Shown here piece by piece: positions 1 through 64,000 of a DNA stretch of 64,000 bases (position 1 is the stretch's first letter; every line of letters begins with the position of its first letter). This DNA comes from an uncultured Candidatus Binatia bacterium. Its GTDB lineage: Bacteria; Desulfobacterota; Binatia; UBA9968; CAXXLF01. The notes beneath the pieces are model-generated. The model was given only the letters and a program-made list of their open reading frames with translations, searched no databases and was not told the DNA's origin. Made by a program: the position numbers and the translations under genes. The stretch covers positions 1,952,001 to 2,016,000 of the forward strand of contig OZ244621.1 in assembly GCA_965218425.1 (NCBI GenBank), given 5' to 3'.

Positions 1-102
1 ATTGAAACCCCCGTTACGACCATTGTGGTTAACCCTAAAGACCGTGCGGTCATGGATGAATTTCGCAGCATTAAGGTTTCTATCGCATCATAGGAGAGTA
101 TC

Positions 103-2262
103 ATGGAGGATCCGGTCATCAAGGTTGATCCGATCATTTTTGAGATTTTATCTCACAGGCTTCACCAGATCACGATGGAGATGGGAAGTACTCTGGAGCG
201 TGTTGGCGGTACCGCCAACACGACTCAGATGCACGATTATATGGCGTCCTTATATCGTGCCAACGGCGATGTGTTGGCTGCCGGCGAGTCCATGGGTTGG
301 CACGTTGCCTGCGCAGGCTTTGCCGTGAAAAGGATTATCGAGCAATTTGAAAAAGAGGGAATCTATCCTGATGACATCTTCTTGATCAATGACCCCTATC
401 TCGCGGCGATCCACCAATCGGACGTATATATCATCTCCCCGATCCACCATGACGGCCGGCTTGTAGGCTGGAGTGCCACTTTTGTGCACGTCATGGACAT
501 TGGGGCTCTGTCTCCAGGAGGCAACTCGCCCGGGGCTACTGAAATCTGCCATGAGGGGTTGAGAATACCTGGAATCAAGTTAGTAGAGCGGGGCCGGCTT
601 AGGAAGGACGTATTTAATACCATTATTAACATGACGCGTCAGCCCGTCATGGTGGGACTCGATCTCAAATGTGAGATCGCAGCGAACAATGTCGCCAAGT
701 CGAGAATGCAAGCCCTCTATGACCAGTATGGGTCCGAGTTGGTTGATGCAGTATCTTTAGACATGATTCGCTACTCAGAGTCTATTTTGAGGAAACGGCT
801 GGTGGAAATACCGGATGGCACTTGGAAAGACACCGTTCTCATCGGGGATCAAGAGACTTGGAAGATGGTCTTGACGCTTCGCAAGGAGCATGATTGTTTG
901 CATTTTGATTTTACTGGGACCGATAAACAGGCCAGGACGGGAATCAATCTTCCCTATCACGCTACCTTTGGTTCATGTTTTGAGGTCGTCCTCTCTTGCC
1001 TGGGGTATGATATACCAAAAAATCATGGGACATTCCTTCCGATAAAAGTCATAGCTCCAGAAGGGACGGTAGTGAATGTTCAGTACCCGGGTCCCGTGTC
1101 CATGAACACCACTTCGGGAGGTTCAATGGCTAAGTATTTGGCGGCGTCGACTCTGATACAAATGCTGGCCACTAGCGAAAATTGGCTTCAAGAAGTCATG
1201 GCTCACAACCTTGGCGGCCGCTTCCCTAGACACGCGGGTGTTAATCAATATGGTCGGTATTATGTCTCCACCCTGCTCGAGGTGAATGGGACGGGTGCCG
1301 TGTCTTACCAGGATGGCGTTAATACGGGGGGTCGCCTGAGCTGTCACAATGTCGAATGGGCTGAACTGAACTTTCCTCTGCTCTACCTTTTCCGGCGTCA
1401 CATAACAGATGGCGGAGGGGTTGGAAAGTATCGAGGAGGGGTTGGAGCAGAAGCCGCCCTTACCGTCCACAAGGCGCCGGAGGGAAAAATCAAAGGTGTG
1501 GCTTTGGGTGTCGCGGGATTGAAGAACTCCGGTCAGGGAATTTTAGGTGGGTACCCGGCCGCATCCAGCCATCTCGTCCTATTTGAAAACACCAAGGTGG
1601 GTGAATTCATTGCCAATAATAGACCGCCGGAAAATCTGGAGGAGCTTGGCGGTCATGCAAAGTCATTGTCCTACTGTGATTTTGATTTCAGCAATGGCGA
1701 TGTTCTCTACATCAGGCCGGGGAGTGGGGGAGGTTGTGGTGATCCCCTTGAAAGAGCCCCCCAAATGGTTGTGGACGATATACGAAATGGACTGGTTTCG
1801 AAAGAGGTCGCTCACCGGATCTATGGCGTTGTACTTGATGAGCAAGCGTCCACAGTAAACTTGGATGCTACTAAGAGTCTGCGAGACGTCCTGCGGACAG
1901 GGAGATTGAAGGTGGCGGCCGTAGAGAATTCCGAGGCTTCACGAGAAGAGGATCATGGTGAATCAAACTATCCTCCTCGTGAGATATTGGAGGTCCATAG
2001 CAATGGGGCGATAAAAAAGGTTCGATGCGCGAGATGCCGGTGTGAACTTTGTGAGCTTGGAACTGATTGGAAAAAGGTTTGTAGGGTGGCTCTCTTGCCG
2101 CCAACAAGTGCCGGGCCCTTGCTGAACGAATTGACAGGGCATTTTTTGCTTCAGCAACGTTATTGCCCATCTTGTGGGACCCTGTTGCAAACAGACCTAG
2201 TGGAAGACGCGGGGAAAGGTGTAATCAAACGGACTGAGTTGCATGACGCGCAAGCCGAGTAA
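103..2262 (+). CDS. Hydantoinase B/oxoprolinase family protein with fused C-terminal Cys-rich (acetone carboxylase gamma-like) domain
   Basis: 719-aa ORF with RBS AGGAG. Motifs INDPY...HQSD, HVMDIG, EGLRIP, GGVGKYRGG, GSGGGCGDPLER. C-terminal CARC...CPSC zinc-ribbon segment. Confidence 0.9.
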   Translation: MEDPVIKVDPIIFEILSHRLHQITMEMGSTLERVGGTANTTQMHDYMASLYRANGDVLAAGESMGWHVACAGFAVKRIIEQFEKEGIYPDDIFLINDPYLAAIHQSDVYIISPIHHDGRLVGWSATFVHVMDIGALSPGGNSPGATEICHEGLRIPGIKLVERGRLRKDVFNTIINMTRQPVMVGLDLKCEIAANNVAKSRMQALYDQYGSELVDAVSLDMIRYSESILRKRLVEIPDGTWKDTVLIGDQETWKMVLTLRKEHDCLHFDFTGTDKQARTGINLPYHATFGSCFEVVLSCLGYDIPKNHGTFLPIKVIAPEGTVVNVQYPGPVSMNTTSGGSMAKYLAASTLIQMLATSENWLQEVMAHNLGGRFPRHAGVNQYGRYYVSTLLEVNGTGAVSYQDGVNTGGRLSCHNVEWAELNFPLLYLFRRHITDGGGVGKYRGGVGAEAALTVHKAPEGKIKGVALGVAGLKNSGQGILGGYPAASSHLVLFENTKVGEFIANNRPPENLEELGGHAKSLSYCDFDFSNGDVLYIRPGSGGGCGDPLERAPQMVVDDIRNGLVSKEVAHRIYGVVLDEQASTVNLDATKSLRDVLRTGRLKVAAVENSEASREEDHGESNYPPREILEVHSNGAIKKVRCARCRCELCELGTDWKKVCRVALLPPTSAGPLLNELTGHFLLQQRYCPSCGTLLQTDLVEDAGKGVIKRTELHDAQAE

Positions 2263-2393
2263 TCCAAGGCTATGACTATAGAGGCAATAGGTGTGAGCAG
2301 ATTGAAAGTTATACACACCGTATACATATAAGAAAGATTCTGACCGATCAATCGAGTGAGTCGCTTTTAGAATTGAAACAGGGAAGGAAGGGC

Positions 2394-3872
2394 TCAGGGG
2401 CGATGGGGCTTGCCCACAAACCCAGGCCCGAAACCGGCCTCTTGGGCCGCTGTTGCACCGGCCACACGGCCGCTAAAGATGGAAGGGCCGAGCATGGTCC
2501 CTTCTAGGCCCGCGCGCCCATTGATATGCCCTCCGGCCATACCGGACACCTCTCCTGCGGCAAAAAGCCCCGCAATGACGTCAAAGTGGATGTCCGATAC
2601 TCGGCATCTGAGGTCCGTTTTGATCCCGCCTAAGTTCTTTCGCGCCAGGGGAAAGAGCTGAATGGCGTAATAAGGGGGCGTGTCGAATCTTTTCGAGTCT
2701 TTTAGAACCTTGCCAAACTCCGGTTCTCGCTCCAGTCCGCTCTCGCAGGCTCGGTTGTATTTCTCCACTGCGGATTGAAAGTTTGAGAGGTCCACCTCCA
2801 TCTTCCGTCCTAGTTCTGCGAGAGAGTTAGCCTTGCGGACGTAAGGTGAATTGTCCAGCAAGGTCTGAACGTTTTTTCGTATATCTTTGTCTCCCTGTCG
2901 GTAATGAGGATCGGCGATGCCCAGTTTGGCCGCCATGGCTGTATCGATGACGGCCCAGGCATGAGGCGGATCCTGAGCCATCACTGCCGGTGTAGCTGAG
3001 GCGCCACCGCTACGGGATTCGTCGTGGAAGCGTCGGCCCTGTTGATTCACCCAGATGTAGCCTGGAGTTCCGCGAAAGACCAAACCTCGTCTGCCGGTCG
3101 GATCGAGATAGTCCGGAGTGGCGAATACATAAAACCAGATATGATCCATATGGGTTAGGTAGGCGCCCATCTCCCGAGCCATTTTGTGGCCTGACCCGGT
3201 TGCCCCTCGGCCCCCCCCTTCCATAATTTTGAAGTTCTTGAGATCCGGCCGAATCTCCCGGATCATATCCAGGTTTGAGTTAAAGCCCCCCGTGGCCACC
3301 ACAACGGTTTGACTTCGGATCTCCACAGGGTCGCCGCTCTTTGTGTTGAATCCGTCTAAACCACACGCCTTACCATTTTGTGTGAGGATCTTGGTGACCT
3401 CGGTGGACGCGAGAATGTCCGTTACCCCGCAGGCCTTGACCGCTTCAATGAGGACGGTTGTGACCCCCAGCCCGCCCCGTTCGGGCCTGTGCCAACGGAG
3501 CACGCGGTTTCCCTCTTGATAATTCAATCCAACCCATTTGATACCTAGGCCCTCTGCCCATAGGTAAAGGTCGTTACGTGAGTTCTCAAGATAGAACCTG
3601 GCCCATGGTTCGTCTGCGGAGCCTCCTCCCCACTTGACCCAATCTTCAAAAGCCTGATCGGGGTCGTCATGGATGCCATTAGCCTCCTGAAGCGGAGTTC
3701 CGGCCATGCAGCAGCCGCCACCGGAAATGATGGAAGCCCCTCCGAGGGTTTCCGCCCTTTCCACCATAGCCACCTTTGCCCCGACCTTACGGGCCTCGAT
3801 GGCGGCAGCAAGGCCGGCTCCACCGCAACCAATGACGGTGACATCCGTTGCAATTCGCTTTGGCTCTGCCAT
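2394..3872 (-). CDS. FAD-dependent oxidoreductase (FAD_binding_2; flavocytochrome c/3-ketosteroid dehydrogenase-like)
   Basis: GCGGAGLAAA dinucleotide fold, LGGASIISGGG, VVATGGF, GLFAAGE. Start set at the ATG of MAEPKR; the ORF track begins at 3887. Confidence 0.85.
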   Translation of the reverse strand: MAEPKRIATDVTVIGCGGAGLAAAIEARKVGAKVAMVERAETLGGASIISGGGCCMAGTPLQEANGIHDDPDQAFEDWVKWGGGSADEPWARFYLENSRNDLYLWAEGLGIKWVGLNYQEGNRVLRWHRPERGGLGVTTVLIEAVKACGVTDILASTEVTKILTQNGKACGLDGFNTKSGDPVEIRSQTVVVATGGFNSNLDMIREIRPDLKNFKIMEGGGRGATGSGHKMAREMGAYLTHMDHIWFYVFATPDYLDPTGRRGLVFRGTPGYIWVNQQGRRFHDESRSGGASATPAVMAQDPPHAWAVIDTAMAAKLGIADPHYRQGDKDIRKNVQTLLDNSPYVRKANSLAELGRKMEVDLSNFQSAVEKYNRACESGLEREPEFGKVLKDSKRFDTPPYYAIQLFPLARKNLGGIKTDLRCRVSDIHFDVIAGLFAAGEVSGMAGGHINGRAGLEGTMLGPSIFSGRVAGATAAQEAGFGPGFVGKPHRP

Positions 3873-4360
3873 AAGTAATCCGGCCAAAATCGATTCGTCT
3901 AAAATTCTCCGCCCAAGAGACCCTTCCAGGAATTCATCCGCGTCTGCTCCTTCCCTGTTCCTGGCTTTAGGATCTCGATCTCAATGCCTTCGTTGCCCAT
4001 GTTCACGTCTACTTCGAGGTCCACCCTTCCCACGGGCGCATCAATCTGTTCGCGGTCAGGCGCATCAAGGGCCTGAATGGGGGGTTAGTCCTTTGATATG
4101 GTCAGAAGCAAACTTTACCCGTAGGCCCAACCCGATTTCAGTGAAAGGTACAAGAAAATTATCACGGCTCACAACTCCCCGTGCCAGTGCTATGGTTTTC
4201 CCTTATATTCAATTATCATTTCAACGCCTTACACTCCGCGGAGCCTACCCTAATTCGATACCGGTCGCAAGAATTCCGAGAATTGAAGGGTCCTTAAGGG
4301 GGGTGATTGACCCTAACAGACCTGAATGGTCAGCAACACAAGGGGCTTCGTCAATAAATC

Positions 4361-4614
4361 ATGAGTAAAATCGCTGATATCAATAGAGAGACATTGAGGT
4401 TTCGCTGGTGAATTCTTTCCTCGATGCCCTGTCCGGTCATGTGGCGGTTCTCGATAGGTCCGGCACTATCTTGAACGTCAACCAGGCATGGCGCTCCTTC
4501 GCCGATGCCAATGGACTTCACCTGACGAATTACGGATTGGGGGCAAATTACTTTGAGGTTTTCGTATCATGCCGCAGGTGTGGTGCTCGCCTTGGTTTGG
4601 TACTTCGAGCATAG
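4361..4614 (+). pseudogene. Fragment of a PAS-domain sensor protein
   Basis: LDALSGHVAVLDRSGTILNVNQAWRSFA..NG....YGLGANYFEV is a typical PAS N-terminus. The upstream ATG at 4361 is out of frame and there is no output domain. Confidence 0.6.
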
Positions 4615-4705
4615 AGAAAGCCCCGGTTTTACTAACTGTGCTGTATTCTTTTTGATCCTTATTTTGTTTTTCTTCTCAATCCCATCTGATGGTTTAGAAC
4701 GTCTG

Positions 4706-4960
4706 TTATTTCTCGATCAAGGGGAGCTGAGCTGCAATGTCGAAATTGATGATTGTCCTGATTTTGTTTCCAATCTGGAGGTAACGTGCCACTTTTATGG
4801 CCGGGAGTACTTTGTTCAATTTTAGTGCAAAGGAGGCGTTCAGATCCGCTTCCGCTTTCTCGATGGACACAAGCTCTTCAATGAGTTTTTGTGCTTTCGC
4901 ATCGGTGAGGGTCCGGTTGTTATGGTCCCCAGCGTAGCTCTCCAGGAGCGCATTCCCGGT
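4706..4960 (-). pseudogene. 3' fragment of a conserved helical hypothetical (exported-type) protein
   Basis: LTDAKAQKLIEE...KVLPAIKVARYLQIGNKIR..INFDIAAQLPL resembles the C-terminus of a widespread hypothetical family (from recall). The N-terminal part is missing. Confidence 0.45.
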
Positions 4961-5230
4961 ACCCATGGTGGAGATTCCCACCTGTGCTTTGCAACTGATT
5001 CACGGAAGGTAACCCATCCTGAATCCGCCAGCTTCCGGCAAGTCGGATCTGCAGCGTATCGTCATGGAGACGGCTGAAACTCATTTCGCAAGCCTCGGAT
5101 ATCTAAGTTACCAATTCATTGGTCTGTTAACTGCAATCATCGGCATACTGAGGCGCAATCACTTTGTCGAGCCATGCCAACCTGAACAGGTGGTACTGTG
5201 TCGGGTCGGATAGGTACGGGGGGGTGAAGC

Positions 5231-5422
5231 TCAATTTTGGAGTATGCCCAGTGTTAATTCGCGGCAGATTTGCATGACCTCTCTGTGGAAGGGCCCACAA
5301 TCGGGGCATACCCTGATGGGGAAGGTCATGGAGTTGGTATGAATCACTCCTGCAGTGGGAAGGTGGTCGCAATGCTGACCGCAGATGCCACAGAGATAGG
5401 CTATTTCGTTAGACTCGGTCAT
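5231..5422 (-). CDS. Possible small Cys-rich (CxxC...CxxC) protein
   Basis: CGICGQHC and CPDC motifs in a 63-aa ORF; no clear RBS. Confidence 0.3.
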   Translation of the reverse strand: MTESNEIAYLCGICGQHCDHLPTAGVIHTNSMTFPIRVCPDCGPFHREVMQICRELTLGILQN

Positions 5423-5613
5423 GTGGTTCCAGAAGATTAGCACTCAGAAGGGCCCTGGCAACTCGTAAAACTACTGATTTTCAGGTCAAAACGTACCGGT
5501 TTTTTATAGGAGAACTGGCCCTTTGTGAAAAACTCTATATATTAAGGCGGGGAAAAAGGTCCTTCAAGGGGTTTAGGTTAAGGAAACATTAATTTATCTG
5601 TGAGGTGATTAAA

Positions 5614-6297
5614 ATGGACCAGCACCAATTGGTTTTCCTTATCGACGTGGACAACACTCTCCTTGACAATGACCGGGTGATCGCTGACCTGATGAAGCAC
5701 CTTGACCACCAGGTAGGTCGCGACTGTCAGAAGAGGTACTGGGCCATCTTCGAGGAACTGCGAACGGAGCTTGGCTATGCGGACTATCTGGGGGCGCTTC
5801 AGCGCTACCGGGTGGAGCATCCACGGGATCTCCGGATCCTCACGGTATCGTCCTTTCTCACCAATTATCCATTTTCCGACCGCCTCTTCCCAAACTCTCT
5901 TGACGTCATTCGTCGACTCAGGAGGTGGGGGTTGACCGTCATCCTTTCGGATGGGGATGTGGTTTTCCAACCACGTAAGATTGAACGTTCAGGTCTTTTT
6001 GAAGCGGTGGGGAAAAACGTTCTGGTTTATATTCATAAAGAGCTTGAGCTTGACGACGTGGAGCATCGTTACCCGGCCAAGCATTACATTTTGATCGATG
6101 ACAAGATCCGAATCTTGTCGGCGGTTAAGAACGTTTGGGGAAACCGGGTCACCACCGTCTTTCCCCGTCAGGGCCACTATGCCCATGACCGGGAGAATCT
6201 TGCCAAGTTCCCGCCAGCGGATCTCAGTGTTGAACGGATTGGGGAGCTACGAGATTATGGTTTGCCGGCTCTGCTCAATGCGGGCCGTGGCAATTGA
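5614..6297 (+). CDS. HAD-superfamily hydrolase
   Basis: Motif I DVDNTL, ILSDGD, LIDDK; RBS GAGG upstream of ATG 5614. Confidence 0.88.
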   Translation: MDQHQLVFLIDVDNTLLDNDRVIADLMKHLDHQVGRDCQKRYWAIFEELRTELGYADYLGALQRYRVEHPRDLRILTVSSFLTNYPFSDRLFPNSLDVIRRLRRWGLTVILSDGDVVFQPRKIERSGLFEAVGKNVLVYIHKELELDDVEHRYPAKHYILIDDKIRILSAVKNVWGNRVTTVFPRQGHYAHDRENLAKFPPADLSVERIGELRDYGLPALLNAGRGN

Positions 6298-6650
6298 AGC
6301 GTTAACCCCCATCCGACATTCGTTGCCGGTGGATGTCATTTCTGACGCCCACGGGAACAAAGCCGCCCACACGGGGTGGCATGAATGAGAATTCACCTCA
6401 GGTGACGTTCGGAATCCGTCATCCATAGGGCTGCAAACCCGTGCTCTGTCCAATCCTGAAGATTTCCCGTGGAGTCGGTTTTTGTCGGATCGGGGCTAAG
6501 AGTCCGCCGCGCCGTCACTCGTGGCATCTCGTCGATGGAATTTACCTTCCAATCCGAACCAACATTTCCATTTTGAATTCGTTACCGTCTCTATTTGCAG
6601 TTTCAGAGGAGGAACAGAACACAAACCGTGTTAAAAAGAATGAAATAGTC

Positions 6651-6679
6651 TTGACAGGTTAACCTGCAGAGATTATTCT
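6651..6679 (+). promoter_or_regulatory. Sigma70-type promoter of speA with overlapping 12-bp palindrome
   Basis: TTGACA-N17-TATTCT; CAGGTTAACCTG at 6655-6666. Confidence 0.6.
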
Positions 6680-6738
6680 AATAAACTTTAGAAGATCCCT
6701 GGATGTAAGTTCGGGGAAATTTACTTTTTAAGAAAGAA

Positions 6739-8706
6739 GTGAAGATCGAACCGTTTGAAAAAGGCGATTTGTCCACGTGGCGCACCTGGGGTCAGGACTA
6801 CGTGAACGTCAACGACGCAGGTCATCTCGAAATTCTTCCGACGAGCGACGGTGTGGGAAGAGTTGACCTTTATGATCTTGCGAGCGCGCTACACAAACAA
6901 TCCCAGAGTCTCCCCGTTCTCGTGCGCTTCCCGCAGATAATCGATTCCCAAATTGAAAAATTGCACGAGGCCTTCCAAAGCGCCATGAGGACGTTCAACT
7001 ACAACTCCTCATACACTGCGGTGTATCCCCTTAAGGTGAACCATAGCCCAGCCACCCTGTCACGACTTTGTAAAACCGGTAGCAAGTACAGCTTGGGACT
7101 TGAGGTGGGAACCAAGGCGGAGCTCTGTGTGGCTCTTTCGCTTCTTAAGAAGGAGCAGGGCCCGATCATCTGCAACGGTTTTAAAGACTCATCTTACCTT
7201 GAGCTGGCCTCAGTGGCGGCCGGTGCCGGTTATGAAGTGGTGGTGTTGGTGGAAAGGGTACGCGAGTTTGAGCTGATCTGTGATTTGATTGCGCGGGGCT
7301 CTACTGCTCCTGTCCTGGGAGCGAGGGTAAAACTCCATGCCAGTGGCACGGGACGCTGGGAGGATTCTTCCGGGTATCTTTCCAAATTCGGGCTAACGGT
7401 TTCTGAGATCTTTGATGTTACCCGTGTGCTCCGTGATGCAAAACTGCTCAACGCCCTACAGGTTTTACATTTCCATCTGGGGTCACAGATCACCAACATC
7501 CGAAAATTCAAACAGGCTTTGCAGGAGGCCCTAAGATTCTACGTAGAGCTTAAAAAGATGGGAGTTCCTCTCAGGAGTCTGGATGTGGGTGGGGGTCTCG
7601 GCATCGACTACGACGGGAGCAACAGCTCCTCGGATTCCAGTGTCAACTATAACGTTCAAGAATACGCCAACGATATCGTCTACACGAGTAAAGAACTTGC
7701 AGAAAAAGCGCGCATTGAGGAACCCAACATTATTTCTGAGACGGGACGTTTCCTCGTGGCTCACCACGCAGTACTGTTGATCGATCCTCTGGAGCTTCCA
7801 CAGCGCAACCAAAAACCCCACCGCGCCAGGGGACGGACCTCCAGCGTGGATGCCGTCAACGAGTTGGAAGACTTGGCGGTGGAGATCAACAGCAAGAACT
7901 GGCGTGAGTACCTGCACGACGCCTACCAGAAGAAAGACGAGATGCTATCCGCCTTCTCCCTTGGATTTCTCTCTTTGGAACAGAGAGCCCAGGCGGAGTC
8001 CGCTTTTGCCAGGGTAGTGGAGTTGGCTAGCCGCTATGCACGAACGGGCCGGTTCGACAAATCAGAACAGGTGGCGTTGGAGAGGATTTCTTCCACCATT
8101 TTCCCCTTCAATTTTTCTCTGTTCAAGTCTATTCCGGACTGTTGGATCCTAGACCAGCTTTTCCCTATCATGCCGATCTCTAGATTGAGGGAGGTCCCTT
8201 CCATAAAGGCCATCATCGCAGATCTGACCTGCGACTCGGATGGAGTCATCGACAAGTTTGCTCATCCTCGTGAGATCAAGTCGGCCATTGAGCTCCACAG
8301 TGAACCCTGGTCAGATTACTATTCCCTTGCCATCCTTTTCGTGGGTGCCTATCAGGAGGCACTGGGGAGCAGTCACAATCTGTTCGGCACGCCAGCTGAG
8401 GTGGTGGTGGAGGCGGATACCAAAGGCGGATTTAAGATTCTCGATATCAAAAAAGCCCAGACCTGCCGCGAAATACTGATCGAGTGGGGGTTTAACGGCC
8501 AGATGCCCTCTAAAACATCCAGGTCTCGACCCCAAATTGTTGCTGCAGGGAAGGGCAACAACAATGTTCCTTCGGAGGCGGATGAAAGACTGAGAACGGC
8601 TCTGAACGAACTCCTGGATGGCAGCACCTATCTGAATCAGCCCACTGCTGCGGATGAAGCCGGGCTTGCCGTGCCGCAAGGCAAGGTAGTGGGAAAAGCC
8701 AGATAA
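6739..8706 (+). CDS. speA: Biosynthetic arginine decarboxylase
   Basis: YPLKVN (PLP Lys), GLEVGTKAEL, ICNGFKD, HFHLGSQI, DVGGGLGIDYDGS, ADLTCDSDG, GAYQEALG..HNLFG. Confidence 0.95.
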   Translation: MKIEPFEKGDLSTWRTWGQDYVNVNDAGHLEILPTSDGVGRVDLYDLASALHKQSQSLPVLVRFPQIIDSQIEKLHEAFQSAMRTFNYNSSYTAVYPLKVNHSPATLSRLCKTGSKYSLGLEVGTKAELCVALSLLKKEQGPIICNGFKDSSYLELASVAAGAGYEVVVLVERVREFELICDLIARGSTAPVLGARVKLHASGTGRWEDSSGYLSKFGLTVSEIFDVTRVLRDAKLLNALQVLHFHLGSQITNIRKFKQALQEALRFYVELKKMGVPLRSLDVGGGLGIDYDGSNSSSDSSVNYNVQEYANDIVYTSKELAEKARIEEPNIISETGRFLVAHHAVLLIDPLELPQRNQKPHRARGRTSSVDAVNELEDLAVEINSKNWREYLHDAYQKKDEMLSAFSLGFLSLEQRAQAESAFARVVELASRYARTGRFDKSEQVALERISSTIFPFNFSLFKSIPDCWILDQLFPIMPISRLREVPSIKAIIADLTCDSDGVIDKFAHPREIKSAIELHSEPWSDYYSLAILFVGAYQEALGSSHNLFGTPAEVVVEADTKGGFKILDIKKAQTCREILIEWGFNGQMPSKTSRSRPQIVAAGKGNNNVPSEADERLRTALNELLDGSTYLNQPTAADEAGLAVPQGKVVGKAR

Positions 8707-9144
8707 TATCTGACCCCCAAACCCCTCCACTGAAATCTCTAAGTTGACCCCGCTTCGAACAAAATTAGCAAGCCACGTTCTGTCCTAGTCCGGTCGTTGC
8801 AACTGCCGCAGGCATTTGGGTTGCAAGTCCGCAACTACACCCCAGGTGAGTCATCGAACCGTGGTACAGGCGGAACTGAAGCGCCATCTGATGTTGACTG
8901 TTGATGCTTTTCTCCGACCGATTAATGTCGGATCGGGATTGACTCCCCCTAGCGGGTTATTGATAAAAGCTGTTTGCAGGCCGGTCAAAAAGATCTCAGA
9001 GGCGAGACGCGTGAAGAATCGACGAGCGTAGGCGTACTCAAGTGGTACCTTGGAGCGGAAATGATTCCCGTAGCGATCGAGCGCAGCTATCCTAAACGCC
9101 TGCCGGGGCAAGCTGGTGGCATATGAGTCTTTTTCAGCAGCCTG

Positions 9145-9792
9145 CTAGAGGACTTTCTCCTCTAGCCAACTGGAAAGATCCCTCAAGGTAGGTGGGTTTA
9201 TCTCATGGCCCATTGGGTATTCCTGATAAGTTACCGGGATATTCAAGCGGCTAAGGGCGTCCGCCGCCTCGCGGCCTCGGGCCACTTCAATGGTTTGATC
9301 GTGGGTACCGTGCTGGATCAGTGTCGGTAGGCTTTGGGCCGAAGAAGCGCAAGGCGTGCGATCCAACAACTCGGGAGACAGACGGGAGCTCATGGCCACC
9401 AGTGCCGCGAAACGCTCGGGCCGGTCAAGGGCTAGACTGTAAGCCATGACTCCGCCCTGGCTAAAGCCGAGGGCAACGAGCTTGTGTGGATCTATCTGAA
9501 AGGAGCCAAGGCAGGCATCGATAAATTCCTTCAAATGATCCCGAACGGAAAGGAGCGCTTGGAGATCGGGATTGCCGGGAATCGCCGAAGAGTACCAGGC
9601 GTATCCCGTAGCTCCAGGCCCAATGGAAACTTCATGCGGGGCCTGAGGGCAGATCACCAGAAAGCGCCCGTTACAGATATACGGAGCCAGTCCGAGCAGG
9701 TCCAAAGCATTGGCTCCACGGCCATGCATTGCGACGATGGTTGGGTGGGGACCTTTTCCGCTAGGTTGAAAAACCGTGTGAATGAGGTTCAT
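9145..9792 (-). CDS. Phospholipase/carboxylesterase (alpha/beta hydrolase)
   Basis: HGRGAN, GFSQGG nucleophile elbow, HGTHD, MGHEI. Confidence 0.9.
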   Translation of the reverse strand: MNLIHTVFQPSGKGPHPTIVAMHGRGANALDLLGLAPYICNGRFLVICPQAPHEVSIGPGATGYAWYSSAIPGNPDLQALLSVRDHLKEFIDACLGSFQIDPHKLVALGFSQGGVMAYSLALDRPERFAALVAMSSRLSPELLDRTPCASSAQSLPTLIQHGTHDQTIEVARGREAADALSRLNIPVTYQEYPMGHEINPPTLRDLSSWLEEKVL

Positions 9793-9795
9793 AGC

Positions 9796-11460
9796 TCATT
9801 TCTCCAACGAGGACTTTTTGTACTCGGTCCTCATCTCTGACGAGAGGCGGCCAAGGCGATAAGTCTTCCAGTCGATAAACTTTGCATAGGTTGCCAGGGT
9901 AGGATGGATCTCTCCTATCTTGCGCCACATCTCTTGAGTGATGAATCTGTAGTCTGGATGGCCCTGTGGCATGGTACGAAGCTCGCCGATGTGCACCGCT
10001 TCTCGCAGATTCATCTTCATATACCACCGGATCTTGTATGCGAAAGGGACCACATACTGCGCCTCGTAGGGGAGGATTCGAAAAATGTCTTCATAGAGTC
10101 TTGAGGCCTTTTCCATACAGCGGTCAAATTGGGGTTTGAATCCGGCCTCTTCGATCTCCGCAGGGGTGTCATATCCGTGAACGGTAGTATAGTCCTGTCT
10201 CTCCTGAGTGAGTATTCGGTGCCGCTGCAGGTCCCGATAGAGTCCAAGGTTTCCTAAGACATCGAAAGTATAATAAACCTGTTCCAAGGCCCGTCCCGGA
10301 CGGTCCCGTCGGTGGCCCCGTCGCTTTAAATACTCGTCCAAGATTTTTTTTCGCTCATTTTCTGGCATCCGTTCCACCAAGGCTCGTAACTGGTGGAGAG
10401 GGTGTCGGGAATGTGGGTAGAGGATAGCAGAGATGACCCTTTCCTCTGCTTCCCGATCGTAGTCCACCAACAGGACAGGATCGCTCCGACTCACCGGCGA
10501 GTCCATAGTCACCTGCTCAGCCACGGTCCGTGTTGCAGCGTTGGTTTCGGCAACATATTGGTTGAACCTGGCCCGCTTCACAAATGATGGAATGAGCTCG
10601 TTGAGCGCACCATGGGTGCTGGCCGCTAATTCCCTGAGTTCGGTTAACTCACGGGAGTATAGCTTGGTGATCATGTACTCAAAGGCCTGGCCGTTTCCGA
10701 AGAAGCCAGCGTTGGTTAGCGTTGCTGCGGGCAGGTAGGAACGCAGGATGTCGCAGGCCTGGGCCCTGACCGTGGAGCGATAAGCGGTCTCGGCCCACTT
10801 CTTGAGCTTCTCGTCTTTCTGAGCGTCCTTATACGACAGGGTCCCGCCCCCTTGGGGGTTTCTCAACTCCACCTCCTCAATGGGCAGCGACCTCTTGACG
10901 AACTCAATCATAGGATCGATTTGACTGGAGTATGTTTCAAAAAGAAGCTTCATTAACTCCATATAGGCCTGGCCGTGGGATGAGGCCATAATCTTGGGCT
11001 CACGGTAAAAGGGGTATTCACCCCTTACGTCCTTCTGGTCGAAGCGGACGTAGCGGGTTGACTTCTCCAGCGGAGCAATACCGATGCGCGCGTCTTCAAG
11101 AAACTTCACGGCCACGTTGGAAATGGCCTCACAGGCAATGTGGGCACCGCCAAGCTGCGCCACGGAGTCATCTCCATAGCCCACGAGGACCCTCTCATAA
11201 AAAGCCCTGGCCTTCTTAAGGGCCGCGCTTTGGTCACCGCCGGACCACCGCCCTCCCAAGAGGTCTTTCAGGGCGAGCTCCGGGTCACCGAGGAATTCAT
11301 CTAAAAAAGTGCGCCTGAGACTTTTTGTGGAACGACTGTAGCGGGAGAAAAGGGCCCCGGCAATTTCTTGGGGGAGCTTGAGTCCAAAGACCGGTTCAGT
11401 GATGTTGGTAAAAAAGGGAGCGAGACTTTTTTGCTCAGTTTCGGTGAACGTTTCGTTCAT
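9796..11460 (-). CDS. thyX: FAD-dependent thymidylate synthase, tandem two-domain type
   Basis: ALFSRYSRS, GYGDDSVAQL, LEKSTRYV, DILRSYLPAATLTN, RDLQRHR, ELRT.PQGHPDYR. Confidence 0.88.
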   Translation of the reverse strand: MNETFTETEQKSLAPFFTNITEPVFGLKLPQEIAGALFSRYSRSTKSLRRTFLDEFLGDPELALKDLLGGRWSGGDQSAALKKARAFYERVLVGYGDDSVAQLGGAHIACEAISNVAVKFLEDARIGIAPLEKSTRYVRFDQKDVRGEYPFYREPKIMASSHGQAYMELMKLLFETYSSQIDPMIEFVKRSLPIEEVELRNPQGGGTLSYKDAQKDEKLKKWAETAYRSTVRAQACDILRSYLPAATLTNAGFFGNGQAFEYMITKLYSRELTELRELAASTHGALNELIPSFVKRARFNQYVAETNAATRTVAEQVTMDSPVSRSDPVLLVDYDREAEERVISAILYPHSRHPLHQLRALVERMPENERKKILDEYLKRRGHRRDRPGRALEQVYYTFDVLGNLGLYRDLQRHRILTQERQDYTTVHGYDTPAEIEEAGFKPQFDRCMEKASRLYEDIFRILPYEAQYVVPFAYKIRWYMKMNLREAVHIGELRTMPQGHPDYRFITQEMWRKIGEIHPTLATYAKFIDWKTYRLGRLSSEMRTEYKKSSLEK

Positions 11461-12226
11461 GCTTCTAACCCGGATCCGACATTAATCGGTTGAGGGTATT
11501 ATTCATACGGAGCACCGGCCATACCGAAAAGTAGTTTGGACCAGGTCGTGTGAAACCGACGATCAGTGAAGTTACAGATCAACCTTCCATACGGCGAAAG
11601 CTTTTGCAACATGCGGTCCACGGTCGCTCATATCATGGCTTTTTTGTCGAACAGAGGCTAATCCGGGAGAGAAAATGCCAATCTCATGGTGAAACGAAAA
11701 CGGGCCCCCTTGTCGGAAAGAGAGCCCGTTCGTGGCGCTAAAGCGTCAAAATAATTTTACCAGTGATTTGGCATTGATTGCCGCCGGTTGGCAGGATTTG
11801 CAACACTTCCGTTCATGCCGCGGCCGCCTTAAACCATCAGGTCCGTTAAGGCCTTCCTTTGAAATGCTCGCCGCAGCGAACCCGTACCTTCAGGCACTGG
11901 AGTTGAGGCTTAGCGGAGGCAGCTCGTAGCCGGGCTCGTGTTGCCCGCAGCCAGCGGGCGATAACAGCCTGGTGGAGTCAATCCTTCCATCGCCAGTACC
12001 TCCTGTCTCCTAAAACGGGATGTTCGGAAGTTCTGACCGAACTCCCCACGCCTATGGGAGACTCAAGGCGTAATTCTCCCTTACACTGCGGAAATTAAGT
12101 TGTCAATATTAAATTGGTCATCCGTGGCACGGGCCGGTGCGAGATGTCTTTTTAAACCTTATCTCCTCGTAGGAAGCCTTGATCACTGACGCACTAGCGG
12201 GCTCGGGAGCCTGCCCCCCAGCGGGA

Positions 12227-12412
12227 TCATGTGTTGGAGTTCAGTTGCGGATTGTTTTTTACTGCAAAACGATCCAGGCAGTTGAGCAAGCCGCGGTATG
12301 CCCCGAGATAGCGGTTGATGGTCCTGAGATTGGTGAGGGTCTCCTCCAATAGGGAATCGGCATTCCCTGGGAGATCCATCATCTCTTTATCCAGGCTGCG
12401 TTGCATTGCCAT
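12227..12412 (-). pseudogene. Truncated SAM-dependent methyltransferase (N-terminus only)
   Basis: MQRSLDKEMMD...LEETLTNLRTINRYLG is the N-terminus of the methyltransferases found beside FabF/type III PKS genes. It stops before the SAM-binding motif and overlaps the fabF stop codon. Confidence 0.65.
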
Positions 12413-13682
12413 TTCCCCTACCCACCACCAGCGCGGAGTTTTTGGAGCCAAAGCCGATGCAGTTGCACAGCGCGACCTCCACTTCTTTAGCCACGCCGTG
12501 GTTGGGGAGGTAGTCTAGGTCGCACTCAGGGTCGGGTTCCTCGTAATTTATGGTCGGGGGAAGGTAACCATCGTTCATCGCGAGGATGGCCGCTGACACT
12601 CCCGCCGCACCTGAAGCACCCTGGGGGTGCCCCACCATGGACTTGATGGAACTCATGGGAATGTCATAGGCCCGGCGATTGAAACAGAGACGGGCGGCTC
12701 GGGTCTCGGTCTTGTCGTTCAACACAGTGGATGTTCCGTGCAGGGCTATATATCCCACCTCATCCTTGGCCAGGCCCGCATCTTGAATGGCCAGGGTCAT
12801 GGCCCGCGAGGGCTCCTCGCCGTTAGGATCCAGTCGCACGGCATGATAGGCATCGCAGGTGGACTGGTAGCCCAAAACCTCCGCTAGGACAGATGCGCCG
12901 CGCTCCAACGCCCGGTCCCTCTCCTCGAGGATCAAGATCCAGGCCCCCTCGCCAAGAACAAAACCATCGCGGCGCCGGTCAAAGGGACGGGAAGCCTGTT
13001 TGGGATCGTCGTTGTGTGATACGGACACCGCGCGCATGATGACAAATCCGTTCATGATGGCCGGGGTGATGGTAGCGTCTACACCGCCGGTGACCAGTCG
13101 GTCGGCCGTCCCGAAACGGATGAGATTGAATGCGTAACCCATGGCATCCGTGGAACTGGTGCACCCGGTGGAGATGACATGACTGGGTCCTTTGAGATCG
13201 AAATGAAGGGAGATCTCGCTCGATAGGGAACCCAAAGTTGAGCTAGAGACGTTATAGGCGCTGGTTTTGCGAAGTTGGTCGGAGAAAAAGAGTCGATACT
13301 GTTCCTCGGTGAAGTCCGGCGCACCTCCCCCGCTGCCGAGCAGCACACCCCAGGACCGCCTTTCATCCAGTGTCATGCAATCCGGCTCCACCCCCGCCGA
13401 CTGGAGTGCTTCGGTTGCGGCTGCGATCGCTAGCGGGACGGATCGGCCCACCCGCCTCAAATCCTTGGTGGAGAGATAGGCTTCAGGGTGGAAATCCTTC
13501 ACCTCCCCGGCAATCTGGCATGCAAGAGCCGAGGGGTCGAAGAGACTGATCTGGTCCACACCGCTTACTCCGTGTTTAGTGGCCCGCCAAAAGGCCTTGG
13601 TCCCACTACCGTTGGGGCTCAGTACGCCTATGCCGGTAACCACAACCCTGCGGCGTGAAACCTGTCCATTATTCGAATTCAC
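12387..13682 (-). CDS. fabF: Beta-ketoacyl-ACP synthase II family protein
   Basis: RRVVVTGIG, STGCTSS (catalytic Cys), ASRPFDRRRDGFVLGEGA, ALHGTST, SIKSMVGH, GFGSKN. Confidence 0.88.
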   Translation of the reverse strand: MNSNNGQVSRRRVVVTGIGVLSPNGSGTKAFWRATKHGVSGVDQISLFDPSALACQIAGEVKDFHPEAYLSTKDLRRVGRSVPLAIAAATEALQSAGVEPDCMTLDERRSWGVLLGSGGGAPDFTEEQYRLFFSDQLRKTSAYNVSSSTLGSLSSEISLHFDLKGPSHVISTGCTSSTDAMGYAFNLIRFGTADRLVTGGVDATITPAIMNGFVIMRAVSVSHNDDPKQASRPFDRRRDGFVLGEGAWILILEERDRALERGASVLAEVLGYQSTCDAYHAVRLDPNGEEPSRAMTLAIQDAGLAKDEVGYIALHGTSTVLNDKTETRAARLCFNRRAYDIPMSSIKSMVGHPQGASGAAGVSAAILAMNDGYLPPTINYEEPDPECDLDYLPNHGVAKEVEVALCNCIGFGSKNSALVVGRGNGNATQPG

Positions 13683-13744
13683 CTTGAACCTTATTTAGCT
13701 TTTTACCGATAGAATGTTCAACAGAACCATTTCAACTAAGATTT

Positions 13745-14060
13745 TCGCGCCAAGACGCCACCGAATTGCAATCCGAAATCCCAAGCTCGAAATCCCAAAC
13801 AAACGGAAGTACTCAAATTTAAATATCGAAACTCAAAACGAGGTCAATTAAAAGTTTATGATTTTGATAATTTGGATTTGTTTCGTATTGCGGATTTCGA
13901 GTTTCGAATTTGTTATGCTTGGCGTCCTTTACCCTTCGACAAGCTCAAGGCCCCGAGCCCAGTCGAGGGACGTCTCTGCGGTGGTGCATGGTTGTTCTGC
14001 GATAATCTACGTGATTCTGCGGTTAATAGCTCCTAACGCTTTGCGCCATGCGCTTCGCGC
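13745..14060. repeat. Mosaic intergenic element of nested imperfect inverted repeats and REP-like hairpins
   Basis: Heptamer-like AAATCCG/CGAAATC arm (13770-13840) mirrored by a GGATTTCG/GTTTCG arm (13855-13912); CCCTTCGAC...GTCGAGGG hairpin at 13932-13969; TCTGCGATAATC...TCTGCGGTTAAT module at 13996-14027. Confidence 0.65.
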
Positions 14061-14184
14061 ATTTTCTTTGACTATTTTGGGTAGCTTTTTTAGTCAAACC
14101 GCGAAACTGGTAAGTCTACTAGTTTTTAGTGAAGGGATTTGAGGCTATAATTTCCCCCAAAGGCGTAGTTTGGACGGTAACATC

Positions 14185-15135
14185 ATGGTTTCGAAGCCTC
14201 GCATAGGTATCAGTAGCTGTCTCCTGGGAAATAAGGTGCGCCACGATGGCGGGCACAAGCATGAACCCTATATCACTCAAACTCTTGGTCGGCACGTGGA
14301 GTGGGTCCCGGTCTGTCCCGAGTTGGAGGTGGGCATGGGCGTCCCACGAGAGACGGTCCGTTTAGTGGGTAGTCCGGCCAATCCGAGGATGATCGCTGAC
14401 AAGTCAGACAAGGACTGGACACTGGAAATGCAAAGTTATGCACAGGAGCGGGTCCGAAGGCTCGAGGGGATGAACCTCTCCGGATATATTCTCAAGAAGA
14501 ACTCCCCTAGTTGCGGCATGGAACGGGTCCGGATTTATGGATCGAAAGGAACGCCCAACCGACAGGGACGCGGGCTTTTTGCCCAGACCCTCATGACAAA
14601 ACTCCCCCTATTACCCGTGGAAGAGGAGGGCCGCCTCTGTGATCCGGGGCTTAGGGAAAACTTTATCGAAAGGGTCTTTGGCTATTACCGGTGGCATAGC
14701 TTCGTCTCTAACGGCAGGTCCATTAAAAGACTGGTGGATTTTCACAGCCGGGAAAAGCTCTTTATTTTCGCCCACAGTGAAATCCACATGCGCCAGCTCG
14801 GCAAAATCGTGGCACAGGCTAAGAAAATGAGTTTCGGCGCTGTAGTGGAAGAGTACGGGCGCCTCTTCATGGAGACCCTGGGTCATCGGGCCACGGCGCG
14901 TAAGAATACCAATGTCCTGAGGCATGTGATGGGTTGCTTCTCAAAGCAGCTTTCTTCAGACGAGCGGAAAGAGCTCCTGAGCGTCATTGGGGATTACCAT
15001 GGAAGCCTGGTTCCTCTGGTGGTCCCAGTGACCCTCATTCGCCATTACGTGGATAAGTATGATGTCAGCTACCTTCGAGATCAGACCTATATGCAGTCTC
15101 ATGCAAAGGAACTGATACTTCGCAACCATGCTTGA
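14185..15135 (+). CDS. DUF523/DUF1722 (YbgA-family) protein
   Basis: IGISSCLLGNKVRHDGGHK, VCPELEVGMGVPRE, KKNSPSCG, LPVEEEGRL, ENFIERVF, YLRDQTY...ELILRNH. Confidence 0.92.
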   Translation: MVSKPRIGISSCLLGNKVRHDGGHKHEPYITQTLGRHVEWVPVCPELEVGMGVPRETVRLVGSPANPRMIADKSDKDWTLEMQSYAQERVRRLEGMNLSGYILKKNSPSCGMERVRIYGSKGTPNRQGRGLFAQTLMTKLPLLPVEEEGRLCDPGLRENFIERVFGYYRWHSFVSNGRSIKRLVDFHSREKLFIFAHSEIHMRQLGKIVAQAKKMSFGAVVEEYGRLFMETLGHRATARKNTNVLRHVMGCFSKQLSSDERKELLSVIGDYHGSLVPLVVPVTLIRHYVDKYDVSYLRDQTYMQSHAKELILRNHA

Positions 15136-15155
15136 GTTTTGGCGGCTGAAAGTAT

Positions 15156-17102
15156 CTAACGGCGCCTGGTCTGCAGTGGACGGTCAATGCCGGATTCGAG
15201 GTCCTTGGATGATGCCTTTTTTCTTCTTTGCTCTTGCGTCATCTGGATGGCGGTTTGTGCAATGGATTCGGTATCGATGCCGCAAATTTTTCTCAGTTCA
15301 GGTTGCGTGCCGTGGACGATAAATTGATCCGGGAGCCCAAGGCATTTCACCTTGAGACCGGTGATACCTTCTACGGCTAGAAGTTCCAGCACGGAACTGC
15401 CAAAACCGCCCTGCAGCACGTGGTCCTCCACCGTGATTATCATCGGCACCCGCTGGGCCAGGTCCAGGAGTAATTCCTTGTCCAGGGGTTTGACGAAACG
15501 AGCGTTGACTACTGCTGCATCAATTCCCAGTTTGGAAAGGTCGTTGGCCGCGTTCAATGCGGGGATCACCGTGTTGCCGATCCCCACAATCCCAAGGTCC
15601 TTCCCTGGGCGCAACAGCTCTCCCTTGCCAATTTCCAAGGCACGCATCTCACCGTCCGTCTCGACTCCCCATCCTTCCCCTCGGGGGTAGCGTAGAGCTA
15701 TGGGTCCATTGTGGTAGACAGCCGTAGCAAGCATATGCTGTAACTCGTTCTCGTTCTTTGGTGCCATGACCACCATATTAGGTATGGATCGCATGTAGGA
15801 GAAATCAAAGGCCCCGTGATGAGTAGGCCCATCGGTTCCCACCAGACCTCCTCGATCCAAGGCAAAAACTACGTGGAGGTTCTGGAGGCAAACGTCATGC
15901 AGGATCTGGTCATAGGCTCTTTGCATAAAGGTGGAATAGATTGCCACCACGGGAACAAGTCCCTCAGCAGCCATGCCTGCTGCAAAGGTCACCGCGTGTT
16001 GCTCGGCCAGTCCCACATCGTAGACTCGGTCGGGTATTTCCTTGGACATCTTATCCAAACCGGTTCCACTCCCCATGGCCGCGGTAATTCCGATGACCTT
16101 TGGGTTTTGTTTGGCCAGCTCGATCAAGGAACGACCGAAAACCTCAGTGTAGGTGGATACCGGGCTTTTCGCCTTCTTTGGCTTGCCCGTGAGCATGTAG
16201 AATGGCGTGACGCTATGGTATCGGATGGGATCCTTCTCTGCGGGTTCATATCCTTTGCCCTTCTGGGTAAGCACGTGAACCAGGGTGGGGCGCTTCAGCT
16301 TCTTTACGTTGTCGAAGGTCTGAACCAATTCCCCGATGCTATGACCGTCGATTGGCCCAACGTACTGAAAGCCCAAGGCCTCGAATAAAATTCCAGGGGT
16401 CACGAGTCCTATAAAGGATTCCTTGATCTTCTTGGCTACGTGGTAAATGTCTCCACTCCTGGGGAGGATCCGAACAATTGAGGTGAGGTGTTTTTCGATC
16501 CTGACCGCGAGATCCGTGGTGAGTTGCTTGCTGAGAAAGGATGATATGGCCCCTACACGCGGATCAATAAAGTGGGCGTTGTCATTGAGGACGACGATCA
16601 AGTCCTTGTCTGAATTTCCGGCCTGGTTCAGTCCTTCAAAGTTGAGGCCTGCGGTCAGGCCACCGTCACTGATCACGGCGACGACTTTGTGGTGGGAGTT
16701 TTCAAATGATTTTGCCTCCACCATGCCGAGGGCCGCGGAAACGGAGGTGCCGGCATGGCCAGCGCCAAAGACATCGTAGACGCTTTCCTCGCGACTCAGA
16801 AAACCGCTGATACCCCCCAGCTGGCGGATGGTGGAGAGCTTCTCACGGCGGCCACAGATGATCTTGTGGGCGTAAGCCTGGTGCCCCGTGTCCCAGATGA
16901 GTCTATCCTTGGGTGTCTCGAAGCTGTAATGGAGTGCCAGGGTGAGTTCCACGGCACCTAGGGTGGATGCAAAATGACCACCCACCTCGGAAACCACTGA
17001 AATGACTTCCTGGCGAAGCTCATCGGCAAGAACATCGAGCTCATCGAGTTTGAGACGCCGCACATCGACTGGATTGTTGATCTTATCTAGAAATTTGCTC
17101 AT
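15156..17102 (-). CDS. dxs: 1-deoxy-D-xylulose-5-phosphate synthase
   Basis: GGHFASTLGAVELT, IWDTGHQAYAHK, FGAGHAGTS, GPIDGH, AEQHAVTFAAG, YSTFMQRAYDQ, DGPTHHG. Confidence 0.97.
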   Translation of the reverse strand: MSKFLDKINNPVDVRRLKLDELDVLADELRQEVISVVSEVGGHFASTLGAVELTLALHYSFETPKDRLIWDTGHQAYAHKIICGRREKLSTIRQLGGISGFLSREESVYDVFGAGHAGTSVSAALGMVEAKSFENSHHKVVAVISDGGLTAGLNFEGLNQAGNSDKDLIVVLNDNAHFIDPRVGAISSFLSKQLTTDLAVRIEKHLTSIVRILPRSGDIYHVAKKIKESFIGLVTPGILFEALGFQYVGPIDGHSIGELVQTFDNVKKLKRPTLVHVLTQKGKGYEPAEKDPIRYHSVTPFYMLTGKPKKAKSPVSTYTEVFGRSLIELAKQNPKVIGITAAMGSGTGLDKMSKEIPDRVYDVGLAEQHAVTFAAGMAAEGLVPVVAIYSTFMQRAYDQILHDVCLQNLHVVFALDRGGLVGTDGPTHHGAFDFSYMRSIPNMVVMAPKNENELQHMLATAVYHNGPIALRYPRGEGWGVETDGEMRALEIGKGELLRPGKDLGIVGIGNTVIPALNAANDLSKLGIDAAVVNARFVKPLDKELLLDLAQRVPMIITVEDHVLQGGFGSSVLELLAVEGITGLKVKCLGLPDQFIVHGTQPELRKICGIDTESIAQTAIQMTQEQRRKKASSKDLESGIDRPLQTRRR

Positions 17103-17123
17103 GAAGTCATTGCCTCCTCTCTT

Positions 17124-17145
17124 TATTTGTTCAATATTTGTTCAA
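17124..17145 (-). promoter_or_regulatory. Tandem 11-bp direct repeat (TTGAACAAATA x2), candidate CarH/LitR operator upstream of dxs
   Basis: Perfect TATTTGTTCAA repeats at 17124-17134 and 17135-17145, with a TnnACA core on the minus strand; a divergent CarH-like gene lies next to it. Confidence 0.55.
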
Positions 17146-17356
17146 TGAGCAGCTGAAAATTTCTGCACCCTTCCCATGGTCACCCTGGACCATGGGTTTT
17201 GGACCCGCCCAGGGATAGAGCCTAGCACTTGAAGCATGCCTCACGCCACAGCGTAGAGTTTCCTCCCCCTGCGGACATTGGTTCGATCATCCCCAAAACT
17301 ACCTCCTTTTATAATATCAGATTTCCTATCTCTGAGTATACCTGTCGGGCCGAAAA

Positions 17357-17890
17357 ATGACACGGAAATTCAGCGGCATCCTAATTAAAGTCGTGGCCCA
17401 ACGGGCTGGAATTACCCTTGACGCCCTGAGAGCTTGGGAAAAGAGATACGGGGCAGTGGCCCCTGGTCGCTCCACAACCAATCGCCGCCTTTACTCAGAC
17501 GCCGATGTCGAAAGGTTAATTCTTCTTCGTAAGGCAACCATGGCGGGCCGCAGCATTGGCCGGGTAGCGCAGTTGTCTGCCGGGGAACTTGAGGCGCTCG
17601 TGACCGAGGATAAAGCGGCCATCGCTCTCAGCCGTACGGTCCTGATCGAACAGCTCATGGTTCCCTTAATGCACAAGGTTGGGGATTTTTGGGGTGTGGG
17701 TTCATTGAGGATTGCCCAGGAACACATGGCTTCGGCCATCGTGCGTAACGTCCTGGGAAATATGAACGGTACCTTTGAGACCCCCGGCGCCGCGCCGCAC
17801 CTTATAGTAACAACCCCATCGGGACAGAGGCATGAGTTCGGCGCTCTGATTGCGGTGACCACCGCTGCTGCGCTAAGTTGGAGGCATTGA
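17357..17890 (+). pseudogene. CarH/LitR-like MerR regulator with B12-binding domain, internally deleted and 3'-truncated
   Basis: MerR HTH (LRAWEKRYG...R.RLYSDADVERL), W-x9-EH cap motif (W...AQEHMAS), GQRHEFGAL cobalamin motif. It ends about 15 aa later, and the linker/cap region is short. Confidence 0.75.
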
Positions 17891-17996
17891 GATTCTAGTA
17901 CCCGGGGACACTTGCCATGTTACTTGCCGTGGGGAATCATTTCACGGTGGACCATACAGGAGTTAACATTTCGAGCCCTCGTCAGGAGGAGGAAAC

Positions 17997-18902
17997 ATGA
18001 AGAAGATTGCGATTACCGGAGCGACCGGTTTTATAGGATCGGCCCTGTGCGATCGGCTGACGGAGTTGGGCCATTCTCTGGTTTTGATTTCGAGCCGGCC
18101 CGCTCCAACGCAACTCCCGCCGAAAAGAGAGTGGGTCACATGGCAACCCGGCCAGCCGGGCCCATGGGAGCAGGCCGTTGACGGTGCAGATGCCGTAATC
18201 AATCTTGCCGGGGAGCCCATTCCGGCAAAGCGGTGGACCCGGGCCCAAAAGGAAAAGATTCGTTCCAGCCGGATCAACACCACTAGAGCGCTGGTGGTGG
18301 CCATGGGCAAGGCCAAGAAGAAACCCGGTCTCCTAATCAATTCATCCGCCATTGGTTTCTACGGACCCCGGGGCGATGAGTCCATCGACGAGGAAACCGA
18401 GCCCGGTAACGATTTCGTTTCCCTGGTCTGCGTTGAGTGGGAGGAGGAGGCTCAAAAGGCAGAGAGTGTAGGTGTCAGGGTGGTATGCCTCCGTACTGGC
18501 ATTGTCCTGGGGAAGGGGGGTGGAGCCCTCAAAAAGATGGCCCTGCCATTTAAACTATTCGCCGGTGGTCCCATAGGGAGTGGGAGCCAATGGGTATCCT
18601 GGATTCAATTGGAAGACGAGGTGGGACTGATTGTGCACCTGCTCCTAAAGGAAGACATCTCGGGAGCGGTCAATGCTACGGCCCCCGCTCCTGTGACCAT
18701 GAAAGTACTGTGTAAAACCCTCGGAAAGGTTTTGCACCGGCCCTCCTGGACGCCGGTTCCAGCCTTTGCCCTACGCGTGCTGATGGGGGAAATGGCAGAC
18801 GTTGTAGTTACCGGCCAGCGGGTGCTACCGGCAAAAGCCCAGCAGTTGGGATACACTTTTAAATACCCTGACCTCACCGAAGCCTTGCGGGCCTCTATTT
18901 AA
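17997..18902 (+). CDS. TIGR01777 family NAD(P)-dependent oxidoreductase/epimerase
   Basis: ITGATGFIG, INLAGEPI..KRW, SRINTT, LRTGIVL, GSGSQWVSWI, VNATAP, GQRVLP; RBS AGGAGG. Confidence 0.93.
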   Translation: MKKIAITGATGFIGSALCDRLTELGHSLVLISSRPAPTQLPPKREWVTWQPGQPGPWEQAVDGADAVINLAGEPIPAKRWTRAQKEKIRSSRINTTRALVVAMGKAKKKPGLLINSSAIGFYGPRGDESIDEETEPGNDFVSLVCVEWEEEAQKAESVGVRVVCLRTGIVLGKGGGALKKMALPFKLFAGGPIGSGSQWVSWIQLEDEVGLIVHLLLKEDISGAVNATAPAPVTMKVLCKTLGKVLHRPSWTPVPAFALRVLMGEMADVVVTGQRVLPAKAQQLGYTFKYPDLTEALRASI

Positions 18903-18927
18903 TATTCAGGTCCACGCCTTTGTTATA

Positions 18928-19920
18928 GGGGTCAGGCCTGGGTATCTTGACAATTATTTAAGACAGGTGATATTAGATCAATGGCTCGCCGTCCTAGGCT
19001 TTTCGCCCCAGGCATTTTGTACCACGTGATTGTCCGTGGCAACCACAAACAAAAAACCTTCCTCTCCCCTCAGGACTACGAAGTTTACTGTGAACGCCTT
19101 GCGCGGTACCAAAACAAATTTCATGTAAGTCTCCATGCCTTCTGTTTCATGCCCAACCACGTTCACCTGTTGCTGGAATGTGGTGAACAGCCATTATCAA
19201 AGTTTATGCAAGGCATCCAGCAATCATATACTCAGTACTTCAATCTTAAAGTACAAAAAAGTAGGTCATCTGTTCCAGGGAAGATACAAGGCGATTATTT
19301 GTGACAAAGATGAGTATCTTTTAGTGCTGGTTCGCTACATTCATCTCAATCCAGTACGGTCGAAACTGGTTAAGAGTCCTGAGCAATATAGGCACAGTAG
19401 CCATGTGCTATACCTCAAGGGAAAGCCGGGCAATGTGGTGGATCCAACCTTTGTCCTCAAGTTGATGGGCGGTCGTAAATCGTATAGGAGATTTGTGCGT
19501 GATGGCGTTGGTGAAGGGCACAAAGACGAATACTATGAATTACGTGACCAGCAGATTCTAGGAACGGATGAATTCGAGCAGAAGTTGAAGGAAGAATCCG
19601 GGAAAAGCTACGAAGCGCCGAAGAAGAAATCGCTAGGAGAGGTCATCAAGCTAGTGGCTCAGCGGATGGGAGTTAACCCACAAGTTCTGAGGGGGCCAGA
19701 TCGAAGTTGGAAGGTTTCAAAGATCAGGACTCTCATCGTCTATGTATTGATAAGACGCTTTGGATTTGGAGTTAAAGAGGTTGCTGATTACTTGAATCGG
19801 GACCCTACGACCTTAACCACTCTGGTTAGCCGCCAATCCAACCGCTATCAGAAGGAAAGGGTGCTACAAGAAGAAGTCGAGAGAATCGCAAAGATTGTTT
19901 AGATATCCAGGCCTGACCTC
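18928..19920 (+). mobile_element. REP-associated tyrosine (Y1/HUH) transposase element with 20-bp terminal inverted repeats
   Basis: Left end GGGGTCAGGCCTGGGTATCT (18928-18947); right end AGATATCCAGGCCTGACCTC (19901-19920); 18/20 inverted match. Confidence 0.75.
18981..19902 (+). pseudogene. RAYT/Y1 transposase with C-terminal HTH, frameshifted
   Basis: YHVIVRGN, MPNHVHLL (HUH), YTQYFN, then a frame change near 19250 (CTTAAAGTAC, one extra A) into KKVGHLFQGRY, YIHLNPVR, YRHSS. Confidence 0.85.
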
Positions 19921-20279
19921 AATCCACCACAATCCAATTCCCCCAATTCCATAGGTGGCTTTTATTCTCATCCCAAGTCAAACGAACAAGTTGACAGTGC
20001 ATTCATAAATGTGCAAAAGCTAGACCAGCGTAAAGCGCTTCTCAGTACTGACTACTGAACAACAGAAAAACAGCAAGCAGTGCGCAGGAAGAAGTGACAA
20101 ATGGTGTAAAGTGTTAAGCGGGAGTGGAAAATTGAATTCAAAAACCGATGGTAATCGATTCTTAACACTGGAGACTTAACACTTCTTGATTGAGAGCTGA
20201 ACACTTTTAACGCTAAGCCTTTTGCGTTATGCGCTTAGCGATTTAGCTTTATCGGTCTGTGAAAAGAGGGGTAAATACC

Positions 20280-21953
20280 ATGGCCTATGATTTGGTGATT
20301 CGAAACGGTACGGTTATTGACGGCACCGGGAGCCCAGCCTATGAAGCGGATGTTGCGGTGGAGGGGAGTAAAATTGCGGCCATTGGAAAGCAGCTGGGAG
20401 GTGGCCGCACAGAGATTGATGCCCGCGGCAAGGTGGTCTCACCGGGGTTCATCGATCCTCACACCCACATGGACCTCTTTCTTGTCTTGTATCCCCATGG
20501 AAATCCCGTGGTGAATTTTGGTGTGACCACAGTGGTCATTGGCGACTGTGGCGCCTCGGTGGCCCCTGTGCCATCGGGGGACGAGCCGGTCAAGGTCCTA
20601 GTAAAGTATTTGCGCCGTGTACTTGACGACTACATTGATGACAAAGAGTGGAAGTGGAAGACCTTCCCTGAATATTTGGACTATTTTAAAGGGAAGGTTG
20701 GGATTAATGTTGGAGCCTTCGTCCCCCATTCGCCAGTGCGGCTATCGGTAATGGGTGAGGCGGCCTATGCGAGAGAAGCCAGCCCCGATGAACTCGAAGC
20801 CATGAAGAAAATGGTGCGGGAAGGGCTTGATGCCGGGGCCATTGGTTTTTCTTCGAGTCCACGGGGAGGCCCGGCGGTGCACGCCGGAACACCCAGCACC
20901 TTTGCCAATCGTCAGGAGATCGCGGAGCTCGGAAACCTTGCAGGGGAGTACGGTGGCTGTTTTCAGTTCAATGGATTTGGCAATCTCCTCAATCCGGAAA
21001 GCGGCATGACCGATCTGGTAAATCAGATCAACACTAACATGATCGGCAATGAGTTCAGGCTGCATCCAGGAGTAGCTGATGAAGGAACTCGTGCCCTTGA
21101 GTACCTGGAAAAAGCCAAGCAGAGAGGGAAGGACATTACAGGAATCGTCATTCCCTACCAGCATATCAGGCGATTTGGGATCGATGACTGCTTCTTTCTT
21201 GATGGCTTGCCAACATGGGAATCCGTTAAGAAGTCTTCCGAGGGGCTATCCCACCACCTGAAAGACAGAAACGTGAGGGCTAGGCTGGAGAAGGAAAGGA
21301 TCGAAGGCGCCGGTAAACCGGCCTTTCCCGAGTGGCTAGGTTGGGGGAGTATGATTTTTGATCGCATGGAAGACGAGAGTCTCAAATCCTTGGAGACCAA
21401 GACCGTGGAAGAGGTGGCTCGGGCCACTGGAAAGTCTCCGGTGGATACTTTTTTTGACACGTGGCTCCAAGACGGGCTCCGTTCACGCTTCCTGTACAAG
21501 GGCTTGGCCAACGGCAATATGGAGATCCTGGCCGATATGATCAAGTCCCCGCAGGGGCTCATCGGGACCGATGCAGGGGCCCACCTAAATCGCTTTTTCT
21601 GGCATGGGACGCCGGCGCGTATCCTTGGTTACTGGTGTCGGGAGAAGAAGCTCTTTCCATTAGAGGAGGCGGTATGGAAATTGACCGGTCATCCTGCCTC
21701 GAAGCTCAGGCTCAATCGTGGAAACCTCAAGTTGGGGTGGCCCGCCGACATCACGGTCTTTGATGCAGATCAGATTAAAGATCTTGTGAGCGATCGTCTC
21801 CCCGAGAAGGTGGATGACCATGAGGTCTATCGTCATCCCCCCGGAATAGGAGCGGTGGTGGTCAATGGTGAGGTAGTGGTGGAAGAGGGGAAATGTCTGG
21901 ATGCTTTCCCAGGGAAGGTGACCCGACAAGAGCTCTGCATGCCGGGTCTTTAA
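20280..21953 (+). CDS. N-acyl-D-amino-acid deacylase family amidohydrolase
   Basis: YDLVIRNGTVIDGTG, PGFIDPHTH, GVTTVVIGDCG, TDAGAH, ADITVFD. Confidence 0.9.
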   Translation: MAYDLVIRNGTVIDGTGSPAYEADVAVEGSKIAAIGKQLGGGRTEIDARGKVVSPGFIDPHTHMDLFLVLYPHGNPVVNFGVTTVVIGDCGASVAPVPSGDEPVKVLVKYLRRVLDDYIDDKEWKWKTFPEYLDYFKGKVGINVGAFVPHSPVRLSVMGEAAYAREASPDELEAMKKMVREGLDAGAIGFSSSPRGGPAVHAGTPSTFANRQEIAELGNLAGEYGGCFQFNGFGNLLNPESGMTDLVNQINTNMIGNEFRLHPGVADEGTRALEYLEKAKQRGKDITGIVIPYQHIRRFGIDDCFFLDGLPTWESVKKSSEGLSHHLKDRNVRARLEKERIEGAGKPAFPEWLGWGSMIFDRMEDESLKSLETKTVEEVARATGKSPVDTFFDTWLQDGLRSRFLYKGLANGNMEILADMIKSPQGLIGTDAGAHLNRFFWHGTPARILGYWCREKKLFPLEEAVWKLTGHPASKLRLNRGNLKLGWPADITVFDADQIKDLVSDRLPEKVDDHEVYRHPPGIGAVVVNGEVVVEEGKCLDAFPGKVTRQELCMPGL

Positions 21954-22365
21954 ACTTGTTTCTCGCGCCGGCAATTGCAAAGAGCAGAGCGCGATTAGTT
22001 CTGAGTAATATCTAGCTATCAGCGCCGGAAAGGAAGCAGTGGGGAGGAAGCAGCAAGAAATGAAGACAGAAAAGGCGACTCGCGCAAAGCCGCAAAGGGC
22101 GCTCAGTTTGGAGGACCACAGAATTCGTTAAGAATATAACCGCAGATTTGCGCGGGTTATCGCAGAAGAAGAGTTATTTACCGCCGAGACGCAGAGGAGG
22201 TAGAGAGAAATCAGAGATCAGATGTCAGCTAAGAGAATCCGCTTTAACACTGAGAACTAAACACTGAATTGTCGTCTGCGCCGCTGCGGTGATAATCTTT
22301 GCGAGCTTGGCTTAGTCCAAGGCTGATCCGTCCTCTGGCGGAGTCTTGGCACGAAAAACTTTAGT

Positions 22366-23757
22366 CTAAATGGAAGGCCGCTGCTCGTAGTGTTTGGCGT
22401 GTTGCTGATAAGTGTAGGCGGCCTTGATGAGCATGGGCTCGTCAAAAGGCTTTCCCACCATCTGGAGGGCCGTGGGCAGGTGATTGCCGTTAAACCCGCA
22501 GGGAACGCACATGGCTGGAAGTCCGGCCAGATTGAATGGCCCTACAAAGTCAGGCGCCAGGTTTCGATACAGTGTGGCCAGGGGGTCAGCCCCTTCAATA
22601 AGCGGCGCCGGCTGGGGCTGACCTGGCAGGGCCAGGAGGTCTACTTGGCGGAATGTCTTGGCAAGCTCCCGCTTGAGTCGGCTTCGAATCCGTTGAGCCT
22701 GGACGTAGTCGGCTGCACCTGACAGCGCCCCTAAATAGAGCCTGGCCCGTCGTGAAGCAGCGGATGATGCCATCACGGCTGGCAGATCTTTCTTGTGGCC
22801 TGCGAAAAATTCGTTGCTGTAAATCACGGCATTCGCAAGGGTAGCGTAGGAGAGGCTCGGGACGCTGACCTCTTCCAAATGAGCCCCCAGATGCTGCATC
22901 GACTTGAAGGCATCTTCTACCAGCGCCACGATCTCCGGATCAGACCCGTCCGCGCATTCGTTGATGTAATCGCGGGGAATTCCAATTACGACACCCTTAA
23001 GACCTTCACGCAGTGACGCTGAGTAGTGGGGGACGGGAACCCGAATGGAGGTTGGGTCCTTGGAGTCATAGCCAGCTATTGCCTGAAGCATATGGGCGGT
23101 ATCCTCCACAACCCAGGTCATGGGACCGGAATGATCCAAGGACCAGCTCAAGGGGGCAAGACCGTGCCGGCTGACGCGACCGTAGGTGGGCTTGAGCCCC
23201 ACAAGACCGGACAATGAAGCAGGATTTCTAATGGAGCCGGCAGTATCCTCCCCCATGGCGGCCATACAGAGTCCCGCTACGACGGCGGCACCGGGTCCGG
23301 TGCTGGATCCTCCCGTGGCATGATCCAAGTTCCAGGGATTCCGAGATTGCGGGACATCGGGAAGTCCACTCATCATAAGCTTGCCCAACACAACCGCGCC
23401 CGCGTCTTTTAACTTTGCGACCACCGTAGCGTCCACAGTCGTCTCCCGCTCTTCAGCATTTCTAATCCTGATGGCAGCAGGAATACCTTGGAGATCGAAC
23501 TGGTCTTTGACTGCCACGGGAATACCGTGGAGGGGGCCCCTGTAGTGCCCTTGCAGAATCTCGGCCTCGGCAAGGCGTGCCTCCGCCAGTGCAGCCTCCT
23601 CCCTTAGAACATAATAGGCATGGAGCCGCCCATCGACGGCTTCAATGCGATTCAGATAGGCCCGGGTCAGCTCCACGGGAGAAATGGCCCCGCTCTGGAT
23701 GAGACGATGGGAATCGTGGATAGTGAGGTAATGTAGATCTTTGTGATCCGTAGTCAT
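22366..23757 (-). CDS. Amidase-signature (GatA/AtzE-like) amidase
   Basis: GPLHGIPVAVKD, GGSSTG, GEDTAGSIRNPA, GLKPTYGRVSR; start at the ATG of MTTDH. Confidence 0.92.
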   Translation of the reverse strand: MTTDHKDLHYLTIHDSHRLIQSGAISPVELTRAYLNRIEAVDGRLHAYYVLREEAALAEARLAEAEILQGHYRGPLHGIPVAVKDQFDLQGIPAAIRIRNAEERETTVDATVVAKLKDAGAVVLGKLMMSGLPDVPQSRNPWNLDHATGGSSTGPGAAVVAGLCMAAMGEDTAGSIRNPASLSGLVGLKPTYGRVSRHGLAPLSWSLDHSGPMTWVVEDTAHMLQAIAGYDSKDPTSIRVPVPHYSASLREGLKGVVIGIPRDYINECADGSDPEIVALVEDAFKSMQHLGAHLEEVSVPSLSYATLANAVIYSNEFFAGHKKDLPAVMASSAASRRARLYLGALSGAADYVQAQRIRSRLKRELAKTFRQVDLLALPGQPQPAPLIEGADPLATLYRNLAPDFVGPFNLAGLPAMCVPCGFNGNHLPTALQMVGKPFDEPMLIKAAYTYQQHAKHYEQRPSI

Positions 23758-23765
23758 GGCGCACC

Positions 23766-24524
23766 TCAAACTTTCAAGTTCCACTCCGGATGAAAGCTCG
23801 GGGCAATTTCTTCATCATGGAGGTCCACAGAGTGAAGGACCTTGAGCCTCTCCCGGTAGAGTTCCAGCAAAGGTCTAAATTGCTCTATGTCTTTTTCACT
23901 AGGTTCAATACCAGCTTGCCTGAGAAGAACCATTAGAGGGTCACTTTTCGTTCCCGCCCTTTCTCCTTGCCACGCCTGGTCTCCGTTGCCGCTGACCACG
24001 GACGGAAACCAGCCACCGTGCCTGATAAAACCTCGCAGGTATTCTATCTGGCCGGCGTGTCGCATGTTATCGGCAACGATGCTCACGAGCCGGACGGCGA
24101 CAGTGGGCAGGGGTTGATACCTGGGTTCATCCAGGGTCCTCTCGAGATCCTGTGAAGTCAGGGAAGACAGGAAGTCTTTAGTCCGCTCAAAAACCGCATC
24201 AAGGTAACCCAGAAGGATCTGCGGGTCAGGTGCCGCAAAGGAGTCCACCTGTTCAGGTGTCTGCCTATGGCCGCTTGCATAGTCCTTGGGCTCGGGAGGC
24301 ATTCCAAATCGACCATGCCATCCATCGGCAATCCAAATCTGTTGGTGCCCGGATAGTTCAGCGATATTGTGGTCCTGGACACGGGCCATGTGCCAGGCCA
24401 GCCACGCAATATGCGGCTTCGGGCCAGCGAGGAGCTCCCGGAGAGAAAGGTCTTTAACGGCGGCGTGAACAACACCTCGAGCCCGGTCGAGGGCATCGGT
24501 GATCATGCTGGCAGGGCTATCCAT
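23766..24524 (-). CDS. DinB-family protein with C-terminal GatC/AtzG-like helical extension
   Basis: IAWLAWHMAR, QIW..DGW..RFG, RLVSIVADNMRHAGQ; extra ~60-aa tail ending in EEIAPSFHPE. Confidence 0.8.
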   Translation of the reverse strand: MDSPASMITDALDRARGVVHAAVKDLSLRELLAGPKPHIAWLAWHMARVQDHNIAELSGHQQIWIADGWHGRFGMPPEPKDYASGHRQTPEQVDSFAAPDPQILLGYLDAVFERTKDFLSSLTSQDLERTLDEPRYQPLPTVAVRLVSIVADNMRHAGQIEYLRGFIRHGGWFPSVVSGNGDQAWQGERAGTKSDPLMVLLRQAGIEPSEKDIEQFRPLLELYRERLKVLHSVDLHDEEIAPSFHPEWNLKV

Positions 24525-24628
24525 AACTCCACCTTCCTAACTGCGAATCTGGTTCGCCACTGTCTTATGGGGTTAGCCTCAAGGCGAAGGTAGTCTAGAC
24601 CAATTTCGTTCAATGGGCAAAGGGGCGT

Positions 24629-26069
24629 ATTGCGCCATGTATAATCTAACCCTAAGGCCATTCGTTGCGCCATTTGTAATTCTAACCCTCCAAGGGCTCA
24701 TTTTAGGGCTCAAAGAGGGCAACCATGGAAGGATTCATCATGGCACGACGATCCAAGCGGGAGTATTTACGATCCATCTATGACCGCTACCAGCACGCAC
24801 CACGGGCGGAGAAGGGGATGATCCTGGAGCAATTCTGCAAGGTTTGCGGCTACAACCGTAAATATGCCATCTGGCTGTTAAACCGCCCTGTGCCCGAAGT
24901 AGCCGTACGCAAACGAAGTGTATCTCGCTCGCCTGCATACAGTCAGGCGATGGTAAGGATTTTGGCAAAGGTGTGGGAGGCCTCGGGGTATCTGTGCTCC
25001 CAACGTCTGAAGGCCGCCCTGGTGCACTGGCCGCCCTGGATAAGGCAACACTTCGAGCTGAGCCAACCGTTAGAGATCCAGCTATTGGCTATCAGTGCCC
25101 GTCAGATGGATCGGCGCCTGAGGGCAACCAAGCACAGGGCGAAACGGCGAGTCTATGGCACCACCCGGCCCGGATCACTGCTAAAGCAGATGATTCCCAT
25201 CAAGACCGATCATTGGGACGTGAACACTCCGGGCTATCTGGAGATTGACCTGGTGTTACACTCAGGGGCCTCAGCGGTTGGGGAGTTTATTCATAGCCTG
25301 GACTGCGTGGACATTACCACCTGCTGGGTACAGCGCAAGGCTGTCATGGGTAAGGGCAGCCTCGGTATCTTGAATGCGGTCACCGAGATCGAACACCAAC
25401 TTCCTTTCCCCCTCAAGGGGATCGACTCCGACAACGGCAGCGAGTTCATCAACAACCAACTTCTTACCTTGTGTCAACAACGCCCATCTGGCCGCGTCAT
25501 CCAGTTCACCCGCTCACGCCCCTACAAAAAGGACGACAACGCCCACATCGAGCAGAAAAACTGGACCCATGTCAGAAAGCTTATAGGCTGGGACCGCTAC
25601 GACACGGCAAAGGCCTTAGAGGTTACCAACCGACTCTATGATGAGCTTAGGATCTTCCACAATCTGTTCCAGCCCTCGATGAAGCTACAATGTAAAATCC
25701 GTAAAGGCTCTCGACTGATTCGCCGCTATGACATGCCCCGTAGCCCCCTTGAGCGAGTGGTGGAGTCCCGAAAGGGAGATCCCAAAAAGCTGGCAGCCCT
25801 CAGTCACACGCTTAAGACAACCGATCCCTTTGAACTCTGTGGCCGAATCGATGAGCAACTTCAGGGGCTCTACAAGCTGGCCAGCCATTCAGACAGAGCA
25901 CCGCGGGAAAGGCCGCCTCTGAAACACACGCCGTGGAGGGAGTGGACGTTTAGCAAGAAACTGCAGGGCCAGCAACAGGAGATGAAACGACAGATGTCAC
26001 AGAAGTTCGGTTAGATTTTGTCATGACGCAACGAACCCGGCTAGGGTTAGATTATTTGATGGCTTGACA
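24629..26069 (+). mobile_element. IS element (integrase-core DDE transposase, ISNCY/IS481-like) with long internally repeated ends
   Basis: The left end at 24630-24688 and the right end at 26009-26069 form an imperfect inverted repeat of two GC(G)CCAT..AATCTAACC units. The right end terminates in ...TGACA; the exact left boundary is uncertain. Confidence 0.7.
24740..26014 (+). CDS. DDE-type transposase (integrase catalytic domain)
   Basis: PGYLEIDLVLH, IDSDNGSEFIN, FTRSRPYKKDDNAHIEQKN; N-terminal CGYNRKYAI HTH. Confidence 0.9.
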   Translation: MARRSKREYLRSIYDRYQHAPRAEKGMILEQFCKVCGYNRKYAIWLLNRPVPEVAVRKRSVSRSPAYSQAMVRILAKVWEASGYLCSQRLKAALVHWPPWIRQHFELSQPLEIQLLAISARQMDRRLRATKHRAKRRVYGTTRPGSLLKQMIPIKTDHWDVNTPGYLEIDLVLHSGASAVGEFIHSLDCVDITTCWVQRKAVMGKGSLGILNAVTEIEHQLPFPLKGIDSDNGSEFINNQLLTLCQQRPSGRVIQFTRSRPYKKDDNAHIEQKNWTHVRKLIGWDRYDTAKALEVTNRLYDELRIFHNLFQPSMKLQCKIRKGSRLIRRYDMPRSPLERVVESRKGDPKKLAALSHTLKTTDPFELCGRIDEQLQGLYKLASHSDRAPRERPPLKHTPWREWTFSKKLQGQQQEMKRQMSQKFG

Positions 26070-26400
26070 GGAGGGGAACCGGTAGGCAGACAGCAGCAAG
26101 CAGTATGCGGAAAACAGCGATGTCAGGGTTAGGTGTTGAGCGAAATAGGCTGTCAGCCATCGGCTTTCATCTATTAGCCTCGGAAGGGATTAGAAAACCA
26201 AAATGCTAAGGAGAGCTAATTTTTTTGGCCAGAATGGCCAGATAACGATCTGCGATAATCGGCGAAAATCTGCGGTTAATTCTCCTCTTTCATGTTGCTA
26301 TCTTCGATCTTCGACTCTCATCCCGCCCCACTCAGTACTCGTTACTCAGTACTAATCTGCGCTCTGCGCTAAGCTGCCTGCTGCTCACTGCATACTGCCT

Positions 26401-26982
26401 CTAGGGTTTAGAAACAAAGACGTTGTCACGGATGAGGAACCGCCATGGCTTGTCCTTCCATGGACCGGCATAATCCACACCCACACGCGGGCGTGCCACG
26501 ATGGACGGTGCATGCTCTTTTCGATCTTCCACGTAGATGAGATTCCCGCAAGCGTCAGCGCCGTTCAACGAGCGATCAATGGCGAAGGCCTGACAGATTT
26601 TTCCCGGTCCGGATGAGAGGTTGTGAAAGTCTTCGGTCCGCCTCCTGGCACTCATCAAATCCATCCCCGTCACCGGCTCGAGGGCGCGGATCAGCACGGC
26701 CGCTGGGTAGCCTAAGCGCTCCGTTACAAAATTCAGGCAGTGGTAAAAACCATAGATCAGGTAAACGTAAGCGAAACCGGCGGGTCCGAACATGATTTCA
26801 GTGCGCGCCGTTCTCCCCTTTGAGGCATGGCACGCTTTATCCCTGGGTCCCACGTAGGCTTCGGTCTCCACAATTCTGCCGACAGTGATTCCTTTGAGGT
26901 GCTCCCGCACCAGGTACTTCCCTAGCAACTGCCGAGCGACCTTGACAGTAGGCTGCCGATAAAATCGCCGCGAGAGCTTCAA
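26401..26982 (-). CDS. mpg: DNA-3-methyladenine glycosylase (AAG/MPG family)
   Basis: ARQLLGK, GRIVETEAY, MFGPAG.AYVYLIYG, AVLIRALEP, GPGKICQA, RVGV, PWRF. Confidence 0.93.
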   Translation of the reverse strand: MKLSRRFYRQPTVKVARQLLGKYLVREHLKGITVGRIVETEAYVGPRDKACHASKGRTARTEIMFGPAGFAYVYLIYGFYHCLNFVTERLGYPAAVLIRALEPVTGMDLMSARRRTEDFHNLSSGPGKICQAFAIDRSLNGADACGNLIYVEDRKEHAPSIVARPRVGVDYAGPWKDKPWRFLIRDNVFVSKP

Positions 26983-27013
26983 TGCCTGACAGGGCCTTTC
27001 CGTACCATGGTCA

Positions 27014-27889
27014 TTACAACTCGATCCCGGCCATGGCCTCTTTGAAACGGCGGATCGCTGCGATGTGAGCTGATGGGCCAGGCAAATTCGATTTCATGGT
27101 GTTAATGCTAATATGAGTGGCACCGAGGTCTTTCCACTTGTTAGCTTCTTCAAGCCATTGGTCCGCTACACCATTACCGTACATGATACGGCCTTCGACG
27201 CCCACTGCGGCGGGATCACGTCCCGCCTCGCCGCTGTATTGTCGTATTTTTTGGATCATCGCACTGCATTTGTCGTTGGGTGGAAGAAGCGGAAACCAGC
27301 CGTCACCCAATTGACCGACACGCTTCATCACTGGCTCGGCGTTACCTCCAAACCAGATCGGAATAGTCCGCCTGACGGGCAGCGGATTGATACCGGCATC
27401 AAAAACCTTATGCCACTTACCTTCGAAGTTTACGAGTTCCGCGCTCCATAGAAGGCGGAGAAGCGCTACCTGTTCCTCTGAGCGACGGCCGCGATTGTGG
27501 AAATTCTCTCCGAGGGTCCCATATTCAACTGGATTCCAGCCGATACCAATACCCAATCGCAATCGACCATTGCTTAGCACGTCTACTTCTGCCGCTTGCT
27601 TCGCAACCAACACAGTTTGCCTTTGCGGAAGAATCACGATGCCTGTGACAAGTTCTACTTTCACGGTTACGGCGGCGAGGTAGCCGAACAGAACAAAGGG
27701 CTCGTGGAAAAGGCTCTTGTGATCATAGGGTGGTTGCCATCCTGGACGGCTGGCAGGATTGGCCCCTACGACATGGTCGTAAACAACCAGATGATCGTAT
27801 CCAGCTTCTTCAGCCGCTACCGCATAGTCCCGGACGATCATTGGATCAGTTCCTATTTCCGTCTGTGGAAATATGACGCCAATTTTCAT
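27014..27889 (-). CDS. LLM-class (F420-dependent-type) oxidoreductase
   Basis: GVIFPQTEIG, YDHVVG, HEPFVLFGYLA, ILPQRQTVLVAKQAA, GRLRLGIGIGWN..EY. Confidence 0.9.
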   Translation of the reverse strand: MKIGVIFPQTEIGTDPMIVRDYAVAAEEAGYDHLVVYDHVVGANPASRPGWQPPYDHKSLFHEPFVLFGYLAAVTVKVELVTGIVILPQRQTVLVAKQAAEVDVLSNGRLRLGIGIGWNPVEYGTLGENFHNRGRRSEEQVALLRLLWSAELVNFEGKWHKVFDAGINPLPVRRTIPIWFGGNAEPVMKRVGQLGDGWFPLLPPNDKCSAMIQKIRQYSGEAGRDPAAVGVEGRIMYGNGVADQWLEEANKWKDLGATHISINTMKSNLPGPSAHIAAIRRFKEAMAGIEL

Positions 27890-28545
27890 AAAGCCTCCAC
27901 GGGTTTACACTCTTGGCATCCTTCTTTCGACGGAATTCCCCGAAGCACCCACCCTCGCCAAGGCTACGACCGGTCCAACCATCGCATTCTCATCCACAGG
28001 CTAACGCCCATGGTTTTCTGCAAGGAGGATGAACATTCTCCATCTGCTTCTATGGTTTAATGATTAGATTTAATGGTCATGGTGACTCTGTAGTATAACC
28101 GCGTAGTGACGACCTGGAAATGGAAAATTCAAGCCTCAGTCCCTTTTTACCTAACGGCTAATATGCCCCCTGCGCAGACAAAATTTGCCGCAAGACTGGC
28201 CGAGAAACGCCTTTAGGACCACTGCAATTACCTAAATCTCCAAACCTTTGCATCTCAAGGCCACGTAGTTCCCTAAACCATTAGGCTATTGACTGGTACA
28301 ACCATGGCCCTAAGGCGCGCCAACCCGCTAAAATTCAAGGCAATTATCACCGACTGGCGTTCTCGATCCCGCCATATCCCAGCAGCATAGAGAAAATACC
28401 CGACACCCTATCCGCTGGAACGCTATACGCTATTCTCCATGCGCCTAGCGCTTTCGCCTCTGCGGTAATAATCCTTGCGAGCTTGGCGTCTTGGCGCGAG
28501 AATCTTCGTTGAAGTTGTTCTGTTGAACTCTCTGCCAGAAGGGAT

Positions 28546-28929
28546 CTAACCATCCAACACAGCGACGGCCTGGATCTCCACGAGCATTTCGGGTCGAGCC
28601 AGTCCCGCAACGGTGATGAGGGCGCTGCACGGATAGTTCTCACCAAAGAACTCCCCGCGAATCTTCACAAACTCATCGCCATAACGTGCGTCAGTGATAA
28701 ATACGGTCATCGTGGTGATATCGTCGAGTTTGCCTCCCGCATCGGCCAGGTTCTGCCGTATGCGGCCGAATGCGTTGCGCGTCTGACTCGCGAAGTCGAG
28801 GGAACCACCCGCAGGACCCGATGCACCGCCCACACCCGCCAGATAAACCGTGGTGCCACTTTTTACCTTAACCGCACGCGAGTATGAGCGCTGCTTTTCC
28901 CGCTCCCCAGAAATGTATTCGCGACTCAT
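28546..28929 (-). CDS. RidA/YjgF family protein
   Basis: YSRAV, VYLAG, L.DAGG.LDD, LARPEMLVEIQAVA. Confidence 0.88.
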   Translation of the reverse strand: MSREYISGEREKQRSYSRAVKVKSGTTVYLAGVGGASGPAGGSLDFASQTRNAFGRIRQNLADAGGKLDDITTMTVFITDARYGDEFVKIRGEFFGENYPCSALITVAGLARPEMLVEIQAVAVLDG

Positions 28930-29025
28930 GGGCTTGTCCTTCTCACATGGAAAAAAGACCCGCTGGACCTCTCAAACCGATCCAGCAGATCATTAAAACT
29001 CCAGGTAAGATCAGTGAGGCGAATT

Positions 29026-30048
29026 TCAACTCAGCTTGTAGAGACGCCGCGCGTTTTCTCGCAAAATATTCTGCTTCGCCTCTCGACTGAGATCCTCTCT
29101 CCGCCAAATCAGGACTGCCGAGTCCGGCCAGCTCATATCCCAGTGAGGGTAGTCAGATGCATACATGATGCGCTCGGAGCCAATCTCTCCAACCACGTAT
29201 CCAATGGATTTTTCTTCGGGCTCACAGCCATAATAGATCTGTCCATGGGAGAGATACTCACTTGGTCGTTTTTTACACAGGGGCGCCTCTGCCTTTCCCC
29301 GTTTCTCCCATTCCTCATCCATGCGCTCCATCCAATAGGGCAGCCAACCGCATCCTATCTCCAGGAACGCCAGCTTGAGCTTTGGGAATAGTTCCGGGAT
29401 GCCGCCGAAGATCATCCCCGTGAGCTGCCGCAACACAGGAAAGGGGTGGCCTGTGGTGTGAATGCAGATAAACTGATCGAAGATCTCACTTCCGGCCTCA
29501 TCCCCGCCAAAGGCATGGATAGCTAGGGGCGCACCCAGGCGCTGGGCCTCCTCGTACAGTGGATAAAACTCCTTGCTGCCGAAGTTCTTGTTATGGGCCT
29601 GGGCTGCAAGCATGGCGCCTGCTAGAGCCAACTTCGTGACGGACCGGTTCAATTCCTTCGCCGCTTCCTCTGGATTTCCAACGGGAAGATTGGCCACCGC
29701 TTTAAGACGCGGAGACGCCTTACAGTAATCAGCTATGAAGTCGTTGTACGCGCGACACAAGGCCTCCTGGTAGGCCTGCTCCCGAACCCGTCCAATACCC
29801 AGGCCGGATGTGGGATAGAGGACAGCGGTATCGATTTCCTGGGTATCCATGGCGCTCAGTCTCTCTTCGGGTTTGGTGGCCCGATGTCCTAACGTTCCGC
29901 CAAGATTTCTGTCGTAGATCTCTCGGGGCATAAATCCAGGAGTCCGGCTGCGAAAGGGCTCCGGCAAATACGGCCTGAGCAATTCGTCCAGATCACGGGC
30001 ATGCGCATCCGAATCAATCACCTTAACGGCATTTCCCAACTGTTCCAT
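29026..30048 (-). CDS. Amidohydrolase family protein (Amidohydro_2)
   Basis: IDSDAH, AVLYPT, RAYNDF, LAIH, FLEIGCGWLPYW, YASDYPHWD. Confidence 0.9.
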   Translation of the reverse strand: MEQLGNAVKVIDSDAHARDLDELLRPYLPEPFRSRTPGFMPREIYDRNLGGTLGHRATKPEERLSAMDTQEIDTAVLYPTSGLGIGRVREQAYQEALCRAYNDFIADYCKASPRLKAVANLPVGNPEEAAKELNRSVTKLALAGAMLAAQAHNKNFGSKEFYPLYEEAQRLGAPLAIHAFGGDEAGSEIFDQFICIHTTGHPFPVLRQLTGMIFGGIPELFPKLKLAFLEIGCGWLPYWMERMDEEWEKRGKAEAPLCKKRPSEYLSHGQIYYGCEPEEKSIGYVVGEIGSERIMYASDYPHWDMSWPDSAVLIWRREDLSREAKQNILRENARRLYKLS

Positions 30049-30165
30049 AGTCGCCTCCTTCTATTTTATGGCTCGAAAATACCACGGAAAAGACACAAGT
30101 CAACCGAAATGGAAAAGGCCTGAGTCGATGCTGCGCCCAAAACATTTATAACATTGAAGCAATGG

Positions 30166-30816
30166 TTATCTGGAGTTGGCGGGGGAAACCCCTCTAGCCT
30201 TGTTGATCATTTCCAACACCTGGTCTGTGGTGCGAACACGACCCATTCGAGGAAATACGAAATCCATGAGCATATCGTGAACTTTAGCGCTGTGACTCGA
30301 TCCACAAGCATCGCGAGCGATGATGAAGTTGTAATCCATGTCCCTACCACCAAACACCGTGGCTGTAATGCCAATTTCCGTGGATCCGCCAGAGATGATT
30401 ACGGTGTCGATCCCACGGGCACGAAACGCCACATCAAGGTACGTTTGATAAAATGCGTTCCATCGGTACTTAGGGACGTAATAATCGTTGGGCCGAGGAT
30501 CTAGCTCCGGTATTACCTCAGAGCTGCTATCGCCAGCGAAAACGGAGGGCCTCCCATTAGCCCAACCCATTTTTTGTGGTTTCCCATTAGGCCACGGCTC
30601 AAGGCGAATGTTGGTATCCGTGAGTAGGATAGAGCCTGTGGCGCTGTCTGAACGGCTGTTCATTTTCGCAAAAAATATCGGAATGTTAGCATCGCGTCCT
30701 GCTTTCGCTAAACGTGAACCATTGGTTACCATCTCCTCTGAGTGGCTGAAGCCTCTCACCATGTCAAAGAACAATAGACCCGTTTTACCCAATTGTATTT
30801 CGTCTAGTTCCATCAT
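30166..30816 (-). CDS. Isochorismatase/cysteine-hydrolase family protein
   Basis: LFFDM, VPKYRWNAFYQT.LD, GIDTVIISGGSTEIGI..T, ARDAC. Confidence 0.85.
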   Translation of the reverse strand: MMELDEIQLGKTGLLFFDMVRGFSHSEEMVTNGSRLAKAGRDANIPIFFAKMNSRSDSATGSILLTDTNIRLEPWPNGKPQKMGWANGRPSVFAGDSSSEVIPELDPRPNDYYVPKYRWNAFYQTYLDVAFRARGIDTVIISGGSTEIGITATVFGGRDMDYNFIIARDACGSSHSAKVHDMLMDFVFPRMGRVRTTDQVLEMINKARGVSPANSR

Positions 30817-31131
30817 GCCCCCTTGTGGATTTTAAAAATACAAAAACTTGCTTCGAATTTCCCAAGCATCCGCCCATGACCCATCGTGGGATCAAAACCT
30901 CAGGTCAGCGAAACCTCATTAATGATGGGGACGCACTTACGAGGGCAGCTCTATCACATGGTAGTAGGCTGTCAAGGAGGCCCATGTTTCAGTTCAGGAT
31001 GCATTAATCGATGCTTTAATTGCTTTTGGCACCATCTGCCTGCGGGTTGTATAGCTTTTGGGGCTTGTATGCTCAAGTGCTCGGTCCAAAAGCGGACGGT
31101 GAGCGAAGCACTCGTTTGTCTGCGGATGACT

Positions 31132-32346
31132 CTATTTACCCCGTAGCTTCCGGTAAAGGTCCCGCGACCACTTTAACCCCTTGAGCTGTTCCTTTAGCAC
31201 TGCCGGGTCATGCGCCAGTGTTACATACTCAATCCCCGGCTTACGCATCTCTAACTCACTTACTTTGCCCATCTCCGTGATGTCCACGCGGAACGATTGG
31301 TCCGGTGTCCGCTCACTCATGGTGTGTATCGCAGTCTGGCCCTCCTTTGAGAGGATCCAGTTAACGAAAAGCTTCGCGGCGTTCGGATGCGGCCGCTTAT
31401 TGACCACCATGATGCTGTTGGAAGACCCGGTTCCCTGCAGTGTGGGCCGCTCTTTCACGGGATGTCCAATAATATCCCCGAAGTTGGCGACGGGGAGACC
31501 CCGCCTGCCAAGCCTGTCGATATCGCGCCCCGCCGCACCCACGAAAATGGCCATGGTCCACTTCCCCCTGGCGACCCCATCAGATATCTGTCGAAAGTCG
31601 GCGCTGAACGACACGTTTAGCTCCGGGTCAAAGAAACGTCTTAAGTACTCTTTCCCCAGGTCCGGATGGAACGGGACGAGAGAATAGCTCCCGGTGGCCC
31701 CGGCAGCCGTCGGCGGCAGGGAGACGATCTGGCCGGCGAACCGCTTCTTGTCCAGGAACTCCCACACGGAGTCAATCTTCTTTGCCTCCTTAACGGACAA
31801 TTTCTTGGTATTGAAGCGCATGGCAACAGGTGTAAGATCAGCGCCGCCCGAGAAAGAAAAGATGTACTGCCCCTTCGGATCGCTGTAGCTGTGTTTCCCT
31901 CTGTACCACAAGGACTGGTCCGCCACCTCGGGCAGGAACAAGACTGGTCGGATGGGGTCAACGGCACCGCTGGGCAGGAGTCGACCACTTCCGAGGGTGC
32001 CTCCCACCATGATGATGTCCACCTTGAATCGGCGGGCCCCGCGTTCAGCAAGGATGCGGTCCACTTGCTTGCCACCGCCTCCGGTAGAAACCACTGTTCG
32101 GATTCCAAATTTGTTTTCAAAATGCTTGAAGACCGGTCGGTAATTGCGCGACGCCGCGCCACCCAGCACCACCACAAGCTTGCCTTCTTTCCGCGCGGCT
32201 GCCAGAGTTTCGTCCCAGGTGTCGGCTCTCGAGAACCCTTGCATGGCGAGGACCAACGACGCTCCTAAAAGAATAATCCGCAGGCCCATGCCCTTCAGAC
32301 TTGTCGTCAGTTGCGCCACTTTTCGTGAGCTATTTATTCCAATCAT
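31132..32346 (-). CDS. ABC-type extracellular solute-binding protein (Fe3+/thiamine-binding cluster-like)
   Basis: Signal peptide, W..TLAAARKEGKLVV, RPHPNAAKLFVNWILSKEGQ; start uncertain. Confidence 0.85.
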   Translation of the reverse strand: MIGINSSRKVAQLTTSLKGMGLRIILLGASLVLAMQGFSRADTWDETLAAARKEGKLVVVLGGAASRNYRPVFKHFENKFGIRTVVSTGGGGKQVDRILAERGARRFKVDIIMVGGTLGSGRLLPSGAVDPIRPVLFLPEVADQSLWYRGKHSYSDPKGQYIFSFSGGADLTPVAMRFNTKKLSVKEAKKIDSVWEFLDKKRFAGQIVSLPPTAAGATGSYSLVPFHPDLGKEYLRRFFDPELNVSFSADFRQISDGVARGKWTMAIFVGAAGRDIDRLGRRGLPVANFGDIIGHPVKERPTLQGTGSSNSIMVVNKRPHPNAAKLFVNWILSKEGQTAIHTMSERTPDQSFRVDITEMGKVSELEMRKPGIEYVTLAHDPAVLKEQLKGLKWSRDLYRKLRGK

Positions 32347-32589
32347 CTTGAATACTCCCTTTTTCATGGTGGAGGACTTTGCCAAGGCACCAATACCATC
32401 TGGGAATGGGTTGTCAAGAAAGCTCTTTAATATGTGAGAATGCGACTTATCGACCTTTGAATATCTCACTTAGGACGGTAAGTTATTGATGAATTTGGCC
32501 CTAGTGATGTATGGGCCTTGTCGTGGCGACAGTCCCGGGGTAAATTGAAAGTTGTCAAGGCCATCTCAATCGTCACCAGGAGGAGACGT

Positions 32590-33222
32590 ATGGACAACTC
32601 GGCACGTTCGAAGAGTCGTAGATTCAGAAGCTTAGTGACCATCTCGGCAATTCTCAGTTTCGGGTTTGCTTCAACCACATTCTCCGTAGGCTACGGGGAG
32701 TCCCTCTCAAATTCGCGACCGGATAGCGGGTTAACCAAGCAGGCGACCTTCTCAATGTACTGATACTGGACAGGCGAAGCCACACTGGGCAGGTTGCCCG
32801 GTATCAAGAGCACAAAGATCGGACACCTGGACGGTCAAGAGGTCGTAACTGTAGAGTACGATCCGGAGCAAACCAATTTGAAGAATATGTCGGATGCGCT
32901 AAAACGAGAGCGGTCCTTCGGTTCGCTCGTGGTAGAGGATGAGGAATCGGGCGTGGATGCCAGAGGTTACCTGAGACGTTCTGAGATTCAAATCAATTCC
33001 GAAAAGCCCCGATTCATAGAATCCAAGCATTCATTGCGCTCCGGGCACCCCGAACTGTATCGGCTCGACCTAAGCGAGGATCAAAAGCGGATTCTCAATA
33101 GCTGGAGTTATTTTGGCGGGCCAATGCCTGATGTATTGACAGATCAACAAAAACGGATGTTGGCCGAACAGGAAGAGGAATCCATGCCATCGCGGTTTCT
33201 GAGATGGCTGCGAGGTCAATGA
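32590..33222 (+). CDS. Exported MsrA-like selenoprotein (in-frame TGA at 32761-32763 read as Sec)
   Basis: RBS AGGAGGAG before ATG 32590. The two ORF-track pieces share one frame and join as ATFSMY-U-YWTGE...EVVTVEYDP, matching MsrA ATFxxGCFWxxE...EVVxVxYDP. A SECIS-like hairpin follows. Confidence 0.8.
32785..32801 (+). promoter_or_regulatory. Bacterial SECIS-like hairpin
   Basis: CTGGGCA-GGT-TGCCCGG stem-loop; the G-first loop starts 28 nt after the TGA and resembles the E. coli fdhF GCAGGUCUGC apex. Confidence 0.65.
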
Positions 33223-33334
33223 GCCACAGATGCGTCGGTGAGAGCAACCAGGAAACGGGTGTATCCAATCCGCAGGACACCAATGAAACACGAATTGATA
33301 GTGTCCCGTTGCCGTGAGCTATTACGGTAGCGCC

Positions 33335-34354
33335 CTACACATTAGCCGTGAAACCGTAGAAGCGCTGGGCGTTTTCACACATGATTAGACGTTTGTCTCC
33401 CTCTGAAATGTCCTCCCGTCCCATGACGATCTTAACCGTGTTGGGCCAGCTACTGTCCCAGTGCGGATAGTCCGAGGCGTAAAGCAATTTGTCCGCCCCG
33501 ACCCGCTTGACCACGTACGGCAACGTGGACTCTTCTATTTCAAAAGAATAGTAAAACCGGTCGCTGAGCAAATACTCGCTGGGTTTGTGTTTGAGGAGCG
33601 GGGCCTCTCTTTTCCCGCGTAGCTCAAACTCCTCGTCCATGCGATCCATGAGGAAGGGTATCCAACCGCAACCTGACTCCATGGCGGCAATCTTGAGCTT
33701 GGGAAATTGTTCCGGAACACCGGCAAAAATAAGCCCTGTCAAGGCTGCCATGCATTCAAAGGGGAACGACACCGTGTGCACGGATATAAAGGCATCAAAC
33801 CTCCCGTGCATTCGTTCGGAGGCGCGGATTCCACCGTGAATCGCGATGGGAACCCCCAGTTCCTCCACCTGCTCGTAAAAGGGCCAGAACTGCCGCCTTC
33901 CTATATCCTGATCACGGACATTTGTGGGCATCATGATTGCCACATGGCCCAGTTCCTTCACGGCACGCCGAGCCTCTTTGATAGAGGCCTCCACGTCTTG
34001 GAGGGGAACGACGGCCACCCCTTTGAGACGCCTGGAATCCGTTGCGCAAAAAGCGGCAAGCCAATCGTTGTAAGCATGGGCTAAGTCGGTCACAAGGTCT
34101 GTTTCTTTCTCCGAGCTGAGGGAAAGGCGTGAGCTTGGATAGATCACCTGGACGTCGATTCCCTCGGCATCCATATCGGCAAGCTGAACATGGGGATCTT
34201 CATTCTGCTTGCCCAAAGTTCCATCGAGGCTTCGATTCCATGCCTCCGAGGCTTGAAGAGGTCGGTAACGATTTTCCTCCTTCATGTACTTTTTCATGCT
34301 CGCGCTGGATTCGCTCACATGGCCATCGGCATCAATAATCAGCATGTCTTTCAT
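33335..34354 (-). CDS. Amidohydrolase family protein (Amidohydro_2), paralog of 29026-30048
   Basis: IDADGH, QVIYPS, AYNDWL, MESGCGWIPF, YASDYPHWD. Confidence 0.9.
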   Translation of the reverse strand: MKDMLIIDADGHVSESSASMKKYMKEENRYRPLQASEAWNRSLDGTLGKQNEDPHVQLADMDAEGIDVQVIYPSSRLSLSSEKETDLVTDLAHAYNDWLAAFCATDSRRLKGVAVVPLQDVEASIKEARRAVKELGHVAIMMPTNVRDQDIGRRQFWPFYEQVEELGVPIAIHGGIRASERMHGRFDAFISVHTVSFPFECMAALTGLIFAGVPEQFPKLKIAAMESGCGWIPFLMDRMDEEFELRGKREAPLLKHKPSEYLLSDRFYYSFEIEESTLPYVVKRVGADKLLYASDYPHWDSSWPNTVKIVMGREDISEGDKRLIMCENAQRFYGFTANV

Positions 34355-34530
34355 AAATACCTCCCTGGAGGATTTCGCACGGCACTTGGTGAGCGTTTGT
34401 TATTGGCCGGTTGCCTCCTCCATGTCGGGGAAATAAGTATCCCATGACGCACCACTGTGTCAACTTGACTTGAAACAGAGGTAGGCTTCCACACGAAGGA
34501 TGGACGGAAAGGCGTGCGATGGCGGACCGC

Positions 34531-35283
34531 CTAGCTATCGGCGATCAATGAGCGGAGCTGGGTGCAAAATTCCCCTATGGGACCTTGGTACTGAAAGTCC
34601 GCTATCTCATCCAGGGGTGTGGGCTCCCGATTGATAATGGCGAGGAATGCGCCGTTGCGTTTTGCCAGGACCGGGAACGATGCGGCCGGTTGGACCTGCA
34701 AAGAGGAACCGAACACGACAAAGAGATTGGCTCCCTCGGTCAGGAGTTGGGCTCGTCTCATGGGCTGCACCGGCATTGCCTGGCCAAAGGAAACTGTGGC
34801 TGACTTGAGCAGCCCGCCGCATTCGTCGCACCTGGGGGATTTGAAGCCTCCCACCAGGTTTTTCATTACTTCCTCCGGGTCGAAGGTCTTTTCGCAACTC
34901 AGACAGACGACCTTTCGATCCGTGCCGTGCAGCTCCACGATTTTTTCATCGGGAAGCCCCGCCAGACTGTGCAGGCCATCGATGTTTTGCGTGATGAGAC
35001 CGAGAAGCTTTCCTCTCTCCTCTAGAGAGGAGATGAAATAGTAACCCAGGTTCGGACGGACGTTCTTATAGAGTTGATGGATCTCGCGCTTCATGGACCA
35101 GGCGCGAACCCGAGCTTCTTCGCTGTTTATAAAATCAGAGAAGTATACGGGAGCGTACTTTGTCCAAATGCCTCCCGGACTTCGAAAGTCCGGGACACCT
35201 GATTCCGTACTGATCCCTGCGCCAGTGAAGCATACAATATTGCCCGTCTGCTTAATTTTTTGGGCAAGGTCCTTTAGCGTCAC
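34531..35283 (-). CDS. cobB: Sir2-family NAD-dependent protein deacylase
   Basis: FTGAGISTESGVPDFR, ITQNIDGLH, ELHG, CxxC...CxxC zinc site, GSSLQVQPAA, IINREPT. Confidence 0.93.
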   Translation of the reverse strand: MTLKDLAQKIKQTGNIVCFTGAGISTESGVPDFRSPGGIWTKYAPVYFSDFINSEEARVRAWSMKREIHQLYKNVRPNLGYYFISSLEERGKLLGLITQNIDGLHSLAGLPDEKIVELHGTDRKVVCLSCEKTFDPEEVMKNLVGGFKSPRCDECGGLLKSATVSFGQAMPVQPMRRAQLLTEGANLFVVFGSSLQVQPAASFPVLAKRNGAFLAIINREPTPLDEIADFQYQGPIGEFCTQLRSLIADS

Positions 35284-35362
35284 GGCCAGGGATCAGCGGT
35301 TACGAGTTCACCGAGTCGAAAGCAACTTCTGCACTGCGCAGGAGTTTTGAGAGAGTGCAGGC

Positions 35363-35677
35363 CTATTTCAGATGCTGACTAACGAGCTTCGTCATTTCGA
35401 ACATGCTGACCTGTTTCTTCCCACGGAAGACAGGTTTCAGCTTGACGTCGGCGTTGATCATGGTCCTCTTCTTCTTGTCCTGGAGTCCACGACGTTTGAT
35501 GTAGGACCAGATCTTCTTGGTGACCTCGGTGCGCGGCATCGCCTTGTCACCGATCACCTCGGCCAGCATTGCATCCGGCTTCACGGGTTTCATGAACGCC
35601 GCATTCGGTTTGCGTTTCTTCTTGGCCTTTGCCTTCTTTTTCACTGCCTTTTTCACTTTACGTTTTTTCGCTGCCAT
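35363..35677 (-). CDS. Stand-alone SWIB/MDM2-domain protein with Lys-rich N-terminal tail
   Basis: FMKP...LAEVIG...MPRTEVTKKIWSYIK..GLQD....INAD.KL..VF.GK.QVSMFEMTKLVSQHL; RBS AGGAGG. Confidence 0.93.
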   Translation of the reverse strand: MAAKKRKVKKAVKKKAKAKKKRKPNAAFMKPVKPDAMLAEVIGDKAMPRTEVTKKIWSYIKRRGLQDKKKRTMINADVKLKPVFRGKKQVSMFEMTKLVSQHLK

Positions 35678-35884
35678 TCGCCCTCCTAAAAAAAGGAATT
35701 TAATGAGTGTATTTTACATCAAATGATAGGCGTTTGGCCAGCTTTTTTTTAGCTTTTTGGCCAGGCGAGACGCACCCGCCCGACTCGGCTGGAGAGGGGT
35801 TTTCCAGCCATCCAGGCTTGCATTCGCAGGAGAAGGAATTATAAGCTCGCTTATCGGATGGAGTGAATTTCAGGAGGGGGGCAC

Positions 35885-36568
35885 ATGAAGAAAAAAATAT
35901 TTCAGTGGCAGGGAAAAGAGTTCATCGCCCTCTCCTGTGAGGGAAAACGGAGGGAAACTGCGGCGGAAGAAGCTCGTGAAATCTTTGGTCACCTCGATGA
36001 AGAGCTGCAGAGCCAGGGGCTTTCTCTAGACCACACGGTTCGCACGAGGCTATGGGCCGGGGATAGAGAGAGCCGAGGCCTGGCAAGCAATGAAAGATTC
36101 AAGTTGCTCTCGGGAAAGGCAAGATCGGCGAGTTCCAGTTACATTGCGCCCGGCCATTTTGACTCGAATGCACGGGTAGCCATGGATCTGCTTGCCATGA
36201 GGCCCGAACAGCCGAAGAGTGAAAAAGTCCTGGTGGAGTACGACCCGCCCATCGTGCCTCTGCGCTACCTCACCTATGAATCCATGGTCTTCCTCTCGGG
36301 AGTAACCGTTGTTCTGCCCGAACTCGGCAATCAGCTAAAGGATATTTTCCCTCGTATTACGGGTTCTCTGACCGATGCCGGGGCTTCGTGGAATCAGGTG
36401 GTCAAGGTCTCTTCGTTCGTCCATCGCTCCCAGAGTCTGGAAACTTACAGGGAATTATTTGCTAAAGAGGCAAAGACGGAGATTCCCTTAACCGGGTACT
36501 CCTTTGTGGATGGTTACTCTTCAGAGGGGAAATTGGTGGAGGTGGAAGTTACGGCTCAACTGACTTAA
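35885..36568 (+). CDS. Tandem RidA/YjgF-like domain protein
   Basis: Two YjgF-like halves (GLSLDHTVRTRL; VFLSG...L.DAGASW..VVKV...KLVEVEVTA); RBS AGGAGG. Confidence 0.7.
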   Translation: MKKKIFQWQGKEFIALSCEGKRRETAAEEAREIFGHLDEELQSQGLSLDHTVRTRLWAGDRESRGLASNERFKLLSGKARSASSSYIAPGHFDSNARVAMDLLAMRPEQPKSEKVLVEYDPPIVPLRYLTYESMVFLSGVTVVLPELGNQLKDIFPRITGSLTDAGASWNQVVKVSSFVHRSQSLETYRELFAKEAKTEIPLTGYSFVDGYSSEGKLVEVEVTAQLT

Positions 36569-36607
36569 GCCGGAAAGGAAGGGTTCTTAGGAAGGAGGCC
36601 TAGCCCC

Positions 36608-37876
36608 ATGTCACAATCCGAATACGAATTGCTCACTCAAACCGATGCAGGCACACCATGCGGGAACCTTATGCGACGCTACTGGCAGCCTGCGGCCCTC
36701 TCGAGGGAGCTACCCCCGGGCGGAGCCCCGTTACCTGTGCGGTTGCTGGGAGAGGACTTGGCGCTGTTTTGCGACGATGAGGGACAACCGGGCTTACTGG
36801 GCCTTCACTGTGCGCATCGTGGGGCCGACCTGAGTTACGGTCGGGTGGAGGACGGCGGATTGAGGTGCATCTATCACGGATGGCTCTATGACATCAAAGG
36901 TCGTTGCCTGGATCAACCGGGAGAGCCAGGCGGAGGAGAACACCGGGATTCCATCCATCAAACGGCCTATCCCTGCCGGGAGCCCGCAGGAGTAATCTTC
37001 GCATACTTGGGTCCAGGAGAGCCGCCCTGCCTACCCGCATACGAGTTCCTACAGGTGCCCGACGATCATCGGCTGGTTATAAAGATTTTCCAAGGGTGCA
37101 ACTATTTGCAGGGCAGTGAGGGAAACATCGACCCGGTGCACACTTCGTTCCTGCACCGTATCGCTCAAGACGGCGATGAGGATCAGTACGTGGGAGTCCG
37201 CGGAAGCGACGCCTCATTCCTGACGTTATGGGGAAGGGATGTGGCTCCGCAAGTAGAAGTGGATGTTGCAGATTTCGGACTACGGATTTTTACCGTGAGG
37301 GACGCCGGAGCTGACAAACATTACCTCCGGGTGACTAATTTTGTTTACCCCACTTTGACCGCCTTTCCCGCGCAGACGGGGGCCGAGGGGTATAATGTCA
37401 ATTGGCATGCTCCGATCGACAACACTCACCATTGGAAGTACGTCTTTGTTTTTAGCAGAGAAAGGCCACTGAGAAAAGAAATTATCAGCAGGGGCCGCGC
37501 CGAGCATCGCAACGAGTCCAACCGATACCTGCAAGACAGAGAATCCATGAAAACAAAATTTTACAGCGGTATGGGGAGGGACATTCCTGGTCAGGATACC
37601 TGTATGGTCGAAGGTCAGGGTCCCATCCAAAACCGTGAGCGGGAGCACCTTGTTTCCTCTGACAAGCCCATCGTCGCTGCCCGCAAACTCTTGCTGAAGG
37701 CCGTCCAGGAGGTACAGGAGAGACGGGAAGCCCCCCATGTGGTGCGAGAACCGAAGCTGAACCGGTTTCCCCAACTGGTGGTTGTATCGGACGTCATCCC
37801 CAGCGGGACGGATTGGAAGGACTACACAAAAAAGATCGCAGCCGATCTGCAGAGACGATCCGCCGCCGTTAGCTGA
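36608..37876 (+). CDS. Rieske non-heme iron oxygenase alpha subunit (phthalate 4,5-dioxygenase/LigXa-like)
   Basis: GTPCG.LMRRYWQP, CAH...CIYH Rieske motif, EGNIDPVHTSFLH mononuclear Fe site, QD...EGQG.I..R.REHL..SD. Confidence 0.92.
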   Translation: MSQSEYELLTQTDAGTPCGNLMRRYWQPAALSRELPPGGAPLPVRLLGEDLALFCDDEGQPGLLGLHCAHRGADLSYGRVEDGGLRCIYHGWLYDIKGRCLDQPGEPGGGEHRDSIHQTAYPCREPAGVIFAYLGPGEPPCLPAYEFLQVPDDHRLVIKIFQGCNYLQGSEGNIDPVHTSFLHRIAQDGDEDQYVGVRGSDASFLTLWGRDVAPQVEVDVADFGLRIFTVRDAGADKHYLRVTNFVYPTLTAFPAQTGAEGYNVNWHAPIDNTHHWKYVFVFSRERPLRKEIISRGRAEHRNESNRYLQDRESMKTKFYSGMGRDIPGQDTCMVEGQGPIQNREREHLVSSDKPIVAARKLLLKAVQEVQERREAPHVVREPKLNRFPQLVVVSDVIPSGTDWKDYTKKIAADLQRRSAAVS

Positions 37877-38233
37877 ACGAATGAATTATTAACCGCAGAC
37901 CCACGCAGACCAGCGCGGACAAGAATTCGGAGATTTCACCGCACAGAGGTGGGGTTCGCGGAGAATTTCCTTTCCTGTCTGTCGGGAGACGACGACAAAC
38001 AGAACCATGGCTCTCTATAAAGACTGAGTCTTTCGCCCGATTGTCATTTCCCGATTGGGCGAACATTCTTTCCTCAACCTCTCTGTCATGAATAAATGAT
38101 ATTGTCTTGTGTACTCCCTGCCTCTTCTGGGTCAGTTGTCCGTCGTCCTGTCGTCCGTGGTCCGACCTGCTCAGTACTAAGTTGCGCTTAGCGCTTTGCC
38201 GCCCACCGCCGACCGCTTGCTGCCAGCTAGTCG

Positions 38234-38653
38234 CTATTCTCCGATGATCTTCACCAGCACCCGTTTGCGGCGACGCCCGTCGAACTCGCCGTAAAAGATC
38301 TGTTCCCAGGGGCCGAAGTCCAGTTTCCCATCGGTGACGGCCACCACCACTTCACGCCCCATGACCTGCCGTTTCATATGAGCGTCGGCGTTGTCCTCGC
38401 CGGTATCGTTATGCCGATACTGGCGGATGGGTTCATGGGGGGCCAGTTTTTCCAGCCACTGGGCGTAGTCTTGGTGCAAACCTGATTCATTGTCGTTGAT
38501 GAATACCGAAGCGGTTATGTGCATCGCGTTTACCAGCAGCAACCCTTCCCGCACCCCACTCTCCGCGAGGCACCCTTCAATCTGGAGTGTAATATTCACG
38601 AAGGCAACCCGAGCGGGCGTCTTGAACCAGAGTTCCTTGCGGTAGTTTTTCAC
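38234..38653 (-). CDS. yjbQ: YjbQ/UPF0047 family protein (secondary thiamine-phosphate synthase)
   Basis: [43 protein letters not shown]. Confidence 0.92.
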
Positions 38654-38721
38654 GGCTATATTCTCAAGAGATCCTGTTACCTCGAGAAAAACCGGGGCCC
38701 ATCCTCGCATGAGGGCCGCTG

Positions 38722-39351
38722 CTAGCCGTGGCTCTCCCCCCAGAGTTCCTTGAGACGCCGGTCGCGGCCGCAGGAATAACGGTAAATGGCGTACCGGATA
38801 GGATTTTTCTCGTAATAGTCTTGGTGATAATCCTCGGCGGGGTAAAACTCCGTTACGGCGGTAATCTCGGTCACAATGGGCTGGGAAAATCGACCGGACT
38901 CCTCAAGCGCGTTCTTGGACTCTTCGGCCAGCCGTTTCTGTTTCTCGTTGTGATAAAAAATCCCGGTACGGTACTGGCTTCCCGAGTCGCAAAACTGCCT
39001 GTTGGGTGTGAGGGGATCGACGTTGCGCCAGAAAACCTTTAGCAAATCCTGATAGCTAAGTTCTTTCGGATCGTAGATGATTTCCACCGCCTCCGTATGA
39101 CCCGTGCCTCCAGAGGAGACTTGTCGATAGGTGGGGTTTTTTAGCTGACCACCCGTGTATCCCGAGGTGGTGGATTTGACACCCTTCAGCTCGTCGAAGG
39201 GGTGCTCCATGCACCAAAAGCAACCGCCGGCAAAGGTCGCTTTGGCCAATCCCTCAGTACTGGACGTCTGTTTGGACTCGCTTTTCGCCGGTCCGGTCAT
39301 CCCGAAGATGAGCAGTGCATTTATGAGGATCAGTCCATATAAAGTAGGCAT
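38722..39351 (-). CDS. msrA: Peptide-methionine (S)-S-oxide reductase with signal peptide
   Basis: [49 protein letters not shown]. Confidence 0.95.
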
Positions 39352-39369
39352 TCTTATTCACCCTCCTAT

Positions 39370-40158
39370 CTATGGGGTACCACGGCGATGGCCGCCGTCC
39401 ATGTAAATGGAACTGCCAAACATGTAGGAATTTGCCTCGGAGCATAGGAAACAGGCTGCCCGACCTATTTCTTCGGGCTCTGCTATCCGGCCGGCGGGGA
39501 GTGTCCTTCCCAGCTCCCTCAACACCTCTTCCACATCCTTCCCTTCTTCGTCAGCGCGCCGTTGCATCAGGTTGCGCGCACGCTGGGTGTTCGCGAAGCC
39601 CGGACAAATAGCATTAACCAGGATCCCATTTTCTGAAACGGCGTCCGAGAAGGCACGAATCGCGTTCAGTACCGTAACGTTGGCGAAGCTAGTGGGCAGA
39701 TTCCCCCTCCCCGGACTGGCACCGGCCCGTCCGGCAATGTTGACAATGCGCCCCCAGCCGTTTTTCATCATATGGGGGATCACAAGCTGTGTCATGCGCA
39801 GATATCCGTAGGTCTTGAGGTTCAACGCGGCTTTGAGAAGTTCCACGTCCATATCGAGGACGTCGCCTGCCCCCGCGGCACCCGCGCTGTTGATCAGAAT
39901 ATCGAGCCCCCCAAAGGTTTCCACCGCGGTATCCACCACTTTTCGGCACTCGTCGAGGGAGACGAGATCAGCGGACACAAATATTCCTTCTCCCCCTGCA
40001 AGGTTCAGCTCATCCAAAACGGATCGGAGCAGCCGTTCATCCCTAGCGGTGATACAAACCCTCACGCCTTCACGCGCAAGTTCTATCGCGCACGCACGTC
40101 CGATACCACGATTTGCGCCGGTGACAACGGCTCGCTTTCCTTTCAATCCAAGATCCAT
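39370..40158 (-). CDS. SDR-family oxidoreductase
   Basis: TGANRGIG, LINSAG, GRIVNI, VNAICPG, GRIAEPEE, MDGG. Confidence 0.92.
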   Translation of the reverse strand: MDLGLKGKRAVVTGANRGIGRACAIELAREGVRVCITARDERLLRSVLDELNLAGGEGIFVSADLVSLDECRKVVDTAVETFGGLDILINSAGAAGAGDVLDMDVELLKAALNLKTYGYLRMTQLVIPHMMKNGWGRIVNIAGRAGASPGRGNLPTSFANVTVLNAIRAFSDAVSENGILVNAICPGFANTQRARNLMQRRADEEGKDVEEVLRELGRTLPAGRIAEPEEIGRAACFLCSEANSYMFGSSIYMDGGHRRGTP

Positions 40159-40209
40159 GGAATCTATTCAATCGGTTAAGATAAAGACGAATTCTTTGGC
40201 CCCCGCCGG

Positions 40210-41091
40210 TCACATAAGCACATCTCCAGAGGCCGCACACCGCAAGCCAAAGTAGGCATGACCTGACTCTGCACGCCATGGGGTGACAATTTCACGGGCA
40301 GTGGCCGTGAGTCCCTCCAAATCGCTGGATGTGTTTCCTCCGCGTGCGACACGGGATCCTCCAGAGTTCAACTCCTCCCGACCGTCCTTAGGATTGTAGG
40401 GATACGGCTCATGAACCGAGCGAGTCCACTCCCAAAGCTGGCCAGACATGTCAAGGACACCATAGGGGCTCGCACCGGCGGGAAACTGGCCCACGGGAAC
40501 TGTTTCCCCACGGAATCCACCCACGTAGGCAAGGTCTGGTCCGGGTGGCTCATTGCCCCAGGGAAAAAGGCGCCGGTCTTTTCCCCGTGCAGCCTTCTCC
40601 CATTCCGCCTCACTGGGGAGACGCTTCCCCAGCCGCTGACAGTAGGCAACGGCACCGTACCAGCTCAGCTCCGCGGCCGGATAGTTTTCGTATCCTTTAA
40701 TTGGAACCCAACCTTCACTTTGCTGAAAAATGAGAGCATCGGGGTCTTCCACATCCAGATACATTTCGCCTTGGGGGCCACTGGGGCCTTTTTCCTGAAT
40801 GAATTTAGCGTACTCCCCCACAGTCACCAGGTTCTTGTCGATATAGAAATTAGCCAAGAAAACCTCATGGGCAGGCGCCTCGTCGGGGGGACCATTGTCC
40901 CTGCCCATGGTAAACGGACCCGCCGGGATAAGGATCATGCCGACAAACTTGCCTTTCCCCTCTAACGATACGGCCTTGACCCCGGGAGCAAGGGCGAAAA
41001 TCCCGATCCACACGCCCACAACGAGCGCTTGTGCAAGACGTGCGTACGAAACTTCCCCCCGTGGCCGAGGGAGCTTGGCTTGGAAAAGCAT
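40210..41091 (-). CDS. Formylglycine-generating enzyme (SUMF1/FGE-sulfatase) domain protein, probably exported
   Basis: IPAGPFTMG, P.HEV, RLPSEAEWEKAARG, FPWG, SPYGVLDMSGQLWEW, GLRCA. Start uncertain; the ORF is open to 41259. Confidence 0.88.
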   Translation of the reverse strand: MLFQAKLPRPRGEVSYARLAQALVVGVWIGIFALAPGVKAVSLEGKGKFVGMILIPAGPFTMGRDNGPPDEAPAHEVFLANFYIDKNLVTVGEYAKFIQEKGPSGPQGEMYLDVEDPDALIFQQSEGWVPIKGYENYPAAELSWYGAVAYCQRLGKRLPSEAEWEKAARGKDRRLFPWGNEPPGPDLAYVGGFRGETVPVGQFPAGASPYGVLDMSGQLWEWTRSVHEPYPYNPKDGREELNSGGSRVARGGNTSSDLEGLTATAREIVTPWRAESGHAYFGLRCAASGDVLM

Positions 41092-41265
41092 AAACCTGTT
41101 TTGTCCTATCAGGGGGCAAAGGTCAAGATACCCTCCCCGTGAAATAACCTTCCATGCGAAGACATCAGGCCCGCCTATAATAGCTATTTCACGGGGTTCA
41201 AAGCCGCCTTTTACCGCGCCCCTGTCCCCGACTCTATTTTGTTCCAAATAAACGTCCAAAGAAGA

Positions 41266-41293
41266 TTGACAATGACGGTTTAGGTAATATAGT
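41266..41293 (+). promoter_or_regulatory. Sigma70-type promoter
   Basis: TTGACA-N16-TATAGT upstream of RBS AAGGAGGAG and ATG 41337. Confidence 0.5.
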
Positions 41294-41336
41294 TATCCCT
41301 ACCGATCGCTATGAGTTCATATTATAAGGAGGAGCT

Positions 41337-42470
41337 ATGAGCCAATGGCAATTTCCAGTTATCGATTGTGATGGGCATTTGGTGGAGTCTATCCCTGAGT
41401 TGACTGAGTTCATGGACTCAGACATGCGCCAGGCCGTCTTAAGCGCTGGTCGCCAGCGCGAAGGAGCCTTTCCATCCTTGGACGGTTTCCACGGACCGCG
41501 GATACGAGGGGCCGGCGCGGCCAACGGCGAAGAACGACCCTACGTCACAGCAAGCTCCCATCGCAAGGGCTCCGCCGAAGACTACATGGCCTTTTTAGAA
41601 AAGGCCGAAGTCGATGAGGCCATTATCTTTACCAGCGAGGGTCTTTCCGTTGGCTTTATTCAAAACTCGGATTATGCCGTTGGTATCTGCCGTGCGTACA
41701 ATGACTACGTTTATGATCGATACGCTCGCGTGAGCGACAAATTGCATCCCATGGCTCTCATTGCCATGCAGGATCCTAAACAGGCCAGGTTGGAACTCCG
41801 GCGCGCGGTTAAAGAGCTGGGGTTCCCCGGCGCGATGATCCCATCCACCGGACTCTCCCTTCATGTCGCCCACGAGTACTATCGGCCCATCTATGAAGAG
41901 GCTGCCGACCTGGACTGTGTCCTTGGCGTTCATGGCGGCTCCATTGCCGGCATTGGCATGGATACCTTCACCGCCCGCCGCGCCATATCTGGAACCCATC
42001 ACTCCATCGCCCTTCTGTTGGCGTTGACCACCCTCATCGGGCATGGGGTAATGGAACGCTATCCCTCCCTACGCGTGGGCTTCTTTGAAGGCGGATGTTC
42101 GTGGTTGGTGATGTTGCTGGACCGTATGGAACGGCACGAGAGAGTCACGGGCAGGATCGACGTAGGCACTTTGACCGAATGCCTGGAAAGCGGAAGAATC
42201 CTCGTTGGCTGTGAAGGCAACGACGGAAGCCTTCCCCATCTAGTGCAGCGTATCGGACCGGATGTTTTTTCATGGGCCTCCGATTATCCGCACGAGGTGG
42301 ACCTCGAGGCGGCAAAGGACATGATTCGTGACACCGTCGGCAGCAAGGTTTTTTCGGCCGCAGAGAAAGCGGCGGTGCTGGGAAGCAACGCGCAACGTTT
42401 TTTTAAATTGGCGCCCAGACAGAGCCAGAGTGTTCAGGCAAGTTCCATGGGCCAAACCGAACACGCCTAA
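41337..42470 (+). CDS. Amidohydrolase family protein (Amidohydro_2)
   Basis: IDCDGH, RAYND, LGVHG, FFEGGCSW, WASDYPHE. Confidence 0.9.
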   Translation: MSQWQFPVIDCDGHLVESIPELTEFMDSDMRQAVLSAGRQREGAFPSLDGFHGPRIRGAGAANGEERPYVTASSHRKGSAEDYMAFLEKAEVDEAIIFTSEGLSVGFIQNSDYAVGICRAYNDYVYDRYARVSDKLHPMALIAMQDPKQARLELRRAVKELGFPGAMIPSTGLSLHVAHEYYRPIYEEAADLDCVLGVHGGSIAGIGMDTFTARRAISGTHHSIALLLALTTLIGHGVMERYPSLRVGFFEGGCSWLVMLLDRMERHERVTGRIDVGTLTECLESGRILVGCEGNDGSLPHLVQRIGPDVFSWASDYPHEVDLEAAKDMIRDTVGSKVFSAAEKAAVLGSNAQRFFKLAPRQSQSVQASSMGQTEHA

Positions 42471-42754
42471 CTTTGGGATACGGTCGCCAGAGGTTTCAGC
42501 GTTGAGAGCCGACTGATTCACCCATCGGGAGGTGAATCCTTGTTGACCCGTCGCGCAAGAGAGCCTAGCAGCGACACGAAACGAACCTTTCCCAATATCA
42601 CCCAAAAGATGTCGAGCAAAAATGATCTTCCGTAAACCGGATGAAGCAGAGAAGTTTTGCGAGCTATGCACCCATTGTAAGTGCCATCGGAAGGCTCCGG
42701 ATAAGAATTTGATTCGCAACGTCTAATCCAGAAGGAACCGTCAGGAGGTGAGAA

Positions 42755-45001
42755 TTGGCCTATCAAACCCTGGGTAAACCCCTACCGAGAGTAGAAGGAT
42801 TAGAAAAGGTAACCGGCACAACCCAGTACGCCGCGGACCTTGCCGTACCCAATGCATTGTGGAGCAAGGTTCTTCGTAGCCCTTTTCCCCACGCCCGTTT
42901 GGTTCGGGTCGACACTTCCAAAGCCAAGGAACTGAGGGGTATTCATGCGGTCCTGTGCGGATCCGATTTGCCTCCCATTCTCACCGGGCTACGTATGAAA
43001 GATATGCCCATACTGGCCCAGGAGCGAGTTCGTTTTGTGGGGGAGCCGGTGGCGGCTGTGGCCGCCGAGAGCCCTGATATCGCCGAGGAGGCCCTTGGAC
43101 TCATCGACGTTCAGTATGAAGAGATAAATGCCGTATACGACCCCCTGGAGGCCATGAAACCGGGAGCTCCTGTGCTCCACGATGATCCGTCACGTTTTAA
43201 AAACGCCCCTCCAGTCACCGTTGACCTGCCAAACATTCAATCAATCAAGGTCTGGAAACATGGAGACCTGGAGGCCGCTTTTTCGGAAGCGACTTATATA
43301 TTCGAGCATACCTTCCGAACACCCCTCACCCATCATGGTTACCTCGAGCCCCATGCCTGCACCGTTTGGGTTGATCCCATGGGGAATGTGGAGATTTGGG
43401 CCTCCAACAAGGCCCCCTACAATTTGCGCGATAGGTTGGCCGCGGAGCTGTCCATTGAGAAAGAACGCATCAAAGTACACATTCTATCCGTGGGGGGAGA
43501 CTTCGGCGGAAAGACTTCCATCGTCGATGTTCCCATTTGTTACTTCCTATCCAAACGCGCAGGCAAACCAGTCAAGATGGTTCTCAGCTACGCGGAGGAG
43601 CTTGCGGCCGCGGCACACCGCCACCCATCGGTGATCACGTTGCGCACCGGAGTAAAACAGGACGGAACTCTCCTTGCCATGGAGGCAAAAGCCATCTTTG
43701 GCGGAGGCGCCTATGCCGCTTTGAAGGCCAACCCCGACGTAACGGTCATGGGTCCCAGGCGATTGGCGAGCTACTACCGTATCCCCGCCATTCATGTAGA
43801 AACCACCTGCGTCTATACAAACCAGGTCCCCTGCACCCAGTCCCGGACTCCGGGGAGCCCCCAGGTGGTCTTCGCCGTGGAATCCCAGATGGAAATCATA
43901 GCCCGTGAGTTGAGTCTGGACCCAATTCAGTTTCGGATGCAGAACCTATTACAGGACGGTGAAGCCTCACCCCTAGGACAGAAGTGGGAACATATTCGTG
44001 CCCGCGAGACCCTGGACAAGGCCATTAAGGCGTCCAGATGGCGCCGCCGCAAGCCCTCGAAATATCACGGTCGTGGGGTGGCCCTATACGAACGCGGGGC
44101 AAACGGCAGCAAGGCCAATGTGGCCATCACCATCGAGAACGACAGAAACATTACCGTATTAACCGGGGTGCCCGAGACGGGTCCGGGTATCTATACGGTG
44201 ATGCAGCAGATTGTCAGCGAAACCCTTGCCGTTAGTTCCCAGAAGGTCAGTGTCAAGTTTGAAAACACCCACAGCTTACCCTACGACCCAGGCACCGGCG
44301 GCAGCAAATCCACGGTTTCTACGGGCTATGCGGCTTACCAGGCGGCACAGGAGCTATTGGAAAAACTAAAAGTATTTGCCGGGCGAGAGCTTGGGTGCGA
44401 CTCTCAAGAGGTCCGTCATGTGGACGGGCGATTTATGGGTCAAGGACGAAAAAGCCTTTCCTTTGAGGAAGTAGCCACATGCGCTGTGAGCGAGAATCAC
44501 GGTCCCATCACCCATCTAACGTTTTTTGAGCCTTCCAAGGGGCCTTCGGTTACTTCCTTTGCCGCCCAGGTGGCCGAAGTGGAAGTGGAACCTGAAACGG
44601 GTCAAGTCACGGTGAAGAGCATTACTACCGCGCATGACTCCGGTGTTGTGTTGAACTCTCTCACCTACCAGGGTCAGGTGGACGGAGGTGTCATCACGGG
44701 GCTAGGATTTGCCACCATGGAAGAAACTCCATTGGCCGATGGGCATGTGTCCACCGCAAACCTCGGCGAATTCAAAATACCGACTACAATGGAGGTCCCC
44801 AGTTTGACCACCGTCTTGTTGGAAAGCGCCACTGGACCGACCCCCTTTCATGGCAAGGCCATCGCGGAAATCCCTAATGCGCCAACGGCCGCTGCCATAG
44901 CTAACGCCGTGGCCGATGCGGTGGGGATTCGGCTCTTCGAGTTACCGCTGACAGCGGAGAGAGTGTACAAGAGCTTGAAGCAGCTGCAGCCCCTGGGCTG
45001 A
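42755..45001 (+). CDS. Xanthine dehydrogenase-family molybdopterin-binding subunit (CoxL-like)
   Basis: KVTG...YAAD, LRSPFPHA, VRFVGEPVAAVAA, GGDFGGK, AQVAEVEVEPETG, GQVDGG, KAIAE; RBS AGGAGG before TTG. Confidence 0.93.
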   Translation: MAYQTLGKPLPRVEGLEKVTGTTQYAADLAVPNALWSKVLRSPFPHARLVRVDTSKAKELRGIHAVLCGSDLPPILTGLRMKDMPILAQERVRFVGEPVAAVAAESPDIAEEALGLIDVQYEEINAVYDPLEAMKPGAPVLHDDPSRFKNAPPVTVDLPNIQSIKVWKHGDLEAAFSEATYIFEHTFRTPLTHHGYLEPHACTVWVDPMGNVEIWASNKAPYNLRDRLAAELSIEKERIKVHILSVGGDFGGKTSIVDVPICYFLSKRAGKPVKMVLSYAEELAAAAHRHPSVITLRTGVKQDGTLLAMEAKAIFGGGAYAALKANPDVTVMGPRRLASYYRIPAIHVETTCVYTNQVPCTQSRTPGSPQVVFAVESQMEIIARELSLDPIQFRMQNLLQDGEASPLGQKWEHIRARETLDKAIKASRWRRRKPSKYHGRGVALYERGANGSKANVAITIENDRNITVLTGVPETGPGIYTVMQQIVSETLAVSSQKVSVKFENTHSLPYDPGTGGSKSTVSTGYAAYQAAQELLEKLKVFAGRELGCDSQEVRHVDGRFMGQGRKSLSFEEVATCAVSENHGPITHLTFFEPSKGPSVTSFAAQVAEVEVEPETGQVTVKSITTAHDSGVVLNSLTYQGQVDGGVITGLGFATMEETPLADGHVSTANLGEFKIPTTMEVPSLTTVLLESATGPTPFHGKAIAEIPNAPTAAAIANAVADAVGIRLFELPLTAERVYKSLKQLQPLG

Positions 45002-45340
45002 TAGAACCACCTTCAGCCGGTGGAAACGGCAAGCATCTCCAGTAAAAGTCTCTCTACGCAGCCCTAAAGCGTCGCGAACCCAAGGACTACCACCAATGGC
45101 AGTGAGCAGCTGGCGGCAAATCGCCGGTCAGTACTGAGTCGCGATTGCTGAGTACTGAGCGAAAACCGTAAAGAGACTACAGACTTCGGGTCGTCAATCC
45201 TTAGCTCCAGGTCAAAGGTCAGTAGTCGATAGTCGGTGGCCCCGATCCCCAAGGACGCTATGCGCCTTGTTCCTTGCTGCCTTAGAGAGGTCAGATTGCA
45301 ATGCCAGGCTCCTTCACTGTAAGCTGCCCATAGAACGCCA

Positions 45341-46060
45341 GTGATACAACCCGTAACCCCCAAGAAGGCATCCACGGTGATACTTATCCGACCGGACAAC
45401 CGTGGAAAGTTTGAGGTCTTCATGACCCTGCGTCCCGCCGAGATGAAATTCCTCGGTGGATTTTATGTTTTTCCCGGCGGAAGCATCAGAAAAAGGGACT
45501 ACTCAGAGGCCATGCTCAATCGATGCCAAGGTCTTTCTGGAAGCGAAGCTCAAAGGATTCTTGGCGACCAACTCAGCCAGGAACTCGCAATGGGGCACTG
45601 GGTGGCGGGGATCAGAGAACTCTTTGAAGAAGTGGGGATACTTCTCTGCGTCACAGAGTCCGGTGAACCCTTGGACATGACAAAAGACAACATAAAAGAT
45701 CGGTTGGCTCGTAAGCGCGAAGCCCTGGTCCGGGGATCCCTGGATTTTCCGACCCTGCTGGAATCGGAATGCCTGCGTTGCGATCTGGGTCGTGTGGTTT
45801 TTTTCTATCATCGGGTGACACCGGAAATGTATTCCATGCGGTTCGATGCCCGCTTCTATCTAGCCCGGTTACCGTCGGGCCAGTCTCCATTGTCTTGCTC
45901 CGAAGAGGTCGCAGATGGCCTTTGGATCACACCTGAACAAGTCCTGGAGGCGTCCGAAAGGGGTGACTTCCCGGTCATTCCCCCCACCACTACTTCCTTA
46001 AAGACCCTAACGGCATTCGATTCTTGGCAGAGTCTCTGCGCCAAGTACAAGCTAGGTTAA
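45341..46060 (+). CDS. NUDIX-family hydrolase (Nudt19-like)
   Basis: ASTVILIR, F.GG.YVFPGG, IRELFEEVG, VTP....RFDARFY, PPT. Confidence 0.85.
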   Translation: MIQPVTPKKASTVILIRPDNRGKFEVFMTLRPAEMKFLGGFYVFPGGSIRKRDYSEAMLNRCQGLSGSEAQRILGDQLSQELAMGHWVAGIRELFEEVGILLCVTESGEPLDMTKDNIKDRLARKREALVRGSLDFPTLLESECLRCDLGRVVFFYHRVTPEMYSMRFDARFYLARLPSGQSPLSCSEEVADGLWITPEQVLEASERGDFPVIPPTTTSLKTLTAFDSWQSLCAKYKLG

Positions 46061-46141
46061 GACTTATTCGCTACCGAATGCACCTACCGTTTATCTCTAC
46101 GCCGTGTAACCGAGATGCTGTTTAAGCTAGAGTGATCCCCC

Positions 46142-47020
46142 ATGAAGGATGATCCAGATATCCCCCTTCGGGTCACCGAGGATCTCGCGACCACTGAAGA
46201 GTGGACGCTTGTGCTGGTTGCCGAGGGGTTGTCACCGGCTGTGCGGCGCACGAGTTATGGGTTTGCCCTGGTGGTTCCGGCCAGCGAGACGGAGCGGGCA
46301 AACGCAGCCCTTGCCGCCTACGAGAGTGAAAACCCACCCGTGCCACAGGTAGAGGATAAGCTCCAGGGTGCTGGGTATCTGACAGCCGGCATTACCGTTG
46401 CAACTGCGCTTCTGGCATTTTTTCTTATCACCGGAGAGCCGGACCCAGGGAACTCATGGTTCAAGCGTGGCAGCTCGGATGCGGCCTACCTCTTGAGTGG
46501 TGAGTGGTGGCGGAGCGTCACTGCGCTCACCCTGCACGTGGATCTTGGACATGTGCTTTCCAACGCCATTGCCATGGTCCTGTTCCTGAGCGCAGTGTGT
46601 CGCTCGCTGGGTCCAGGACTCGGCATCGCCACTGTTTTGTTGGCCGGTGCAGCAGGCAACCTCGCCAACGCTTTCTTACAGGGTCCCGCCCATGTCTCGG
46701 TGGGGGCATCCACGGCGGTATTCGCCGCTGTTGGCGTTATTGTGAGCTTGGCCGTGGTGAGACGTCGCCGTATGCGATCCTTTGGGCGCCGTGCCTGGTT
46801 GCCCATTGCCGCCGGATTCGCCCTCCTGGCGATGTTGGGGACAGGACAGTACCGGGTGGACCTCTGGGCTCACTTCCTGGGCTTGCTCGCCGGGGGACTC
46901 CTGGGAGCGGCCGTCGCGCTTTATTGTTACCGCCCGCCACGCTCTACCGTTCAGTGGACCCTGGTGGGCGCCTCCCTTGCGCTGGTTATCGGCTGTTGGG
47001 CCTATGCGCTCCGGTATTGA
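46142..47020 (+). CDS. Rhomboid-family intramembrane serine protease
   Basis: GEWWR..TALTLH....H..SN, VGAST (catalytic Ser), AH..G...G; multiple TM segments. Confidence 0.9.
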   Translation: MKDDPDIPLRVTEDLATTEEWTLVLVAEGLSPAVRRTSYGFALVVPASETERANAALAAYESENPPVPQVEDKLQGAGYLTAGITVATALLAFFLITGEPDPGNSWFKRGSSDAAYLLSGEWWRSVTALTLHVDLGHVLSNAIAMVLFLSAVCRSLGPGLGIATVLLAGAAGNLANAFLQGPAHVSVGASTAVFAAVGVIVSLAVVRRRRMRSFGRRAWLPIAAGFALLAMLGTGQYRVDLWAHFLGLLAGGLLGAAVALYCYRPPRSTVQWTLVGASLALVIGCWAYALRY

Positions 47021-47089
47021 TCGAGAACTCGGTTAATTGTTATTGTTAATCGTTTCGCCACGGGCCACTGAATGGGTGTTTTGGGGATC

Positions 47090-48151
47090 ATGAAAAAGGG
47101 GAAAGCTGACACTCCTGACTTAGTTCCTGCGCCTGTCCCAGAGTCTGAATGGGCTGCTTGGTCTGATGAGAAGCTCCTGGACATGAGGATATGCGATTTG
47201 CAACTAGAGATCCTGGGAACCGATATCGAGGAGCAGATTGAGCATCTCTACCAAGAGTTAGAGGACCGGGGTCTTGGCTTTCGCCCATTTTTCTGGCTCT
47301 CCGACGACTGGTTTACTCCAGACGGTGTCTCCGGAATCGCTATCCCTTTTTACCTGGCCCATCCGCGCCTGGCGCGCCTTGAGCTCAACCAGATGTTCGA
47401 GGTTGAGGGTGGGACTTCCGAGTGGTGCATGCGAATCCTTCGCCATGAGACCGGGCATGCCATAGAAAATGCCTACCTGTTACGGCGACGGCGACAGCGA
47501 CAGAAATTGTTCGGCAAATCCTCAAAGGCCTACCCTGAACACTACACGCCCAAGCCCTACAGCAAGAGATTCGTGCTCCACCTCGACTCCTGGTACGCCC
47601 AGAGCCACCCAGACGAGGACTTTGCGGAAACTTTCGCGGTCTGGCTTGACCCCAAATCCATGTGGCAAGAGCGCTATGCGGGCTGGCCCGTACTCAAAAA
47701 ACTCCAGTACATAGACCAGCTCATGCATGAGATTGGAAAGCGTGACCCGCTGGCGGAGCCACAAAGGCGTATGGAACCTGTCTCCCGATTGACCAAGACA
47801 CTGCGAGCACACTACTTGGAAAAACGCCGACACTACGGCGTCGAACACCCCGATTTCTACGATCGGGATCTCAGAAGGCTGTTCTCCGACGCCAAGGAAT
47901 TCCGGGGTAATATGACAGCGGCGTCTTTTTTGGGTCGGATTCGCAAGGAGGTACGCCGCAAGGTGGCAAGATGGACGGGTGAATACCAATACACCATTGA
48001 CCAGGTTCTACAGGATATGATCGACAGGTCCCGGGAACTCAACCTTAGACTGGCAAATAGCGAGGATCAAACAAAGTTAGACTTTACTGTTCTCCTTACG
48101 GTTCAGACGATGAACTATCTCCATAGTGGTCGTCACCGGCTGGCGTTATGA
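47090..48151 (+). CDS. Putative zinc-binding metallopeptidase (HExxH)
   Basis: LRHETGHA, YAQSHPDEDFAETFAVWL; the stop overlaps the next start (ATGA). Confidence 0.85.
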   Translation: MKKGKADTPDLVPAPVPESEWAAWSDEKLLDMRICDLQLEILGTDIEEQIEHLYQELEDRGLGFRPFFWLSDDWFTPDGVSGIAIPFYLAHPRLARLELNQMFEVEGGTSEWCMRILRHETGHAIENAYLLRRRRQRQKLFGKSSKAYPEHYTPKPYSKRFVLHLDSWYAQSHPDEDFAETFAVWLDPKSMWQERYAGWPVLKKLQYIDQLMHEIGKRDPLAEPQRRMEPVSRLTKTLRAHYLEKRRHYGVEHPDFYDRDLRRLFSDAKEFRGNMTAASFLGRIRKEVRRKVARWTGEYQYTIDQVLQDMIDRSRELNLRLANSEDQTKLDFTVLLTVQTMNYLHSGRHRLAL

Positions 48152-49170
48152 AAAAACTCAGAATCTTAGCGTTGATGCACGAGGATCTTGTTCCTCCCGA
48201 GGACATCTCCGGTATCGAGATCGAATCGGCGGAGTGGAAGACGGAGTATAGCGTCGTGACGACGTTACGCAAGATAGGGCACGAGGTCCTTCCCCTTGGG
48301 GTGCGAAGTGATCTGGAGGTAATTCACAAGACCATCGATGAGTGGAAGCCTCACATCGCCTTTAATCTACTCGAAGAGTTCGACGGTGTGGCAGTCTATG
48401 ATCAAAACGTGATCGGCTACCTCGAACTGTTGGGGATGCCCTACACCGGATGTAATCCGCGGGGTCTGATGCTGGCTCGTGACAAAAGCCTGTCCAAAAA
48501 GATTCTCGCCTATCATCGGATTCTTCACCCCGACTTTGCATTTTTCCCCATGGGACGCGCCGTGAGAAGGCACAAGCGTCTGGGGTTTCCGTTGATCGTC
48601 AAATCCGTCTCCCAGGAAGCCTCCCTGGGGATTTCCCAAGCCTCTATTGTGGATGACGATGACAAACTCCGAGAGCGCGTGTCCTTCGTTCATAAGAACG
48701 TTGGAACCGATGCCATTGCCGAAAGGTATATCGAAGGGCGCGAGCTATACGTAGGAGTCCTGGGCAACATGAGACTGCAAGTATTTCCCGTCTGGGAGTT
48801 GTTTTTAGACGGCTTGCCCGACGAGGTACAGCGCATCGCCACTGCAAGGGTGAAATGGAACCCAAACTATCAGAAAAAATACGGTATCACATCCGGGCCG
48901 GCGGAAGGGTTACCCAATGGGGTGAAGGAAAGGATTCAATATCTAGCCAAACGGATATACCGCGCCCTAAATCTAAGCGGATACGCCCGCGTCGATCTCA
49001 GGCTTGACACTGAAGGGAGGGTCTATGTCTTGGAAGCCAACCCTAACCCTGAAGTGGCTGAGCAGGAAGATTTCGCCGAATCCGCCCGTGAGGCTGGGAC
49101 CCTCTACAATGACCTGCTGCAGAAGATTCTCAATCTCGGTTCCCATTGGCGACCCGACCGGTTGGGATAG
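48148..49170 (+). CDS. ATP-grasp ligase, D-Ala-D-Ala ligase-like
   Basis: FNLLE, PYTG, DKSLSK, FPLIVK...EASLGIS, ERYIEGRE, YARVDLR, LEANPNP. Confidence 0.88.
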   Translation: MKKLRILALMHEDLVPPEDISGIEIESAEWKTEYSVVTTLRKIGHEVLPLGVRSDLEVIHKTIDEWKPHIAFNLLEEFDGVAVYDQNVIGYLELLGMPYTGCNPRGLMLARDKSLSKKILAYHRILHPDFAFFPMGRAVRRHKRLGFPLIVKSVSQEASLGISQASIVDDDDKLRERVSFVHKNVGTDAIAERYIEGRELYVGVLGNMRLQVFPVWELFLDGLPDEVQRIATARVKWNPNYQKKYGITSGPAEGLPNGVKERIQYLAKRIYRALNLSGYARVDLRLDTEGRVYVLEANPNPEVAEQEDFAESAREAGTLYNDLLQKILNLGSHWRPDRLG

Positions 49171-49265
49171 CAAGAGGGGCAGGAACGACCCAATCACGGC
49201 AGTTTGACAATCAGCCAAAAGAAAAGCTACAGATAGGTATCGCTTCGAGTGCTGCGGAGGAACAA

Positions 49266-50402
49266 ATGCTCGTTAAAATGGCCAAAGGCGCCACCCCGGA
49301 ACAGATCACTGCAGTTGAGGAGAAACTGCACGGTTGGGGGTATAAAACCGGCAAGATGGCGGGCGAGGAGATCACCCTCATCGGGGCCTATGGGGACATA
49401 ACCCGCCTGCCGCAGGGTGAAATCCAGGAAATGGGTGGGGTCGAAAGCCTCATCCCCATCTCTAGGGCCTATAAACGAGCCTCTCAGAAAGGCTCTCCAG
49501 ACAGCCTTATACACAATACCGTAAACATTGGGAAAATTGAGGTTGGGGGCGACAAATTGACCGTTGTGGCAGGTCCCTGTTCTGTGGAAAGCGAGCCCCA
49601 GATCATGGAGGCCGCCAAATTTGTCAAAGAGTCCGGGGCCACGGCACTGCGCGGAGGAGTGGTTAAGTACCGCTCCAGTCCCTACAGCGGCTGGGAGGGT
49701 ATCGGCTCCAACTCGGAAGAGGCTCTGCGTAACGGGCTCAAACTCATTGTCAAAGCCGGTAAGGAATTTGACTTACCCACCGTGGTGGAGGTGCTCGATC
49801 CCAACGATGTCACCGTCTATGAAGACATGGGGATCGATTGTATCCAGGTGGGCGAGCCAAACTCAAAAAACCAAGCCCTGTTGAACCGTTTGCGCGATAC
49901 ACCACTGCCGGTCATCCATAAACGCGGCAACTCACTGGACATTGAAGCTTATCTGTTATGGGTGGAGCGCGTGATGGCCAATGGAAAAGAGAACGTCATC
50001 CTGTGCGAACGGGGCATCATGAGCGCCAACAAATATACCCGCAACACCTTGGACCTGGGCGCCATTGCCGCCCTGCACTATCAACTCTCGTGCCTGCCAG
50101 TTGGAGTGGACGCTTCTCATGGTACCGGGATCCGTGACCTCGTTCACAGTATGACTCTGGCCGGCATCATGGCCGGTGCCTCACTGGTCTTAATCGAGGC
50201 TCATCCCAACCCGCTCATCGCAAAATCGGACGGATTTCAAGGACTGTTTCCCGAGCAACTCATTCGGTTGGTGGCTGCCTGTTATCAGGTTTGGGACCTA
50301 CGCAAGCGCCTCGACTGTCTCTACATCCCAACCACAAACTTGGAACGCGACTACGACGCTCGGTCCACTACGGACAAGAAACGTTTCTTCGGCGCCTCTT
50401 AA
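49266..50402 (+). CDS. DAHP-synthase (type I-beta)-like aldolase with N-terminal regulatory domain and divergent active site
   Basis: AGPCSVES, LRGGVVKYRSSPY, HKRG, LCERG, RNTLDL, DASHG, IEAHPNP, SDG; RBS GGAGG before ATG 49266. Confidence 0.85.
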   Translation: MLVKMAKGATPEQITAVEEKLHGWGYKTGKMAGEEITLIGAYGDITRLPQGEIQEMGGVESLIPISRAYKRASQKGSPDSLIHNTVNIGKIEVGGDKLTVVAGPCSVESEPQIMEAAKFVKESGATALRGGVVKYRSSPYSGWEGIGSNSEEALRNGLKLIVKAGKEFDLPTVVEVLDPNDVTVYEDMGIDCIQVGEPNSKNQALLNRLRDTPLPVIHKRGNSLDIEAYLLWVERVMANGKENVILCERGIMSANKYTRNTLDLGAIAALHYQLSCLPVGVDASHGTGIRDLVHSMTLAGIMAGASLVLIEAHPNPLIAKSDGFQGLFPEQLIRLVAACYQVWDLRKRLDCLYIPTTNLERDYDARSTTDKKRFFGAS

Positions 50403-50520
50403 GAGTTGTGAGAGTCCTTTATTCCTCCCACGACCCAACAACCACTAAATCATGTCAGAAATAGAGACAGGCAAACACAAAGACAGCTAGAGCCCGAGTT
50501 CAGGCCAAGACGGATTGTCC

Positions 50521-51255
50521 ATGAAGGTCCACTTTTTAGGGTGTGGTGACGCCTTCGGTAGCGGAGGAAGAAATCACAGCGCTTATCTGGTGGAGGCCTC
50601 AGACCGTCTCTTTTTACTGGATTGCGGTCCCACTACCCTTCTATCCATGAAGAGGGCGGGATTTGATCCACAACGGCTTGACGCTATCATCCTGAGCCAT
50701 CTCCACGGGGACCACTTCGGCGGACTGCCTTTTTTTTTCCTGGAGTACCTCTACGGGACCCCACCCTCCAAGTCCTTGCCCATCATGGGTCCCGCCACCA
50801 CCGAGGAGCGCGTTCGCACATTGACCCATTGCATGTATCCGGGCATTTCAGAGCGCAATCAATCTCTTCCAACGCGGTTTCATATCCTCGAGCCGGGAAA
50901 ACAGGAATCCATCGAAGGCATCGACATCCTTCCCTTCCGTGTGCCGCACCAGGTCCAGGAGATTTCCCTGGGGCTCAAGATAGGTTATCAAGGAAAACAA
51001 ATTCTCTATTCAGGAGACTCGGCGTGGACGGATCAGTTCATCACCCATTCTAAGGGGGTAGACCTCTTTATCTGTGAGTGTTCTTTTTTTGCACGGGATT
51101 CCGAAGCTCATCTGAGCTACAGGAAGATTCAAGAGAATCTCCCTCAGCTAAAGTGTAAAAACCTGGTGCTCACCCACATGGACGAAGAAACGTTAAGTCA
51201 GAGACTAGACTTGTCCGTGAAGTCAGCCGAAGACGGGATGGTGGTTGAAATTTAA
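50521..51255 (+). CDS. MBL-fold metallo-hydrolase (RNase Z/AtsA-like)
   Basis: FLGCGDAFGSGGR, LDCG, SHLHGDH, YSGDS, LTHM. Confidence 0.9.
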   Translation: MKVHFLGCGDAFGSGGRNHSAYLVEASDRLFLLDCGPTTLLSMKRAGFDPQRLDAIILSHLHGDHFGGLPFFFLEYLYGTPPSKSLPIMGPATTEERVRTLTHCMYPGISERNQSLPTRFHILEPGKQESIEGIDILPFRVPHQVQEISLGLKIGYQGKQILYSGDSAWTDQFITHSKGVDLFICECSFFARDSEAHLSYRKIQENLPQLKCKNLVLTHMDEETLSQRLDLSVKSAEDGMVVEI

Positions 51256-51288
51256 TGCGAATCCTAGCATAAATCGGAGGGACGCCCC

Positions 51289-52176
51289 ATGGAAGTGATC
51301 AAAGGCCAGTTCAAAGAAACCAAAGGCATTCCACCCAGTGGTCTGTGCGTGGGGGTTCATCGTGCCGGGGCCATCCATATGAAAATGGTCGAGAAATATG
51401 GAGACGGACTATCAGTCTGGTCGCTCAGACCCGACCTGGATTTCGTGGCCTTCAAAAAGGAAGGCCTTGGGGAAAAAGGCATCCGCGCTACGAACGATAT
51501 GGAATCCATCACGGATGAAAAGCTCATCTATGGAGTCCGGGGGGCCCCACCGGAAATCCGGCAGAAGGCCCGGGATCAGGGGCTTGAGCTGCTGGCGGAC
51601 GCCACCTGCCCTTTCGTGCTTGAGCAGGAAAAAGCCGAGGTGGAGATGCTGCAGCAGGGGTTCAACCTGGTGGTATTGAGCAGCGCTACCCATCACGGTA
51701 TCCCACGCTTGTTGGGTATCGCAAAGGAAGCGGGACGCGAGGTTTTTATCGTGGAGAAAGAAGAGGACGTGGACAAGATACGCCTTACCCGCTTCGAGCC
51801 CGTCGGGGTCATCGTTCAAACCACTTTCTGGATGGAATCTTACAAAAAGATCATGGCTCTAATCCTGGAGCGGTTCTCCAATGTTCGCGTCCGAAACACC
51901 GCGTGCATCGATTCTTTCCAGCGGCTCCCCGAGGTGGAAAAACTGGCCAAACAGGTGGAGGCGGTCGTCATCGTGGGATGGACCGAGGGGATGACCACAC
52001 GCATGTTAGAGGTGGCTAAAGCTTCCAACCCGTGCGTCTACAAGCTTGAAAAGGTGGAAGAGCTTGAAACCATCTGGTTTCGGGGCAAGGAAAAAGTCGG
52101 TGTCATCGGGGCCAACGAAACCCCCGACTGGATGGTGGATGAGGTCATCGAGCGGATCAAATCCATGGCGGCATAG
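51289..52176 (+). CDS. IspH/LytB-like iron-sulfur protein (divergent)
   Basis: GLCVGV.RA, DATCPFV, VQTT, NTAC, KVGVIGA.ETPDW...EV. The three cluster Cys are kept; the substrate-binding motifs are altered. Confidence 0.8.
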   Translation: MEVIKGQFKETKGIPPSGLCVGVHRAGAIHMKMVEKYGDGLSVWSLRPDLDFVAFKKEGLGEKGIRATNDMESITDEKLIYGVRGAPPEIRQKARDQGLELLADATCPFVLEQEKAEVEMLQQGFNLVVLSSATHHGIPRLLGIAKEAGREVFIVEKEEDVDKIRLTRFEPVGVIVQTTFWMESYKKIMALILERFSNVRVRNTACIDSFQRLPEVEKLAKQVEAVVIVGWTEGMTTRMLEVAKASNPCVYKLEKVEELETIWFRGKEKVGVIGANETPDWMVDEVIERIKSMAA

Positions 52177-52188
52177 GCAACACGTCAG

Positions 52189-52476
52189 ATGCCAAAGATT
52201 ACCTTCATGCCTTCCGGACAGAGCTTTGACGTGGATGAAGGCACCACAATATTAGCGGCGGCCATCCATAATGGCCTCCACCTCCCCCATGATTGCACCG
52301 AGGCCATCTGCGGAACCGATCGGGTGAAGGTCTTGTCCGGTCACAAAAACCTGAGCGAGAGGGGCGACAACGAGGAATTGACCTTGAGCATGTTAAATTC
52401 CGGCGCTGATGATCGTCTGGGCTGCGTCGCGCAGGTCCTTGGGGAAGTGGTGGTAGAAATCCCTTCTCCGTCTTAG
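52189..52476 (+). CDS. 2Fe-2S ferredoxin-like protein with the third Cys replaced by Asp
   Basis: MPKITF.PSG, TILAAA, HDCTEAICGTDRV, RLGC. Confidence 0.85.
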   Translation: MPKITFMPSGQSFDVDEGTTILAAAIHNGLHLPHDCTEAICGTDRVKVLSGHKNLSERGDNEELTLSMLNSGADDRLGCVAQVLGEVVVEIPSPS

Positions 52477-52572
52477 CTCCCTCCTTTCGGTGCTCCCTAA
52501 GAAAAAGATTTTTCTGAAAAAACTCGACTGATCTGTTGTCGAACTGCGCCATGCAACCCTTTGCAGAACTGA

Positions 52573-53390
52573 TCAACCGGAATTTTCCATAAAGCTTATG
52601 ATCTCTCTCGCTGCGTTGACCGCACCGTCGATTGGGTCCTGTAGCCGTTTGAGCCGCTGCATATTTTCCCGATAACTCTTGTCAGTCGTGATGAGCTCAA
52701 TTGCAGCGGCAAGTCTGCGACTGCTCAAGGTCTTCGGGTGCAATGCCTAGTATCTCCGGAGCATCCATTACGAGTGTCAGGTCACCGGCCATCAGGTCGA
52801 GGGCGCTCTTGAACTCCGATGGTTTTAGCTCTGAGGCAAGCTGATTAAACGGCCTGATCCACAGCCGTAGCCGAGGCATGATCCAGTTGACAAACCAGTT
52901 CATAGGCAGGTAGTGAAGCCAACCGAATTAAGGCGGGTACAAATACGCCATCTTTCGATCGAAGAAGGGGGCGGTGAATGGGGTCAGGCCGCTGCGCCAC
53001 AATGGGGATACCAACAAGCCGGACTGACAAATAAGACGGGAGATTCCATCCAATGATCACTACATCGGCTTTCGCATCACGGAGCATTCCCGCTTCACAT
53101 GGGACATACTCCTTTAGCTCTTCGTAGGTGAGGAAACTATCGCGGAACGGGTTGCCGACCTCTCCCCCGTTGAATGCCATGTACTGCTTGGCCCGTTCCC
53201 GTGACATCATGGGTGGGACAGGGAGCACCTCGAAACCTGCGTCTTGAGCTACCCACTCGTATGAACCGCCATGGCTGAAAAACGGAATGTCGTGTCCCAT
53301 CTCACGGAGGGCTTTGCCAGGTTCTACAAGGCGTGACACCTCTGAAAGGTAATAGAAATGAGAAAGCAGACGATGTTCATGGGTGATATA
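52573..53390 (-). pseudogene. Decayed GT-B glycosyltransferase (UGT/MGT-like)
   Basis: N-terminal LSEVSRLVE.GKALREMGHD..FFSHGG.Y; frameshift near 52990. The C-terminal piece YRENMQRLKRLQDPIDGAVNAAREI is in another frame, and the sugar-binding domain is deleted. Confidence 0.65.
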
Positions 53391-53613
53391 GACGACCGGA
53401 CTGAAACCAGTGCTTATAACTACTACGTTTCTGATTGGAGACGCAATTTAAGCTATGACAGGCCGTATCTTGAGGAATCCGTCGACCACAAAAGCAAACC
53501 CGGGGATGAGCTGGCTCAAATTTTAACACTCGCTCCTTGACGGCCAGGTTATCCCCTTTACCTCTCTTTCGCTGGGTTCGTCCGAGTCTTCTAAGAAGAG
53601 TGAGCCCGCTGCA

Positions 53614-53643
53614 TTGACAAGAACAAGAAGAGGGTCGTAAGGT
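53614..53643 (+). promoter_or_regulatory. Possible sigma70 promoter of the hydantoinase-like operon
   Basis: TTGACA-N18-TAAGGT upstream of RBS GGAGG. Confidence 0.4.
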
Positions 53644-53676
53644 ACGGAAACTGAAGCCAGAACGTTCGGGAGGCAT

Positions 53677-55785
53677 GTGCCAACGAGCTACATCATTGGG
53701 GTTGATATCGGCGGGACATTCACCGACTGCGTCGTGGTGGACGGCGAGGGGGCGATCACTCTCGGAAAGGCCCCTTCAACGCCCCACGACTTCTCCCATG
53801 GAGTCATCGATGCCCTACTGGACGCGGCGCGCAACCTGGACCTACGTAATGAGGAGGAGTTGCTTCGCTCCACGCGACTCTTCTTCCATGCCTGCACCGT
53901 AGGAGAAAACACTTTGATCACGCGGGCGGGTGCGAGAACCGCCCTGATCACCACGCGGGGATTTGCGGATGCCGCGCTCATGATGCGAGGCTCCACCACC
54001 ACCGGGTTGACGGAGCACGAGGCATTTCACGAATCCGAACTGCGCAAACCGGACCCTCTGGTGCCTCGGAGCCTTATCGCCGAGATCACTGAGCGGGTGG
54101 ACTACAAGGGTGCGGTCTTGGCCCCATTGAATGCTGAGGAGGCACGACAGGTGGCGAAAAGTCTTGCCTCTAAAGGCGTGGAATCAGTGGCCATCTGTCT
54201 CCTGTGGTCCATCGCAAACAATGCTCACGAGCACGCCATCGAAAAAATATTGAAGCAGGAATACCCAAGCATTTTTGTCAGCTGCTCGAGCGAGGCTGCT
54301 CCCTTCCTAGGAGAGTACGAGCGAGGTATCACTACCATCTTCAATGCGTATATGGGCCCCAAGGTCGCGGCTTACCTCAGATCGCTTCAGACCGGCCTGA
54401 AGGCGCTGGGTCTCGCTAAGGAACCTCTCATTATGCAGTCTTACGGCGGCGTTTTGGGCATCGACGCCACCTGCAAAAGTGCCGTATCCACCATTGAGTC
54501 TGGTCCCGCATCCGGGGTAGTGGGCACACACTTTCTTGGAAAGCTTATCGGCGAAGAGAACGTTTTGGCCACGGACATGGGCGGGACCACTTTTAAGGTT
54601 AGCGTTATCCGTAACGGGGCTTTGGAACGGGACTACGCTCCCGTGTTCATGCGCTACCGGCTGCTGAGCCCCAAGATCTGGGTAGAGTCCATCGGGGCAG
54701 GCGGCGGGAGTATTGCGTGGATCGATCCCGAGACGACGCTCCTTAAGGTGGGTCCTCAGGGTGCCGGCGCACGTCCCGGTCCCGTCTGCTACGCCGTAGG
54801 CGGTACGGAGCCCACAGTTTCCGACGCCGACCTTATCCTTGGATACCTGAATCCGGACTACTTCCTTGGCGGGCGAATGAAACTGGACAGGGAGAATGCG
54901 GTCAAGGCGATCCAAGACAAGATCGCTACCCCCATGGGCATGAGTGTTGTGGAAGCCGCGGCCGGTATCTATCGCATCGCGAACTCGCACATGACTGACT
55001 TGATCCGCAAGGCAACAGTGGAGCGCGGCTACGACCCCCGTATTTTCACCCTGTTCGCCTACGGTGGAGCTGCCCCGGTCCACGCCGCAAGGTACTCCTC
55101 GGAACTGGGAGTGCGGCAGGTGGTGATCCCGCCCACCGCCTCGGTTCATGGGGCCACCGGACTTATTGCATCCGACGTGGTTTACGAGTACGGAATGTCC
55201 GATCACCTTGTGATCCCTGCTTCAGTGGACCATATCAATAGCAACTTTAACAGTCTGATGGAGAACGCGTTTGGCGATCTCCACTCCGCCGGCTTCAGCG
55301 ATGAGGGCATCGAGATTGTCCGTAGCATGGACGTGCGCTATCGCTACCAGGTCCACGAGCTAAACGTCCCCCTGTCCTCGGGAACGAAGGAGTTGGTGGC
55401 AAAAGACCTGGAGAGGTTGTATGAGGATTTCGACATCTCCTATGAACAGTCCTATGGACAGGGATCGGGGTACCGCGAGGCAGGAAAGGAGGTCATCACC
55501 TTTCGCGTAACTGGCATCGGGAAGCTCCCCAAGCGGCATATCAAGCGCTTGACCCGAGGAGAAAATATGAAAACCCGGGCCATGAAGGCTACAAGAGAGG
55601 TTTACTTCGAGGCTGCTGGCGGATTTGTGGAAACCGCGATCTATGACTTCACAAAAATTGGACCCGACGTCGAAGTAGAGGGTCCCTCGGTTATCGAGAG
55701 CCCCGTGACCACCATCGTAGTCAACCCGAAGGACGGAGCCGTCATGGACGAGTTCCGCAATATCCGCATTCGCATTGGAAGCTAG
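53677..55785 (+). CDS. Hydantoinase A/oxoprolinase family ATP-binding subunit
   Basis: GVDIGGTFTD, LITTRGF.D, EYER, SGPASG, DMGGTT, IGAGGGSIA, GARPGPVCY, PTVSDA, GYDPR.F. Confidence 0.93.
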   Translation: MPTSYIIGVDIGGTFTDCVVVDGEGAITLGKAPSTPHDFSHGVIDALLDAARNLDLRNEEELLRSTRLFFHACTVGENTLITRAGARTALITTRGFADAALMMRGSTTTGLTEHEAFHESELRKPDPLVPRSLIAEITERVDYKGAVLAPLNAEEARQVAKSLASKGVESVAICLLWSIANNAHEHAIEKILKQEYPSIFVSCSSEAAPFLGEYERGITTIFNAYMGPKVAAYLRSLQTGLKALGLAKEPLIMQSYGGVLGIDATCKSAVSTIESGPASGVVGTHFLGKLIGEENVLATDMGGTTFKVSVIRNGALERDYAPVFMRYRLLSPKIWVESIGAGGGSIAWIDPETTLLKVGPQGAGARPGPVCYAVGGTEPTVSDADLILGYLNPDYFLGGRMKLDRENAVKAIQDKIATPMGMSVVEAAAGIYRIANSHMTDLIRKATVERGYDPRIFTLFAYGGAAPVHAARYSSELGVRQVVIPPTASVHGATGLIASDVVYEYGMSDHLVIPASVDHINSNFNSLMENAFGDLHSAGFSDEGIEIVRSMDVRYRYQVHELNVPLSSGTKELVAKDLERLYEDFDISYEQSYGQGSGYREAGKEVITFRVTGIGKLPKRHIKRLTRGENMKTRAMKATREVYFEAAGGFVETAIYDFTKIGPDVEVEGPSVIESPVTTIVVNPKDGAVMDEFRNIRIRIGS

Positions 55786-55832
55786 CCGTGGCCAGGCTGG
55801 ACATGGGGAGATCCTGTATATGAAAGGAAACT

Positions 55833-57677
55833 ATGACAACGGTCACCACGGAAAACATTGACCCGGTAACCTTTGAGATCCTCTCTCACCGGCTCCACCA
55901 GATCGCCAAGGAGATGGGCACCACACTGGAGCGGGTGGGTGGAACGGTCAATACCACACAGCAGCACGATTATATGGCCTCGCTATACCGTCCCAACGGC
56001 GACATCCTGGCCACGGGCGAGTCGATGCCATGGCACGTGGCCTGCGGCGGTTTTACCGTGAAGCGGATCTTAGAGCGTTTCGAGAACGAGGAGGGAATCT
56101 ACCCGGACGATGTCTTTCTCCTCAACGATCCTTACCTTTCAGCTATCCATCAGTCGGACTTGTACATGGTGGCGCCGCATCACCATGAAGGAAAGTTGAC
56201 CAGCTGGAGTGCATCATTCGTCCACGTGATGGATATCGGCGCCATGTCACCCGGGGGCAACTCCCCGGGAGCAACGGAGATCTGCCAGGAGGGGGTGAGG
56301 ATTCCCGGCCTCAAGCTGGTGGAGCAGGGCCGGTTCCGCCGTGACGTCTTCGAGATGATTACATGCATGACCCGCCAGCCCATGATGGTAGGCCTGGACC
56401 TAAAGTCCGAGCTGGCCGGCAACAATGTCGCCAAGCAACGGATGCAGGAGATGGTAGGCCAATACGGCTGGGAGCTTATAGACACGGTTTCTCAGGAGAT
56501 GATCCGTTATTCGGAGGCCGCCCTGCGCCGTCGCATCACCGAACTTCCGCAGGGCGAGTGGAGAGCGGAGACGACTATTCAAACGGGTTCGAAGCTCGTT
56601 TCTCGGATCATGGTTACCCTGAAAAAACGCGGCGACGCCTTGATCTTCGATTTTACCGGGACGGACGAGCAGGCGAAGGTAGGCATCAATCTTCCATTCC
56701 ACGCCACCTTCGGCTCCTGTTACGATGCCGTCATCATGACCATGGCATACGACCTCCCAAAGAATCACGGCCTGTTCCGCCCCATCGAACTCGTGGCTCT
56801 GCCGGGAACCCTAGTTAACGTTCAGCACCCCGCCCCGGTATCTCTGAACACTACGTCCGGCGGCGCCGCTGCGAAGTTCGTCGCCCGTGCGGCCATGATC
56901 CAGATGCTGGCCACAGACAAGAGCTGGCGAAAGGAGGTCATGGGGTTGAACTCTGGCTCCCGTCTCGTGAGGACGGCTGGACTCAACCAGCGGGGCGTTC
57001 CCTATGTCTCCGGCTTAGCACAGGGAGCCATCAGCGGTGACGGCGCCCGTGCAACGCGCGACGGCAACGATACCGGTAGCGGCGGTTACATGAGCTGTCC
57101 CAACGTAGAGTGGGCCGAGCGCAACTTCCCGCTCCTCTTCCTGTTTCGCCGCCATATCAAGGATGGCGGCGGCGCGGGCAAATTCCGCGGCGGCGCAGGT
57201 GCCGAGATGGCCATAACGGCACATGATTCCCCGGAGGGAAAGATCCGCGCCGTGGCCTACGGAGTGGCCGGCTTTGGCAACACGGGCCGAGGGGTCGGCG
57301 GCGGCTACCCCGGTGCACCCAGCCTGCTCATCCATTTCGAAGGAACCGATCTAGAAGAACAACTAGCCGCCGGTAAGTATCCGCACAACGTCACGGAACT
57401 GGGCGGCACCTCCAGGCTTCTGCCCTACTGCGACTTCGAAATCAAGAGAAACGATGTGCTCTTTTATCGTCTGGGGAACGGCGGCGGGTACGGAGATCCT
57501 CTGGAGCGAGAGCCGGAAGCGGTGCTGAACGACGTCCTGAGCGAGGTTGTCTCTCAAGAGAGCGCCCGCGACCTTTACGGAGTAGTGCTGAAAGATGACG
57601 CTGTGCAAGTGGACCACAAAGCGACCCGGCAGCTCCGTGCTCGCTTGAAGGCCAAGCGACAGGGGGAACCGGAGTGA
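55833..57677 (+). CDS. Hydantoinase B/oxoprolinase family subunit
   Basis: LNDPY...HQSD, HVMDIG, GGAGKFRGG, GGGYGDPLER; close paralog of 103-2262. Confidence 0.93.
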   Translation: MTTVTTENIDPVTFEILSHRLHQIAKEMGTTLERVGGTVNTTQQHDYMASLYRPNGDILATGESMPWHVACGGFTVKRILERFENEEGIYPDDVFLLNDPYLSAIHQSDLYMVAPHHHEGKLTSWSASFVHVMDIGAMSPGGNSPGATEICQEGVRIPGLKLVEQGRFRRDVFEMITCMTRQPMMVGLDLKSELAGNNVAKQRMQEMVGQYGWELIDTVSQEMIRYSEAALRRRITELPQGEWRAETTIQTGSKLVSRIMVTLKKRGDALIFDFTGTDEQAKVGINLPFHATFGSCYDAVIMTMAYDLPKNHGLFRPIELVALPGTLVNVQHPAPVSLNTTSGGAAAKFVARAAMIQMLATDKSWRKEVMGLNSGSRLVRTAGLNQRGVPYVSGLAQGAISGDGARATRDGNDTGSGGYMSCPNVEWAERNFPLLFLFRRHIKDGGGAGKFRGGAGAEMAITAHDSPEGKIRAVAYGVAGFGNTGRGVGGGYPGAPSLLIHFEGTDLEEQLAAGKYPHNVTELGGTSRLLPYCDFEIKRNDVLFYRLGNGGGYGDPLEREPEAVLNDVLSEVVSQESARDLYGVVLKDDAVQVDHKATRQLRARLKAKRQGEPE

Positions 57678-57937
57678 CCAGGTTCATCAATGAGCATTTG
57701 GAAGTTTACACGGACGACCGTGGAGAGTGGTACCGTTGTGTCCACTGCGAGCACCTACTCTGCCCTGCCAGCGAGGACTGGAGGAAAGGATGCCTCGTGC
57801 GGCAGGTGCCGCCCAAGCAGGAGCCCATCGTGAGCGATCTTTTAGGCCCCTACTGGTACCGGCAGCACTGCTGCTCCTCCTGCGGCTCATTGCTGGAAAC
57901 GAACCTCATCACCCAGGAAGGCGAGGTGGTACGATGA
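57674..57937 (+). CDS. Acetone carboxylase gamma subunit-like zinc-ribbon protein
   Basis: INEHL, CVHCEHLLC....DW..GC, CSSCGSLLET; overlapping stop/start codons with both neighbours. Confidence 0.8.
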   Translation: MTRFINEHLEVYTDDRGEWYRCVHCEHLLCPASEDWRKGCLVRQVPPKQEPIVSDLLGPYWYRQHCCSSCGSLLETNLITQEGEVVR

Positions 57938-58491
57938 TAAAGCATGGCACGCCTAATGTCCCTAAGCCCACGGCCGTAACCTTGGACCGGACAGCTACCG
58001 CGGTGGTTGTGTTAGATCTGAGCACTCGCTGTGATGACCCAAACGCACCTTGCGCGGAACTGCTGCCGGTAGTGGGAGCGTTTCTGGAGCGAGCGCGCGC
58101 CAGCCAGGTGTCCATCGTGTTCAGTGTGTCGCTGCGGGACCGGGGCACGGAACTGGGGGTTGTGGCCTCTGCTCTGAAGCGCCGCGAATCTGAACCCATA
58201 GTCTTTCCCGACTCATTCGACAAGTTCTTCGGCGGTGAGCTCCATGACGTTCTACAACGGATGGGGGCAAAGAACCTAGTGATTGTCGGTGCCGCCACCA
58301 ATGTGGCTGTGATGTATACCACCACGACGGCAGTACGAGTGCACAAGTACAATGCGGTCATCCCCACGGACGGCGTTACCGCGGCATCTGACTACGAACA
58401 CCAATACGCTCTGCACCAGCTCCACGCTCTCCCCGCCGGCTCCATCACGCCGGTCGGCTTCTCCACCCTACCCTCCATCATCTTCCAGTAG
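57934..58491 (+). CDS. Isochorismatase-family protein
   Basis: VVVLDL, FDKF.G.EL...L, LVIVGAATNVAV.YT, IPTDG; ATG 57934 overlaps the preceding stop. Confidence 0.8.
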   Translation: MIKHGTPNVPKPTAVTLDRTATAVVVLDLSTRCDDPNAPCAELLPVVGAFLERARASQVSIVFSVSLRDRGTELGVVASALKRRESEPIVFPDSFDKFFGGELHDVLQRMGAKNLVIVGAATNVAVMYTTTTAVRVHKYNAVIPTDGVTAASDYEHQYALHQLHALPAGSITPVGFSTLPSIIFQ

Positions 58492-58841
58492 GAAAGTTGG
58501 GTTGCAGGCGCCCGCGAGTCTTACTATGGGACCTCCAGCGTCCTCACCTTTTTATTGAGTATCAACGACCTAATCTAATAATAAAATATTTGATGAAAGT
58601 GTGAAAGAATAAGACCGATTCTATGGAGAGAGGGATAAAGGGGCCGGGCCTAGCGCTCGGCCTTTGTATGTTTCCGGGCAGCCATTTTCCTCTAACGGAA
58701 AGCGCTGAGGGGAAAATAGGATGGATAGGGGGGCGAGGTAAGAACGTAATGGACTGAGTTTGGCTCAAGCGAATGTAAGACGACCTCAGCCGCTCCTCTA
58801 TTTACCTTGCCGCAAGCTCATTCATTCTCACTAAAAACCGA

Positions 58842-59147
58842 CTAGGCAAGTGTGCCATGCTTCCGAGCCGCCCACTGGATTGGCTCTGGAAGTAGGGCCT
58901 TGTATAAACTGGGGAACCCCACTTTCCGGCTCTTTATTCGCTGCGTTGTACCCGCCGACGCAAACTTAAAGGCCTTGAAGCGATCATGAACGTCCTCGAC
59001 ATCTTTTGTTAAGACGTCAAATGGCGTCGATTGGATAGGCTCGTGGTGCAGGGGGCCCGACATTCCTATGTTGAAACTCGGCTTTCATTTAAGCGTCTTA
59101 TCCTCTAACCAGGTTAGAATGTCGGAGATGGAATATTGCTCAGGCAT
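58842..59147 (-). pseudogene. Remnant of a DUF262 (GmrS-like) domain gene
   Basis: MPEQYSISDILTWLEDKTLK, then after a 1-nt slip KAEFQHRNVGPPAPRAYPIDAI*R, matching the DUF262 FQRRxVW...YLIDTILR pattern. The middle is deleted. Confidence 0.55.
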
Positions 59148-59288
59148 AATTGGGTTAGTCAGGCAGCTCAAATCGCTCGAAATTTCAATTGATTTGTCGA
59201 ATTCCTTAGGTCCTACGGGCCGTTGGGTTGCCGGGCCAGCATGCTTTCGAGGGCCAGGCGGAGCTTGGTGACTTCGCGGCTGTATCTA

Positions 59289-59633
59289 GGGGTCAGGCCT
59301 GGATATATTGATAATCTTTTTAAATCGGTGATGTTAAACCCACAGGGCGCGCGCTCCCTGGTTCTTTGGTAGGGGCGCTTTGTAGCACGCATCGCGCGTG
59401 AAAACCACAAGCGAAAATCCTTCCCGATCTCTCTGGACTACGAAGTGCATAGCTAGCGCCTTGTGCGGTATCGAAACGAACTCCACGTTAGTCTCTATGC
59501 CTTTTCTCTTATGCCCATCCACGTTTATCTGCTGCTGGAGTGTGCTGAAAAGCAAATCGGAGCCAAAGAGAGCGGGCATTACGAGAGGAAACTGAAGTGA
59601 AGTGCTAGCTAAGATTGTTTAGATATACAGGCC
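59289..59633 (+). mobile_element. Internally deleted, degenerate copy of the 18928-19920 RAYT element
   Basis: Same left end (GGGGTCAGGCCTGGATAT), a 5' coding part aligning to the RAYT (GGACTACGAAGT, ATGCCCAtCCACGTT), and the same 3' end (AAGATTGTTTAGATATaCAGGCC). The right IR is interrupted by IS3 and completed at 60877-60886. Confidence 0.8.
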
Positions 59634-59695
59634 TGAGGTAGCCCAGGTTTGACGGACACCTAAAAAGGGGACAAGATCCCCGCAGGAGGTGTTCG

Positions 59696-59986
59696 ATGGG
59701 CAAGCGAAGGCGTTTCACCCAAGAGTTTAAGTTGGAAGCTGTTCGACTGCTGGAGGCGGGCGCTCGGCCAGCAGCGGAGATTGCACGGGAACTGGGAGTA
59801 CCTCGCAATCGACTGTACAAGTGGCAGGAGCAAGTGACGAGGAAAGGGGCGGCTGCGTTTCCCGGCACAGGTCGAGGTAGAGACAACGATGAGGTAGCAC
59901 GGTTAAGGCGAGAGCTGGAGCGGGTAACGCAACAACGAGATATATTAAAAAAGGCCGCAGCGTACTTTGCCAAGGAGCTCAAGTAA
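59696..59986 (+). CDS. IS3 transposase OrfA
   Basis: RRFTQEFKLEAVRL, IARELGV...LYKW, ILKKAAAYFAKE; AAAAAAG -1 frameshift motif at 59947-59953. Confidence 0.92.
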   Translation: MGKRRRFTQEFKLEAVRLLEAGARPAAEIARELGVPRNRLYKWQEQVTRKGAAAFPGTGRGRDNDEVARLRRELERVTQQRDILKKAAAYFAKELK

Positions 59987-60027
59987 AGTACGCGTTTATA
60001 CGAGCTCACAGGACAGAGTTTAGGGTA

Positions 60028-60846
60028 GTGAGGATGTGCGAGGTATTAGAGGTCAGTCGTAGTGGGTACTACGACTGGAGCGGTCGAGGGGAGTCTCGGC
60101 GTAGAGCACAGGATAAGGTTGTGATCAAAGAGATCCGCAAGGTGCACGAGAGCTACAAGGAAGCGTACGGGGCAGTCAAGACATGGCTGACGCTGAAGGA
60201 GGCGGGGGTGACATGTGGGAAGCATGGGGTGGCGAGGCTGAGGAGTTTAGTGGGGATAGAGACGCGTCGGGTGCAAAGGTTTCGATTGGCCTACAAGGCT
60301 CGTCACAGTGCGCCACCGGCACCGAACTTGTTGCGTCAACGCTTCGAAGCGTCAGGCCCCGACCAGGTATGGATGGCCGATATTACCTTCATTGGTACCC
60401 GATCTGGGTGGTTATACCTGGCGGTAGTGGTGGACCTTTACTCTCGGCTGGTGGTGGGATGGTCAATGAAGCAACGTCCCACACAGGAGTTGGTCAGTGA
60501 AGCTTTACTGATGGCTATCGAACAGCGCCAGCCTATGGCGGGGCTGATTCACCATAGCGACCAAGGAATCCAATACGCTAGCAATCACTACGTTGAGTTG
60601 CTCAAACGCCATGGGGTGGTGCGCAGCATGAGCCGCAAAGGGAATTGCTACGACAATGCAGTGGTCGAGAGTTTGTTCAGCTCACTAAAGAATGAACTTG
60701 TACACCATCAGGATTATAAGACGAGGCAGGACGCTAGGTCGGATATCTTCGACTACATTGAACTGTTTTATAACCGAAGAAGAAAGCATGAGTCGTTGGG
60801 ATACCACACCCCAATGGCATATGACTCGATCAAACGTGTGGCTTAA
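60028..60846 (+). CDS. IS3 transposase OrfB (DDE)
   Basis: VSRSGYY, WMADIT, HHSDQGIQY, SMSRKGNCYDNAVVES, YN..R.H.SLGY. Confidence 0.93.
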   Translation: MRMCEVLEVSRSGYYDWSGRGESRRRAQDKVVIKEIRKVHESYKEAYGAVKTWLTLKEAGVTCGKHGVARLRSLVGIETRRVQRFRLAYKARHSAPPAPNLLRQRFEASGPDQVWMADITFIGTRSGWLYLAVVVDLYSRLVVGWSMKQRPTQELVSEALLMAIEQRQPMAGLIHHSDQGIQYASNHYVELLKRHGVVRSMSRKGNCYDNAVVESLFSSLKNELVHHQDYKTRQDARSDIFDYIELFYNRRRKHESLGYHTPMAYDSIKRVA

Positions 60847-60908
60847 TTAACTGTCCGTGAAACCCGGGTCGCTTCAGCCCGACCCCACTGCCCTGTTTTA
60901 AGTTAAGT

Positions 60909-61472
60909 TTAGAAGAACCACTGCAAAGGCGCTGCCAAAACCTCCTGGAAAGAGATCCCCAAGGTCTTCTCGAGGAGGCTTTCTGGCCAGGCCGTATTGA
61001 TCACGTAACCGTAGAGAAGCACAATGGGAAGCTCTGCCCCAAAGGCGATGACCGAGGCCACCCACCACTGAGTCTTTCCCACCAATCTCAGGTACATAAG
61101 GAGAAAAAGCGGGATCATGACATGAAAGCTGAGTAGCCACACGCCCACCAGCAGAGTCCCCATCATGCCGAACATCCATAAGGTTCGCAGCCATACAGTG
61201 GCGGTGGACACGCCGACAGTTTCAAAGGCGATATCATAGATCCTGGATTGGGACTTTCCAGCCAGCATCATGACTATTTCCTGAACGGTCTGGATGGTCC
61301 ATAGTGCAAGCCCGATGCTGCCAACGAAAACAGGATAGAGCCCAGGGTTACCCATACCGGTTTCAGGCATTGCCAAACCAACCACGATCATATAGGCGAA
61401 ACCGGCACCTAGCGCAGCCCGAAACACCAGATCAAGATTCAGAGCGCGAGTTCCTTTGTTTATGGATTCCAT
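60909..61472 (-). CDS. tctB: Tripartite tricarboxylate transporter small permease (TctB-like)
   Basis: Hydrophobic 187-aa protein with about five TM segments, GLYP motif and C-terminal WPE; follows tctA. Confidence 0.7.
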   Translation of the reverse strand: MESINKGTRALNLDLVFRAALGAGFAYMIVVGLAMPETGMGNPGLYPVFVGSIGLALWTIQTVQEIVMMLAGKSQSRIYDIAFETVGVSTATVWLRTLWMFGMMGTLLVGVWLLSFHVMIPLFLLMYLRLVGKTQWWVASVIAFGAELPIVLLYGYVINTAWPESLLEKTLGISFQEVLAAPLQWFF

Positions 61473-61510
61473 GGCTTTTCCGACACCCCACTATTCAGAG
61501 GCGCTCACAG

Positions 61511-63127
61511 TTAATCCGTGCGCGCCTCGCCCTGGGCCGACGGCACCTTCAGGGCGTCGGTGCCCTCGCTGGATTCCACGCCTTGCCGGCTCGCGGGGTT
61601 CGGCTGTGAAGACCTCGCGGCGGACCAGGCCTGCGTGGCCTTCCTGGATAGGTGCATCCCGTAAAGGCCGATGAGCACACCCGCCATGACAATGGCCAGG
61701 GACCACGGCCGCATCAGCAGTTGAGGCACGGTATAGGTGCTAAGGCTTATGGTTAAATACCTTTCGAGAATTGGGCCTAGAACGAAACCGATGATCAGCG
61801 GGGGGCGGGCCCAACCGTGCCGCTTCATGTGCCAGCCTATCAGCGAAAAGACTCCAAGGAACGTCAGATCCCACAGGCTGTTCTTTGACGTGAAGGCCGC
61901 TAGAACAAGGATACTCAAGATCAATGGAACGAGAACATGAGGCCGAATGAAGGCCAAGCGAGCAAAATAATTGCTCATGAACAACAAGACAATGGTGCCA
62001 AAGACATTGGCGAGGATAAGGCTAAACACGATTAGAAACATGATGTCCAAGTGGTGGTTGAGCATGGCGGGTCCGGGTTGAAGTCCAAGGATAATGAAAA
62101 ATCCCAGGTAGATAGCCATGTAAGCGCCCCCGGGAATCCCGACAGCGAGGGTAGGGATGAGCTGCGCGGCACTGGTGGCGTTATTTGCACTCTCAGGAGC
62201 GATCACGCCTCGGATATCTCCGGTGCCGAAGGTCTTGTCGGCTCCTTTCTCCGTCACCCGTGCCTGAGCGTAAGTGAGCCAGTCCACCACGGAGCCCCCG
62301 ATTCCTGGCATAATTCCCACCAGCACCCCTAAGAATACGGAACGAACCACGAGAAACTTGTGGCGGAGCACTGCCCGCATCCCTTCCCAACGTCCGAGGT
62401 TGATGTCCTGCTCAATGATTGCTGCGTCAGCCTTGGCAATGGATCTGTCTTCAATGATCAGGCCCATGAGCTCAGGGATTGCAAATATGCCGATCACCAC
62501 GGTGATGATGTTCACGCCATCCATCAGGTAGGGAAAACTGAATGGAACAAAACGGGGGTAGCCCAACGCGGGGTCGGTTCCAATGGCGGCGACGCCCATG
62601 CCAACGGCCCCTGCGAGCAGGCCCTTGAACACGGCCCCGCTACTCACCACGGCAACCACAGCTATGCCCATGAGCCCCATGACCAGGAATTCGGGGGATG
62701 CGAAGGCATTCACCAGTGCCCTGGCAAAGGGAATACTCGCAGCGATAACGAGAGCGCCGATCAATCCGCCGATTAGGGACCCCAGGTACGCCGCCCCCAG
62801 TGCCTCACCGGCTCTACCCTGGCGAGCCATGGGGTACCCGTCTAGGATGGTGGCCTGAGAAGACACGCTCCCGGGCACACCTAGCAGCACGGAAGGTAGG
62901 GTGTCGCTTGAATGCACCGGCGCGGCCATCCCCATGGCCAGAGCGATGGCGATTACCGGGTCCATGTAGTAGGCGACGCTTATGAGGACGATTATGCCAG
63001 GGAGCCCTGTTGCCGGAAGCGCCCCGCTGGCGAGACCCACCATCGCTCCGCTTAGCACGGCAAGGATGGCCAGCGGGTTCAAGAAAAGGGCCGAAAGGCC
63101 TCCGCTCAATCCTTCAATTAGACCCAT
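61511..63127 (-). CDS. tctA: Tripartite tricarboxylate transporter large permease
   Basis: LLGVPG, ATILDGYPMARQGRAGEALG, GIMPGIGG, GVIAPESANNA, LQPGP, ARPPLIIGFVLG. Confidence 0.93.
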   Translation of the reverse strand: MGLIEGLSGGLSALFLNPLAILAVLSGAMVGLASGALPATGLPGIIVLISVAYYMDPVIAIALAMGMAAPVHSSDTLPSVLLGVPGSVSSQATILDGYPMARQGRAGEALGAAYLGSLIGGLIGALVIAASIPFARALVNAFASPEFLVMGLMGIAVVAVVSSGAVFKGLLAGAVGMGVAAIGTDPALGYPRFVPFSFPYLMDGVNIITVVIGIFAIPELMGLIIEDRSIAKADAAIIEQDINLGRWEGMRAVLRHKFLVVRSVFLGVLVGIMPGIGGSVVDWLTYAQARVTEKGADKTFGTGDIRGVIAPESANNATSAAQLIPTLAVGIPGGAYMAIYLGFFIILGLQPGPAMLNHHLDIMFLIVFSLILANVFGTIVLLFMSNYFARLAFIRPHVLVPLILSILVLAAFTSKNSLWDLTFLGVFSLIGWHMKRHGWARPPLIIGFVLGPILERYLTISLSTYTVPQLLMRPWSLAIVMAGVLIGLYGMHLSRKATQAWSAARSSQPNPASRQGVESSEGTDALKVPSAQGEARTD

Positions 63128-63198
63128 GGCCTGACTGCTTCGGAGCAATAACAGTCAATAACACAGCAGGTTATTGCATCCTCGGTGAACCTTGCTAA

Positions 63199-63999
63199 CT
63201 ACCTCACGTAGACTCCCGCCAATCTCTGAAGATCTTTCAACAGAGGACCGCTGGCACTTTTCATCGTGTCGTACCATTTGCGGTAGGCACTGGCCGGTGT
63301 CCAACCCGTATCGCGGAAACGCTTGTTCATATCCGCCTTCATGGCCGGATCAAGCGCAATACTCTTGATGCCAGCTCGTAACCCTTCAATGATAAATTCT
63401 GGCGTGTCCGGATGAACCATCCAGACGTGGGTCTGAAGGCCCTGAACCTTGTCCCAGGCCGCCACCACCTTTTTCTGATGATTGGTGAACTTTGCCACCT
63501 CGTTCAGGCAGGGAGGCGGTTCCCATCCACCCTTTTTCAGAAAGGCCTTGTAGTGTGGCGTGTTGGGATCGACGCAGTTCCTGTTGATAACCGGAGTGAT
63601 GGTCTTCTTTTCAATCCAGTGTTGGTATCCGTCCTGCACCTGGTTGGTGGTGCATGCATCAATAAGCGCTTCCAGCTCCCCCTGGTCCATGGCACGCAGG
63701 ATGCTGCCCGACCCTCTGTAACCGGGAACGGGCTTGAAGGGCAGCTTGAGAACCTCAGGAATGAGATATCCAAAACTACCGGCCCGGAAGACGCCCGTGT
63801 TCAAAGGCCTCCCCCGGGACTTTGCCACCTTGATCACTTCACCAATGGAAGTGGCAATCTCAGACTGGACGCAGACGAAGTTAGATCCCGACGGCGCGGT
63901 GAAATTTCCCATAAAGTGTGCCTTGTCAAAGTCTACTCCCGGGTGGGGTCTTTTACCCAACGCGGCCTGCTGGTGCAGCACCAGGTTGACGGGCGCAAC
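63199..63999 (-). CDS. Tripartite tricarboxylate transporter substrate-binding protein (TctC/Bug-like), 5' end outside the window
   Basis: VPGYRGSG....AMDQGELE, HPDTP...I..LR; directly upstream of tctA, with the frame open to the window edge. Confidence 0.65.
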   Translation of the reverse strand, partial: VAPVNLVLHQQAALGKRPHPGVDFDKAHFMGNFTAPSGSNFVCVQSEIATSIGEVIKVAKSRGRPLNTGVFRAGSFGYLIPEVLKLPFKPVPGYRGSGSILRAMDQGELEALIDACTTNQVQDGYQHWIEKKTITPVINRNCVDPNTPHYKAFLKKGGWEPPPCLNEVAKFTNHQKKVVAAWDKVQGLQTHVWMVHPDTPEFIIEGLRAGIKSIALDPAMKADMNKRFRDTGWTPASAYRKWYDTMKSASGPLLKDLQRLAGVYVR

Positions 64000-64000
64000 G

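Follow-up and report, generated by a model that had tools for sequence, protein, structure and literature searches.

An IspH-like gene in an unexpected cluster

Four neighboring genes in the genome of an uncultured Candidatus Binatia bacterium encode proteins resembling a DAHP synthase (DAHPS), an MBL-fold hydrolase, IspH, and a ferredoxin, raising the question of whether they act together. In the window, which is the whole 64,000-nucleotide stretch of DNA that was analyzed, the genes lie on the + strand with gaps of 118, 33, and 12 bp, as the initial annotation had described: a DAHPS-like ORF at positions 49266-50402 (378 aa; PF00793 and PF18152), an MBL-fold ORF at 50521-51255 (244 aa; Lactamase_B_2), an IspH-like ORF at 51289-52176 (295 aa; PF02401 LYTB), and a ferredoxin ORF at 52189-52476 (95 aa; Fer2). 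The left border of this 'operon' is arbitrary, because an ATP-grasp gene in the same orientation (48148-49170, + strand) lies only 95 bp 5′ of the DAHPS-like gene, which is less than the 118 bp internal gap. A scan for promoter and terminator signals gave chance level only. We consider it quite likely that the locus is three things joined by family-level synteny: a redox pair, a DAHPS-like gene, and a core MBL gene.

The IspH-like protein and its ferredoxin form a conserved unit

The conserved unit at this locus consists of the IspH-like protein and a ferredoxin with three Cys ligands and one Asp ligand (Cys3Asp). Its distribution was followed in 151 Binatia-class genomes and in metagenome loci, for which the best 80 of 392 IspH-like loci were used; because these are the best matches and all at least 74% identical, the 80 loci are related rather than independent. 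The ferredoxin gene is directly 3′ of the IspH-like gene in 76 of the 80, and in 71 of the 73 that have at least 400 bp of downstream sequence. Among the Binatia-class genomes, an orthologue of the ferredoxin occurs in 11 of the 12 with the IspH-like gene versus none of the remaining 139. These counts support the ferredoxin as a dedicated partner of the IspH-like protein. In family f3 the orthologue is found in 8/9 genomes even though the two genes stand apart, and the pair is also adjacent in four loci titled Alphaproteobacteria, Pseudomonadota, or Gammaproteobacteria (L015-L018; 54-56% identity). The ESM Atlas returned LytB and Fer2 clusters only, and a plasmid collection gave 88 records, all below 60% identity, the 8 matches listed being at 26-30%.

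Other neighboring gene families define no pathway for the pair, and several are background. UbiD was considered as a defining partner and rejected: its gene is found in 9 of 96 loci, compared with 84 for the ferredoxin, and the genome studied here (G000) has 68 UbiD-like loci, as well as 61 bicupin-like and 25 OCD-like loci. As clues to the substrate, OCD/mu-crystallin, beta-etherase-like GST, YfcG-like GST, AhpD-like, and bicupin genes, along with a reductive-dehalogenase-like Fer4 protein, follow sub-clades rather than being universal and give weak hints.

The substrate pocket of the IspH-like protein is rebuilt

The IspH-like protein matches PF02401 (E = 2e-46) yet is only 25-27% identical to IspH/LytB (TIGR00216, PF02401; PDB 3DNF, 3KE8) and scores under every NCBIfam IspH cut-off, with 135.6 for TIGR00216 versus 187.85 required. 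Its predicted structure (AF2 pLDDT 86.9) has the three-lobed IspH fold, with a Foldseek TM of ~0.8 to E. coli IspH. Alignment to Aquifex aeolicus (3DNF) and E. coli IspH shows that the cluster cysteines C20, C107, and C206 are kept, as are H135 (H124 in IspH) and the Q166-T167-T168 motif. A further similarity is the partner, a small electron carrier, as described for IspH in PMC8837944.

PMC8837944 also gives the diphosphate pocket of IspH as H41, H74, H124, S225, S269, T168, N227, and Q166, and E126 as the proton donor for dehydroxylation, E126 mutants being nearly inactive. In the IspH-like protein three of these eight pocket residues are kept (H124, T168, and Q166) and five are lost. H41, H74, E126, S225, N227, and S269 are replaced by D51, R84, G137, E233, M235, and E277 in 118-120 of 120 homologues; the alignment to E. 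coli IspH is shifted at H41, and this column is taken from the one to 3DNF. The catalytic E126 position is Gly in 120/120, and H-H-G stands where IspH has H-P-E. New pocket residues invariant in all 120 are H24, W44, R47, R84, H136, R140, W181, W231, E233, N276, and E277. The proposal of altered substrate motifs with retained metal ligands therefore holds for this protein, and because the changes are conserved across homologues they do not reflect decay.

A quick tree of 50 rows puts the ten remodelled sequences together on one side of a single branch (SH-aLRT 99). All 12 IspH-like genomes in the Binatia-class sample keep a second, canonical-scoring ispH, so that, unlike IspH itself, the IspH-like protein always accompanies a canonical copy and has its own linked ferredoxin; this supports its being a remodelled paralog. 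Several database copies carry the plain IspH label, and annotations are therefore misleading. A distant relative, P0138, is without the first cysteine. Neither the term 'IspH-like' nor, by title or abstract, the clade itself was matched in the open-access literature searched, and the main text of an article on Binatota genomes (PMC8262859), whose supplements might list them, has no occurrence of IspH, DAHP, or shikimate.

An aspartate replaces the third cysteine of the ferredoxin

The ferredoxin matches Fer2 (PF00111; E = 6e-12, 45.8 bits versus a gathering threshold of 21) and shares fold family, length, C-X4-C, and the distal Cys with plant/ISC-type [2Fe-2S] ferredoxins (PF00111; PDB 9I2A, 1I7H). 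In contrast to those proteins, its ligand pattern is C-X4-C-X2-D...C, made up of C36, C41, D44 as the third ligand, and C79, rather than the four-cysteine motif C-X4/5-C-X2-C...C. The Asp aligns opposite a Cys of the PDB ferredoxins and is present in 84/84 linked homologues, confirming the ligand swap that had been noticed initially. Within the class sample, the Cys3Asp form is confined to IspH-like genomes. An Asp ligand raises the potential of a [2Fe-2S] cluster. Nothing on Asp-ligated [2Fe-2S] ferredoxins, including the effect on potential, was found in the open-access literature searched.

A candidate redox reaction for the pair

The IspH-like protein is probably a redox enzyme that is coupled to the ferredoxin and acts on something other than a diphosphate, and the pair probably runs an undescribed redox reaction. 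That this is some ferredoxin-coupled reaction on a substrate other than HMBPP is likely. In such a reaction, the IspH-like protein would bind a [4Fe-4S] cluster in which one iron is open, and the ferredoxin would exchange single electrons with it, in one direction or the other. The substrate would bind the open iron and be held by the now-acidic pocket, formed by D51, E233, and E277 with R84, H135, and H136. Because the pocket is now acidic, the substrate would be no diphosphate and more likely neutral or basic. The proton would come from H135/H136 or from one of the new glutamates. As the foremost single candidate, we tentatively propose a two-electron, two-proton reaction that removes an OH in allylic or benzylic position, or a comparable leaving group, from a small organic molecule as part of catabolism or detoxification. 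Stated more broadly, there is a reasonable chance, somewhat short of even, that the IspH fold has been reused outside isoprenoid synthesis, with the H-H-G clade and its Asp-ligated ferredoxin acting on a non-phosphorylated substrate, in which they would break or form a C-O, C-N, or C-halogen bond. A second metal might then be bound by H135, H136, D51, E233, and E277, in the place once taken by the diphosphate.

A potential raised by the Asp ligand would be hard to reconcile with a reductase. PMC8837944 describes IspH as inactive with mediators above -250 mV. The pair could instead work oxidatively, with the open iron as the site of dehydrogenation or of water-derived hydroxylation and the ferredoxin as a higher-potential acceptor. 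The Asp found in every linked ferredoxin and the absence of E126, the dehydroxylation proton donor, both favor this alternative, but the new acids and histidines could stand in for E126. We know of no oxidative IspH-fold enzyme, and we regard the oxidative reading as unlikely. It is quite unlikely that the pair is non-catalytic or non-redox. It would then be an Fe-S protein in a sensor or carrier role, or an aconitase-like hydratase, and the ferredoxin would only keep the cluster reduced or repaired. Loss of the catalytic E126, the recurrence of AhpD/CMD-, OsmC-, AhpC-, and GST-like redox-stress genes nearby, and the missing cysteine of P0138 would fit such a role, whereas a large number of the new residues in the pocket do not vary across 120/120 homologues, as expected for a specific small-molecule site.

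The four genes do not form a dedicated pathway

Genome profiles and synteny do not bear out a dedicated four-gene pathway. Of the 151 Binatia-class genomes, 12 carry the IspH-like gene, 48 the DAHPS-like gene, and 2 both, compared with 3.8 expected by chance; the IspH-like gene is missing from 46 of the 48 DAHPS-like carriers, and the DAHPS-like gene from 10 of the 12 IspH-like carriers. Within the 80 metagenome loci taken as the best of 392, just 3 have DAHPS and MBL genes 5′ of the IspH-like gene, and an MBL gene is there in 3 of the 61 whose upstream sequence spans 900 bp or more. These three loci always lie within a longer family-level block that includes peptidase and ATP-grasp genes, here Peptidase_Mx and ATP-grasp genes (47072..49170, + strand), which are block mates of the DAHPS-like and MBL genes and outside the IspH-like/ferredoxin module. 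Beyond one family the gene order is lost. A four-step pathway of PEP aldol condensation, phosphoester hydrolysis, and Fe-S reductive dehydroxylation is thus largely refuted by the profiles and very improbable. In its favor, L101, L102, and L108 preserve the gene order (with 82/70/83/72% identity in L108), and the L008 and L020 genomes also hold both DAHPS-like and IspH-like genes, in non-adjacent positions, so that the two genes share 4/16 IspH-like genomes. Further, a pocket that has lost the residues for binding diphosphate would be appropriate for a dephosphorylated substrate, and the DAHPS-like loop has KDO8PS-like traits. Against it, purU is inserted in L005, MBL is truncated in L006, and the block takes in unrelated upstream genes.

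The MBL gene (50521..51255, + strand) encodes an RNase Z-like MBL-fold phosphodiesterase family protein and is a core gene of the class, present in 140/151 Binatia-class genomes. The protein shares the HxHxDH metal motif and overall length with RNase Z-like phosphodiesterases (PF12706; PDB 1ZKP, 6KNS) but falls under all equivalog cut-offs and is near-universal in the class; no rewired motif was seen in it. In one genome (G098) it is an 88-aa remnant while the other three genes are whole. It adjoins the ferredoxin gene in 6/8 f3 genomes, and the MBL-IspH-like-ferredoxin arrangement therefore predates one family. The MBL gene is probably an old landing site of the pair, and its phosphodiesterase would be a bystander.

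The DAHPS-like protein may still supply DAHP

The DAHPS-like protein (49266..50402, + strand) belongs to a divergent type I-beta DAHP-synthase subfamily with an N-terminal FXD domain, KYRS and GEPN motifs, and a ~40-aa C-terminal helical extension. Thermotoga maritima DAHP synthase (PDB 1RZM; PF00793 and PF18152) is its best fold match and shares with it the domain layout, the four metal ligands (C105, H285, E311, and D322), and the R126, K131, R133, K207, and R237 equivalents. It differs in having KPRT for KYRS and GARN for GEPN, and in lacking the loop insertions and the C-terminal extension. The Cys/His/Glu/Asp metal ligands and the equivalents of R126, K131, K207, and R237, which we take to be PEP-binding in type I-beta DAHP synthase, are present in 120/120 homologues, and the motif changes are fixed in the same 120 except at P198 (114 P, 6 V). 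Retained metal ligands with altered substrate motifs are thus found here as well. The score against PRK08673 is 307 bits (cut-off 335). Nothing on the residue roles of GARN/KPRT was found in the open-access literature searched.

In other families the neighbors of the DAHPS-like gene are unrelated. Canonical copies had been expected elsewhere in the genome, which holds for ispH and fails for aroF: only a 40-aa scar of canonical aroF is left in G000, so the DAHPS-like gene is this genome's only DAHP synthase candidate, and in G098 and G151 canonical aroF is frameshifted. In G000, aroB and aroC are intact, and neither a class II DAHPS nor the archaeal DHQS route turned up in a search. We lean toward the DAHPS-like subfamily still condensing PEP with an aldose phosphate, which would supply DAHP here. 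A less probable but serious alternative is a non-DAHP product, such as an eight-carbon ulosonate phosphate made from a pentose phosphate, in a genome lacking the first shikimate step. KYRS, GEPNxK, and H218 are invariant and the aldose loop has a one-residue insertion, which speaks for this alternative, although KdsA also lacks the GARN arginine and otherwise canonical aroF sequences can carry KPRS. A further PF00793 match, a second DAHPS-family gene besides KdsA, is present in 42 of the 48 carriers (canonical type I-alpha in 5/5 checked), and these second copies fit a separate function equally well. Against a non-DAHP product, as read from match counts and best E-values, 6/48 carriers (G000 and five others) lack any other DAHPS match and a further 2 have only broken or fragmentary ones, versus 1/103 non-carriers, and aroB is kept in G004, G009, G012, and G113.

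Implications for the IspH fold

The DAHPS-like subfamily offers an independent way to ask which of the motif residues are essential to DAHP synthase. The Cys3Asp ferredoxin would be a natural case for Asp-ligand tuning of a [2Fe-2S] carrier, and together with the IspH-like protein it makes up a two-gene unit of ~1.2 kb that is expressible and testable. IspH is, to our knowledge, treated as a one-reaction family. If our reading is true, a clade in which the HMBPP pocket has been replaced and that has its own Cys3Asp ferredoxin would broaden the chemistry of the IspH fold.

The IspH-like protein has a remodelled pocket

Four co-oriented genes on the + strand encode a DAHPS-like protein (window 49266-50402; Pfam DAHP_synth_1 with an FXD domain), an RNase Z-like MBL-fold protein (50521-51255; Lactamase_B_2), an IspH-like protein (51289-52176; LYTB), and a ferredoxin (52189-52476; Fer2), separated by 118, 33, and 12 bp. 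None of the four reaches an NCBIfam cut-off. ORF coordinates, alignments, and residue counts in homologues confirm the initial annotation's description of this arrangement and its altered motifs. The source genome, G000, is a single 4.46 Mb contig that is 97% complete. The + strand gene run extends upstream, with 95 bp between the end of an ATP-grasp gene and the DAHPS-like start; this gene overlaps a Peptidase_Mx gene (47072-49170, +), and the pair is retained in five loci. Downstream, a convergent gene split in three (52573-53339, - strand; 164, 68, and 56 aa), which we take to be glycosyltransferase-like, is a probable pseudogene, and its longest piece has no Pfam match. Two ORFs at 59696-60846 (+) presumably resemble an IS3-type transposase pair.

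The IspH-like protein aligns along its length to Aquifex aeolicus and Escherichia coli IspH, and a Foldseek search with its AlphaFold2 model (pLDDT 86.9, from an input alignment of 14 sequences) returned IspH structures in all of the top 11 listed rows, with a TM score of ~0.8 against E. coli IspH. Passages of PMC8837944 give H41, H74, H124, S225, S269, T168, N227, and Q166 as the diphosphate pocket of IspH and describe E126 mutants as almost inactive. Alignment to IspH indicates that the three cysteines, H124, Q166, T167, and T168 are retained, with H41 replaced by D51, H74 by R84, S225 by E233, N227 by M235, S269 by E277, and E126 by G137. Among the best 120 of 438 homologues, each new residue occurs in 118-120 of 120, and H24, W44, R47, H136, R140, W181, W231, and N276 are invariant (120/120). 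At the level of sequence, the HMBPP pocket of canonical IspH has been lost and a new invariant pocket gained.

In a quick tree of 50 rows, the ten remodelled rows, which include representatives P0144 and P0126 (both with the motif), group together on one side of a single branch (SH-aLRT 99). Searching 50% representatives with a profile turned up a few distant proteins with H-H-G in place of the H-P-E of IspH; P0128, P0131, P0138, and P0144 are relatives of this type, and P0138 lacks the first cluster cysteine. In the non-subscription literature searched, the term 'IspH-like' was not found, and title- and abstract-level searches returned nothing on the remodelled clade. The main-text portions of PMC8262859 covered do not mention IspH, DAHP, or shikimate.

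A Cys3Asp ferredoxin is the conserved partner

The ligand swap proposed for the ferredoxin is borne out: it has C36, C41, and C79, and structure-sequence comparison places D44 where solved ferredoxins have cysteine, with aspartate in all 84 linked homologues. Passages of PMC8928951 give four-cysteine motifs as canonical without using the word 'aspartate', and the part of its motif table covered also contains three-cysteine spacings. One genome, G153, carries two copies of the Cys3Asp ferredoxin ~2.5 kb apart (L189 and L195).

Among 151 genomes of the class (tallies include the unpublished G080, on which no specific claim rests), with presence set at matches of at least 73% for the IspH-like gene and at least 68% for the ferredoxin orthologue, the IspH-like gene occurs in 12 (families f1, 2/2; f3, 9/9; f2, 1/10), all with a second ispH match. 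The ferredoxin orthologue occurs in 11 of these 12 genomes versus 0 of the 139 others, six of which have only weak matches (38-43%). Of 392 metagenome loci we took the best 80: the ferredoxin directly follows the IspH-like gene in 76 of these, and in 71 of the 73 where 400 bp or more of downstream sequence is available. The two genes also adjoin each other at 8 of 16 genome loci, including four proteobacterial ones (54-56% identity), and the ferredoxin is present somewhere in 14 of the 16 genomes; these genome and locus sets partly overlap and include kin. The conserved partner of the IspH-like protein is the ferredoxin, not UbiD, MBL, or DAHPS, and the two-gene module is real and uncharacterised.

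A conserved four-gene pathway is not supported

The proposal of a dedicated four-gene pathway is not supported. The DAHPS-like and IspH-like genes share 2 of 151 genomes, with 3.8 expected; the DAHPS-like gene occurs in 48 (47 whole, one partial; families f1, f6, f9, f11, and f12), with differing neighbours outside f1 (30 loci viewed), and the MBL gene in 140. Recurrence of gene order holds for the IspH-like and ferredoxin genes but not for DAHPS and MBL, which lie upstream at only 3 of the 80 metagenome loci above (3 of 45 when 2.2 kb of upstream sequence is present), all three also with the peptidase and ATP-grasp genes. At locus L005 purU is inserted, and at L006 MBL is truncated. Against this rejection, the four-gene order does persist at L101, L102, and L108, MBL adjoins the ferredoxin in six of eight f3 genomes, and in two further genomes both remodelled enzymes occur, though at separate places. 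Our reading is that the IspH-like/ferredoxin pair inserted next to a core MBL gene in an f1/f3 ancestor.

The DAHPS-like protein and loss of aroF

Compared with Thermotoga maritima DAHPS, the DAHPS-like protein retains all four metal ligands together with R126, K131, R133, K207, and R237, but has KYRS for KPRT, GEPN for GARN, and an extra C-terminal helical extension. Our literature searches found no paper on the roles of these residues. KdsA likewise has no GARN arginine, so that this loss need not stop PEP chemistry.

The initial annotation asked whether canonical copies exist elsewhere. G000 keeps a canonical ispH with canonical motifs (C1:2737424-2738377), but its type I-beta aroF is reduced to a 40-codon remnant (C1:3145978-3146097; L099 2979-3098) between genes that we take to be hisC and tyrA. 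Its only PF00793 members are the DAHPS-like gene and kdsA, no class II DAHPS or PF01959 member was found in it, and aroB and aroC are intact. In two relatives canonical aroF is frameshifted at positions that differ between them, once in G151 (C3:131345-132315) and twice in G098 (C1:886928-887733), possibly through assembly error, especially in G151; the genes flanking the degraded aroF are whole in all three genomes. By match counts and best E-values among the matches listed, 6 of 48 DAHPS-like carriers lack any other DAHPS match and a further two have only broken or fragmentary ones, versus 1 of 103 non-carriers; but 42 of the 48 carriers do have another match, which is type I-alpha in all five that were checked. 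On balance, the DAHPS-like protein more likely than not makes DAHP.

A second divergent type I-beta clade in the class (L085-L090 and L093), which matches the DAHPS-like protein at ~30%, retains KPRT but reads GTRN and is altered in the first metal motif; at L088 its gene directly follows canonical ispH.

Possible function of the module

The fold, the cysteines, the loss of the HMBPP pocket, the new invariant pocket, and the dedicated ferredoxin are established. The IspH-like protein would bind a [4Fe-4S] cluster in which one iron is left open and exchange electrons with the ferredoxin one at a time, and a non-diphosphate substrate would bind in the acidic, histidine-lined pocket. Extrapolating from IspH, our preferred reaction would be reductive loss of an activated hydroxyl or similar group; less probable alternatives are the oxidative direction and a sensor or hydratase role.

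Out of 96 loci, neighbours that occur in sub-clades include OCD/mu-crystallin at 21, each of two GST types at 18, a reductive-dehalogenase-like protein at 17, AhpD-like proteins at 16, bicupins at 10, and UbiD at 9. In one sub-clade, the IspH-like gene, the ferredoxin, and in most cases OCD are followed by the reductive-dehalogenase-like Fer4 protein, which scores 113.6 bits against TIGR02486, below cut-off (L167 7905-8810 and 16 other loci). Split OsmC-like (NF041052) and AhpD-like gene pairs lie near the module at L125 (2210-2860), L167, L149, and L154, and the OsmC split may reflect a selenocysteine TGA. The neighbours hint at aromatic or xenobiotic catabolism, weakly, because G000 holds 68 UbiD-, 61 bicupin-, and 25 OCD-like loci; amidohydrolase-like (~84) and XDH-like (35) loci are also expanded across this genome. 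What is new is the identification of the ferredoxin as the conserved partner of a remodelled IspH-like protein.
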